DNA of 59,547 bases, the filler included, from Sphacelaria rigidula (lineage: Eukaryota): the NCBI GenBank assembly GCA_964200075.2. It is 4 parts of 4 records of this genome, joined end to end, with 100 filler letters (N's around TTAATTAATTAA, not from the genome) between each part and the next. Parts side by side here need not be neighbours in the genome. Positions count along the whole stretch, not along the records: positions 1 to 14,816 come from CAXNAA020002032.1; 3 more parts are not named here. One strand, given 5' to 3'. The notes beneath the pieces are model-generated. The model had not been told where the DNA came from. It made no database searches and saw nothing but the letters and a program-made list of their open reading frames with translations. Numbering within the stretch: the first letter of the stretch is position 1; the number at the start of each line of letters is the position of its first letter. A program made the position numbers and the translations under genes. Shown one piece after another: positions 1 through 59,547 of the stretch.

Positions 1-1174
1 CACTGTTTCGTTTAGACGCCGGACACGTCATTCCTGACCAGTCTCATTGGTCGTTCTGGAGGCCTGGTCCCAAAAGGGTTAACACGAACGACGTGGTATC
101 AGTGACGATAACAATCCTTTGTGGCGAACACTGTCGGCTTCGGCTTGTCCCAATCCTGCTTAAAGCATCTGATCTTAGTGTTGGCTGCCAAAAAAAACGT
201 TTCTACTTGTTGGGGTTTACTCGAGCTGTCCTGTTTCAGCAGTCATATTGCAGTTTAAAACTCGGTTCTAGCGTGGGTGATCTTCAACCTCACGACACTC
301 ACAACCATGATATTTCCACTGGTGCGAGGCTTACGGGCGGGCACGGATGTCGCACATCCTCAACCGTAAATAGGCTGCGCGGTATCGTTCGACATGATGC
401 ATGTGCGTCGTGCTACTACGCTGTACGTGACCATTTCAAGTCAATATTCCCAAGCACTTGAAAGCCTCTTGCTACCTGCTGGGGATGTTGTACCTTCCAG
501 CTGCGTATTCTTGCCGCTAGGTACATCCGTATGTCGAGAGGAAAACAATGGTTACACGAGCAGCGTATTGGCTGCGCTTCTCCTCATCCCACTCCCAAGA
601 GCTCGCAATGTCGAGGGATCAACCCATCTTTCCCCTGGTGCATGCCCAACATTTTGCTATCCTCGGTGAGATCAGCACTTCCATACCTTGTCGGCTGTCA
701 CCTATTCCCGAATACTCACGTCCTCACGCTTTGAAAGACGGAATTCAGATACATACAAGAAACCGTATCCACTAGGATTCCAAGCGCTTTCGCCCTGATC
801 GATCCAGCATGGAACGGTTGAATCACTGGGACGCGGCGGTGTTGCACATGACTGCAAATACACCTTTCTGCGCGGTGACGAGCCAAAAGCAGTCGCATAA
901 CCAGGACAAGATGCAGATAGCAAATGTACCATGCTTCGGAAACCAATGCTGGAGACGATCCGCCACCACACAAATGTCGAAAAGAACTACTCAGCGACCT
1001 CCGCCTCCCCAGTCACCATCCGAACAGAGCTGTACTTTCTCACCTGCAAACAAATAAACTAATATACACGACAAAAATTGGAGCGAAATCACGTCTCGCG
1101 CACCACAGATATGGCAAAACACTCTCTGTCGAAAAACAGCCGCGAAAAAGGCGTGCACGGGTCTTCCATTCAAT

Positions 1175-3241
1175 TTATCTCTTTCGCAGGCGGGATGAGG
1201 CCACGGACACGTGACGAGACGGGGCGGACACGTTCAGTTCAAACTTCACGTCAGTTCTGTCGTCTTCAGATATTTCATCATCCCCGGCTGCCACGTCAAG
1301 TACCGGCAGCACCTGGGCCGTCCGGCGAAGCCGCTTCGTGTTCCTCCCATTGGTGATGCTACTGCTTCTGGTAGTCTTTGTGGAGCCGCTCATGCTGTCA
1401 CAACTGCTGGATCGCGCAGTAACTCGTTTGCTAGTTCGTATCCCCATGAAAACTCGCGTAGGCGCAACAGTCGTTTCCATTTTGATTTTCATGCGCATCT
1501 CTGACCCCCCCAGAGTCACCCTATCTGCTGCCACCGCGCCGGGGGGCTGTCTCGAAGGGGAAGGCAATTCGGTCGTGGAATTTGCACCCCGTCGCCTAAC
1601 ACGGATGACACGCGAGCTGGCACGAGACTCAGCGTCACGGCCACCATCTTCAGTGTTGGGACCGCCATTCGGCGGATCGCCAATATTTCTACCTCCATCA
1701 TCGATACCGACACCAGTCTCTCCCACGACCAAGCCATCACTCGCTGAGCTTTTTTCTCGGATATGTCCTGTGGGATCAGACCCTCTGGCCAAACCATATG
1801 GAGCATAATGGTTGATAATTGGGTCCTCCCGAACCAGGTTAAAATGATGCAGCGAGGCGCATTCATCACCGTTTATGAAGGCTATCCCTGCGCTGGCGTG
1901 TGCGGCGTGAAAATCCGCATCTTTGCCACCGACTGCACCGGGTGATCGTCGGGTGGAGCAGCCCTCTCTGCCGCATTGCCGTCGTACCACATCGACCATG
2001 CCTGGACGGGTGTGTGGGGGGCAGAACTCCGCTTTCTCGCGACCGGCTGTACCGAATGACGGTGCTGCGGAGCAGCCCTCCTTCCTACACCGCCTTCGTG
2101 CCACGTCGACCGTGCCCGCTCGGGCGTGTGCGGCGCAGAACTCAACCTTGCTGAATGTTCCTGCATCAACCGATGACTGGTTCGAGTGGCCGTCCTTGCC
2201 GCGCTGCTCGTTTCTCACGTGAGCCACACCTGCTCGAGCATGTCTAGCGCAGAACCCCGCCTTCCTGCTACCGGCTGCACTGAACGATGCTCTTGCAGAG
2301 CAGCCCTCCTCACTGCACCACTTGCGTACCACGTCGACCATGCCCGCTCGGGCGTGTGTAGCGCAGAACTTCGCCTTCCCGCTACCGGCTGCACCGAACG
2401 AGGGTTGTGTGGTGCAGCCCTCCTCGCTGCGCCGCTTGCTTACCACATCGACCATGCCCGCTCGGGTGTGTGCGGCGCAAAACTCCGCATTCCTGCTACC
2501 GGCTGTACCGAACGATGGGTATTTGGAGCAGCCCTCCTCGCCAAACCGCCTGGTTATCACATCGACCATGCCCGCACGGGCGTGTTTCGCACAGAACTCC
2601 GCTTTTTTGCTACCGGTTGCACCGAACGATGGATATGTGGAGCAGCCCTCCTCGCCGCAGCGCTTGTTCTTCACATTGACCATGCCCGCTCGGGCGTGTG
2701 CGGCGCAAAACGCCCTCTTCCTGCTGCCGGCTTCACCGAACGACGGGTGTTTGGAGCAGCCCTTCTCGCCACACCCCTTGGTCATCACATCCACCATGCC
2801 CGCTCGGGCGTGTGCGGCGCAGTACTTCGTGTTCCCGCTACCCGCTGCACCGAACGATGGTCGAGTGGAGCAGCCCTCCTCACTGAACTGCTTGTTCCTC
2901 ACATTCACCATGCCTGCTCGGGCGTGTGCGGCGCGAAACTCCGTCTTCCTGCTGCCGGCTTCACCGAATGATGGTTTTATGGAGCAGCCCTCCTCGCCGC
3001 TCGGCTTGTTCCTCACATCGACCATGCCCGCTCGGGCATGTGCGGCGCAGAAGTCCGCCTTGGTGCTACCGGCTGCACCGAACGTTGGTCTCGTGGAGCA
3101 GCCCTCCTTGCTGCACCGCTTGCTCGTCACATCGACCATGCCTGCTGGGGCGTGTGCGGCACAGAACTCCGCCTTCCTGTTACCATCTATGCCATATGAT
3201 GCCCTCATGGTGCAACTCGTGTGGGTGCACAACCTAGGCAT
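1175..3241 (-). CDS. EsV-1-7 cysteine-rich repeat protein (intronless, ~688 aa, 12 repeats plus low-complexity C-terminal tail)
   Basis: ORF 1175..3475(-) contains tandem 38-aa units MVDVxxKxCxxEGCSxxPSFGxAGSxKxxFCAAHARAG (C-x4-C-x16-C-x2-H), matching the EsV-1-7 motif of brown algae and Ectocarpus siliculosus virus (IMM family). The probable start is the ATG at 3241 (MPRLCTHTSC), directly at repeat 1. The tail has basic clusters (RVIRVRRR, RLRKR) and psi-K-x-E motifs (IKME, VKFE). Confidence 0.88.
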   Translation of the reverse strand: MPRLCTHTSCTMRASYGIDGNRKAEFCAAHAPAGMVDVTSKRCSKEGCSTRPTFGAAGSTKADFCAAHARAGMVDVRNKPSGEEGCSIKPSFGEAGSRKTEFRAAHARAGMVNVRNKQFSEEGCSTRPSFGAAGSGNTKYCAAHARAGMVDVMTKGCGEKGCSKHPSFGEAGSRKRAFCAAHARAGMVNVKNKRCGEEGCSTYPSFGATGSKKAEFCAKHARAGMVDVITRRFGEEGCSKYPSFGTAGSRNAEFCAAHTRAGMVDVVSKRRSEEGCTTQPSFGAAGSGKAKFCATHARAGMVDVVRKWCSEEGCSARASFSAAGSRKAGFCARHARAGVAHVRNEQRGKDGHSNQSSVDAGTFSKVEFCAAHARAGTVDVARRRCRKEGCSAAPSFGTAGREKAEFCPPHTRPGMVDVVRRQCGREGCSTRRSPGAVGGKDADFHAAHASAGIAFINGDECASLHHFNLVREDPIINHYAPYGLARGSDPTGHIREKSSASDGLVVGETGVGIDDGGRNIGDPPNGGPNTEDGGRDAESRASSRVIRVRRRGANSTTELPSPSRQPPGAVAADRVTLGGSEMRMKIKMETTVAPTRVFMGIRTSKRVTARSSSCDSMSGSTKTTRSSSITNGRNTKRLRRTAQVLPVLDVAAGDDEISEDDRTDVKFELNVSAPSRHVSVASSRLRKR
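1886..3241 (-). repeat. Coding tandem array of 114-bp units (EsV-1-7 repeats: one 34-aa unit plus 11 x 38 aa)
   Basis: On the + strand the motifs 'accatgcccgctcgggcgtgtgcggcgca' and 'gagcagccctcctc' recur at 114-bp period. Confidence 0.95.
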
Positions 3242-3622
3242 CCCCTTCACCACTGCACCAGAGAAGGTACAAAGCCGCGGTCGTCCCTTTCGTGCTTCTT
3301 CTGCTGCGATCCGCACTGTCACAAACCCCTTCCCGAAGACCAGCTGGCCAGTCCAGCAGCACCCTGCACCAACCAGCAAAGGTAACGTTAGGCCGTGCCC
3401 GTGCGAAAGACAGGTGAACCTCATCATTGTATGTCGGTCGCATATGGGCACGTGGGCCAGAGTGAAGTGACACATCAGCCGTGGAGTTAACAGGCGACAG
3501 AGAAAGGGCTGCTATAGTAGGGTCATCATGGTGGGGGGGGGGGGGGGGGCGCCAACAAGAAGAGCAGCAGGTGGACGGTTNNNNNNNNNNGGAGAAAGAG
3601 GGGGCGAAGGAGGGGGGGGGGT

Positions 3623-3658
<36 letters not shown>

Positions 3659-6213
3659 CTTCCAACAAGAAGCGTAGTCTCTGTACGTATTTTCGCAGCG
3701 TGGCGGCACGGCTCGAGCAAAGGAAGGGGTGTCGAAGGCCGGGGATGCACAGGAATCTACAGTGTCGAGGTCGCTAGTATAGGTTCTTCATCAATCTGAT
3801 TTGCGTTACACACGACGGGCATGCGATCATTCTGTTTTGTGCACCTCGAATCCGGGGTTCCCCAGCTGGATGAACCACCAGTTTATGTAAGTAACACTCC
3901 TCAGCAAATAAACGGTTGATGCCGAAAGCCTGTACCAGGCGGATGGTGATGTGGAGAGGGGCAGCACACGCCGATCCATCACGTTTTCAGCGTACTGTCA
4001 TGTGCTGTTGCGAGACACCACCTTATCCCCTGTGGGTACGCAAAGGGGACTCTACGCTAGGAATTTGTTTTTTCCTTGATGGAAGGAGGAAACCCACCCA
4101 GACACTTACCCCACAAGAGATCGCAGGCGATCGCTAGCGAGTTCGTGTGCCGATTATTTGAACGCTCGGCTGACCACCTCGCGCAAGCATGTGGGAAAGG
4201 AGCCTCGAGCGGTGGCTCAAGGCAGTGTAGGGGATGCTTCCACCAAGCTTCCCTGTCAACTTGGCAGTACACGCACCGCCCTGCTCTCAAGAGCTTCGGC
4301 CCTAGGTCACGCTAGGTGTGGCGGCGGTGGCCACTGGCAGGGCAATTGGGCATACTAATGCACACGCCATACGGCACTAGTCAGGCGGCATGATGACCGC
4401 CAGCTGTGCCTACAACAATCGCTCCTGCCACCACCTGCTGAAACAAGACACACCTTCGAACTAGGAAGGATCTTGGAAACGCACCCCTCTCAGAAAATGG
4501 TGTTACTCCGTTGATGCCCCCCTTGCCTGGAGCGTATAATGACTGATACCTGCAACTCATTCACTGGGTGTGATGAACGCAAAGGAGCTCGCGGATTGTT
4601 GGGCGTGGAAAACCTCTGATGCGTCACCTCGATATAGCAACAAGCACTCTTGCACATACTCTCACCAACCGACTTCCTGCGGAACAAGCCCTTGGCGCGA
4701 CACGAGACAGGGCTTACGGATGGGCCATGCAGTGAACGTGCGGAGGTGTGGATCTCCAGGGACTCGAATAGCCGTGGTCCGTGCGTCGAATTTCCGCGTA
4801 ATGCAGTTTGGCAGCACAGGGCTTGGAGTAATTGGCACTCACGCTGCTCTGGCCGGACAGGTTTTGTGTGTGTGCATACGCAAGGCACAACCGACCTGCT
4901 CGTGGTTCGTCGCTCCGGATGCAATACCATAGCGTGCCGTAATGTTTCAAAGGCGGAAGTTGGTAGGTAACCCGCATCCGGAAAATGCGGACTATCGGTG
5001 CCCCCCATACCTGGGGTACAGCTGGAGTGACGCTTAGTGCAGTGAAACGTGACTCGAAGATGAGTGCGCAGAGTTGCAAGTGCAGGAACAGGCCGTGGGA
5101 GAGGTAATCCGTTACAAGAAAAAAACGAACTCAACAGTATTTCGCCGCTACTGAGACTCCTATAGAGTAAGACGAAACGGGTGTGCTGAAAAGGGCGCGT
5201 GTCGTAAAATTTCGAGAACGAAGCGATCATCAAATCGATTTACGTGTAGGAACCGACATGACAACATGATGATTTGAGCTGCTTTGGGGGACACGCACAC
5301 GAAAGCTGTTCCCTTGAGAAAGGAGGGACAGGCGTGAACAACAGGCGGAGAACAAGTGTACGCGTGAGGACGGACCTCCAGGAACAGCTGCAGAAACACG
5401 CAAAAACCAACGTAATGACACAAACGGCCCACATAGCAGATTCCACGACAAATGATAATGGTGCTACAAGTTTTCAGCCGGTGGCTGAAGTGAGCCTTGG
5501 AGTGGAAGTTCAACCAAGATAAGACGAACCGAGCGAAGCTTTCTTTGCCCGGAATGTGTTCCGCAGTATGATCAATGTTTCCTTGGTTTACGCCCAAACA
5601 TGCAAAATCTAAAAATATTACCATACCGCGAAAACGGACATTTGTACGCCCCGTTCACAGTTGAAACCGCATCGCGAATCTTTGTTGTCTTATCGTGCCG
5701 TATCTTGCCGTATTGGAAAAGAGTTCAGGCGTACCACGTAATACCGTGCCGCGACAGTAGCAGATACCGTTCAAAAACGGGGTCCCACAATAAACTCACC
5801 ATAGCAAATCCGCGGCGATTGTACCATGTGTGGCTCAATGTGCGAATTGCTCCATTTCTCGCAGTAATATTTGTTTTCTTGAGGGTCCTTGTAATTGAGG
5901 CCGCTTCCTTCAATGCGACGACCAAGCATGGGTCGGCCAGTGACAGTCTTCCAAGAACAGCACTTTTAGAAACCGTTTTGAACATATCTGGAAACAAATT
6001 GGCGCGTACGCCCACCCATGGGGATACTTGAAATTGACAACTTGGTGTGCGAAACAGCGGCCGCTGTACTGTCCGTCATCCGTAGCCATGTACTGCTCTG
6101 TCCCAGCTGCACGGCAGCACTGCATGTACCCTGCAGTACGCTGCTGCCGTTGTGCCGCATGCACATACTGAACAACTGTGTGCCACACCTGTGGGTACTG
6201 GATGTACAGTTGG

Positions 6214-6974
6214 CCCCTTCCGCGATTGAGTGCACCCAAGTTCGGGTTGAAAAAGTTGTCGAACCGACTAAGTTCCAAATATTTCATCGTAGGCTATCAC
6301 GGGTACGTAAAATCCAAATCCGTCCTCAGAATTTTGATCCAAGGTCGAGAAGATGGTTTTCGTCAATTTTACCTAGGAATTAGTATAGGGGCACGCGAGT
6401 GGTACGAGGAAATACAGGCCACGCCCCCCCCCCGCAGATTTCCGGATTACTTGGAGTTTTGACTGAAATGGGTTTGCTCCACACAACGTGTTGGCGGGAC
6501 AGGCAAAGGCTAAAATCGCGATAACTACCAGGCTCTACCCATTGAACCCGAATGCCGCTTTGTAGAAGGTGAAAATCGACGGCCCCGTGTGCCTAAAGCG
6601 CTCTTTAATTGCCAGGAAAAGCGGTGGAATTTCAAAAATTATTTGACTTTTGGGTGCCACGTCTCAGCAGCGAGCACAACCCGCAGCACGTGGGGAACTC
6701 GTCCGATGGCCCCAGCAGTTGGGTCCTCTGTGCGTACTTCGACCAAGCGGAATCGATTGCCAGGGTGTAAAACGTTTGAATCGATGTCCTTGCTGCCGAA
6801 CTGGGTTTTGCCATGCAGTTTACCTTTAAATTCGTGTACAGCTGTTCAAGTTTCCATATTTTACATCGTGGGAATCGGTTCCTGTCGCCGAGTCGGTTCT
6901 CGAATCGTTTCTTGTTTTTCTTACGACGCCAAACTTGGCGTCCCACAGAAAAGCACGGTCAATCGCGGAAGGGG
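6214..6974. mobile_element. Non-autonomous DNA element with 16-bp perfect TIR (CCC-ended, piggyBac-like)
   Basis: ccccttccgcgattga at 6214-6229 and its exact reverse complement tcaatcgcggaagggg at 6959-6974. The flanks (ttgg/tcag) are not a clean TTAA, so the superfamily is uncertain. Confidence 0.55.
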
Positions 6975-7996
6975 TCAGTTACACAGCGGCACGGGCTGAA
7001 TGTAACGCTGCTGCATCGTACACTGTGCTGTCTGTTTTCGACGTGAGCCACCGTATCTTCGCGTGTGTACCGTCTGCACCGCTGGCCGCACCGCTTGATG
7101 GGGGCGTTTTTGTGATCCCCTGGGTCGACAAACTTCAATTTCTCCGATAACAGTCGTTTTTCTCAACGAAGTGGGGGCGCAAAGCATCTACTGGGGGCAA
7201 TCCCCATTCGGAGACGTCATTTCGTTCTCTGAAACTTCACATAAAAAACGCTCTAGCAACGTCTGAATCAATCACCGAAAACACGTTTTTCAGACGAATG
7301 TTTTTGAATAGGAAGGAGCGGATCCGGAAGCGGTTGTTCAATAATAGTGTGTGCGCGTGTTTCGTCCTCATATGTGACCACGGGTCTCAGCAAAGGATAT
7401 TCAAGTATCGAGTGAAGAGAAAACCAAATGTGTAAGAAAAATCGCCAACGTTCAAGGGGAAATAGTTGGCGACGTGGTGGAGCTTTTGGTTTGTAACTGG
7501 TTAAAACCGTTTTCTCGTGTGATGGAGAGGAGAGGATACGATTGAAAGTGAGAAGCGGGCAACTAATTAATGAGTAATTTCAGTTCCGAACTGTCCCTCC
7601 ACGAGGCCCGATAAGGCTCCTGCAGTACGAGCTGGGCCAGCCTAAAAACGGAGTTAACCTGTCAGAGCAATATCTCATCACCAGAAACGAATTAGGCCGT
7701 GAACCGCATATCAATTTCATCGTCTCAACAAGGAGCGGATGCCCATATGCTCTCCAGCGTGGGCCCACGCCTTTCCTTTGATTCCTACCATCCTACACTG
7801 AAGTTAAGTCGCTTGCGAGTAGCGTTGAAAAAACAAAAACGCATCTGAAACCGTCGGATGCTGTGTTGTGCCGACAAAATGCGGTGGAATTAGAGAATTG
7901 AGGCACGAGTGGCCACGTCCGCCACTTGTGCCGGTGGTAGCGATGGACATGAATAACGAAAACACGCCACCCAGCTCTTCCGCGAGCGGACACCTA

Positions 7997-9680
7997 TGGT
8001 CGAAGACTTCTGCACCCACTGTTCATATAGAGGAAGTCTAGTAAGTATCGTCTGTCGCTGAGGTTCACACCAGGAGAGGGCGAAAGGCCCGAGTGGAAGA
8101 AATCTCCCCGTTTCGAAACACGGCAGCTGGCGGAAGCAACTGCCGAGGGGTGGAGGTTAAACTGGGAGGAAGGGAGGAGGGGTCGACCCACTAGTGGCAA
8201 CTTGCCAAGAGCGATCAGGAGCTCAGGTCATGTGCAATCTGTCGTTCCCTTGGGTGAGTTCTTCGAGGCTGTGGTTTGTTACTCGTACTGATTTTTGTTG
8301 CTGCTGTAGTCTGTACTGCACAATTGACGGTAGAACCCACCCCTCCGTGGCAGCGGTCGTGGTCGGACCAAATCTTGACGCCTGAGGTTATGTTCAATAG
8401 GTAATGTCAATCGTTGTTAGCGGAACATCCCTTGTGTGGTATGCAGTGCGCAGCGCATGCCGCTTCACTTCCGTTTGAAGTTACGTTCGAGACGGTGTCC
8501 GTCAGCAACTACCATGCAGATATGTTCACATCGAGGGTGGTAATGCACGTAGGGCACTTTCTGGTCGTTTAGCCGCACGCTTCGTCTGCCTTTTGCACTT
8601 CGCGAATGCATAAGAGTCGTGCTTTCACGAGTGTCACTGCTTGTGCTGTTGCGCAGCGCCATCTGTCGGGGTGCAACTGCTGCTGTTGCTGCTGCTCCTT
8701 GCTGCCGATGAAATATGACGCAAGATATCACTCTTCCGAATATGACATGTCGGGTCTCAAACAAATCACAAAGATAGTGTGCACATGTAGTGGTGCGGAT
8801 TCGTGGTTCATTTGTCACGCCGAAGGATGGGGTTTGGAATGGACGGGATGGCTGCTGTTCTCCTGCACATTGAACTAACAGAACTGTAACCCACGACGAC
8901 GAAATCCAATTCACTTGTCACATTCCATAGGGGAATCGATCAACAGCAACAACGCCCCTCGAGTAAACACATTGGGCTCCAAAAAGGAAAATAGGCAACC
9001 CAGTTGTCCGGTGGCGGAACGGGAGTGGAAGAAGACTTGTACACCTCGTGTGACAGAGGAGAAGCCCAGAGGGATGTTTCGTTTAATCCTTGTGTACACG
9101 CCTGCGAGAGGGAAGAAGGTTCAGTGGAAGTTATCGCAGCGGTTTGTTACACGTGACGAGGCCGACGCAGCGGCTGAGGAGTGGAGGTTGAGTTGGGAAG
9201 AGAAGAGGAGGGGTTTCCCCACTGATGATCGCTCGCCAGAGGTAGCGACGATATCCCATTTTAAGGAACCTGCGATTCCCCGAGGCGAGTCATCACAGGT
9301 CGTGCGTATGTTGTGACTGCTGCGCGTGCTGTTGCTGCTTCCTGGAGGTTTGACGCAATGCCATAATGCACACTCTCCATAATGACGTTCGGGTACGGCA
9401 AGTGTATTCGCCCAACGTGATGTTCTGCAGATGACATCGTTCATTGTGCGCGCACGCTGCGTTGCAGGGCGTGCACCATCCTGTCTATGCGGTTAAGGAC
9501 TGTCTTGCTGCTCTTAGAGCCACAGTCTGTCCCACTCTTGTGGCTGGTGTCCCTCGTTCACAACTTTACTCAAAGGCCCGGTGTTACATGTGCGCCGACA
9601 CACTTCGGTGACCCTGTTGTGTAACCCACCGCGGCGAAATCCAATCGCTCGCCACAATCCACAGGGAAATCACTTAAACG
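7997..9680 (+). repeat. Diverged tandem duplication encoding two copies of a ~65-aa module upstream of the transposase
   Basis: 7997-8192 translates (with one frameshift) as WSKTSAPTVHIE/KSSKYRLSLRFTPGEGERPEWKKSPRFETRQLAEATAEGWRLNWEEGRRGRPT. 9026-9223 translates as WKKTCTPRVTEEKPRGMFRLILVYTPARGKKVQWKLSQRFVTRDEADAAAEEWRLSWEEKRRGFPT. The downstream block gtaacccac..cgaaatccaat is also duplicated (~8886 and ~9621). Confidence 0.75.
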
Positions 9681-10026
9681 CCTCACCCATCTCAAATCCG
9701 TCGATGAGCGAAGACTTAAGCGGCTACGCCTGGAAGGCCACCAAATTACCCGCACGGATTTCGCCACGTCGTCGACGCTTTTCCAGCCGAGAGCGAAGAT
9801 GCGTGGAACGGGGTTGGCGGAGGAGGTATGAAAGGATTTCTGGCAGATTCAGCAGGCGTGCTTCCTACCTTGGTCCACGTATCGCGGGGCTGAAGACGAA
9901 GAATAAATACCTCGATTCATTAATCTAGCGCCTTGGGGCGCATCTGTTCCCACGTCAACATATGCTACTCCTGCCCGACGAGGACGTGTACCCACAAGTT
10001 CAAATGCAGCAGAGCTGGGGCGCAGC

Positions 10027-12334
10027 GTGCCCGCGCCTGTGTGGGCCGTGCAGATGGAGCGTCTGGGCTACCAAGGGTATACTACCTTCGAAATTCTGAA
10101 GGCAGAACGTGAGCGTAACGGAAACGTCTTGGAATACTTGGAGGAGGCCAATCGTATTTGCGAAGGAGGCGCGCCCGCAACAAAAACTGCCGTGAGGACC
10201 GCCGATCGTCGCGTGTATGGCCTCATGTCAGATGCGCTAGCGCTTCGCCATGAATCGTCTCTGTTGAAGATCGCGGTCGACGTCGTGATGCGTTCCGACC
10301 TCACCGGCTTCAAGCCTCGGACAGTTCTGAAGTGGGCGGACGAATTTAAGAAAACCAAGGGGTACTTCGAGCGCGATGGAAGGGGGGCGTATGAGAGGGA
10401 GTGGAATTCAACGAGGAGAATCTGAAGCTGAAGCTCTTACGGTGGCTCAAGTCGCAGAAGCGGCTCACTATCAACTCAATCCGTCGATACATCAATGACG
10501 GCTTCTTTGAGGGGGAAGGAGGGATGATGAAGCTGGAGCGGTATAATCTGACACTCCCTATCTCCGCATCCACGATCCACTCATGGGTGACAAAACTGGG
10601 GTGTACGTACGAGAGGCACAGTCAATCGTATTACACTGACGGCCATGAGAGACCTGATGTAGTGGAAAGCCGCAACGAGTACATCAAGCAGAAGCGGGGA
10701 ATCGCATTACGACAACCGCTGTGGGTGCATGTCGAAAAGTCTTCTCTGTCTGAACAGGAGCTAGCGAAGTTTGAGGTTCTGAAAGGGACCGGCGACGAGA
10801 CTGACGATGCGGAGGTATACGAGTGTGAAATTATTGATAAGGCGTGCATCGAGTTCCACGTTGACCTCTTGACCTCTTGAACGATGGCGGAATGATCGAA
10901 ACGTTTGATGCACTCCGCGAAGCTCTCGGGCCAGATGGTGGGCGCTACAGCGTCTGCCGTCCAAAAGCTGCCAGTGCTTCCTGCAAGGCGCATCATTCAA
11001 AGGAGGTGTGTAAGTGCGATCGTAAGATGTACTACATTGGTCAAGATGTGAGCATTTACAAAGTGTACGCGCGTGAGGGCAATGAGTGGGTGATCCAGGG
11101 AGTGCGTGACCTGCGAAAGAAAACGGAGGGGGCGGGAGAAATGATTTCGGCTTTCCAGGACGAGATGCGTGGCTTAGGTTTGTCTCTGACGAAAGATGAG
11201 CTGGAGCGGGTGAACAAGTTCCGCGAGGAACGGGGCCGCCCGGCGCTGCAAAGGACTCCAGGCTCGCGACATCTTGTTTTCGGCAAAAACAAAGGTGGCT
11301 ATTGGGGGTTCGAGCAGTTCGAAAAGCACGTGGTGGATGCCATGGATGTCCTAGAGGTAATTGAACCCGAGAAGCAAATAGTGTTTGAGGTGGACCACTC
11401 TGCGGGACACGCGAAAATGCGTGAGGATGGACTGCATACATCAAGCATGAACGTCAAATACGGGGGGAGGCAGAAGGTATTACGGGATACCACAATGACG
11501 GAGGGTTGTCTGGGAAGCGCGCAGGCGACCATGTATAAACTTGGTGAAACGTGGAGCACAGAGTACAGAGTAGGGGCCACACCTCACCCGAAGAAGCTCA
11601 AGGTAGGTGACACAAAATGCATGACATTCAAGTCGGGTGATCCCCCGCCTTTCTACGATGTGGATGCCCCCGAGGTAAACACGAAAATGGTGCGAAAGAA
11701 AACACCGAAAAAGAAGGACAGCGCTCCCGTTCCAGAAGGCAAGGGAACGGAGGGAGCAACTAGCTCAACTGAAGAAACGGAGGAGTATATCAAGGAGGGT
11801 TACATTGGTAAAGCGAAGGGAATAAAGCAGGTGTTATGGGAGCGCGGATTGTGGCTGGACCAGATGGGGACGGGAGACAAGGTGAGGCCGGATAAGAACA
11901 TCGTAACCGTCCTGGGAAAGTTGCCGGACTTTCGGGACGAGAGATCAGTACTGCAGCATACCGTAGAGAGCCGTGGCCACCTTCTCGTGCTATCGCCCAA
12001 GTGCCACCCGGAGGTTGCAGGGGTCGGGATCGAGTAATCCTGGGGGATATTGAAGCAGCATTACCGGCGAGAGATCAACGACGAGGTGCCAAAAAACCTA
12101 CATGCTAATATCGTCCAGTCTCTGTGCCGCGCCACAATTTTGACGCTGGGCCGAGTGCGACGCTTTGCGCGACGCACTCGAGACCACTGCCGGGCGTACC
12201 GTGATATGGCGCAACCCAAAGGCGCAGGCGACGACGTACCGGAGGGGAAGGCCGGAATCGAGGCGATGCGCAAGAAACACAATGCACACCGTAATATTCT
12301 AGACATCGACGTCGCGTCCATCAACAGCCAGTGA
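10027..12334 (+). pseudogene. Degraded DDE transposase, IS630/Tc1/mariner-related
   Basis: Four consecutive ORF pieces (10027-10425, 10401-10880, 10877-12037, 12050-12334) join into one protein. It has an HTH-like segment (ISASTIHSWVTKLG), YTDGHERPDVV, putative catalytic GQD (11045), VDHSAGH (11393) and PKCHPEVAGVGIE (12032, equivalent to the ITm P-x-SPDLNPIE motif) followed by *SWG. It is disrupted by frameshifts at ~10405 and ~10870 and a TAA at 12035. No TIRs were found. Confidence 0.8.
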
Positions 12335-12831
12335 CGATGCTAGTTTGCAGTGGCGGCGAGGACGAGGCGGAGGTGCGCCGTAAGGGCGGGAGTGGAGGGG
12401 GGTAGAAGGCAGGTCTCCGACTGATGGCAGGTTGTGCTTTATTTCCTTGTACGTTCGCATTAAGACGATTCGTAATTTTGTTTCAATGTAGGATGCACTT
12501 GCTACTGTAGCAAGGGCTATGCTCATTATGCACCCCTACATGGTTGCCAGTTATCGAGTGGTGATGTGTGTAGGCCTGTATTCTCTTGAGGGATTCGGTG
12601 CGGATTTCTGCGGGCGTACAGCTCCTCATGCGGTGCAATAGTGTTCGTGTCTCTTGTCCGGTACGACTGCACGTGCGGAACTCATTTCTTTTTTTCCGAT
12701 AACGTCCCACTTATGTGAAAACATTTGTGTGTCTGTATGTACTCTGCTGCCCTCAATCCCTTGGGCTTCTTCCTCGTTTTAATTTTTTAATCCCATTTTT
12801 TGTGCTCTTTTCTTTATTTTTTATTGTTTTA

Positions 12832-13307
12832 GGCCGCTATTATAGACTGAAAAAATGTCTAAGAACTGCCCTTTTGAGCCTTCCATGGGGGATTAATGGC
12901 GGAATACGGGCCTTGGCAGATTTTGCCTCCTCGGAAAAATTTGCTCTATTTTTCATGAGGATTCCAGCACGCTTGTCCGATCTTTCGTACTCCCAGTTTT
13001 ACTCTTGGCCGGGTTCAGGATTTTTTCAGTCACCTGACAAGAACTTCGAGTTGTCGGGGAAAATACGAACGATTTGTCGACAACTCGAAGTTTTTGTCAG
13101 GTGACTGAAAATATCCAGAATCCGGCGAAGAGTAAAACTGGGAGTACGAAAGATCGGACAAGCGTGCTGGAATCCTCGTGAAAAATAGAGCAAATATTTC
13201 CGAGGGGGCCAAACCCGCCAAGGCCCGTATTCCGCCAATGATCCGAGGTGGAAGGTTCAAAAGGGCAGCTCTCAGACAGATTTGTTTTCAGTCTATAAGA
13301 AGCGGCC
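12832..13307. mobile_element. Fold-back MITE, PIF/Harbinger (Tourist)-like, TTA TSD
   Basis: About 225-bp arms form a near-perfect palindrome (ggccgctattatagactgaaaa ... ttttcagtctataagaagcggcc). It is flanked by TTA at 12829-12831 and 13308-13310. Confidence 0.9.
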
Positions 13308-14524
13308 TTAGGTCGGCCATTTTATTCCGTGATTTGCTTCCGTTGACTTTTTATTCTTCTTCTCAAATTATTATTATTATCACGTCTTAGCCTACTATGT
13401 CGTTCTGTTCGACTTCTTTTCTGTTCCTTGTTGTCTTCAGCAAGTGTTTCAGATTTGCTTTTCTTGGGTATGTCTACCATGCAACCACGGCTGGACCCAT
13501 GGGGGTCAGTTAAAGTGAGACAATCAATAAAAACTCAATAAATTATTCTGCGGCATCACCACTTGTCCCGAGCGTTCCGCCAGCGTCGGGATTACGAGAT
13601 GTTGTCCCAAGAACCCTTGCAACCTGTTCTTGGAAACCGTAGTAGGCATTCACGATTCTGTCGGGCTCTGGAATAAATCGGAAGAATAATTTCCCAAGGA
13701 GGCCTTGTTCCGGCGGTTAAACGTCACGAAAATTTTGACTGTACGTGGTTCCGTCGTCGCTGGGCTTCACCGCTCGTCGCCTGGTAGGAGGCCTGCAACG
13801 TACTTTTTTCAATCCCGACCCACCCGGCTTCTAAACGACCCATTCTCAAAAGTCAATTTCGAGAGCTGGCCTTCAAACTTTGGTACGAGAAACGCCTAAT
13901 ACAGCATGACATCAAAACCATATCGGAAGAAGCGACATGTTTTCCCCCATAACTCAAGGGTAACAGTCGAGGTCCAGTGGAGTGAACACAAAAACATTCA
14001 TGTTTGGGGACCATATTATGATTGTTTCATGACTCGAAGGTAACAACCAAGAGCCTTTTTTTACAAAAATGTTTATTATGCCGAAAAAAAAACTCGGCCG
14101 ACCAAAGTGTTTTTTTTGTGCTCTCGTCACGCCCCATACCAGGTTTTAGAGCCCAACTCCGAAACAGAGGGAGTGTAGGGGCCTGCAACCTGCAGATCCG
14201 CCCGAACGAACGCTGCCCAAGGTTGTACGTACTCCACGGTACTTCTACAGTACAAACTGACGTGAACGTTCTGAGCTCCAATTTTGAAATTGAAATTTCA
14301 TACATAAGATGGAGAACCACAAAGGCGTGCCGAAGAAAAAAATATATATGGGCATTCATTCTTTTTTTTTCAGAGGTTAGGACGTTCTCGTGAAAGAATG
14401 GTTTTGACCATAGTAGAACACCCTGAACGAGTGAAAAATATGAAAAAAAAATCAACCCGATCCACTTCTTTGGGTTAATCATGCCTTAGAGAGCGCCCAC
14501 ACCAAATTTCAATACACGAAAGCC

Positions 14525-14585
14525 AAACGTGGGCCGGTGAGTGGCCGGCGAAATACTGTTCCGAATTTCTACCGACCCGGTTTTT
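14525..14585 (+). repeat. Interspersed repeat segment shared with 54340-54400
   Basis: tgggccggt..gtggcc.gc.aaatactgttccgaatttctaccg.cc.ggtttt is present in both contig 1 and contig 4. Confidence 0.75.
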
Positions 14586-14744
14586 GATAGGCCCATGCTC
14601 TTTTATGCATTTAGAGTTGGGCCCTGAAATTTGGTATGGACAGTGCATAGAGCATAAAAAAAAATTTACTGAAGTACCAAAAGTTTTTTTTTTCATGAGT
14701 CAAGGGCAACAATCGGTTTTTAGGTATCACTAAAATGCCCTTAA

Positions 14745-14816
14745 GGCCGCTTCTTATAATAGACAAAAATAAAAACCCAGAAAAATGTATTTTTGGAGCT
14801 TTTACGTCGTTTTACG
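14745..14816. mobile_element. Terminus of another GGCCGCTTCTTAT-type element, truncated by the contig end
   Basis: TAA followed by ggccgcttcttata, the same terminal sequence as the right TIR of 12832-13307. Confidence 0.6.
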
Positions 14817-14916
14817 NNNNNNNNNNNNNNNNNNNNNNNNNNNNNNNNNNNNNNNNNNNNTTAATTAATTAANNNNNNNNNNNNNNNNNNNNNNNNNNNN
14901 NNNNNNNNNNNNNNNN
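14817..14916. other. Artificial contig-joining spacer (N44-TTAATTAATTAA-N44)
   Basis: Exactly 100 bp with a six-frame stop linker. Identical spacers occur at 29731 and 44640. Confidence 0.97.
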
Positions 14917-15075
14917 TCCGGTCTGATGCCAGGTCAATGGTCTGATTACTATGGCATTCATGGTCAGTGGTACCCCCCCCCCCCCCCCCGCTCCCCCCTC
15001 CCTCTGCAAGAGGCGTGCGAGGTAGACGACAAACTAATGTGAGTGCTGTTGCTCCATTGCGCAGATTTCGGGGCG

Positions 15076-18000
15076 ATGGATAACAGTGGCGGGAGACGGA
15101 GACCAACAGGGAGGAGAGCATTGGCACCCGACACTAACCGAACCTTTGTGCACTTCAGGACCGAGGCAGGGGACGGTTTCGCACCGCCGGAGAAGGAAGC
15201 GGAGACGGAAAGCGGAGTGACGGCAGCGGCGTGCATGAATCGAGGCGGTGGGAGCGCTGGCGAATCCAAGGACAGCGATAGTCGCTGCGAGGAAGGAGTG
15301 CTGAAGAGCACCGAGTGCCGCGGATGCCCCAGCGCTAACAATCACAAAACTCCGTGCTTGACTTCTTGTCGTAGCCCTTGCCCCGGCAGCCGTACTGAGC
15401 CGCCGTCTCGAGGATATGCAGAAGAAGAAGAAGAAAGCGGCGTTGGTGAGTTTGCGGTGGGCTTCTCGGGCAGAAGCGTGGAGCGACCGCCGTCGCCGTC
15501 GCCATCGGTGGGGGAGGTCCCTACGGTCAGACAGAGGTTTCTCGCTCCGTCGAACTCGACAATTCTCGCCTCGGGGACTTTGAACCGGGAAGGGGAGTCG
15601 GAATCACCGGTTCACCAGGATGGGGCGGGGGTGGTTAGGGATAGGGTGTTGACGAGCGAGAATGACGGCGCGCGTTGTGGTGGTACTTGTATCGGTGGCG
15701 AAGATCACGGTAATCGTCGACGGAAACGGTCGGCGGGAGTATCGCCAATCATGGGTAGCCGATGGTTGTCGGCGGTTGCGGGAGCGCGGCGTTTCAGAGA
15801 GCGGGAGCAGACTGCTGTCGCGTTGGCCGCCGTGGGGGATAGAGAAGAGGAGAGGAAGGCGGAGGAGCGTGGGGAAGGAGGTGGTGATGGCCGAAATAGT
15901 TGTGGTGACAGCGGTGTCGGCAGTCATGTTGAAGAAGCAGCGGGAGAAGGCGTAGTGACCGCTATGGTGAACGGGTATTGCAGGCAATATCCTTATGGTG
16001 ACGTCACCGCTGCTTGTGGAGACATTGGTAATCGTGGTACGCAGGAAAAAGAGGAGCGAGAAGAAAAGACCGGTGCTGGTAACGTTGAGGGTTCGACGTC
16101 GCCGAGGGTGACGGCAGAGACATCGGCGTATGAAGGAAATGATCGTACGGCGGCAGCCGCAGCCGTGTCGCCGCCAGCTCCAGTGACTTTGGCGACCACG
16201 CCGCCGCTGGCCTCTGTACGGACAGGGTGGCCGTCATCTGTACCCCATGCGAGGAGTCAACGAGGCACCGCCGCAGATTTGGAGCCACAAGGGCGGCAAG
16301 GTATGCTCCAAGTTGCAGCAGCAGCGTCGGCAGCAGCAGCGGAAGTAGCGAAGCAACAGAAAAGCACCGTGCAGCCGAGGCCCAGGCCCGAGCCGGAGCC
16401 TGGGCCACCACGGAGGCACAAGCCGGGCGCGGGACTGGCAGCCCTGTTTCGGCCGTCTCCTGCTTCCAGTGCGCCAGGTTTATTCCCTGACTCCGCTGGT
16501 AAAAGAAATAATCCTGGAAATGTGAGAAGTAATATAGTGCAGGGTAGAGGTGTGCGTAGGGTGTTTGACAAGGACGTATCGGTGGTGGCGGGTGGGGGAG
16601 CGGGGACGGGGGCGACCTTCGTGCCTTCGGTACTAGAAGAAGTCGGGGGGGAGATGATGCAGCAGCCGCAGCAGCCGCAGCGGAGGGGAATGGCGGGTGG
16701 TGCGGCGCTTACCGCGTTGTTTGCGCCAGCGGCGGGAGTGACTGAGATGAAGGAAGACTCCGCTACGCATGGCGGTGCGCAGACAGGTATAGTGCCTGAG
16801 TACACACGCCTGCCCCCAAAATCGCGGCAGATCATCCTTCTTGTGTGCAAATTGCCGTACGTGCAGGATTGGTATTGGAACCACCGCAGGTGCCGGACTT
16901 TACCCCTACTCCTAACTTTTTTTTTATCCACATTATACCTTTTGTTGTTCGTCATTATCCAGAAGTGAGGTCGGATTGTGCCCCCCCTGAGCAACACCCG
17001 CAGTTTTATGCCCACGATGTTGTCGGAAGTCCGTGGTTCGGCGCCTGCTTGCGTTTCTGTATTACATCGTGCACTCTGTTCTCTCTCACTTGTCTTTCAT
17101 GCTTCCCCTCCCCTTTTCTTCTCTTGGTCTTCTGGAGCTAGCGTGTGTTTCCGTTTGTTCGCCTTGTGTGCTCCTTTTTTCCTTCATGACAACGGCTGGA
17201 TATTCGCAGCAGATCGATTCATGGATCAAGTCGCGACATTTAATCAACCAGTCGAATCAATCAACTCTTATCAAGCACATTCTCTCGCTCATCCGCAAGG
17301 CAGAAGTGATTGTCCTCTTCAACCCCAGTGTTATTCATTTTCCATAATATTGAGGCAATCAATCATTATCATCATCATGGAGGCGGTGTGTGTGGGAGAA
17401 TATGTACCTTTGAGTAGCTACTGTGATATTCCGCAGTTTCAATTATCTGAGACAAGGAATAGAAACCATCACGGGAAGAGGAGTGGGTACTTCCAGCATC
17501 AAGGGCTCGCTTCACGGGCGGTGTGAGGAGGTGGAAAAAGCACCATCACGCACTAGACCCGTCACAGCACATATCGCAAGCGATTGCTACTGAAACAAGG
17601 TCCTGTCCCGGTAGTACACGATTAAGTTGTGCAGGGTTCTCTACATGCTGACCCACCCCGCGGGCACGGATTTCAAACAACGCTTGTATGCAGTATATTT
17701 GTATGATACTGCTTGCTGTCTGTTTATACCGAGGGGTGGTGGGTGGTGTACCACCCCTCGCTCCGCCACATCTTCTACAGCGGTCGGTGTTGCAGCTGAG
17801 CGTGCATTTGCTCTAGGTGGCCCACGCAGATGTAAAAGGCCGCCTCTGCCGCTATAATGCCTGCATGTATCTCCAGCGGAGCTGTATGGTGACACAGCCA
17901 ATATGGCGCGCAAGCCAGCTGTAACATTTCATACCGTGGAGATTGCTAATCTGTCTTGAAGTAATGCGCATTCCCCACGTTGCAGTATGCAATATCTTCT

Positions 18001-21000
18001 ATATTGTGCAGAGTACATTCTTTTAGTTTGTATACTGACTGTAGAAAGCCCTTATCCAGGGTGTAATGCAATACATTTCCACATATATTAGGCGGTGAGA
18101 TCGTGAAATATACCACAGCACATGGCCGAAGTGGAAGTGAGGCAATCACCGAAATATTGACGTGCAAAGCGTGCGTGTGTGGAGAAAATCTGAGTTGATG
18201 AAGCTAGAAGAATACCAGTGCAACGCCCACTCCGGCTGCCAGCCTGTTTGCACGGTCGTCCTGATAGTGGTGGGATTGTCTGCACCGGGATGTCGCCCCC
18301 AGTACCAAGTACGCCAGCAAGGGTCCGCAGCACTACCCACTGGTCGCGCGACAGGAGCTTAACCTTCGACTGTCGACCGTTTTGGAGCGGAAACGTTCAC
18401 CTCACAACCCTCATATATATAGCGGACCATGGACGATGCTTGTTTTCTGGGTTTCTTCGAGCGTTTATCCATGACTTGGCGAAGATTGATGATGAGGCCA
18501 GTAGGATCCGTTGCAGTCAGCGTGCTCAACTGTCGACTGTACCCACTATGATCATCAGACAACAGGGTGGTGAAAAAAAAGAGTCCGATGCACCGTGGAT
18601 ATCCACAGTTTCGATGCAGTCGGGGCCATCAGCGACTTCTCCTGCTGCAGCTGGGACTGTGACACCTTCCTCTGATACTAATCTACACGTTCTCCAAGTT
18701 TCGGCGTCATCTGACGCGAGGTGCGGATTCTCTCCACGGCTAAGCTGCTGAAACACCGCCTCCATAATATGGAAATGGAATGACACTGACCCTCGTTTGT
18801 ATCACAACGCGGCACAGTCTCGAATCGTCCCGCCGTTCACGGAAACGTCCACAACAGTGAAGGACGAGTTTTACTTCTCTCTTTGTTTTGTGAGGAACGA
18901 CACACTAGAAAAACAGCAGATCATGTCGCAATGAAGTATCCATGATGGGTAGCCACAGATCACTAGACAAGCAGGCTTGACAAGCATCAGAAGCATCTGA
19001 CCCGGAGCATCGATTCTCCATATCACCTACAAGTGCAGGTTTTTGTGCGTGCTGTACATGTATCGCTCTGTTCCTCTTCCACAGCGAACATACATGTTGC
19101 TTCGCATCTCTTCACCGCCAAAGATATGAGTCCCGCAGACCAAACTGATGGAGCGCTTGCTTGGACGGGCTGTGTGTTAAGGCTTTTATGTCCCCGGGTT
19201 CCCGACGTCCGACGGTGTACAGCACTGGGCGCCTGAACTAATCAGTTTGCAATTTATTCGTAGGTATTGATTCTCCTGGGCTTTTTTGCTTGCCACTGCT
19301 CGTCATATTGGAGATCTTAAGATACTTGTGTCCGTTCCACATTCCAAGAAAAAAATCGTACGTACTCATAGTGAGTGACTTACGAGCTGACCGGTCGTCG
19401 AGGGTCCTGACACGTTTCAGCCCAGATTCTGACTCATGCGTATTTTCGGTCGATCGAGTCTGTCCCGATCGTATGTGTAAAGAAATGTACAGGTTTGTCT
19501 TTCGGGAATTCTACCTATTCTTTGCACTAGAGCCGGAAAGCTGTGCTTTACGGTCAATAACATCCTCCTGATAAACGGGGTATCTACTCGTATCGCCCGA
19601 TAACACCAACTAATACTAAGTTGGGCACTGGCGGGGGGAAGACGATCTGTTCATGTTACCCAAAAGTACCGACGCTAGCACTTTTGAGTTCTGTCGAAGA
19701 GTAGTCGCGAGAAAAAGAAAAAAATTCTGAAGAAAAATAGTTCAGGCGCCCAGTACTATGGGCACGAGAGCAGGGCGAAACGATTCGCGGATGAAAGTCG
19801 ACGGGCTGCTGGGGGAGTGCTTGACCCATGTATACATACAAGGTTAGTGTTTCATCGCCTTTCGGTTGGGGGCCGGCAGTAGCTGTGGCAGGGTCGTGGC
19901 GTTGGTATCATTGAAGCTCTCTCTCTCGACAACGATTTCCCATGTGTGACCAGCGTGAAAAGCAGCGATGTGTATGTTTTTGCTTGTTTTATTTCGCCGT
20001 CCTTTTCACCGATCGGCCGAGAACACTCCAATCAACCAAACCAATCAGATCGACCAGCCGATCAAGCACGACAGACTGACCAGCCGATTGACGAGTCATG
20101 CGTCATGTCACCCTTGTATGTATGTTGCGAAGCAGGAACTGTGGAGGAAGGCTTGGTGCCGGTTCCTTGGCGAAGGGGAGAGGATCGCCGCCCAACAAAC
20201 AACGCACCGACGGCGCCGACTGCAGCGGGGGAAGCTGGAGCACAGCTGCAGCAACAGCACAGTTATAGACTAGCTTCCCGATTAAATCGAAACAGCAATC
20301 CTCCGGCATATAACGCGTCGACGCCATCATCCGTGCTAATGCCGCCTAAGCTCAGCGTAGGTGGGCCGGAGGATCTGGCTCATCAACGGAAAGGAGACGG
20401 CGCTGCTGTGACAATATCGCAGAGAGGAGTTGTCTCCGCTGTGCCGATCGATACGACACCCCCCACAGGAGCAGCTGCAGTGGGAGAGTCAGACCACGTC
20501 TTTTCATCATCCCCTACATCTACGTTGTCAGCAATAGCTGCTGCAGCAGCAGCACCACGAACAGCTGCGATGGGGGAGTTGTGTGATGACAGTACGTCGG
20601 CCGTTGGATCATCAGCTGCCGCGGTGGACGGTGGGAGTAGCACGGTTGTGGCAGAAGGAGAAAAACGGGATGGCGGCGATGGCTGTGACGACGGGGTACA
20701 CTCTGCGATCGCCGGTGATGCGGCTATAATTGCTCCCCCCGCTCGAGGCGATGCTACGGTGGCTGCTCCTGCTGCTAACGGCGACAACGGTGATGATGTC
20801 TACGGTGATCGCGGTGTTTGTGTTGCCCGTGCCTCGACAACAATCGCTGCTGCTGATTCCGCTGCTGCTGCTGCTACTGTGCCGTCGCAAGAAAACACAA
20901 CACCGCCGTCATCGTGGTCCGACGTTTTTGACACTGAGCCATCCTCAAAACGTACCACGTCCGTCCTTGCCGACCCAAGAGAGACGGGGGCGACCTCCAC

Positions 21001-21670
21001 CGTTTCGTGCGTGACTGGATCGTCGGGCGCCGTCGTTTCGTCACGAGATTCACCTTTGGTGGCAGCGGCGGCGACAGCAGCGGTACCTTCGCAAGGCACT
21101 GCTATCCGCGCCGGGGAGCTCCAAGCTATGGACCTCCAAGCTGCGTCGGGTGTTCTGCAGGAGGAAAAACAGCAGCAACGGCAGGGGAAGCGCTCTGCGA
21201 CAGATGCTGCGGCAGTTCTGCCACGCGCATTACCTGCCGCCTCTGTCTCCGGAATAACCACCGCCGGTGCCACGGTCGCCGCCTCGAGAACCCCCGCTGC
21301 TCCCGCACACGGGCAAGGGACTCAGATGGCGCAGCTCGCACTGCAGACCTCTTCTCCGCCGCTACCCTTCGAAATAGACAACACCACGCCGTCGCTGCCG
21401 ACTCAAGGCGCAGAGAGCCTGGCTGGTGCTGGGTCGAGGCCCGGGCGGCGGCGCCTGTGGAATCGCCTTTCAGCCACGGTTGACTTCGGCGGTACGGGGA
21501 AGGTGGGTAGTAGTGCTGGGCAAGGGATTCGGGGAGGTGAGACAATGGCTGCGGCGGCGGCAGCGGCGGCAGCGGCGGCAGCGGAGGTGGCGGTGGAGGG
21601 GCGGGAGGCGGAAGCTGATATCATGGAGGCTCGACCATCGTCCGAGCGCTCAGGTGCTGTTGACGATACA
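15076..21670 (+). CDS. Partial gene of unknown function: two large Ala/Gly/Ser/Glu-rich, likely disordered exons (~15076-16786 and 20136-~21670)
   Basis: Long GC-rich ORFs 15043-16968 and 19946-21688. The donor ACA G|gtatag at 16786 and the acceptor gcag|GA at 20136 are phase-compatible (Gly codon). No recognisable domain, and the gene ends are uncertain. Confidence 0.6.
17331..18783 (+). mobile_element. ~1.4-kb non-autonomous TIR element, copy A (intronic)
   Basis: Ends atggaggcggtgt (17377) and acaccgcctccat (18753) are inverted repeats. The interior aligns by eye in reverse orientation to 22500-23756. Confidence 0.7.
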
Positions 21671-22499
21671 GTGGGTAGACTTCTGTGAAATAGTGTGTGT
21701 AGAGATATGAACATACTTTGCACAAATAAATCGCCACGCTTCAATCAGATGGCGATGCCAAAAAGGAAAGCAACTCATTGTAGTATGTCATCCACGTGCA
21801 AGATAGCCAGTACGCTGCGGGCCGCGAACAATCTTGGCAGGATGCAACTCACCCTTCATGCGACTCGTCGACGACACCACGGCGCTTCGCGCTTGGTGAT
21901 TGACTGTGAGCCTGCTCCGGCAATACTATACATTATATATATACATGTATGTACATGCATCATTTCGCTTTTTTCACCACTTTTGCCAAGTTTTCTCTGG
22001 CTGCAAGGCATCTTAGCCCGCGCTTTCTTTTGCAGCGCACGAAGGATGGTCAGCGGTGCATTACAGTTGAGGTTTGGGTGTCATCTGATACCTGTGGCGC
22101 GTGTTCTTGCCATCGAAAGTCGCCCACACTGGCTCTTTTTCGCGGGGTGTCGATCCCGAACCACAAAAGCCCATCCAAGATCGTCGAAAACTTCAAACAA
22201 GAGCCACAAAAGCCCGCTCACGGCGGGGTAATTTTTCACCGTGATTTTCTTTGCGTTCTCGATGATGTGGGAACACGAAGGCAGTGGTTATGCAGCGAAT
22301 GTCACGAGACAATGAGAGCAAAGCAGTTGAACACAGCTGGACATTGCCTTGACTTAGTCAGCAGCAAACACAAGTCGAATGATCTGAGATCCCTCATCAT
22401 TTAGTTTTGACGTGAAGCCTCTGACATGGTCATATCTGCGTAATATGTGCCCCAATTATGCGAACGTAACAATCCACTAAAAAAGCCTCGTGAAGAACA

Positions 22500-23756
22500 C
22501 TGAAGAATGTGTAGGTTGGTATAAGAGGAAGGGGCCACAGTCACAGCTGCAGCAGGGAAAGTCGCTGATGTCCCGGTGTGCATTGATACGGTGGATACCC
22601 ACGGTGCGGGGCATTTTGTTTTTCCAACACCCTGCTGTCTGATGACGGCTAGATAAAGTGGGTACATTGATAGTGGATCAGGCAGGCTACAACGGATCCT
22701 GCAGGCCTCATCATCGATCTTCGCCCCGTTATGGACGAACGCTCGAAGAAACCCAGCAAGTAAGCATCGTTTATGGTCCGCTATATGGGTCTATGTGAGG
22801 GTTGGGAGCTGAACATTTCCACTTCAAAAATCTCGACCGTCGAAGATTGAGCTCCTGTCGCGCGACCAGTGGGTAGTGCTGCGGACCCTTGCCGGCGCAC
22901 CTGGCACTGGGGGCGGCATCCCGGTACAGACAGTCCCAACACTACCGGGACGGCCGTGCACAGGCCGGTAGCCGGAATGGCCGTTGCACTGGTGTTCTTC
23001 TCGCGTTTACAAATTGGAGTACGGCCGCACAGGCGTTGCACGCGAATATTTCGATGATTGCCTCACTTCCACTTCGGCCATGTGCTGTGGGTTACTTGAT
23101 TATTTCACGATCTCATTGCCTGACATGTATGGAAATGTATTACACCCTAGACAAGAGCTTCCTACAGTCAGTATACAATTTAAAAACATGTACTGTGCAC
23201 AGTATAGAAGCTATTTCCTTCTGCGACGTGCACAATACTCGTACAAAAGTGGGAACTGTGCGCAGTATGACTTCAAGACAGTGTGGAAATCTTCCGAAGT
23301 GCACTCAGCTGCAACACCGATCGCTGTACTAGATGTGCCAGAGCGAGGAGTGGTACACCACGTACACACAGACAGCAAGCAATATCATACATATATATTG
23401 CATACACTGTATACAAGTGTGATTTGAAATCCGTGCGCGCTGGGTCGGGCCGGCATTTAGAGAACCCTGCACAAGTTCGCCGTGTACTACCGGGACGCGA
23501 CCCTATTTCAGTAGCTATCACTTGCGATGTGTGTGATGTGTGCGATGTGTGCTGTGACGGGTCTCGTGCGTGATAGTGTTTTTTCCACCTCCGCACACCG
23601 CCCGTGAAGCGAGCTCTTCATGCTGGAAGTGTCCACCGCTCTTCCCGCTACTCCTGGTCTGAGACATTCGAAACTGCGAAATGTGACAGTACGAGCATCG
23701 ACTGGAAGGTAAATATTCTCCCACACAAATGCCTCCATAATATGAAAAAGGAATGA
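22500..23756 (-). mobile_element. Same element, copy B, in inverted orientation
   Basis: For example gctcctgtcgcgcgaccagtgggtagtgctgcggacccttg (22851) is the reverse complement of 18318-18358. The end gcctccataatatgaaaaaggaatga matches the right-end sequence of copy A. Confidence 0.7.
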
Positions 23757-25090
23757 GAGTAGTATACTTTCGACTTGCGTCACCCCCGGGAGGCCAGTAT
23801 CAACCTCCCGAAGGGGAACCTTGTATACATGTATAAGTTCCTGCATTATTGGTGTACCGGGACAAAAGAATACACTTTTTCAAGGTCGAACGCTTGGTAC
23901 AGAGATATTTTTGTTGTTGTTGGTCCGCCTGCTGTACTGTCCTTGTATCTCGTTTTTTTCTCTTTCATTTCGGGGGCATGTGATGCAGATCGTGAACATT
24001 CTTGTGTGAATCGGGGCGGCGTATGCTGATGATGCCGAGGGGGTGTTATTTCATGCATGCAGCAGTGGGCACTTCAGACCCGGTCCGCTATTAAAAATGA
24101 ATCAAGGAATCGAGAAGAAAAAATAAAGTTTGTTTTTGTTGTGTTTCCAAAGCACGAATCTGGCCTTGAAGGACGGGGCTCACATGAATGCCGCACGCTA
24201 GTCCCTACGCACAGCGTAACAGGGAAACAAGAGTACCCTGTCCCCATCTAGCACGATCAAGACATTCACCCTTGGCCCGATTCCATGTTTCGTTGAAAAA
24301 AGCGTGCCGGGTCTGGCGCGGGTGAGGGAACCGGAAGGTAGATCGGAGCGCATCGTTTGCTGTATGTAGTATTTGCTTTTATTTCCACCTTTAGGCCGTT
24401 CCTTGTAGTCGGAAAACAGACTCTCAGAGGAATATCCTGTTGAGCGTTTCGTCACGTTTTACAGCAGACTTTTGGCGGAGCACGGGCGTTGGCAGATCGG
24501 GCCTCTGTGAATTATGATTTGCTATGCTTTCCAAGATGATTGTAGCGCACTGTTTCGATATTTCATTTGCCCAGTCTTCTTTTTGGCCGTTTTTTTCAAC
24601 AGCCCTAAACATCTTCGAGTTCTGGGGAAAAACCACGTACGAGGAAGATTTTTAGGGCTGATGAGGAAAAATTGGGAATACGGCCGAACGTAGAACTAGG
24701 CATATAAAAAAACGGGAAACTGCGCTAGAATCGTCTGTGAAAGCATAGCCCATCTTCTTCCACAGGACACCCAATCTGTCAAGGCACGTATTTCGCCAAA
24801 AATCTGCGATGAAACGTTCCAGAAGGGCACATCTCCGAGAGCCTGTTTTCCGCTTGTAAGAAGTGGCCTCAAGCCACTTGTTCTTGGAACAAAAAGATCA
24901 TTGCTCTTGAGCGACTGTTTTGACCCTTCGACAGCGTTTTCGCGGCATAAATACGCCGAGACGGATACACTCAACTCGGAATGACTTGCTCTTCTACTGC
25001 GTGAGAGGACTTTGGCACACTTTCGACGAGTTTTTGGGCGCTCAGTCTGAGTTTTGGTCTGAAAAAAAAAAGAAAAACCCGCAAACCTTG

Positions 25091-25367
25091 CACACATCGG
25101 ACAGCTCATGAGCTACCAAGAATGTCCAATCAAAGAGAACTCTCAGATCCGCAGTCAGAACACAAAATTCGTGACAGCGGGGTCTGAGAAGCCCAAAGCG
25201 CCACCTCTGTGTTACTCCGTGTGCTCGGCGTGCAGCGCCGTAGGAAGCAAAAATGGGGGAAAAGAAAAGGGGGGGCCAAATCACCTGACTCATGATCCGG
25301 ATCAGTACACTAATGAGAATATACCGGAAGGTGTAGACTATTGCAGCGTCCAGAATAGATGGGATGG

Positions 25368-25406
<39 letters not shown>

Positions 25407-25449
25407 TGAGAAACAAAATTCAGGCAGCTCAAGGGTTGTCCGACGTGTG
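25091..25449. mobile_element. MITE-like repeat (cggacagctcatga family), copy 1, containing a (CA)n microsatellite
   Basis: Inverted ends cacacatcggacag ... ttgtccgacgtgtg. The interior is homologous to 27028-27620. The CA run is at ~25370-25402. Confidence 0.7.
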
Positions 25450-26007
25450 AAAATCTTACACACGGCGCAAAGTGAAACGGTCAGTTATTGGAATGTACAA
25501 GGTACGCCTCATTTTGTATTTTTTCGACCAGAAGTCAAACCGCGCGTAGCAAAAATCGCCGAATTTTTGTCCAAGGGTCGGACGAATGAATGGTTCGTCT
25601 GAACATGACTTGGTTTTGTGTCATTGATTCGTATCGTACGAATCAATCCTTAGGCTTTGTTTTTTTCAGCGTTGCAACCCAGGTACGCGCAGCTCAGGCA
25701 CGTGGAACGGCGCAAAAATTGCGTGCCAACCTGTTTGAACAGCGGTCGAAGTTTTTTTTTCCTATTTCGAGCAGTCAGGCCTGAAAAATCGTGGATTCGG
25801 TGATTCGAACCGGCGATGATTATTCGTCCGGACCGTGCAAGGTACGCGCGATCTTGATATTTCGGCCAGAAGTCAAACTGCGCGCAGCAAAAGTTGCCGA
25901 TGTTTCCCGAAAACCCTCGCATCCAGTAGAAGGGCGAGTCATTCCGGGGTGACAACATCTGCCTGCTTCCAGAGTGCCTCCTGCCTTACGTTTTGGTTTG
26001 AAGGATT

Positions 26008-26439
26008 CACAGGCACCTTAGGTAAGGTAGGTACCCGGTACCGTTATTTGGAACATCTCATACCCTGCCGATACCGGTCGAATCCGATATTTTGAAATGT
26101 CATACCTACGATACCTACGGTACCAGGGTATTTCGAGATTTCAATACCTACCGTACCCGCCCAATCCGGTATTTTGAAATGTCATACCTACGATACGTAC
26201 GGTACCAGGATAGTCCGAGATTTCAATACCTACCGTATCCGCCCAATCCGGTATTTTGAAATGCCGTACCCATGGTACCTACGATACCGGGGTATTTCGA
26301 GATTTCACTACCTACCGTACCCGCCAAATCCGGTATTTTGAAATGCCATACCTACGATACCTACGCATACAATGGTATGGGATACCCCGATAAATACCGG
26401 GGGTACGCTCGGCACGGTACCTGACCTACGGTGCCTGTG
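26008..26439. mobile_element. TIR element filled with about 4 tandem ~81-bp repeats
   Basis: Imperfect TIR cacaggcaccttaggtaaggta ... tacctgacctacggtgcctgtg. The internal unit aatccggtattttgaaatgtcatacctacgatac..ggtaccaggg..cgagatttca is repeated. Confidence 0.7.
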
Positions 26440-26749
26440 GAAGGGTCCGGTCAACACTCCTCCCGCACCGCGTTGATTCGCATAAAAAAACAAATACTTG
26501 GCCACGCTCTCACATCTTCAAAGACGAAGACCCAATTCTGCTATAGACCGTATGTGTCAGCACTCGAAGCGTAGACCTTCCACCCTGATCGCCTAGTAAT
26601 GTAAAACTGGTTGCCTTGTTTTTCACGCGAATAACGCCGCCGAGGGGCCGAAAAATGTACGTACTGTTGAGCAAAAACTTCATATATATTTTTTCCCACC
26701 GAAGCCATGCGGCCGAGGCCGACCATTCCTACTTTATTATATTTTCCCA

Positions 26750-26755
26750 TTTTGT

Positions 26756-26791
<36 letters not shown>

Positions 26792-26803
26792 TTGTTTGTT
26801 TGT
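26750..26803 (+). repeat. Compound microsatellite (TTGC)n(TTTG)n
   Basis: Directly visible in the sequence. Confidence 0.9.
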
Positions 26804-27027
26804 TCTTCAATCTGTTCTGCCTGTTCGTTTTTTTTTTTCTTCTTAGTCTAAAAAACTGTTGGTCTGTTCTACCTTTTTTCTGTTTTTTTTTTCTTTCTTT
26901 CACTTTTCTCGAGCCAGTGTTTCAGTCTTGTTTTTGTCCCGGGTACGTCTATCATGTGGGTAATGACGACGACTGGATCATGACGCCTGGGGCACAGTCA
27001 AAGTGCGACAATCAGTCAATCAAACAG

Positions 27028-27620
27028 CGTCGGACAGCTCATGACTTACCTAAAATAGCTGGTCGAGGAGGACTCTCAGATCCCTTGTAAAAAAACACCA
27101 AATACGTGACAGCAGGGTCCGAGAAGGCAAAGCGCTACCTTCCCTCTACTCCGCGTACTCGGCGTCCACTACTGTAGGGGGCAAAACGTGGGAAGAAGGG
27201 CCAAATGAGCTGGCTCGTGCAGTAGAGTTTATCAGTTGGGATGGTCAGAATTTCTCATGTAGTTCGACTTGATTTTAGTGTGAACAACGAAATTCCGGAT
27301 CTTTAACGGGGCTATGCTCCAGGCGTGCTCCCAGCTTGCGTAGAACGCGTTTTGGTCGAAATCAGCGCCTGGGGCGCCGATTTGAGGTCTAGCAACGCAC
27401 CCTTTGCCTAAGTAACACTCTCCACCCCCTCGCCCGAGGGTTCTCGGTGTGCCTTCGTTGGGGTTAGGGTTAGGGTGGATGTTGGTGTTATAGTTTGTTC
27501 CAAGTGATGAGTTTCTGAGAAATTGCTCACCATCCCAAGTGGTGAACTGACGTCGGCTCGTGATCCGGATCAGCACACTAACACCAAGTAATATCGAGGT
27601 AGCTCATGAGCTGTCCGACG
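27028..27620. mobile_element. MITE-like repeat (cggacagctcatga family), copy 2, interrupted by a nested insertion
   Basis: Perfect 17-bp inverted ends cgtcggacagctcatga / tcatgagctgtccgacg. It is homologous to 25091-25449. Confidence 0.8.
27220..27554. mobile_element. hAT-like MITE with 8-bp TSD (GGCTCGTG)
   Basis: ggctcgtg occurs at 27212-27219 and 27555-27562. Imperfect ~35-bp TIRs (agtttatcagttgggatggtcagaatttctca / tgagaaattgctcaccatcccaagtggtgaact). The uninterrupted equivalent site lies in copy 1 near 25287. Confidence 0.8.
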
Positions 27621-28162
27621 TGTGAAAACCTGTTTCGTTTTCATGAGGAGTGTTCTTGAAGCGAAACGAAATCGGTACGAGCTGGGCCAGCCAAAAATGG
27701 GTGGTTTTTCTTGCTCAGGCGACGCACGGCGCGATATTAGGAGTTGGATGCTGAAAATTTTGACAGCAGCTTTATATGATCAAAATGCAGAACGTCACGT
27801 GAGCAGCAAAGAAAAGAATAAAATAAAAAGTCACAGGCATTTGAAATTTCAGCAAAAACAAAATAATGTCACAAGAAGTTCAGGGAAAAAATGAGAATCT
27901 ACAGCTGGACATGTGAAGTAGCAGTTCCTCGGGTGCAGGAGGTCTTCCTGAAATTTCAGCTCTAGAGTCGTCGAATTGGGCCGTGCGTTCAACATTTTGC
28001 GTGACGCTGCGCATCCCTATGAATCAAGTGATGGGAGACTCCAATTATAGAGGTTATGAGTTTGAATCTTGACACATTCTATTTTATTTTTCGTCCGTCG
28101 TTAAGGTCATACACTATGCAGTACATTTTTTTCCTAATTTGTTTTCATTCAGCGGCGGTGAC

Positions 28163-28487
28163 GTGTCACCAGGTTGGTCTACACTTCACGGTGATATGCT
28201 CACGTCGAGTTCATTCGGGAAACTGGGGAAGCTATGGTGTGAGCAAGTTTTAGCAGCTTTTAAGCTGGCCCAGCTCGTATCGCCCAACGATATGAGGCGC
28301 ATCCTGTGCTCTATGCAGTACAAAAACGTCATCGGCAATACGACGCCAATCGAACAGCGACGCAGTCCTTTGTCATTAGGTGGATCTACAGTTCACAGTG
28401 ATATGCTTACATCGGGTTCATTCGGGAGACTGGGAACGCTGTGGTGTGAGCAACTTTTAGCCGCTCTTTAGCTGGCCCAGTTCGTAC
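28163..28487 (+). repeat. Two direct ~115-bp repeats ending in gctggcccagytcgta
   Basis: 28163-28280 resembles 28370-28487. The terminal motif is the inverse of tacgagctgggccagc at ~27676, which also occurs at ~7626. Confidence 0.75.
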
Positions 28488-28725
28488 CATTCGGTTCCGC
28501 CTGCGACCACAGAAACATAGCTGCACGGTAAAACCTACAAGTATTTGCAAGGGTGCGTTGAGTAGGGTATTTTCTACCTTTTTGCCTATTTCGAAAAATC
28601 GTACTCTAAGCACCCGATGATTTGGGTGGAGTGTTGAGATCGTACTCAAACAATACCCAGATGTTGGGTAGAGCAATGTGATCATACCCAATGTTACCCA
28701 ATCTTGGGGTAGAGTTTGGAGATTA

Positions 28726-28823
28726 CATTCTCAAGAAGTGTACTGCGTACAGTGTAAAATCTCTAGTCTATCGCAATAGACGCAACAGTTCGATATTGTA
28801 CGCAGTACACTTCTTTGACAATG
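28726..28823. mobile_element. ~100-bp hairpin MITE with TA TSD (Tc1/mariner, Stowaway-like)
   Basis: TA|cattctcaagaagtgtactgcgtaca ... tgtacgcagtacacttctttgacaatg|TA. Confidence 0.75.
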
Positions 28824-29333
28824 TAATTTATTGTCCGGGGTGTAGTATTTACCCTACTATCCAACACCCTTGGGGTATTTATTGCCCATCCGGAATACTA
28901 TTCCGAATTTGCTGACGCGTCTTCACGTGTGTCCGGGCAACAGTATTTTCGGTGAAATGTAGAAGGCACGGGCGGTAAGTTAACACAACAGCTTTCAAAA
29001 CCGTAAATATTGTACTGAAGACCAGAAGTGGGTTTCAGCAGGGTTAACGCGAGTTTGTCCTCAAATCACCGCGGCCTCAAAATACTTGATTTTAGTGTAG
29101 TCAGATTCGAATCTTTTGAGAGGCTGACAGTTCCGAGCGCTCCCGTCGCGCGCATCACGTCTTTTTGCTCAAATCGGGGGCCCCTACGGCGTCGAATTAC
29201 CGCGGTTGAAAAACGCTTGATTTTTTTGTAAGGACCGGACGAATCAATGATTCGTCTAGAAATTACTTGGTTTTAGTGTGATGGGTTCGAATCGTACGGA
29301 TCAATCCCTAGGCTTTGTTTTCAGCGTTGCAAC

Positions 29334-29730
29334 TAGAGGTGGGCACCGGACAGCAAATTTAGAAAACCGGTAACCGGATAAGGAGGCGTTATTTTCAAAT
29401 CGAAAAACCGGTTTAACCGTTTTTTTTTCGGCCGGTTTAACCTGATAAGCAAGGGACAACGCCTCCGAATCATTGAAACGTCGGTGAAATAGGCGTTGTT
29501 GTCATGTGTTTCACACCGTGTGAGTGATGGATACGCTCGAAAACACCCATTGCAGGTGACGGCAAGGTTAAATTTCAGACCTCCGTACCCGTGCAACATC
29601 TGTCGAACTTACGGCTTACGGCACAGCGGCTGGTGACTGGTGACTAGCGACTGTTGACACTTATTCCAATGCGTTGATAAATGGTTTTCATTACTTGAAC
29701 GGCTACTGTTATAATCTGGGACCTGGCATG
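29334..29730. mobile_element. End of a hAT-like element inserted in an older repeat, truncated by the contig end
   Basis: Starts TAGAGGTGGGCA with clustered AACCGG subterminal motifs. The preceding sequence 29235-29333 matches 25577-25678, and the similarity stops at this point. Confidence 0.55.
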
Positions 29731-29830
29731 NNNNNNNNNNNNNNNNNNNNNNNNNNNNNNNNNNNNNNNNNNNNTTAATTAATTAANNNNNNNNNNNNNN
29801 NNNNNNNNNNNNNNNNNNNNNNNNNNNNNN
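29731..29830. other. Artificial contig-joining spacer
   Basis: N44-TTAATTAATTAA-N44. Confidence 0.97.
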
Positions 29831-29950
29831 TCCGCTCTTTTTTTGCTCGTTGTCTGCGCTTTTTATTTTTCTTCCTGCGTTATTTTTCGCTTTTCTGCTC
29901 TTTTTCTGCTTTTTTTTTTTTCTGCGTTTTTTTTTCTGCCCCTATTTTGT

Positions 29951-30241
29951 ACGTCGAAAGTTAAGCTAGGCTAGTAATACGATGGGGGACCAAGTGAGGA
30001 GCCCTGATTTGACTTGACTTTTGAACACAGCTCCCCGCGTGGTCCCCGTGCCCCACCGTATTACTAGCCTGGCTTAACCCTTTTGGAACCAACTGACGAT
30101 TTCTGTCTTTGTGAATATGCATCATTTTCAGTCATTGTTTTTGTGAATAGGCATCATTTTGACTTGAAAATGACTGAAAATGATGCCGATTCACTTGAAC
30201 AGAAATCGTCAATGCATTCCGAAAGGGTTAACTTTTGACGT
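29951..30241. mobile_element. Small hairpin element whose right arm is split by a piggyBac-like MITE
   Basis: Left arm acgtcgaaagttaagctaggctagtaatacg. Right arm cgtattactagcctggcttaa[insert]cttttgacgt. Confidence 0.7.
30078..30227. mobile_element. 150-bp piggyBac-like MITE with TTAA TSD
   Basis: TTAA|cccttttggaaccaactgacgatttctgt ... acagaaatcgtcaatgcattccgaaaggg|TTAA. Confidence 0.88.
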
Positions 30242-31700
30242 GAAACATGAAACATGAACGTGTAACGTGTAGAGTCCTGAAAGGAGGAGGTCCGTCTGTC
30301 TGTCTGCAGGTTTTTTGCCCGGGGCACTCGCAAGTCTGCGCTGTCCTATTGGGAATCTGCGTCAATCATGCTCTATATATCCTCCCTGAACCCTGCTGCT
30401 GTATTTCCTGAAAATCTGCGACATATTTCGGTTTTCCTGAGCAGATGGAGTTACAGTCTACAGGTGCGACCACGGCTCGATTCCAGGGGGGTCAGTCAAA
30501 GTGCGATAATAAATCAATCAATCAATCCAATCATCAATCGATCATACTATACTACTACTGCGTGCTCCTCTTGTACAAGCGGCATCATCCTTGATGCTTC
30601 GTATATTCTTACATGGCAGCACCCGCACTGAAACGCGCACATTGTCGGAGAGCATACCCTCTCCCCCTTCCACCCTTTTACAACAGCGCACAGTGGGGTG
30701 ATCTAAAGTGGGGACGTACCAATGCAGTTGCTCTTCACCGAATAACTAACGGGTGCATACTGAATATTGCTTACTGACTTCAGTTACTCTGTACAATACA
30801 CGCATATTTTTTCAACGGATCTGAACATAGACTATGTGGGTATATGTGATAGTCAAAACCACGATTTCTTGAGTCCGCGATCCCGCGGAGGTAGTCAAAC
30901 TGATCCAGCAAAGCTCGAAACATGCGTTCCGGAGGTGGGCCCCCTTCACCCGTGCCGCGTGCACCGTCAACAGGGACATTCAATGAATCTGGAGTGGAAA
31001 CGAATCAGCGGTATGTGTGGTTGCCTGTTGCTATCCTGCGGTCTCTTCTACTCCTATTTGTCTGTGTTTTCAGAATCACGATGGGACCTCGTGGCCTAAG
31101 CACGGTTCTCACAAGAGTATCCGGTAGAGTTACTGTACTGTGAGGTATATCGTCGCTCGTGAGGAACACAATGAAATGCCGTCGACAACTTATTCTAGAC
31201 GTTCGAGCTCAGACCTCCTGGCGTTTTGGGACATCCACCGACATTCCAATATCTATCGTGAACTGGCGGTGTTTTTCAAAACGCCAAGACGAACACAGGA
31301 CACAGGACAGTACAGAGCGGTAGTAACACTTTGGCTGTCTGTACGTGTCGTTCCGTGTACCAACAACAGTACGGCATGCCGTACAGCTGTCGGTAATATG
31401 ATATGTTCAGATCGGTCTATCTATTTGATTGCTGCGTAATGCAGTACAGTAGCAGCAGATATCGCTACGAGTCTACCCGTGGTTATAGGATGGACGTGCC
31501 CAAGGTGATCAAACGGAACACTCGCGAAGGAAATTATCCGAGAGAGGGGAAAGATAAGAAATATATAAGGGAACGAACACAGCATGCGACAACAACGCTC
31601 AACTATTATGTACACAGAAAGTACTTCATTACTGTACTGATACACATGGTATCATGGCACTACTGTTTAGCCGTTTCCTAATCATCATTCGGCACTGTCT

Positions 31701-34700
31701 ATGATGTCCCTACTAAGCAGGCCCGCCAAATGGCTCACCATAACCGACGCTATGGAGTACCTGGATGCAGTGAAGCTCGAATATCGGGATCAACCGGACA
31801 TCTACGACGATTTTCTCGCCATAATGGGGCGATTCAGGACGAACCAAATGCTTCCCCCCGCAGTGATTGATGAAGTCGCGACGCTTTTTCGCGGCCGAGA
31901 CCAGCTTATTCTTAGGTTTAACCGATTCCTACCGGACGCCTACAAGATCGGCCAAGAGGATATCGAACGTATGGAGGACGCGCGGATTGCAGAGGAGCAA
32001 CGAGAGCGCCGTCAAGGTCATGCGGATGCACTTTCTGTGCATTTTTTCGTTCGTTTCAAAGCTTTTGAAACGATACGCGTTGATTTCACCGAATGCTCAT
32101 ATGCTACTGACTTTGACGAGTGTACTGGTCGGTGCGGTGTTCATGTTTCTATACTATACATCTACGCTTCACGGGACTGCGGCTCTGTGTGCCGCAAATA
32201 CAGTATACGAAACAGGATTGTGCACTGTGATTAATCTCAGACGGCACGGCCTACTTGCCTGAGTACGAACATGGAGTGAGTAATCAAATGCAGAAAACTT
32301 GAGTGACAACAGCAACAATGCCCATAACTAAATTGCCTCCCCCCCCCGTGCAGTAGGTGACGCTGGGCATGTTCTCGGAGGAGACACTGGCGCGCGACGG
32401 GGGGGGCGAGGAACGACAGGGGCGCTTGACGGGCTTCCTGGGCACTTGGACGATGGCGGCAGGGGTACTCCCGACCACACCGATAGGGAAGATGAAGATG
32501 ATGTGCACGACTGTGAAGCGCCTGAGTACGAATTCGACCACGCCATCAATTACGTCACGTGCATCAAGCGTCGCTTTGCGCATGAACCGGAAACGTACAA
32601 AGCGTTCCTTGATATCCTGCATACGTACCAGCGTCAGCGCGAGCACACTGGTGATTATCTTCTGGTTCCGTATTTTCGTACAGGCAGATGGGATGAAGTG
32701 GTCGTGCCATCTTTAAGCTGTTGTGTCAATCAACTAGATGTTGCCGATCGCTCTCGAATGCGTTTGACCCCGAGTTACCCATCTTCGTTCATGAACTCTC
32801 GATTTTTGGCGCTACTATGCTCAACCAACAGGACTCAACATAATGGGCTGTATCTATCTGGCAGCTGTGCAGTAGTTGAGCGACTTTTTCACGTGGAACA
32901 ACGACTGGCCCACCTCTCATCTTCTTGCGACTTTCCCCTCACCGTGTGCCTGGCAAAGTTTTTGGAGATCCCTATTCGTCATCAGGAGAGTAATGTGTAA
33001 TATATACCTTGATCCCTTCCTTGTTCCAGGTATCAACACGGTGCTGGAGCAGGTTACGAGCCTTTTTTCGAATCAGCCGGATTTGCTGAAGGAGTTCACG
33101 TACTTTTTACCAGACACGGTCCAGGCACAAGCAAAGGAAAAACTTGACCGCGCGGCAGAGGAAGCTGAGATTAGGCTGGGAATACGTGATGCGGATGGAC
33201 GGGTGCACAACGGGAATCGAGGCCAGGCGAACAGGCCGCATGGTGGCACGAGAGGAGGGGGGATGGGGCTACCGAGGGGAACAGGTGGTGACATGTTTCG
33301 GGGAGGCCCAGAGAGAATGTCGCAACGAGACGATCTGGCCCAAGACTGGCATAACCAGTTTGGGTACATCCCATTTCGCGAAGGCAGACACCCCCGCGTT
33401 GGGCATAGGTCTCGGGCGCACTTTACTAACGGCAATCTCAGCCGTGTTGGCATGAGGCACCCGTTCCCAGGAATGAACGATAGCGCCCACGGATCGATCG
33501 ATGGCTACCGCGGCGGGCGGCGGGCGGGACGGTGGAGGGGCGAGGAAGCGGAGGACTACGAAAGTAGCATCGATGCGCCAATCGGAGTGCCCAGGAAGCG
33601 CAGCCGAACGGCAGACCAGCCCATCCCGAAGGAAGTCGGGCCCAGCGAGTCGGCGATGGACTCTCAGGACGAGTTCAAGGTCTCCCCAGAGCATCAGTTC
33701 TTCGACCAAGCTCGTAACTATTTGTGCGAGGGAGGCGATAATTCTGACTGGAGCGCATTCTTGAAGGTTCTCGAGATGTTCAGTAATGACGTGTTCAGCC
33801 GTGACGATATGATGGTCCATGCGCGGGATCTCTTCGGTGATGAAAAAGACTATGGCCTGTTGGACAAGTTCAAAGCTCTCGTGGACAGGAGAGACTCGTT
33901 GGATAAGCCCCCGGCTGAAATCACGCCGATTGTGGGGCTGTCTGACATGCACTTAGAAAATGCACCGGTCGTAACACCTAGCTATCGCGAGATCCCAAGA
34001 CAGTATCAATTGATGAGGTCCAGCGGGCGGAGCGCAGCCGAAGAAAAGTTGTTGAACGATCGCTGGGTCAGTCTTCCGGTTGGCAGCGAAGACAACAACA
34101 CCTTCAAGCACATGCGGCGTAATCCACATGAAGACGTGCTGTTCAAGGTGGAAGACGAGCGTTTCGAGTTAGATATGCTGATCGATGCTGTTACGGCAAC
34201 CATAGCTCGCCTGGAGCCTGCAGAAGAAGAAATCGAGGCGTTGAAGGCCACCGTACAGGTTTCCCTTGGGCAAACGTCGCAAAAAATTGCAGGCGCGAAT
34301 GAAGGAAAGTCCTCAGAAGCAGTCGCCCGTTCTGTGCCTCAGTTCCAGTACAGACTCGATGAGCGCACGCTGGGGGCGATACATCTAAGCACCATCTCAC
34401 GCCTTTACGGAGACCACGGACCGGAGGTGCTAGAGCTGATGCGCGAAAACCCAGCTGCGGCAGTTCCTGTGGTGCTCAAGCGCCTTCGTCAGAAACAGCG
34501 GGAGTGGCGCACGGCACGCGAGAAAGCAAAAAGTGCTTGGAAGGAGCTTGCACAGAAAAATTTCCATAAGAGTCTCGATCACCGCTCTTCGCATTTCCGC
34601 AGGGAAGACAGGCGAAGCACTACCGCTCGTTTTCTTGTAGAGGAAATTAAGTACAAGAAGGCGGAGGAGGATCCACAAGCAGCCGCCGTAGCCGCCGTGG

Positions 34701-37700
34701 TGAAGGCTGCCCGAGTCCAGGCGGATGACGCACAAGACGACCCGGCGTTGCTCATCGGGCGCATCTCTCCCCTCTCCTTTGGAGGAGAATCCGACAATCC
34801 TAGCGTTAGCCAAAACAGTGTCGGGGGTGTCGATGGGGGTGTCACGGCGGCTTTACCTAGTGATGGCAGAGCGAGCGCGAAGAGTCCGGTGGCTGTACCG
34901 CAAAGTGACGATGCCCCCTCTGCTGCTGAAGGGCGACCGCGAACTAGAGAAGGCATCAGGGCGCTGCGACGGAAAGCCGAGGAAACCGCCCCTTGGTACA
35001 TGTTCGAACACCTGTCGTTGTCCTACCCTGAGGAAGAGCTAGAGTCTATTCATCAAGATATAATGGACCTGCTGGTGCACACCTTGGCACGTCGACCTCC
35101 TTCAGAGGAAGACGCAGGGAAAGCTTCCCCTCTAGTAGTAGACTTGTTACCTACGTTCTTTCGGATGAAAACAACGAATCGCAGAGCAGTTGGCGCTGAC
35201 GTCAGCAAGGCAGGCAAGGCTAGTCCTGGGGTATCAGGGGAGCGAATCGATTCTGCCGAAAAGGTGAGCGATATCTCAAAATGTTGATGCTCCCTTCCTT
35301 GAACGTAGCGTGGCTTATCGTAGTTTGCACTTGAGCAAATGAACTGGCATGGGATGGATGACAGCCTCAACCGGAGAACAACATATTTTTGTCCCAGCCA
35401 AAGTTCAAAAGGCGCGCGTGGGTGCTCACATGTACGAACGGGTGCATGGCTGCTGGTGGTTCTCGGGAGCTGACCCGCAAGTTGGATGGTGCTTTGAAAA
35501 TACGGTTTCATCGCGAAAGTCTCGTATCATAGCGCCTGAGTTTACGTGCAGCATTTTCTCCACGTGGAATCTTGCATCTGAATTTTGGCGCAATTTGCTC
35601 GGCACGTTGATCACATTTCACGCTGCGCAAAGCACCCGTCACCCCGCTTGGCAGGAGAACTTCGCTCGTTGGATTCATTTACCCGCATCTACACTATCCC
35701 TGCTTTTCCGGACCTTGGATCAATGCGCCGCGTAATATCGCCGTCGGGAGGTTGTCGGCGGGTGAGGCTTTCTCCCCCAAAGCGTCTGGGCGCAGTACAC
35801 TTCACACATGGATCGTCTGATACCGTCCACCCGCTCTATTCCCATTTTACAGGAAATGCCTGGCATGCCAACCTTGAGCTCGGACGAAGACAGTGACAAC
35901 GACAACGACGATTCAAGCCCAAGCACACCGAGTGATGGGGTGGGAGACACGGGAGGAGGCCCACCGCAACCGGGCACGCACTCTCGGGATTCAACTGGAA
36001 GTAGTGCCGGACGGATGGTGGATGTTGTTGCGAAGGATCCAGGCGTTTCCCTCTTCGCTCTTCCAGATAACCAAGAGATATTCCTCACCACTACAGATTT
36101 CTATGTTGCCTTGAGAATGCATCACATGCTCGCGGGAAGGCTCTCGGCAGCAAGGAGGCTGTGCCGGGAAGCAGGACGGTCACGTCAACCAGTGGTGGCC
36201 TGTTCTCAGGAGGTAATAATAGTAAAAGTAATGATTATGATATGTGTTCGCACAACAAGAAAGGTGTTTGTGCCGAACCCTAGCGGTTGCCGAAGTGAAA
36301 ATCAATTGTGTATTGTATGTACAACATGACGTTGAAACATCGCGGGTTGACTTCCTCATGGCGACTCACAACGAAACGCGAACACGGCGATCGCGGACAA
36401 CGCACTGTCAGAGACTTCTAAGGTGATGGATTCTTTGCACCCCGTGCGAGCATTTTTACGGTATAAGTCGTCACGTTACTTGTTGAGTAGATCGCTTGTC
36501 GAACTCTGCTGGTCTAGTACTGTGCCTGTTGTAACCTGTCGTAGCCTCTTGTGACCTGTTAGCTCACCGTTTTGCTGTTGTGGGTTGCATTCCGCGCGTT
36601 GTGTATGTTGCGGGCAGGTCCTGCAGGCGAGTGCGGGTGTGGACTCCAGCGCCGCTATCACGGGAGCACGCAGCATACAGTCTCAAGATAATGGGCAGTC
36701 GGCGGAGGTGGGATACAAGACTTTCCTGGGGCACTTATTCGATTTGCTGGAGGAAAGGATCAGTGGTGACCGCTACGACGAGGGTGTCCGTCAACTTGTA
36801 GGAAATCAGGTGCACGATGGAATAGCGTTGGCGGATATTATGACTGGTGTTATGTTTACTGCTGCGTGTTGGCGTACGGTGCCTGAAGCATTGACACCTT
36901 CGAGAGTGCACCATGCTCGGCCTGATACATGAGGTAGTATCGACACGCTGCGTGTCGGCCGTATTGTTTCCACGATTCTAGATGCAGCTGTAGTTGTAGG
37001 TATGTACTGTTTGCATGAGTATCGGGAACTGTTCATGAGTAAAGAGCAGTCCCTGACTCCAATCCCCGTCTTTTCCAGCCGTGACGTGAAATTCAAACGC
37101 GTCATATCACAAATTAGAGCAGTCGAAGTTGTCACGCAGACGCACATCATGAACGACCACGATGTTATGCAGTCGTTCACCGAAGTTGGCAGAAAAGCCT
37201 CCTGTAGACCTGAACCGCTCACAAGGCACCTCGCTCGTGTCACAGAACGCGGTGTGGCGTTCGTGGGTCGCTGTCGTATAACCGAGCATGTACTCTGCCA
37301 ACATTTGCTGGTACACGACAGTTGTCCAAGATATACTCCGTACAACATTGGTGCGTACATGAAACTTTTGTATTGTAATTCCGGTAGCACACTTGTTAGG
37401 GTAAGCGCAGTAGGGCCCAGGACACCATAAAGCGGGAAGGGGCGTTACCGCGATGAAGACTAACTACACTATCATGGCACAATTGTGGACCTCAACGAAA
37501 GTCCACACAAGGGGAAAAATCAGTGGGGTACTCATGTCCATCATGTCCACCATGTCTATCATGTCCATCACACGCTGAGGGTATGGATAGGAGCCACAGC
37601 CCACAAACACGTTTGGACAAAAAGCAAGCACCACGTCCATCGTTACTCTTCTAGTCGTCCACCGCAGGCACAGCAGCGTATCTCCATGTCATACAGCACG

Positions 37701-39994
37701 GCGTGGAGTTGGTTGGGTGGCGTGAGTTTGCGTTCAATCGGGGATCTGATTCACAACGATGACCAGAGCAACGTCAAGCGGTTTCGATTTGGTGAACGAA
37801 ATGGAGATCTTGTCTTTTTTTCTTCATCCCCTCCCGCACATGCAAATCCCGATATTGTTTCACGTGAAGAAATGTCCTTGCGCTTGGCCCTAGCTTGAGA
37901 ACTCCCAGTCTTCGCTGAAACACATGTCATGCATGTCATGGACAACAAGGAGAACTCACGCGGTGCATGTGCAGTCGACATTTTGGGTATTGCAATCAAA
38001 CACCACTAAGACCCACACACGTCTCGGATGACACGTCTTCTGACGAATTCTGATTAATTCTTCACTACAGGACACGCTAACCAAGATGGAATCTGGACTG
38101 CATGTGCACTAGATCACTAGATCACTAGATCACTAGATCACTGGGCCACTAGATCTCTAGATTGAGCTTGTGGGCAGCGGTGTATACATTTGGCCTTCGC
38201 CAATCCTTGCTCACAGGGTAGATCTTCTCGCTTTAAGATTCAGTAGTGTCCCATGATTTGTTCAGTAAAATTTGCCATGTTGGTACGTACGTCTGACAAA
38301 GTTGCCGAGTCGGTCCGTGGTAGAAAGAACACTGTGGAATTTATCTCGGCTTTGTCGGTTTCTCAGACTCCTGTTGATCGGGAACCGCAACAAACTAGTC
38401 GAACCATATGAAATCGAGGAGTATCAATGACAAAAGACGTCGGGATTTCCTCCAGGAACCCGCATGTGAAAAATATTGTGCAGCTGTTGAAGATGACGTG
38501 AGGCATGGGTCTCGAATGCACTTCAGGCTTTTCTACCGCGGACCAGCCTGTACTGATTTTCTCTGCATGCACACAGTTTGAGAAGTTGAGCCACACTACG
38601 CTCATCCAGTGAGGTTCTTGCGAGCTGTCTATCATCGGAGGTTACTTTTGAGTCGGTAGGCATTGTCATCTCGCGGCAGCACCAGCTACCGTATCAGCAT
38701 GTCGGCATGTGCCTGAAAAACGTATGCTTGTACTTTGGTGCTGCATCTCCACTTTTGTTGCACAGGGCTACGTCCTCGGCCAGTTGGACAAGCTGGTTGT
38801 GGGGCTCCTCCAGAATCTCTGCCGTGCGAGTACGGACAAGGTGTTTGTCAAGCTCTGTGACCTCTATCGCTACGAACGCACCACACAACCGGATGGGGTC
38901 GTACCTGCCAAGTACAGGAGCGATGCTGAGCGACTTTTGCGTCGCTCGGACAGTGAGGTGCGACCACTGGAGCGTACGATTATTGTGTTGCCTTGTGCTG
39001 CTCTCCTCAGCTGGTCCGCGTAATATGTATGAAAAGTTGTTAACTGAACTTTTCTCGAGATCTGTACCTAAAACGCATATGCTTGATTTTGACAACAAAA
39101 CCAACGCAACATCGTAACCGTATTTATGCTATGAAGTGCTTGTTCATGGAGAAAATAAAAACGTGTACGCTGAAGGTCGGTGGGAGCGTGCATTCTCCAA
39201 TTACCCCCCCCCCCCCCCCCTCCCACACACACTCACCATTTGGCACATTCAATGAAATGTGAGAAGATCGGAACAAAATTGAAAAAGGTGGCTAGGGTCA
39301 GGCCTTACAGCGGAAGGGCGGTCAAGTACACCTCTCAATTTTTCATGAGACACCCTTGTACGACGGGGAGTGAGATGGTTCAAACTCGAGATTCAAACGA
39401 GATGGTTCAAACTCGAGATTCAAACGAGATGGTTCAAACTCACTCGTCATGCATCCTACTTTTACTGTATACTTTCCCACGAGCCATGAGGTGAAAGTGC
39501 TCACGCAGACTTGTACACAGTGCGAAGCTCGTGAGGGTTGCCTTCTCTAATTTTCGACCTTCATCTCGTATGTTTGCTTTGGTCAAGAGCTCGATAGATG
39601 GTTACCCGTCTTGTCATCATGACTTCTCATTTCGAGCACACCAGCTTGTGTTGTCACGTGAAAGCACGCTTGCCCACGGTTGTGTTCGGTCGCTTAGAAG
39701 ACAACCCTGCAGTCGAGCGTGTGCGACCCCATTCCATAGTTCAATCTCCTTTTTTTTCCCTTTGCAACCTCCTGCATCCAGGTGGTGAGGGCGCAGTATC
39801 ACCCTGGAGCGACAGAGGCAATGGGATCGCAGATGGTGAAGCCGACTCTCAAGATGGAGTATATTGGTTGTGTGAACGCTGGTGCTCGCGAGGAGGAAAG
39901 CCATGGAGGCGATTGTCCGGCAGAGAGTATACCGCACTCTGTAGCTGGTGGTACCGAGAGCAACTCACCTGTCACAATGATGGATACCATGTAG
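31701..39994 (+). CDS. SIN3: SIN3-like paired amphipathic helix co-repressor (HDAC complex scaffold), 7 exons
   Basis: Predicted exons 31701-32016, 32357-32650, 33030-35263, 35853-36212, 36618-36809, 38766-38957 and 39782-39994, all GT-AG and phase-consistent. Domains: PAH1 (DAMEYLDAVK..FNRFLP), PAH2 (FDHAINYVTCIKRRF..FTYFLP), PAH3 (EHQFFDQAR..), HDAC-interaction domain (TPSYR..LNDRWVS..SED..FKHMRRNPHEDVLFKVEDERFELD..KSLDHRS) and Sin3 C-terminal motif (YDEGVRQLVGNQGYVLGQLDKLV). Confidence 0.92.
38108..38162 (+). repeat. 8-bp minisatellite (ACTAGATC)n, intronic
   Basis: Directly visible in the sequence. Confidence 0.85.
39373..39441 (+). repeat. 27-bp tandem repeat, about 2.6 copies, intronic
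   Basis: gagatggttcaaactcgagattcaaac is repeated. Confidence 0.85.
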
Positions 39995-40474
39995 ACGTTC
40001 TGTGGTGTAGTGGAGTGGGCCGTTCACGTTTCCATCTCGAGTTGATATATGAATAAAATCGGCGTCCTTGCCGTTTTGTATGGATTGCGTGTGTGCGTTG
40101 GAGCGCCTGTGTTGTAGGGAAATATCAGTTACAGATGAATGTGATGCATCCGGAAATTGCACGGTGCGGATGGTTGATCTGTCCTGTGGATGATTTCCCC
40201 TCGTTCGGAGCATGATTTGTTGTAGAAGTGATGTGAGGTGGAAGAGTATCAAACGATTTGATGTAAAAAACATGTAAAATATTCGTCCTTTATATTTATT
40301 GTTTCGATACCAAAATGAACGTCACCGCGTACTGTATATATATCCCATCTCTCCCCCTACAATCATTCCTCGTCAAGTCAGGAAAACTCGGAGCAAGTGT
40401 CAGGATGACTCGCAGCATCCGAGGCTGCAACAACTTGCCGATCATCAAAAGTGTACTCGAGCTGAGTATAGTAT

Positions 40475-41443
40475 CTATCGCACAACCACTTCCCCATGGA
40501 CCATCTTTGGGAACACCCTCTTATACAAATTGAGACAGACCGTGTCATGTTGCTTCACGGCCTTGTTGAATGTGACTTTCATCAGGCCGTGAGTTCCTAC
40601 TGGTTCCTTGATATGGCCCGTCAACCCGTATTTGGTTACTAGCTCTGCTGGCTTGAACCATTTCACATCTTCCGGGCCATGGAACATGTGCTTAACAATA
40701 GCTTTCCGTTTACGCACACGGATTGGGTATCCAGTGAGCACGATTTTTTTTAGCACAATACGATCTGGGTCAACTCCAAGAAGAGTCCCGGTAGCTACCA
40801 ACACAGTCCGCTTCTGTGCACCACTATCCGTTGCGGCGACTTCCTTGAACACCAGCACCGGACACGGTTGAAATGTGGTTGGCCCGTAGACGCTCGCGGC
40901 CGAGAAACAATCGGCTCGTAGAAATCGCTCGTACTTATGCTTGTCGCAGTTAAGGTTAGCTTGGCTGAAGACCGGCTTGGCTGTCCATCTCCGAAATCCA
41001 CACTGGAATACGAGTGGGTCCTTAGATGGCACGGGTTCCACAAACCGAGCGTCGCGTCGGATATTGAAGTTCAAGACACTCAGACGGTGCTCGTGCTTCA
41101 AGAGCGAGAACATGATGATGGGCGAGTCCTTCCCACCGAGGAGTGCCTTACGAGCATCCAGCAGATTGAGGGGCACCTTGTCAATCATCACCTCTACATA
41201 CAATCCAGACGCGACGTAGCTTTCATTCTCGTCCACGGTGTGCGGTTTCTCCATCATTTCTGCGTGCACAGCACCACCAGGCAAGACTTCCTCCACATCC
41301 ATCTCACTTGACGCAAGCGAGGGTCGACGGCTTGATCCACCGGTGCTACCGGCCTTACTGCCCATGAGCTGCTGATTTTGGTGACGCTCCATGGTTCGTC
41401 CAGTTGCCATGATGCTTTTTTGTACGGCAGCGAAATCTTCGAA
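40475..41443 (-). CDS. TSR1: Pre-rRNA processing / 40S biogenesis protein TSR1, terminal exon (Bms1/Tsr1 C-terminal domain); upstream exons not found in this contig
   Basis: Motifs LLKHEHRLSVLNF, SKDPLVFQCGFRR, DKHKYERF, DPDRIVLKKIVLTGYP, MFHGPEDVKWFKP, GHIKEPVGTHGLMK and DTVCLNLYKRVFPK. Acceptor tttacag|TTC at 41443. Confidence 0.93.
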   Translation of the reverse strand, partial: FEDFAAVQKSIMATGRTMERHQNQQLMGSKAGSTGGSSRRPSLASSEMDVEEVLPGGAVHAEMMEKPHTVDENESYVASGLYVEVMIDKVPLNLLDARKALLGGKDSPIIMFSLLKHEHRLSVLNFNIRRDARFVEPVPSKDPLVFQCGFRRWTAKPVFSQANLNCDKHKYERFLRADCFSAASVYGPTTFQPCPVLVFKEVAATDSGAQKRTVLVATGTLLGVDPDRIVLKKIVLTGYPIRVRKRKAIVKHMFHGPEDVKWFKPAELVTKYGLTGHIKEPVGTHGLMKVTFNKAVKQHDTVCLNLYKRVFPKMVHGEVVVR

Positions 41444-43212
41444 CTGTAAAGCAGGACACATGAAAAGATACGCGTGGCTTCAGGCATCCGTCTGACGACG
41501 CAGTTCGTGCGCAGTGCGATGATCATGTACATTGGGGGCATGCATCGCAAGTGGTCTCCACAACCAATACAAGGATATTAGACAAAGACAGCGCGGGAAC
41601 TCAAGTTTCGGTGTCCTCACGTGTATCACGGACAGCTAGCCTATTTTCCTGTACAACACTGGAAATTAAAATGTACTCATTTGTCTGTCTGTCGGATCTA
41701 TTCATCCCTCAAGCCTGACCCTTGCCAACTCTTCGACTTCTTCGGAACTTGTCACCCTTGCCGTTTGACTCCCGTGCGGCAACGATTACCGACGGTCATT
41801 ACGCGAATGCTCGGCCTGGGTCAACCACCACACCCTCCTGGCGTGGCGTGTGTATCAATTCTCACATTCTACCAAGCCCAATCATGGTGGATGTTGTTTA
41901 AAGAATGCAGATCACCATCCACCGCTCGCATACAGTACACGGAAACTTCCAACTGTAGGTATAGGTTGGTACTGTGATGAGGTTATCACGCATGACGTGC
42001 GTCTTCGAAGTCAAACTGGCAACGACTACAGAGAACTGTCACGCAAACGCTCGGCTTGGGCCAAACCACACCTTCTGGGGTGGCGTATTTGTCGACTTTT
42101 CTTTGAACAAGTCGAATATACAATGATCTAAACTAAAATCAAGTGTATGTAGAAGTGACAAAACACGCCGTATGCAGGTGTATGACCGCAAGATATGTCT
42201 ATCTTGTTTCGTCTTCATCGTGTTTCATCACGTTTTTCAGTTGTGTTTGTGAAATGATCATGTGCCTATTCAAATTAGAATCTGTCATTGTTATTTTGAT
42301 CAATACGCCTATATGCAAGAGTGATGCCACGATGGCTATCCTCCGCCCAAAACCGGGCCCAAAACTTTCACAAAGAAAATGATCATACAACACATGATGG
42401 TTTCAGACTGCATGAAGCGACTCAAATGAGCGACTGTGGCGAAAACGATCCCAAGCGTGGATGTTCCCAGCTGCTCGGTATGCTCCGCTCTTTTTGTTTT
42501 GATGTACATATAAATTTCACCACCTCAAACCAGCCACTCCTGTGCGAGGGGGGGCTACCGTGGCACCAGTTGCAAGTGTGCCGTATGATGGTGCGTCCAT
42601 CCATCATGTGCTACACTACCTAGGCTTTAGCTTCGCATGCGCGCATAAGGTTTGGCTTAATTTGGCTTTTTGGGCTTGAAATAAGCTTTTTTATTAACTG
42701 AAGCAAGCTCAAAATTTCTGACAAGCTTTTTGTGTACTTGAAACGAGCATAAAGCTGCGATAATTTTTAATGCGCCTCCTCTAACCATTGCAGAAGCGTC
42801 TGAAAGTGCCCGCTATGGCCGGTGGCATGACTCGTCACCCGTCACCAGAAAGGTTTTAATACTCTCAACTACCAGGGTTGCGGGTCTGATCCGGAACCGT
42901 TTCGCTGTAAATTTCAAAATCGTGATACTATGTTGAATGGACATATATCATCAAGATGCCGTACTTTTTTCCCTTTAAAAGCTGGTTTGGGGCGGCGTTC
43001 AAACTCAAAGATCAAAGGAAAGTTGTGTTCTTGAAATATACATATTTTTTCAAACCTCGAATACCCAAATTGTCGCCCTCTCGTGCTAGAAGGCTCGCCT
43101 CATGGGGGGATACTGCCACAACGCCACAACAAAGACGCGAAGTAGGCGCATGAAGTACGCATATTTTCACTGGAAAAAGGTTCAAAATGGGGGCTTGAAA
43201 TAAGGTGGCGAA

Positions 43213-43678
43213 GGCTACTTCTTATGTATCAAAAAATAAAACTCATTGAAAAGTGCATTTTTGGCCCTTCGTCGTTTTCCCCCCGAAACGAGTGCTGGGC
43301 GGCTGTTAACATCTTGGGATGACTTGCTCTACTCGCTGTGACGGTTCCAGAGCACCTTTGCGTTTCCCGTAGGTCACGGTTTCGTTTTTGGCCAAGCTTT
43401 GATTTTCAATAACGAACGGCCAAGTTACCAAAAAAATGTCAGTTTTCCTCCTGTTTTTAGATAACTTGGCCGTTTTTCATTAGAAATGCAAGTTTGGCCA
43501 AAACGGAAACCGTGACCTACGGGAAACGCAAAGGTGCTCTGGAACCGTCACAGCGAGTAGAGCAAGTCATCCCAAGGTGTCAACAGCCACCTAGCACTCG
43601 TTTCGGGGGAAAACGAAGGAGAAGGGCCAAAAATGACCTTTTCAACAAGGTTTACTTTTGGATACATAAGAAGTAGCC
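43213..43678. mobile_element. Fold-back MITE, PIF/Harbinger-like termini
   Basis: Near-perfect ~220-bp arms ggctacttcttatgtatc ... gatacataagaagtagcc. The flanks gaa/caa may be a decayed TAA. Confidence 0.88.
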
Positions 43679-44639
43679 CAAGTATGTAAAAAATGAGCAT
43701 GATGAAAAAAAAACGCGCATATGAAGCTGAAGCCTATCCCTACCCCATCTAGCCAACTTGCACGAGGTTCTCGATCGATCATCGTACGCCATGTCTGGGA
43801 ATGCGCCAAAAGCCCCACTCAAACTCCATCTTGCCAACTTTCAATTTCGAAACTGTCCGCTGGAGAATAGCGCGCCAATATCGTTCACTGACGTTGCATG
43901 ACAACTGCTCACCGACATTTACCCCAACACTGTCAGTGGCGTGCGCTCGGAAAGGCTTGCAGACACAAGGGAAAATAGTTTCTAAACTCCATGTTCATCA
44001 ATTGTAACTCTCCACACCGCAGCACACCGTACAAGGCGCAGTACTGACTACTTTGATCTACAGTAATAGAAAAATGCAAGGATCGGACGAATTGATGATT
44101 TGTCTGAGAACTACCTGACTTCAGTGTAATTGACTCGTACCATACGAATCAATCGAGGGCACGTCGAGAAGAGTATACTCAATACTCGGTATTTTCGAAG
44201 AGTCATACTTTAGTACTCGAAATTTGAGTAGAGTATCGAGGTCGTACCCAAGTGAAACTCTCTACCCAAGTATTTCTGAGAGTGCTTGCTCAAAATCTAA
44301 GTAGAGTATCTGAAGCCGGGTCCGATGTACCACCGCTGACTCTCCCATGGAGGAGTCACATGTGCGGCCAGTAGAGTGGCTCCTTTTGACAATACCTACC
44401 CGGCAACCCGTCTACTCGATCACTTAATGATGATGAGTACTGTAGAGTTTTTGAGGCCGTACTCAAGCTTTCGGAGCCACAGACGGCTGTACGGAGGACA
44501 AATACCAGTCATTCGGAATTGACCGCGTCCTCTGGCCGTCAGCGGCGAATAAGGAGGGGGGGGGGGGGGGGGGTACTCAAGATCATGCATGCCATAGTCA
44601 TCAGACCATTGACCTCGCATCCCGACAAAGCCAGGAGGG

Positions 44640-44739
44640 NNNNNNNNNNNNNNNNNNNNNNNNNNNNNNNNNNNNNNNNNNNNTTAATTAATTAANNNNN
44701 NNNNNNNNNNNNNNNNNNNNNNNNNNNNNNNNNNNNNNN
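44640..44739. other. Artificial contig-joining spacer
   Basis: N44-TTAATTAATTAA-N44. Confidence 0.97.
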
Positions 44740-47456
44740 ATGCGGAGTGAAAAAAGATACCTATGGTGGTGACCTAACTGTTGCTAGCGTGGCGCATAGG
44801 CAATCTGCAGCACACGCTGGTCGCGTGAACAGCTCGGTACAGTACGAGTAGCTTCCCACAAGTAGTAATTATTCCGATGTCAGGAGGTCATGGGTTATTG
44901 CAAGTTGGGAGGAGAGACGAGAGTGCTCTACGATCAACCGCATGTCGTTACATTCGAGACCCACGGCATCAACCGCCAAGGGTGGGGTCTTGTGGCTTTC
45001 ACGCGACGCCGAGGGCTGTACGGCAGGCAAAGCGGATCATAGCTACCTTTCGTTGCTCTACCGCACGTACGCCCGTCTGCTCAGAGGTGGTCACGGTAAC
45101 AAACTGCCCCGAAGTCGCAAGAACACCTGTGAAAGCTAGAGAGTTTGAATTTTTTTAACTGCATCGAAACAATTAAAACGGTTCTCAAAACCTGAGAGAA
45201 AGTGGCCGCTTCGGGTCCAGTTAAACATCCGAATATTTGTGCAACCCTACCGTTGCATCGCTTTCAGGGAGATCGGGGAGCATGATGTCGTTTATTTGAA
45301 TCACACTCCAACCCTTCCGTTTCTCGGGACGAGTCCGTGATATCAAGGGATCAATCCATGTCTTCTCGCATCCTCACGCTTGTACATCCGATTTTCTCCC
45401 GTGGATGGATATTTCGGACTCCAGTTCGTTGGGCAATATATTTCCGCCTAGCTCCGCCGAGGAAACCAGCTCATTTCTCCGATTCTCTGGACGCCGACTT
45501 TTGGTTCATCATATTTCTACTCAGATGCGGAAGACTCCCCAGATTTTTTCTGCCGTCAAAATTCCTCCCCAAAAATTGAACAATTGAGCCGCGCATGGCC
45601 GATGAACTTGTGGCGACGGAGTCTCCGCCGGCCGAGCTCGCATTGCCACTTTTACACGACCCCACTCGGCTCACACATGAGCCGGGTTCGTCAACCCTGA
45701 CCGTGATTCGGGCCTGTCATCCTCCAATCCCCGGTGCGGGTTATGTTCATGTTCCTTCCTTCCGTACTCCGGGTGCATTATCGCATCCATCTCTCGGTAT
45801 ATGTTGCGTCCCAAACCCAGCGTCTGCAAGGTTTACCAACAACTCCAACTTCACTTTTGCCCCCTCAAACCAGCGACTAGTTTCAGTAAACAGGAACACA
45901 GCACGTTACACAGACACGACACGCGACACCACAGCCAGGTACAGCACCACCCTGACCATCCTGCCCTATCGTGATTTATTCCGTCAACACACAATGGATC
46001 GAGTAGACATCCATGTAGAACAAAGTTTTCGTGATAATGAGAGTAGAGCGCTGATTGAGAGTGGCTTCGGTCATTCGCTTTGCCTCCATCACTAGCGTAT
46101 GCTTACAGCGGCACGTCGTAATCCTACTCAGGAATATCAAGGGCCTCAGTGGCAAGCTACTGCGTGCAGAAAGCGTATCGGGCCTCGTGGAGGGGCATTT
46201 CGGAGGTGAAACGATTCAGTCACGAATTGGCCATTTTTCACTCTCAATCGTATCCTCTACTCTCAATCTCACGAAAACATTGTTGTAAGAGTAATGCTAT
46301 GATGGGAGGGCAGGGGAGAAGGTATTTGGGGCAACTTCCTCCACGAAATATCACCTCAAATCGTCGTTGAAAGCAGCAATGTTTGTTCGAACGCGCTTGT
46401 TTCCACTTCCAACGTTCTTTCATACTGCTTCACCCCCGCTCCCCTCCTATTGCACTATGGCTCGCAACCATGCAGCAAGCGACAACCCAACATCCCGCGT
46501 ACACATTCATTTGTCATACAGCGTTCTACTCTCCATCGTTGTAAAATGTATCGATTCAGCAACCGACGGAACACCGAACCACCTTCATATAACGTACTGG
46601 TACAAGAGTAAAATGAAAGAAGACGTATCTACAACACAAAAAAGTCGGTATTTCGAGGTACCCAAGGCATCTACACCCCAAGTCAATGACAACATGTAAG
46701 AGAATGGATCACTTGCTCCGCACACTCCCAACGACACGCGACACGCTAAGGACAACGGAATTTCTTCGCAAATCCGGACGGCGGCCCCTCTGATGAGGCA
46801 ATAAAGACCTCAACAAATACTCGCATACTCGCAAAAAGTGTCACCATGCGAAAATAAGCGCGCGCGGGAGGGGGGGATAACAGTAGCTATAAATGTCATG
46901 ACCATGTATTGTTGATGGACGATTTCTGTCGACGACGCAGGAGTACAGTGTGAATGCAGCAAGACCATTCCTGTTTATTCCTAGATAGACCGGATTTGCG
47001 CGGTCGGCGCGCAAGCATGGGAAATCAATTGCCGCCTCCGCCTTTTCGCCGTTTCGTCTTTTCGTTCTAAATTGTGTTTCATTTCGCAAAACACTCGATT
47101 GCATATATCCGTCCTCATCTCGTCATACTTCTAACATCTCCCCTTCCTCGGGATCTTCCCGTAGTCTCAGCGGATCGACACCTCTCCTTCAGCGTATACC
47201 TTCTCTGCAGCACAGATTGGACCAGCACTGCCGCACCACCTCGACGCTCAATGTCTCTTTGGTACTGACATATTCGTGTTTTGAATTTGCACTTCCGGTA
47301 CTCGAAACCCTCAACTTCACCCTACCGCTCTAGAACTAGCGTCAATGTACACCAGTGAGAGCACCGGGTCAGGACGGCATAAATTGTAGCTTTATCGACT
47401 ACCCAGTGACTGTTCGCGCTTGTGTTGCCGCGACCACTTCATTTGCTTCAGAAAAC

Positions 47457-50400
47457 CTAGGTCTCCTCCACGTAGCCGCAGTCCTCGCTGGACTCGGACG
47501 GTGCTTCCACGTTATTGTCATACCCACCCAAGACGTTGCCGCTGTGATGAAAGGCGGGAAAGGGGTGGGGGTGGGGGGCATCGAGGAAGAGGCCATCGTT
47601 GAGGAATTGGAGAGAACGGAGTCCAAAATCATGGGCCGTTCACTGAAAATCAAGTTCGACTTACAAGTCAAGTAGGCTCTCCTGGAGGGTAACTTACGCA
47701 GGGTCGTAGTTGCAGACCAAGTAGTTGTACCGCCAACCGTCGCTCTCGCACGAGGCCACTGCGCAACCAACCGATTCCGTGTTATTCCAGAGGATTTGGG
47801 TAGCGTGTCCGCCGTATTCACTCGTGTCCAGGTAGCTACCGTCGGTTGCATCGAGTACTTCCTCATCATCTGTTTGTTCCGATTGTATCATGAGATGAGA
47901 AAGGGGAGAGAGTAAAGTTTTGGGAAACAAGACAAGGGCAGACCGGCCTTGGAAAACGGTACGTTCCCGTAGGTGGAAGACGGTACGTTTCCGTAAGTGG
48001 GCGTACGAGAAGTGGGGTGTAGGCGTGATACTGATCCACGGAAGACGCGGCCCCGATTCTTCCGACGCCAAGAAACAAGCGGAAAGTCCAGACTACATTA
48101 CAGTACAGCACAAGAAATTTTCCGTGACAGCTCTTTGACGTACTGACGTACTGCAAGTCTCGCGCGGCTCAGAAGCCCCCCCTCCCCTCACCCGCTCAAA
48201 TCGAAAGCGGGGCCATGAAAAACTCACAAAAACCGTACATCGCCTCGCTGGCTGAGTAGCAGTCGTAATCGCCCGTAGTGCCGCACATGTACAGGTTTTC
48301 CCCCCAGTAGTTCCTGTTTTCCGCTGTGCTGTGTTCCAGCGTTCCGTCGCATCTGTCGGAGGAGGTGAGGGTCGCTGCATACGACTGTTGTCGTTCGATG
48401 CAAGAGCGACAAAAGTTCTCAATTGAGCGAGGCCAGAAATGAACAGCGATTGGTTGGTACCGTGTTTTCGTATCCGCGAATCCCTTCCTCCGCTCAGTAG
48501 CAGGAAAATGTATGAGAAGAATGCCTTAATCAGTGTCTGCGGAGACTGAACGCGGTACTGCTGGCCAAGAAATGAATAATGCATGTATAAAAATCACCGA
48601 CTAAAATTCTAATCATACCCAGACTATGCACGGGGTGTATTTGAACATAAATGTTGCCCCCCATCCACGTTGTCAAACTATTGGTTCATTCAACACGTGG
48701 GAAAGAGCTCACCGTCTGAAACACGTCTACATTTTACTTTTCGCCAGTCACGACACGTTTTTCTGTGGGAAGTTATCCTTCCCACCCCCCAGGTCGTATG
48801 ATTGGCCTCTATTTCACGCCCTCCCGACTCAAGTGCTACTGCACAGGGCGTACTCGCTCGCGCGTTTTACTGATCGGGGTGTGTAGGGATTTGAAGAAGA
48901 ACAATGATGGACACAATGACCCACCGCTGCGGTCTCTGCAATGGTCTCGTTGTACGAGAGAGGATCGGTGCCGTGTATACACCTCACAGCATTGTGCAGA
49001 ACGAGCAAGTCTTGCATGTCACCGATGGTTGCACTCGACTGTGTGTCGTCATCGTCGACTGCAGCATCTGTCGACGGTGTCGACGGTGACATGGTCGACG
49101 TAGACATTGTCGACGGAGATATTGTCGACGGGGACATTGTCGACGGTGACATTGTCGACGGTGTCTCGTCATGGTCGACTGCAGCATCTGTCATTTGAAA
49201 CAGATTGAACTGCCACACGCCACCGCACGGCTCGAAGGGATCGCCCGTGCACTCCATGGTGCAGTTACTACCCAGGCCGTGCTTGTCGTAGTCTTCCAAG
49301 TTGCTTGAAGTCCCACACCAGCACTCTTTGCCATACTGCCGTTTAGTGGTCCGTTTGGATACAAACAAACGACGAGGAGTTTGGGGAGGGGTGAGGGAAT
49401 AAATACACTGGGGAATTAGACCCTCAGAGCAGATTGTTCACATTCTGCATTGCCTGATATAGTGCCGTTAACAGTAGAGTCACGTTCGTCATTTCGATTG
49501 TGACGTACCTTGCCACGTGAGAAGGGTACATGCATGGCGTGGAAGGGGTATATGCATGAAGTGTACGACGTCCCGCTTCAATATAATGCACGGGTGGCCA
49601 CTAGGGTGCCTGTAACCCTAAAATTGGACGTTACAGACCTCGTGCAAGGTCTGTAATGCGAGGTCTGTAATGTCCAAATTTGAGGTTGCGGGCACCCCAG
49701 TGGCCACCCGCGTGGGTATTGCAGTTAGAACATAAGTCTACCAAGTTCCATTGTGTAGTACACAATTGCAATGGCATTTTTCAATTACTTGCGGCCGCAG
49801 GATCGGCCACGCAAGAACTCTCGAACCTTGGCTGATATGACTCTCCAACCCAAGCTCTCGTTGCAAGGAGGATGACCGATCTAGTGAACTGGCTACACCA
49901 GGATCAACCTTCAAATTTCCAGGAGCGGTTATCTGCAGAAAAACCCAGAGGATGAATCGGGGAGAACGATGTATTGTAACCGCTTCCGTGTCCATTATTT
50001 TGCGGGTCGGCACACTCGGTGCCAACACCACTGCAACAAATCTCGTAGGATATCTGGCAATTCTGCTTCTGTGATCTCAGATGGGAACATGATATATTTC
50101 GTAGTCATGAAATATATTATGGCATACAGTAGCAATAAACAGCCGCCAACTCATGCTATTTATTTCAATCTTCGGTAGTGCAGGCAATCTGTCAAATCGG
50201 AATCGTTAGTTGACCCTAACCCTAACTGAAGTACAACTGATTCTGATTAACGGATCCTTCCTAGCGGCCAACGAAAGTACCTCTGATACGCAACCCACCG
50301 CCGAAAGCGACATACATGACCGCTGGCGACACATGGGGGGTGGTCCGCGTCAGAGCGTTTACACTGACCTGAGTGGCATAGTATTCGTGGCTCGGGTCCG

Positions 50401-53400
50401 TCTCCAAGCAGTGTTCACGGCACAGCGAGGACGTCATGTTCTGGCTTGTGGTCAAGTCCTCCATCACTCGGTCCGTGGCGAGATCCTTGAAGCAGCCGAT
50501 GTAACCGGGACAGGTGGGGACGAAGGAATCGCGGTGCAGTTCCCGGCGAACCGTAACCGGTCCCGTTTCCTGTTTCGCCGCAACAATAAAATATTCATGT
50601 ATAGGGGAAGCAGCGAGGTCTGTGAAATATATTCTTGGACAGAACGACCAGAACTGGCGTAAATTGGAAGCGTTGACCGATTGCACAACAGTACTGTATC
50701 ATGCCACATGACGAGTCTGGCGACTTTCCGCCCTTTGGTTGACCGCTGGAGAAATGGCTGGTGGTAGTTAGGATTGGAAAGTGCGTCGACTCTTTGACCG
50801 CCAGGGTGGGCAATCAGGGTCTTGACATCATTTTGAAATAAGGTTTCGCTCTGTGTTACTGCTTCGCGTCATCCCTGCAAAAAATATATGCGCCTTAAAC
50901 CTCATTTTTGAGATCGATCTCATTTTTGAAATCGACCCCATTTTTCAGGATCCGCTGTCAGTTGGAGTAGGGATGTAATGCCGTTGGGACAGTCAACCCA
51001 TGCTGGCGGTCAAAAGGTAAACCGTTCGGTAGCGATTGCTCATGTTTGATTCAGGGGTTGGTTGATCGTCGCGCGTCGACCGGTCCTCGAAGAATTCAGC
51101 CGCTGTCACAACGTACGCCTACACCAAGGTCAACGTAACGGATACGCTTGCCGAGCGACACACGGGAGAAGGGTGCGGTCGTGGAAAACGCCGTTAAGAG
51201 ATCTAAGACGGTTGCAATGGAAATAATGAAGTCAGTGTAGCTTCAGCCAACATCACACTGTTGGTCGAGTTCTGTCTTCTCTCGTAACCCCTGCATGTAT
51301 GGAGGTTGCACAAAAAAACGTACCCGCGACCGGGTATCTCATCAAGAGCATACCCGTGCTCTCTGGTAACGTTGCTGGCGGCTTGCAGAACTCACGGAAC
51401 TATCAGGTAAGAGTATGAAAATATTACAGAAGATTACAGAACTGTCCGGTACCGGTCTGTCTGAAAGTCTCTCAGAAGTCACAGAACCGTTGGGGACGGT
51501 AAATACCCGGCAAAATACCGCGAGTGGGTATACAGAAAACCGTACCCTACAAAGCACGACCTTGGTATTATCGTCACCCCTGTGGTGGAACCTACGTCAC
51601 TACAGTGGGGAACTACAGATTTTAGTTCACGTAAACTCTGTGTGGCTTCACGGGGTTGGTAGAGAAGGACGGCACAAACACTCGCAGTAGTACATGTGCA
51701 CGGGATCGTCAACATCTATCGCCTTCACGTCTACTCCCATTGGGTACATGGAGGAGCATTCACTGCTGCCCGCTCTCTGGAAGCCCTCCGGCACGACAAA
51801 ATCGTCAACGACCTTGACTTCCGGTGGCGGCTCTTTTCACAGAAAATGTCGGGGACGGTATGGAGGCTGCACAGAAAAGTGTACTCGCAACCAGGTATCC
51901 TACCAAGAGCGTACCCGTGCCCCCCGGTAGCGGTACGGGAGGCTTACAGAACTCACAGAACTGTCGGGTACGGTAAATACCCGCGGAAATACCACGGGTG
52001 AGTATACAGGAAACCGTACCCTGCACAAGAAAAAAAACGTATTCCAATATATATATATGACAGTATAATTCTCGCGTTCTATGAAGGAGCGACGATCCCA
52101 TTTCTTGTTCACGCCACCCTCGGCACGTATATCCACAAACATGTATCTGGCGGGAAGAGGGGGAAACGGCGTGGAGCTCAAGGCAAAGCACTACTGTACA
52201 CCATGATTAGTAACGCTTTTCTCGAGGCATAATGAGGCGGTTTCCGTAGACTGGATATTTCGAGCACAAAGTGTTGCTCGTCTGGATCGTGCACGTCAGA
52301 TCGCTCGCTGTGCCCAGTACTCAAACGTAGGACATGGGTCACCAGGTTTCTATTATAGCGCATGCTTCTGATGTCTGATGCATGCTGGTATTTTTCGTTC
52401 TTTCGTTTCCTACGTGATCAGTACGTTCTCCTTGACTTCCTTGTGTTCGTGTGCAGCCGATGCGTTCTCTCGTGACACGAATGCGCGTCCATGTTGAGCG
52501 TGGACAAGGTCGAAAACGGGGGGTTAAGGGCTACAGCGCATGTGGCGGTATGGAGTGTGGAAAAAGGACTCTTTTGCCCCACCAGTGTTCAACGTAACGT
52601 GCGACACATACGATGCATCTTGCTTTCGCACGATCACAACAGCGGGTGCTTATTTCGAAGATACTGTATTCATCCGCTCACAGATGTTTAGTTGTGATGA
52701 TCAAAAGCATGGCAGGAACACCATAGTATAATAGAGGAAGAACGACAAACTAAGGCACGTCTAAGGCCACCTCTCATGTGTACAAACAAATGTTGAAAAG
52801 TAGCCGTTCCCCGTCGTTTTTTTTCGACACATGAAAAATGGCTTCATCGACTTTGTCCGGAAATTCTCCGATTTCTCGAAAAACAAATGCATATAACAAT
52901 TCCAACCCTATATTCCGCGAGTAATGTGTAGTGAGTCTTTCTCTTGACCTGGTTGAGAAATCTGGTGACATTTTTCAGGAAGTTCTTCTCCTAATAAAGT
53001 TCGAAAAGTCTGAAAAATAACAGCCCCGTTAACGACGACCCTTGACGGACCTTTTCTCCGGATTTTTTAGTTCTTCGGGAAAATTGGAGTTTTTTCGACA
53101 TCTCCGATAATTCAATGGCTGGACGGAAAACCCCACGCTAGAATTCCAGAGTTTAGTTTTTGCCGTGACCTCGTTAATAAACCTGCTGACATTTTCCGGA
53201 GAGTGAAATTCAGTTTTTCTCTGAAAAAAAGTCAGAGATTTGTCTGGAAGAACTCCCGTTAATAATCATAGGCATATCCAATGCAAATTGCCTTCCCAAA
53301 GTAAGGCATGTCAGGCATAGATTAAGCGTATAATACGTGGAATTAATTTTGAGTAAAATCATTTGAATTTTACCGAAGCCCAAATGTTTTCCGCTCCGGG

Positions 53401-55134
53401 GTGCCGTGCTGCGCATGCCTGAGCACGCCTACGGCGTCCCTCTTAGGCCAGGGCTTACTAGTCAGACAGCCGGGTCGCAGCGTTCACTTATGGTCATGAC
53501 CGAATAGCAAACCCAAGGCTGCCCGTGTGACGCGGAGACAAAACATCGAGCAATATCCCATCGACACAGACGACTTGGGCCATGAACCGCATATCGTATT
53601 AACCGTTCGATCAGGAGGAAGGTGTTCATTTGCTCAAAAGTCAGGGCATTTTTTTCTTTTGATCAAACTCCATGACTTGTAATTCCTATACCGTACGGAG
53701 GTAGCGTCGATACTAAAAAGCCTGTATGAATCCCCGAACGATATATCTAGCGAACGATGACGATTTTTGGTGTGGATATTCCCTCGAGCACGGGGAGACG
53801 ATCGATACCCTCATTTTGGTGTGGACATTCCCTCGAGCACGGGGAGACGATCGATACCCTCACCTGTCTAACTCATCATCAATCTCAAGATATGGCGCAC
53901 ATAAGGTTCCAAACTCAAATAAATACATTACAAGCAGAGGAACTAAATGCACTATATCTGGGTATCACTTCTCGGTTTTTGAGAGTTGTGCTTTGAAATT
54001 TCGTGAAGAGAATCGGGAGTGCACGATGAAAAAAATCAGCTTCCTCCTTCTTTTTTTTTCGTTTTTGTTTGTTTCGGTTTTAAGGGGAGTGGAGGAAAAA
54101 TGGATAACGCTCTTCGAGCTCATGTCAATTTTTCAGCTAAATTTCAAGAAGTGTGATACGCAACTCATCATGGAGAATCGCAATGGCATGCAGAAAAAAA
54201 AAATGAGCCTCCAATTCTTTTTTTGGGAGGTATGAGCGTTCTCGGGAAAATATCGTCTTTGCTACACTCAAACGTCCTCAACAAGTGAAGAAAAAACGTT
54301 TCCCGCTTCGTTTGGTTCATTATGGCCTAGCAAAGGACCAAACCTGGGCCGGTTTGTGGCCTGCAAAATACTGTTCCGAATTTCTACCGGCCTGGTTTTC
54401 AAAAGGCCTGTTTGCAGCTCAATCTTCGGTATGGACAATATTACTTCCTACGACAGCCCCCCCCCCCGAAAAAAAACTAGCCCCAAAGTGTAACAAAAAA
54501 AGGGCCATACAGCGCTCGATGTTTGGGTTCAGGCTGCATCCAGCGCCTCATATTGGCGACATTGACTAGAAAGAACTCTAGCGCGGGAATATCCAGCTGC
54601 TCGTTGTGCTCGGCTTCTTTCATTTCAAATTAGGTGAAGATTGTGCCTCCCAAAACCATGCACGTTTGGGGGGGGGCTATCGTAGAAAGTATGATAAATA
54701 GGGCATAAGAATATACACTTGAGGATCCACAGATTTTCTTCTCTTCATGAGGTAGGTTTCAGTAAAACGCCGTCAAATTATGAAAAAAAAACTTGGGAGT
54801 CCAACATATGTGTATTATGCCCTATTCATTGTCCATACCAATTTTAAGGTTTCCAACACTGAAATTGAGGTGCGAATGGGCCTGCAAACTACAAATTCGC
54901 TTCTAGGCTGACCCAGCTGGTACAGCACTTGCGCGATGACGAACGGCATCAACTCTCGGTATACGACATGACACACGATCGGAAATCGAAAGCTTGCTCT
55001 TACCACCCACTCACCCTTACAATCAACGGGCCGGAACCTCGTAAGCCATTCGGCGGCAGCGGTTGCGCCGCTCCAACGACCGTCAACGCCGTCAAAGCGG
55101 ACACAAGAACGATCGGTGAGTATGTTCTGGACAT
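47457..55134 (-). CDS. Probably secreted WSC-domain + Ser/Thr/Pro linker + CAP (SCP/PR-1) domain protein, multi-exon
   Basis: Well-supported exons (minus strand): 50569-50369 (GYIGCFKD..CREHC..YYATQ), 49335-48925 (YGKECWCG..CTMECTGDPFEPCGG; PSTMS repeats; LVLHNAVRCIHG..LSYN), 48384-48228 (LEHS..YWGENLY), 47869-47698 (YDE..GHATQILWNNTESVGCA..VCNYDPA) and 47541-47457 (GNVLGGYDNNV..stop). All junctions are GT-AG and in phase. Tentative 5' exons are 55134-55015 (signal-peptide-like MSRTYSPIVLVSALTALTVVGAA) and ~51118-51023. Confidence 0.82.
49070..49162 (-). repeat. 15-bp coding tandem repeat (PSTMS)n
   Basis: gtcgacggtgacatt-type units, about 6 copies. Confidence 0.85.
49591..49710. mobile_element. 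120-bp hairpin MITE in the intron that splits the WSC domain
   Basis: cgggtggccactagggtgcctgtaacc..aaattggacgttacagacc versus ggtctgtaatgtccaaattt..ggttgcgggcaccccagtggccacccg. Confidence 0.8.
51297..52026 (+). repeat. Two direct copies of an interspersed repeat (51297-51552 and 51858-52026)
   Basis: Shared gtatggagg.tgcac..ggtat..caagagc.tacccgtgc..cagaactcac.gaact..ggtaaatacccg..tatacag.aaaccgtaccct. Confidence 0.75.
53765..53862 (+). repeat. 49-bp tandem duplication
   Basis: ttttggtgtggayattccctcgagcacggggagacgatcgataccctca occurs twice with one mismatch. Confidence 0.9.
54444..54689. mobile_element. MITE with TA TSD (Tc1/mariner-like)
   Basis: TA|cttcctacgacagcccccccc ... ggggggggctatcgtagaaag|TA. 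Confidence 0.7.
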
Positions 55135-56087
55135 GACGTGGAGATCTTGACCTCGTCTGCTGGAAACAGTATGGACATCGTTGTCACAGACACGAAAAGA
55201 CGGGATCACAAGAACACAGCGCGTTGCAACAAGATGTATAAAATTGATGTGTACCCTGAATTCCGGTAGAGCGTCCAGACTCCAGATTTGCACTACTTTT
55301 GCAGCGAATGTCTTGCGGCATGGCGATGGGTGTCGCTGCGTACATGTCTTCGGGGCATGGGCAATAATAAGCAATATCAACAGTACTAACAGCTGCTATC
55401 CAGTGGACGCAAAACGAATAGTCTAAACACCCACGGGATACTCGCGACATTCAACATTATGTGAACCTAGCCCAGCTCGGCAACGCCCCAAACCCCTGAA
55501 GATGTAGGTTATGTCGTCCACACGAGCGAAACCAAGAGTCAAGAGAGTAAAGACAGCGCACCGCTGGTGACCATTAGTGTAGATTTCTAGCGAACTTCCA
55601 GAACGTGAGCGAGCACACACTTTATAATGCTGTCCCGTTGTTCCTCTCAGGCGCTAAAATGGACACACAGTAGTAGGGAACTGTACATTAGTATTTAGAT
55701 GCACGGCGGGTAATAGGACGCGCGCCGCAGCCCACCAATCTATGAAAATACATATCTGCTCAATTATACCTTACTGATACCCGCGCACCCTGAGATTCCC
55801 TGGCCCAGTAGTATCTTGCGCTCAGGCCTTCTTGCAAGAGTGACGAAGAGTGTTGCTGCCGAGATGTAGTGTGTCGGTCGGGGAAGGGTGTGTAAATGGG
55901 GGCAACGATCGCTTGACGGGACAGCCAACGCGCCACAACGGATTAGTTTATTTTAGAAGAGAATTCAGGAGCACTCTTCTTGCCTACTTGATCGTTCTTA
56001 TTCATTTGTTGCGCTGGGTGGTTGCTCAACATTACTGTTGCAGAATATTTAGATACAAAATCATGTTTGTCCGGAAACTTACCCCCC

Positions 56088-56720
56088 TTGGACCGTTCAC
56101 CGCCAGGGTAGGCGATCTGTTGAATCGGCATCTTGCCTGTTAACCCTTCCACAGTCATGGTAGGTGATCTGTTGAATCGGCAATAATTTCGCTTGAAAAA
56201 TGAATGCATGGCAAAGGTTACCTACCCTCCCTCCGGTCAAAGAGAGATAACCCTTGTCCGGCGAGAGTAGGTCATCTGTTGAATCTACAACAATTTCAAT
56301 TGAACCCCTTGACCGCGAGGGTAGGTCGCCTGCTGAATCGGCATCAATATCCAATTGAAAAAACAATGCGTGATCCAGATGGACTACTAGTATCGGGATC
56401 CAAGCGTTGACCCTTTAACCGCGAGGGTAGGTCACCTGCTAGATGGGTATCAATTACACCTGACAAAAGTATGTGTGGTCCAGATGGACTACTTGCATCG
56501 TGGTCTAGAGATTAGTCTGATAATGCAGACCCAATAATAACCCTTTGATCGCTAGAATAGTTGATCTGTAGGTGATCTGTTGAATCGGCATCATCACTCG
56601 AAATATTTCAAAGGGCAAATGATGCCGATTCAACGGATCGCTCACTCTAGCAGTCAACCGTTATCCCATCTTTCGTTGGCCCTTTGACTGCGAGCAGTTA
56701 CCGATTTGTGAACCTGCACC
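56088..56720. mobile_element. Stack of degenerate ~100-bp piggyBac-like mini-MITEs
   Basis: At least 6 starts of (t)raccctt.gaccgc.agggtagg..a.ctgttgaatcggcatc. Several end in a ctaccct..cggtcaaag-like inverted end. Related copies occur at ~50790-51017 and ~57900-58298. Confidence 0.65.
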
Positions 56721-59547
56721 AGTTTCGTTCATTTTTCGAGTGAAATTGATGTCGGTTTACAAACCAACCACCGCTCGCAGTCACAGGGTTCATGGTTGCG
56801 CAGCAATCTTACATCACTACACAGTATCCTACCCGCTGTTTTTTCCGTTATGGGTTGAGGACTCAAGGCGTGTCTTAGTACATTATTTTTCAATCGAAAA
56901 TGTGCGGTGGAAACGGAAAACTCCGATCTGATACTGTAGGTTATGATTTCAACTACTACGGCATCGTAGTTTATGCTGAGGATGGTTGAAATCACGACCT
57001 ATCAGATTGGGATATTTGTTTTCCACCGCCGCACTTTTCGATCGAAAAATGATGTGCTTATAAGGCACATCCTCACCATAATATGTATCATATCTTAAAA
57101 AACTGCCAACTACTGCTGTACATCGAGCCGAAAGCTTCGATATAACGTACCGAAATATTAAATATCGCACCGAACCGAAATATTTTTGATATCATGAGGG
57201 ATAACCTGACTGTCATCGGGGTTATTGAAGATGCGATGGCTGGAGTACTATTGCATTTGAGAGTTGAGTATTGCTGTCAAGAGTTGTGCATAAGTGTATC
57301 GTGTATCGTGTTCGCATTATTGATTATCAACATTATTACATTTGGAACTGAAGACAGAGTTTTTGAGACGGTGGGAAACCAATTGCATTTTTTTTTACAT
57401 GTGTTAGCGCTTTTCCGAGTGCATAATGATGTGTTCGTCATTTGAAGTACGTGGACGCCACAGCATGCCATAAGCCCATCAAGGTCTCAGGTGTTTAGAG
57501 GCATCATCTCTGCTATTTCGAACCATGTGGTAGATTTTTTACCTACAAGCACTTGACAAGCATACACATCTTGCCGTGGTCGGGGTTGGACGCAGGCTGC
57601 GCACGTCGTAATTACTCATCCAGCGATAAATACAATGCGCTTGGATCACAACGCTCGAGAGACTCAAATCACTGCTAGCTAGTGACTTCCATGTGTCACT
57701 GTATGTGTGTTTTCTTATGCAGATCTGAGTTGCGAGTAGTGGCGTTTGATCCTTCGGACACCAGGGTGGGTAATGATGTGTTGACTCGATACAAATTCCA
57801 TTAGAGAAGTTAAAGATGCTGCAAACCACTGTGGTCGATAACCCTTCGACTGCTGTATGTAGCGATAGTCCATTATTGATGATTCGGAATCATTTCCCTT
57901 CCTTTTTCAATCGTGAGTGATGCCGATTCAACCATGTGACTCCCAGCGGTGGTCCATTTGTGAATCGGTATCACTGTTAATCTCAAAAGGAATGAAGCTG
58001 ATGCCGTTACAACTGTGCTACCGCCCGCAGTCAAAGTGTAACTGACCCCTTGACCGCCAGGGTACAGTAGGTCATCTGCGTCAAGTATGGATCAAGGGAT
58101 TGATGCTAATTTAATTTTTGACCAAACATTGGTGGTCAATGGCTCGACCGTTACCTGTTGCATCGGCACCAATTTTACTCGAAACAAGTATGCATGGTCC
58201 TGATGGACTTCCCTTGCGGTCTAAGGATTAACCCTCGACCCTTTCAAGTGTAAATGTTGCCGATTCCATAGATGACCCCTCTGACATCCAAAGGGTTAGA
58301 GTTTAATATAGTAAAAAGTTGACTCGGCGTGGACGTCGGTTCTAGCTTCACGTCAAGTGAGCCTACACGGGCTGCACGTACGACTCAATTTAGCTATTGC
58401 ACTCGTAGGTACATTCCACCAGCGTTTTGATCGACGTTTGTTTGTTTTTGTGTTGAGATCTTCATCTCGTTCCATTCGGGCCCGACAACCCAGGGGCGAA
58501 GGGTTATGACAATATCGCAGCAATGTTCAGGGTAGGGTGTTCCACGGCCTGTTTCCTGTCCTCTGACGGGGGGGGGGTGTTTCGTATAGCCAAGGTGCAT
58601 CATCTGATAACTACATGCATTTTCCAACTAAAAGCCACGTCGACGAATCGGGTCGACTCAATGGATAACGCCCCCATCCGCTATCTTGGTGTGTCGCATA
58701 TGTCAAATGTATCGCCTCGATGAGATCCTCAGGCTATGTCGATCTGAAATTTTGTTATGTGGACCTCAAGGTTTGCTATGAGCGAACGGCCTTACTCTCA
58801 ACGTACACCCTGATGAAATTCTTGTGTGTTGGAACCCAGGCAAGGTTATCCCAGGTTGAGATCTCCGCAACTGAACACAAAACCGCTGGAAATTTGCAGC
58901 ATCATATCGTTTGGGGGGGGGGGGCGTCGCTGCCATCGCTGTCGTCATCTGAGCAGCTGTTGGTCATACCTGATGCTGGGGATTGCTACAGAAATTCCGC
59001 CGCATCTTGTCATGCTCCGTAATTCCGCCGCACCTCTAAAACAACCTTGACAACAACAGTACAGTACCAGGTACAACAAAAGAAATACCCCTGGACTGGA
59101 CCATAAGGTTACCTTTGGAAACGACTTTGGGTAGCAACAATGAATCGTCAGCCTTATCGATATCCTGAACCACGTTACAATAAAACGTTCCCAAAAGCAC
59201 AACCATGGAAGGCTGTGATCCCAAGCGCTGGCGGAGTGTACACTTTGCAGCAAAGGTCAGCACACCCAGCAAGCAGACTGGGCGCACAAGTGCCACGACT
59301 GATAGTGTCCCTTACCCGACCGCAGCAGGTGGGTGAGGAAGCTGGTGTGGCTACATTCCGCACGTCGGGAAGATCATTATCTGTGTCACCCGGGTTATAC
59401 AGGTTGAGTGTGAACACATTTGTGAACACGATTCGGAAGACACAACGCAACTACAGTACCGGCCCGCTAGTAAGAAACGTGTCAGGAAGAAAATCAGCCT
59501 CAAATTTTAGACAAACTAAAGAAACGGCCCAGCCTCGGCATCTGCCG

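Follow-up and report, generated by a model that had tools for sequence, protein, structure and literature searches.

A partly degenerate EsV-1-7 repeat array in Sphacelaria rigidula as a candidate modular polyanion binder

Published accounts describe the EsV-1-7 family as expanded in brown algae and of unknown function, and suggest that it may form a new class of zinc finger. According to the same accounts it is one of the largest brown-algal expansions, with 2018 proteins in 31 genomes, and includes the developmental regulator IMM. Our search of the accessible papers on the family found no binding experiment for any member.

Here, we analysed a 59,547-nucleotide stretch of Sphacelaria rigidula DNA (the window), four parts of the genome assembly joined end to end, which carries an EsV-1-7 array on its minus strand. 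The gene belongs to this known family.

The array, its gene and its zinc ligands

Tandem Repeats Finder reported a 114-nt period at positions 1895-3184 (11.3 copies, 73% matches, score 1152), and an HMM built from the repeats and scanned over the whole window located 12 minus-strand units between 1880 and 3244, with no further unit elsewhere in the window at E < 0.3. Pfam PF19114 (EsV_1_7_cys) matched the protein with an E-value of 9.2e-146 (473.8 bits compared with a cut-off of 25) and, when run on the array alone, matched it in 12 stretches. The array of 38-residue EsV-1-7 units described in an earlier note on this DNA is therefore present as claimed, as 12 tandem units. These units are arranged head-to-tail at the 114-nt period with zero indels between them, share 54-86% nucleotide identity and have a computed pI of 9.6 as an array (Table 1).

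Table 1. Features of the array gene in the window, in window coordinates.
Feature	Position	Strand	Remark
ORF P0001, 766 codons + stop	1175-3475	(-)	intact frame
ATG of Met79, candidate start	3239..3241	(-)	from comparison with relatives
EsV-1-7 array, 12 x 38 aa (aa 78-533)	1877..3244	(-)	Tandem Repeats Finder, Pfam, repeat HMM
Repeat 1	3131..3244	(-)	four ligands all present; diverged, 54-68% nt identity to others
Repeat 2	3017..3130	(-)	ligands intact; columns 13-14 = TR
Repeat 3	2903..3016	(-)	first Cys to Ser, third Cys to Arg; columns 13-14 = IK
Repeat 4	2789..2902	(-)	first Cys to Phe; columns 13-14 = TR
Repeat 5	2675..2788	(-)	ligands intact; columns 13-14 = KH
Repeat 6	2561..2674	(-)	ligands intact; columns 13-14 = TY
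Repeat 7	2447..2560	(-)	first Cys to Phe; columns 13-14 = KY
Repeat 8	2333..2446	(-)	first Cys to Arg; columns 13-14 = TQ
Repeat 9	2219..2332	(-)	ligands intact; columns 13-14 = AR
Repeat 10	2105..2218	(-)	first Cys to Arg, second Cys to His; N-terminal part modelled at pLDDT 38-42
Repeat 11	1991..2104	(-)	ligands intact; columns 13-14 = AA
Repeat 12	1877..1990	(-)	third Cys to His; modelled at pLDDT 34-45
Basic C-terminal tail, aa 534-766 (233 aa)	1178..1876	(-)	pI 10.3 on aa 540-766
RVRRRG, basic cluster	1586..1603	(-)	motif scan
IKME, psi-K-x-E match	1475..1486	(-)	kept in P0123; TKIE in P0003
KRLRR, basic cluster	1322-1336	(-)	motif scan
VKFE, psi-K-x-E match	1238..1249	(-)	VKLE in P0123; VKRE in P0003
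RLRKR, basic cluster	1178-1192	(-)	motif scan

The first 78 codons of the ORF encode an N-terminus that matched only itself among 121 compared proteins. Because two relatives, P0003 and P0007, open directly on a repeat, Met79 is likely the true start, as far as can be judged from these sequences. Of the ORF, the public gene model includes no more than aa 524-666. The gene is surrounded by gene-poor DNA, and no viral hallmark gene was found on its 14.8-kb piece of the window. Contigs of four runs covered the locus in fragments, a cover inflated by paralogous repeats, and provided no usable joints.

A complete unit has four putative zinc ligands, Cys6, Cys11, Cys28 and His31, in the order C-x4-C-x16-C-x2-H, a pattern that suggests zinc binding by each module. 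Across the family, these columns are kept in 381, 380, 381 and 366 of 384 repeats, respectively. In the window array, the complete set is found in 6 of the 12 units (Cys in 7, 11 and 10 units at columns 6, 11 and 28, respectively, and His in all 12 at column 31), and its 12 repeats have accumulated 8 ligand substitutions, compared with 34 across the 670 repeats that 118 other proteins contribute. The array is a partly degenerate member of the EsV-1-7 family. Because the first Cys is missing from 5 of the 12 repeats and column 6 evolves nearly neutrally (omega 0.76), the array may be losing function.

The modelled units consist of strands and one 3-residue helical turn each, and a single helix of at least 4 residues, at 341-346, is present in the 476-residue model. 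On these models, EsV-1-7 units are beta-rich modules and not helical repeats, and two of the window repeats are predicted not to fold, being modelled as disordered. Foldseek searches with the 476-aa and 76-aa models returned nothing at E ≤ 0.001 (best E 0.8). The wide VIA comparison gave best Z values of 3.1 and 2.1, and the VIA matches were the MEX-3C RING (Z 3.1, rmsd 2.8 over 48 residues), the TRIM28 B-box (Z 2.5) and the IDOL RING (Z 2.1); by VIA's own note, values of this size fall below those of unrelated models. Searching the repeat profile against PDB sequences yielded plastocyanin alone (E 0.085), and the ESM Atlas gave no usable match.

In the C-terminal tail, the motifs listed in the earlier note (IKME, VKFE and NLS-like clusters) were all recovered, the clusters as three basic stretches. 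The psi-K-x-E pattern is the SUMO consensus; as short motif matches, these elements are candidate SUMO sites and NLS only. The tail is 42-51% identical in five paralogues and 76% identical in the paralogue P0123. An exhaustive search with the tail retrieved 24 representatives, and among the 10 that were checked 7 were from Sphacelaria rigidula and 3 were without a name; a word-indexed search gave zero matches. The tail-bearing relatives form a multigene subfamily of Sphacelaria rigidula.

Variable columns and the selection acting on them

We numbered the columns within the repeat such that column 14 is the second residue past EGCS and columns 2-3 are those past MVDV. The repeat alignment reproduced exactly the residue pairs that had been noted after EGC(S/T) in repeats 2-12 (TR, IK, TR, KH, TY, KY, TQ, AR, NQ, AA and TR) and after MV(D/N)V in repeats 2-9 (TS, RN, RN, MT, KN, IT, VS and VR), and 19 of 24 residues at columns 13-14 were R, K, H, Y, Q, N or T, in line with the composition proposed for them. 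Hypervariability of the flagged positions was borne out: column 14 and columns 2-3 recur as variable family-wide. In the window array, five columns besides 13-14 also reach at least 1.96 bits, making 7 of the 38 in all (2, 3, 5, 13, 14, 23 and 26).

Column 14 had tied-top variability in 18 of 34 other arrays and was among the top three in 23 of them. By mean mismatch across the family, columns 14, 3 and 2 rank first and column 13 ninth; K or T predominates at column 13, and R, Q, H, K and Y are frequent at column 14. The most variable columns were 16, 2, 14, 3, 30 and 12 in arrays with a nuclease-like domain (n = 54) and 14, 3 and 2 in arrays without it (n = 31). In a viral array (L006; 11 repeats of 73-99% DNA identity), column 14 takes 5 residues, the most of any column. 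The variable pairs differ between the window array and its closest relative. Across the family, D and E make up no more than 2% of residues at columns 2, 3, 5, 13, 14 and 16 and 18-45% at columns 7-9, 20, 22, 26, 30, 33 and 34; the variable columns are basic or polar and nearly acid-free. The alternation of columns 12, 14 and 16 would fit one face of a strand. Covariation between columns 5 and 14 was too weak to back a hairpin pairing (MI-APC on 389 distinct repeats, z 2.0, rank 18). Repeat periods in the family range from 35 to 40 aa, with 38 aa in 298, 37 aa in 105 and 39 aa in 45 of 563 intervals.

Whole-repeat dN/dS in the window array was 0.56-0.69 with a repeat dS of about 0.55. Purifying selection holds the scaffold residues His31, Phe27, Gly35 and Val37, at which site tests detected a synonymous excess (P = 0.0003, 0.005, 0.02 and 0.02, respectively). 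Columns 2, 3, 5, 13 and 23 gave omega values of 1.1-1.35 (P 0.2-0.37), and the 31 columns outside the set of seven variable ones a dN/dS of 0.36-0.48. Column 14 was the sole column in a class with omega 11.6 (M2a vs M1a, LRT 17.4, P = 1.7e-4), a result that was unchanged on 7 of 7 trees and survived the removal of degenerate repeats (LRT 17.8 and 10.6); in neutral simulations, 0 of 2000 sites reached an LRT of 16, compared with 25.6 observed. Repeat arrays recombine, and selection tests of this type are inflated as a result. The dN/dS comparison that the earlier note had suggested has two sides: column 14 falls into the positive-selection class here, but its signal drops to P = 0.004 with a local synonymous rate and to P = 0.06 with a site-specific one, and it is absent in viral L006 (omega 1.4, LRT 0.11; M2a vs M1a P = 0.32), the variable positions of which have omega values of 1.4-2 that are not significantly above 1. 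Because tree lengths reached 16-129 in the codon tests of loci L002, L003 and L009, synonymous sites are saturated there.

Fused domains and possible functions of the array

A C-terminal domain with the invariant pattern RPD...IEIDEHQH...NPD is common to 65 of 120 relatives and absent from the window protein P0001. This domain matched PD-(D/E)XK or Vsr-like endonucleases weakly, with DUF2726 at a best E of 1.4e-4 (3 of 13 members), DUF559, Hjc and MTES_1575 weakly as well, the PvuRts1I cleavage domain at E 0.1 and, in PHROGs and NCBIfam, one 'homing endonuclease' at E 0.0097 (1 of 13 members). These sub-threshold matches hint at a nuclease. Structural matches in BFVD at E ≤ 0.001 numbered 23, of which four were named Endonuclease and one DNA primase, and single family members bear zf-MIZ, Tudor or Agenet domains. 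A viral-locus search with the relative P0009 gave 21 loci, and one with alignment A2 gave no confirmed locus; the viral locus L001, obtained with the window array as query, proved spurious. According to PMC12477816, an Ectocarpus Tc1/mariner transposase carries an N-terminal EsV-1-7 domain. Because relatives are fused to nuclease-like, transposase and primase contexts, DNA binding is plausible.

Our tentative reading, which we favour without firm confidence, is that the array is a modular polyanion binder, most likely of DNA, in the style of a zinc-finger array and in a copy that is partly degenerate. Each module would hold one zinc via Cys6, Cys11, Cys28 and His31 and would touch the polyanion through a basic, acid-free surface on either side of the first zinc knuckle (columns 2, 3 and 5 ahead of the knuckle and 12, 14 and 16 behind it), with column 14 as the main specificity residue. 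Because contact would be made by the flanks of the zinc knuckle, column 14 foremost, the mode of action would resemble that of a zinc-finger array and not that of a TALE. Modular nucleic-acid binding by the window array is plausible. Zinc binding, DNA as the ligand, the placing of the variable residues on a single face and whatever sequence specificity there may be are inferred; family membership, the repeat anatomy, the identity of the variable positions, the ligand losses and the fusions in relatives are direct observations. As for the programmable nucleic-acid binder proposed in the earlier note, the fusions and the acid-free variable columns keep the binding part plausible, but the two-residue code is not retained.

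That code, one base per repeat read through the two residues past EGC(S/T) as in TALEs, is highly improbable. Column 14 is indeed the most variable and carries suitable residues, and the repeats of L006 are near-identical with few differing positions; nevertheless, variation is graded over many columns, at least 7 of them in the window array, column 13 is mostly K/T and ranks ninth, the period varies within the family, the units are predicted to be beta-rich with putative zinc ligands, and Pfam matches to TAL effector, PPR or Pumilio repeats are absent. Variation without function has more to commend it, and we regard it as somewhat unlikely: the gene would be a young paralogue, duplicating in tandem with its constraint relaxed, that drifts almost neutrally at its least-constrained surface positions. 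The whole-repeat dN/dS, the omega values near 1 at columns 2, 3, 5, 13 and 23 and, not significantly above 1, at the same positions of L006, the excess of ligand substitutions, the two repeats modelled as disordered and the short public gene model all agree with drift. However, the 766-codon frame is intact at that repeat dS, four scaffold residues are under strong purifying selection, the tail is kept in the paralogues and P0123, three kinds of test placed column 14 above what neutrality predicts, and the family-wide exclusion of acidic residues from the variable columns is not predicted by drift alone. A protein-binding scaffold, in which the variable face picks protein partners as RING, B-box or LIM modules do, would suit the sole structural similarities, which are to RING and B-box domains, and the zf-MIZ, Tudor or Agenet domains of single members. 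Those Z scores lie under those of unrelated models, however, the commonest fusion partner is the nuclease-like domain and the variable face is basic without acidic residues, and we consider a scaffold distinctly unlikely.

On a bolder reading, EsV-1-7 arrays might form another natural class of modular DNA-recognition arrays that can be re-targeted. Giant viruses would use them to direct a Vsr-like nuclease, with per-repeat specificity coming from one face of a zinc-knuckle hairpin (columns 12, 14 and 16 with 2, 3 and 5), and brown algae would keep nuclease-free arrays as regulators, column 14 here diversifying for new targets. We offer this extension as speculation and think it rather unlikely as a whole; if true, the viral array-nuclease would be nature's equivalent of the zinc-finger or TALE nucleases that have been engineered. 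Three observations converge on a hypothesis of DNA recognition via defined residues: the same positions vary in array after array, they are basic and acid-free, and fusion to a nuclease-like domain is frequent. The window gene, as a partly decayed copy, is not the best test object, and intact viral arrays such as L006 are better suited.

Comparison with known repeat and zinc-finger systems

TAL effector repeats share with the window array a fixed length within the array and a hypervariable position. They are helical and 33-35 aa long with variation only at residues 12-13, whereas the window units are 38 aa long, have 7 variable columns, are predicted to be zinc-dependent and non-helical, and share only 54-86% nucleotide identity. 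The window protein had no match to TAL effector, PPR or Pumilio families in Pfam at E 0.01, and with a single helix of at least 4 residues in 476 a PPR or Pumilio helical-hairpin array was rejected.

The first zinc site of the SBP domain has a ligand spacing like that of EsV-1-7 repeats, and Cys6 at profile position 1 fits it. SBP domains carry two zinc sites in 75 residues, whereas the second is missing in EsV-1-7 units. The SBP profile (PF03110) scored 16.9 bits against a cut-off of 27 and matched at profile positions 1-37 only, and 3 of 76 EsV-1-7 members matched it at E ≤ 0.05; we therefore rejected SBP membership.

C2H2 arrays (KRAB-ZNF) likewise consist of small tandem modules without long linkers, grow by tandem duplication and vary at few surface positions per module. 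They differ in being Cys2-His2 beta-beta-alpha modules, in contrast to the Cys3-His ligand set, other spacing and predicted beta-rich fold of the window units, and the window protein had no zf-C2H2 match in Pfam.

The closest systems are the EsV-1-7 proteins themselves (PF19114 / IPR043822; EsV-1 gene 7; Ectocarpus IMMEDIATE UPRIGHT), with which the window array shares the motif, tandem units of about 38 aa and, in its 6 complete units, the C-x4-C-x16-C-x2-H spacing; no second Pfam domain is present in the window protein. Its 12 repeats are the maximum among 119 proteins compared, half of them have lost a ligand, and matches to its tail were confined to Sphacelaria rigidula proteins and unnamed fragments. 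It appears to lack the N-terminal domain of IMM. Giant-virus proteins that combine an array with a nuclease-like domain (L006 ORF 3013-5022; the Endonuclease entries of BFVD) share the repeat, the period and the variable columns with the window protein, which is without the nuclease-like domain; in the viral repeats the ligands are retained and constraint is stronger, at an omega of 0.17 compared with 0.69 in the window array.

The array gene and its setting

P0001, the protein of the open frame that carries the array, contains a single Pfam family, EsV_1_7_cys (PF19114, E 9.2e-146), and is a new, partly degenerate member of the known EsV-1-7 family. Its twelve units are free of indels relative to one another, and an HMM of the repeat unit found no further copies in the 59.5-kb window. 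Columns were numbered from the V following MVD (column 1), which places the presumed zinc ligands at Cys6, Cys11, Cys28 and His31. Published work assigns the Ectocarpus developmental regulator IMM to this family (10.1101/2024.02.19.579948), terms it a protein of unknown function (PMC7457493), and describes a viral affinity of the family and Ectocarpus members without another Pfam domain (10.64898/2026.04.27.720984). Passages surveyed in the literature on EsV-1-7, IMM, PF19114 and IPR043822 mention neither a ligand nor a code, and neither hypervariable positions nor a nuclease fusion.

Coordinates of the array gene and other features in the window
Feature	Position	Strand	Basis or remark
ORF of P0001, 766 codons	1175-3475	-	open frame
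Met79, start codon candidate	3239-3241	-	
114-nt unit, 11.3 copies	1895-3184		Tandem Repeats Finder; 73% matches, score 1152
Twelve unit copies	1880-3244		HMM of repeat unit
Public protein P0122, 143 aa, partial	1475-1903		aa 524-666 of P0001
Stop-free frame, 415 codons	2223-3470	+	antisense to array
Stop-free frame, 264 codons	2177-2971	+	antisense to array
Repeats with raised depth	1877-3244		summed contig depth, four runs
10-N gap	3581-3590		
47-base G run	3612-3658		
Runs of N	14817-14916, 29731-29830, 44640-44739		
Sin3 (PAH + co-repressor domains)	32876-35287	+	Pfam
Tsr1/BMS1 C-terminal domain	40475-41479	-	Pfam
WSC, weaker match	48829-49437	-	Pfam 24.8 bits, under 27.8 cut-off

Because the relatives open straight at the repeat, Met79 is, judged by this comparison, likely the true start; none of the compared proteins is related to the stretch encoded by codons 1-78. 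A gap and a G run lie immediately upstream of the ORF. The two antisense frames were taken as by-products of repeat composition and not as genes. P0122 takes in no more than the final part of repeat 12 and a portion of the tail, so the public model of the locus lacks the array. Depth on the repeats exceeded flank depth by a factor of tens to hundreds, suggesting that this genome holds many near-identical copies of the repeat at other sites.

Because runs of N divide the window into four separate pieces of ~14.8 kb, adjacency cannot be assumed for genes that lie on different pieces. The array gene is located on the first piece (14.8 kb), on which 16 further frames gave zero Pfam matches; this piece is therefore gene-poor and shows no viral hallmark gene. 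The Sin3, Tsr1/BMS1 and WSC frames are ordinary host genes and, because they sit on other pieces, are uninformative on linkage to the array gene. All named close relatives of P0001 are from Sphacelaria rigidula; five proteins of this species share 42-51% identity with its tail, which an exhaustive search found in 24 representatives. The putative SUMO sites of the earlier note, IKME and VKFE, are present in this tail, as are three basic clusters.

Variable columns and selection

The earlier note had proposed the two residues after EGC(S/T) as a TALE-like variable pair, with a second variable site after MV(D/N)V. The repeat alignment reproduced both sets of pairs and the conserved blocks exactly as listed; the flagged positions are thus genuine, and column 14 stands out. 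Entropy reached at least 1.96 bits at seven columns of the P0001 array (2, 3, 5, 13, 14, 23 and 26), a spread that had been missed. When 384 repeats of other proteins were pooled, columns 13 (2.70 bits) and 14 (3.28 bits) were unexceptional, with columns 7, 8, 12, 19, 30 and 33 at 3.3 bits or more. Comparison of repeats inside each array gave a different ranking: over 34 other arrays mean mismatch was highest at column 14 (0.82), followed by columns 3 (0.73), 2 (0.67), 16, 30 and 12, and column 13 was ninth. Column 14 was tied-top in 18 of these arrays and among the top three in 23. With a broader HMM, the ranking was 16, 2, 14, 3, 30, 12 in 54 arrays with the C-terminal nuclease-like domain and 14, 3, 2 in 31 arrays without it. 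Acidic residues (D/E) made up at most 2% at columns 2, 3, 5, 13, 14 and 16 compared with 18-45% at several other variable columns, and the alternation 12/14/16 would have these side chains point to the same side of a strand.

Parsimony across the twelve repeats gave 69.3 synonymous and 140.7 non-synonymous changes (omega 0.63; Nei-Gojobori, 0.58), with omega of 1.1-1.7 at variable columns and an uncorrected P of 0.045 for column 14 only. Site tests used a custom codon-likelihood model, which also detected purifying selection on the scaffold (His31, P 0.0003; Phe27, 0.005; Gly35, 0.02; Val37, 0.02).

Codon-likelihood tests on the P0001 repeats
Test	Result	Remark
M0	omega 0.69	
M2a vs M1a, 12 repeats	LRT 17.4, P 1.7e-4	column 14 sole member of omega 11.6 class
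M2a vs M1a, 9 repeats	LRT 17.8	
M2a vs M1a, 7 repeats	LRT 10.6	
Shared-dS site test, column 14	omega-hat 12, P <5e-5	7/7 trees
Neutral simulation, 1x rate	0/2000 sites over LRT 16	column 14 observed 25.6
Neutral simulation, 2x and 3x local rate	LRT over 16 at 1% (2x) and 8% (3x) of sites	
Column 14, site's own synonymous rate	P 0.06 (12 repeats), 0.027 (9), 0.2 (7)	
Column 14, common rate for columns 12-16	P 0.004	

Repeat arrays recombine, and recombination inflates such selection tests. A giant-virus ORF (L006:3013-5022, +; 669 aa) carries eleven near-identical EsV-1-7 repeats (73-99% nucleotide identity), a degenerate twelfth and the RPD...IEIDEHQH...NPD nuclease-like domain. Column 14 held the most residues of any column in this array (Q, K, N, I, H), but showed no significant excess (omega 1.4, LRT 0.11; M2a not better than M1a, P 0.32); variability at this position is therefore general, and the excess over neutrality is found only in the window's array. 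In the viral arrays of L002, L003 and L009, synonymous sites were saturated.

Ligands, predicted fold and fused domains

The presumed zinc ligands of P0001 are decaying, a point that the earlier note had missed. All ligands are intact in six of twelve repeats; Cys occupies column 6 in seven (S, F, F, R and R in the remainder), column 11 in eleven and column 28 in ten. By comparison, 670 repeats of 118 other proteins contain 34 ligand substitutions, eight of them at column 6, and most of the other proteins with at least three substitutions are among the nearest Sphacelaria relatives.

The AlphaFold2 model of aa 70-545 (mean pLDDT 79.5, pTM 0.49) is confident over most of the sequence of repeats 1-9 and 11, and pLDDT drops below 50 in repeat 12 and in the N-terminal portion of repeat 10; a two-repeat model reached 86.9. 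The predicted units are beta-rich with a three-residue turn at C-x-x-H. Solved structures offered no convincing match to the array models, and 23 viral proteins in BFVD matched at E <=0.001. EsV-1-7 itself is among these (E 6.6e-8); four others are annotated as Endonuclease and one as DNA primase. Columns 28-37 (F-C-A-A-H-A-R-A-G-M-V, e.g. 2561-2593) match the plastocyanin copper-ligand loop C-x2-H-x4-M at E 0.085. Met36 is conserved across the family (367 of 384 repeats); the likeness probably reflects chance or packing.

A domain of ~190 aa follows the array in 65 of 120 relatives, and its RPD, IEIDEHQH and NPD blocks are invariant across 13 giant-virus loci. It aligns with the PvuRts1I cleavage domain on the EIDE-x-H block (E 0.1) and has sub-threshold matches to DUF2726 (matched in 3 of 13 members; best E 1.4e-4), DUF559, Hjc, MTES_1575 and DUF1064, which are restriction-endonuclease-like families. 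Tudor, Agenet or zf-MIZ domains occur in single family members; P0001 contains none of these three or the nuclease-like domain. Pfam Zf_WRKY19 (PF24906) matches 5 of 76 members, including P0010, P0025 and P0087 (best E 5.3e-9), so this plant zinc-finger model overlaps the EsV-1-7 motif.

DNA binding by the array is plausible, given the context of fusions in relatives. The proposed TALE-like two-residue code is unsupported because variability falls off gradually over many columns, without the gap seen in TALE repeats, and column 13 ranks ninth. A zinc-finger array would be the closer analogy for the EsV-1-7 array than TALE.
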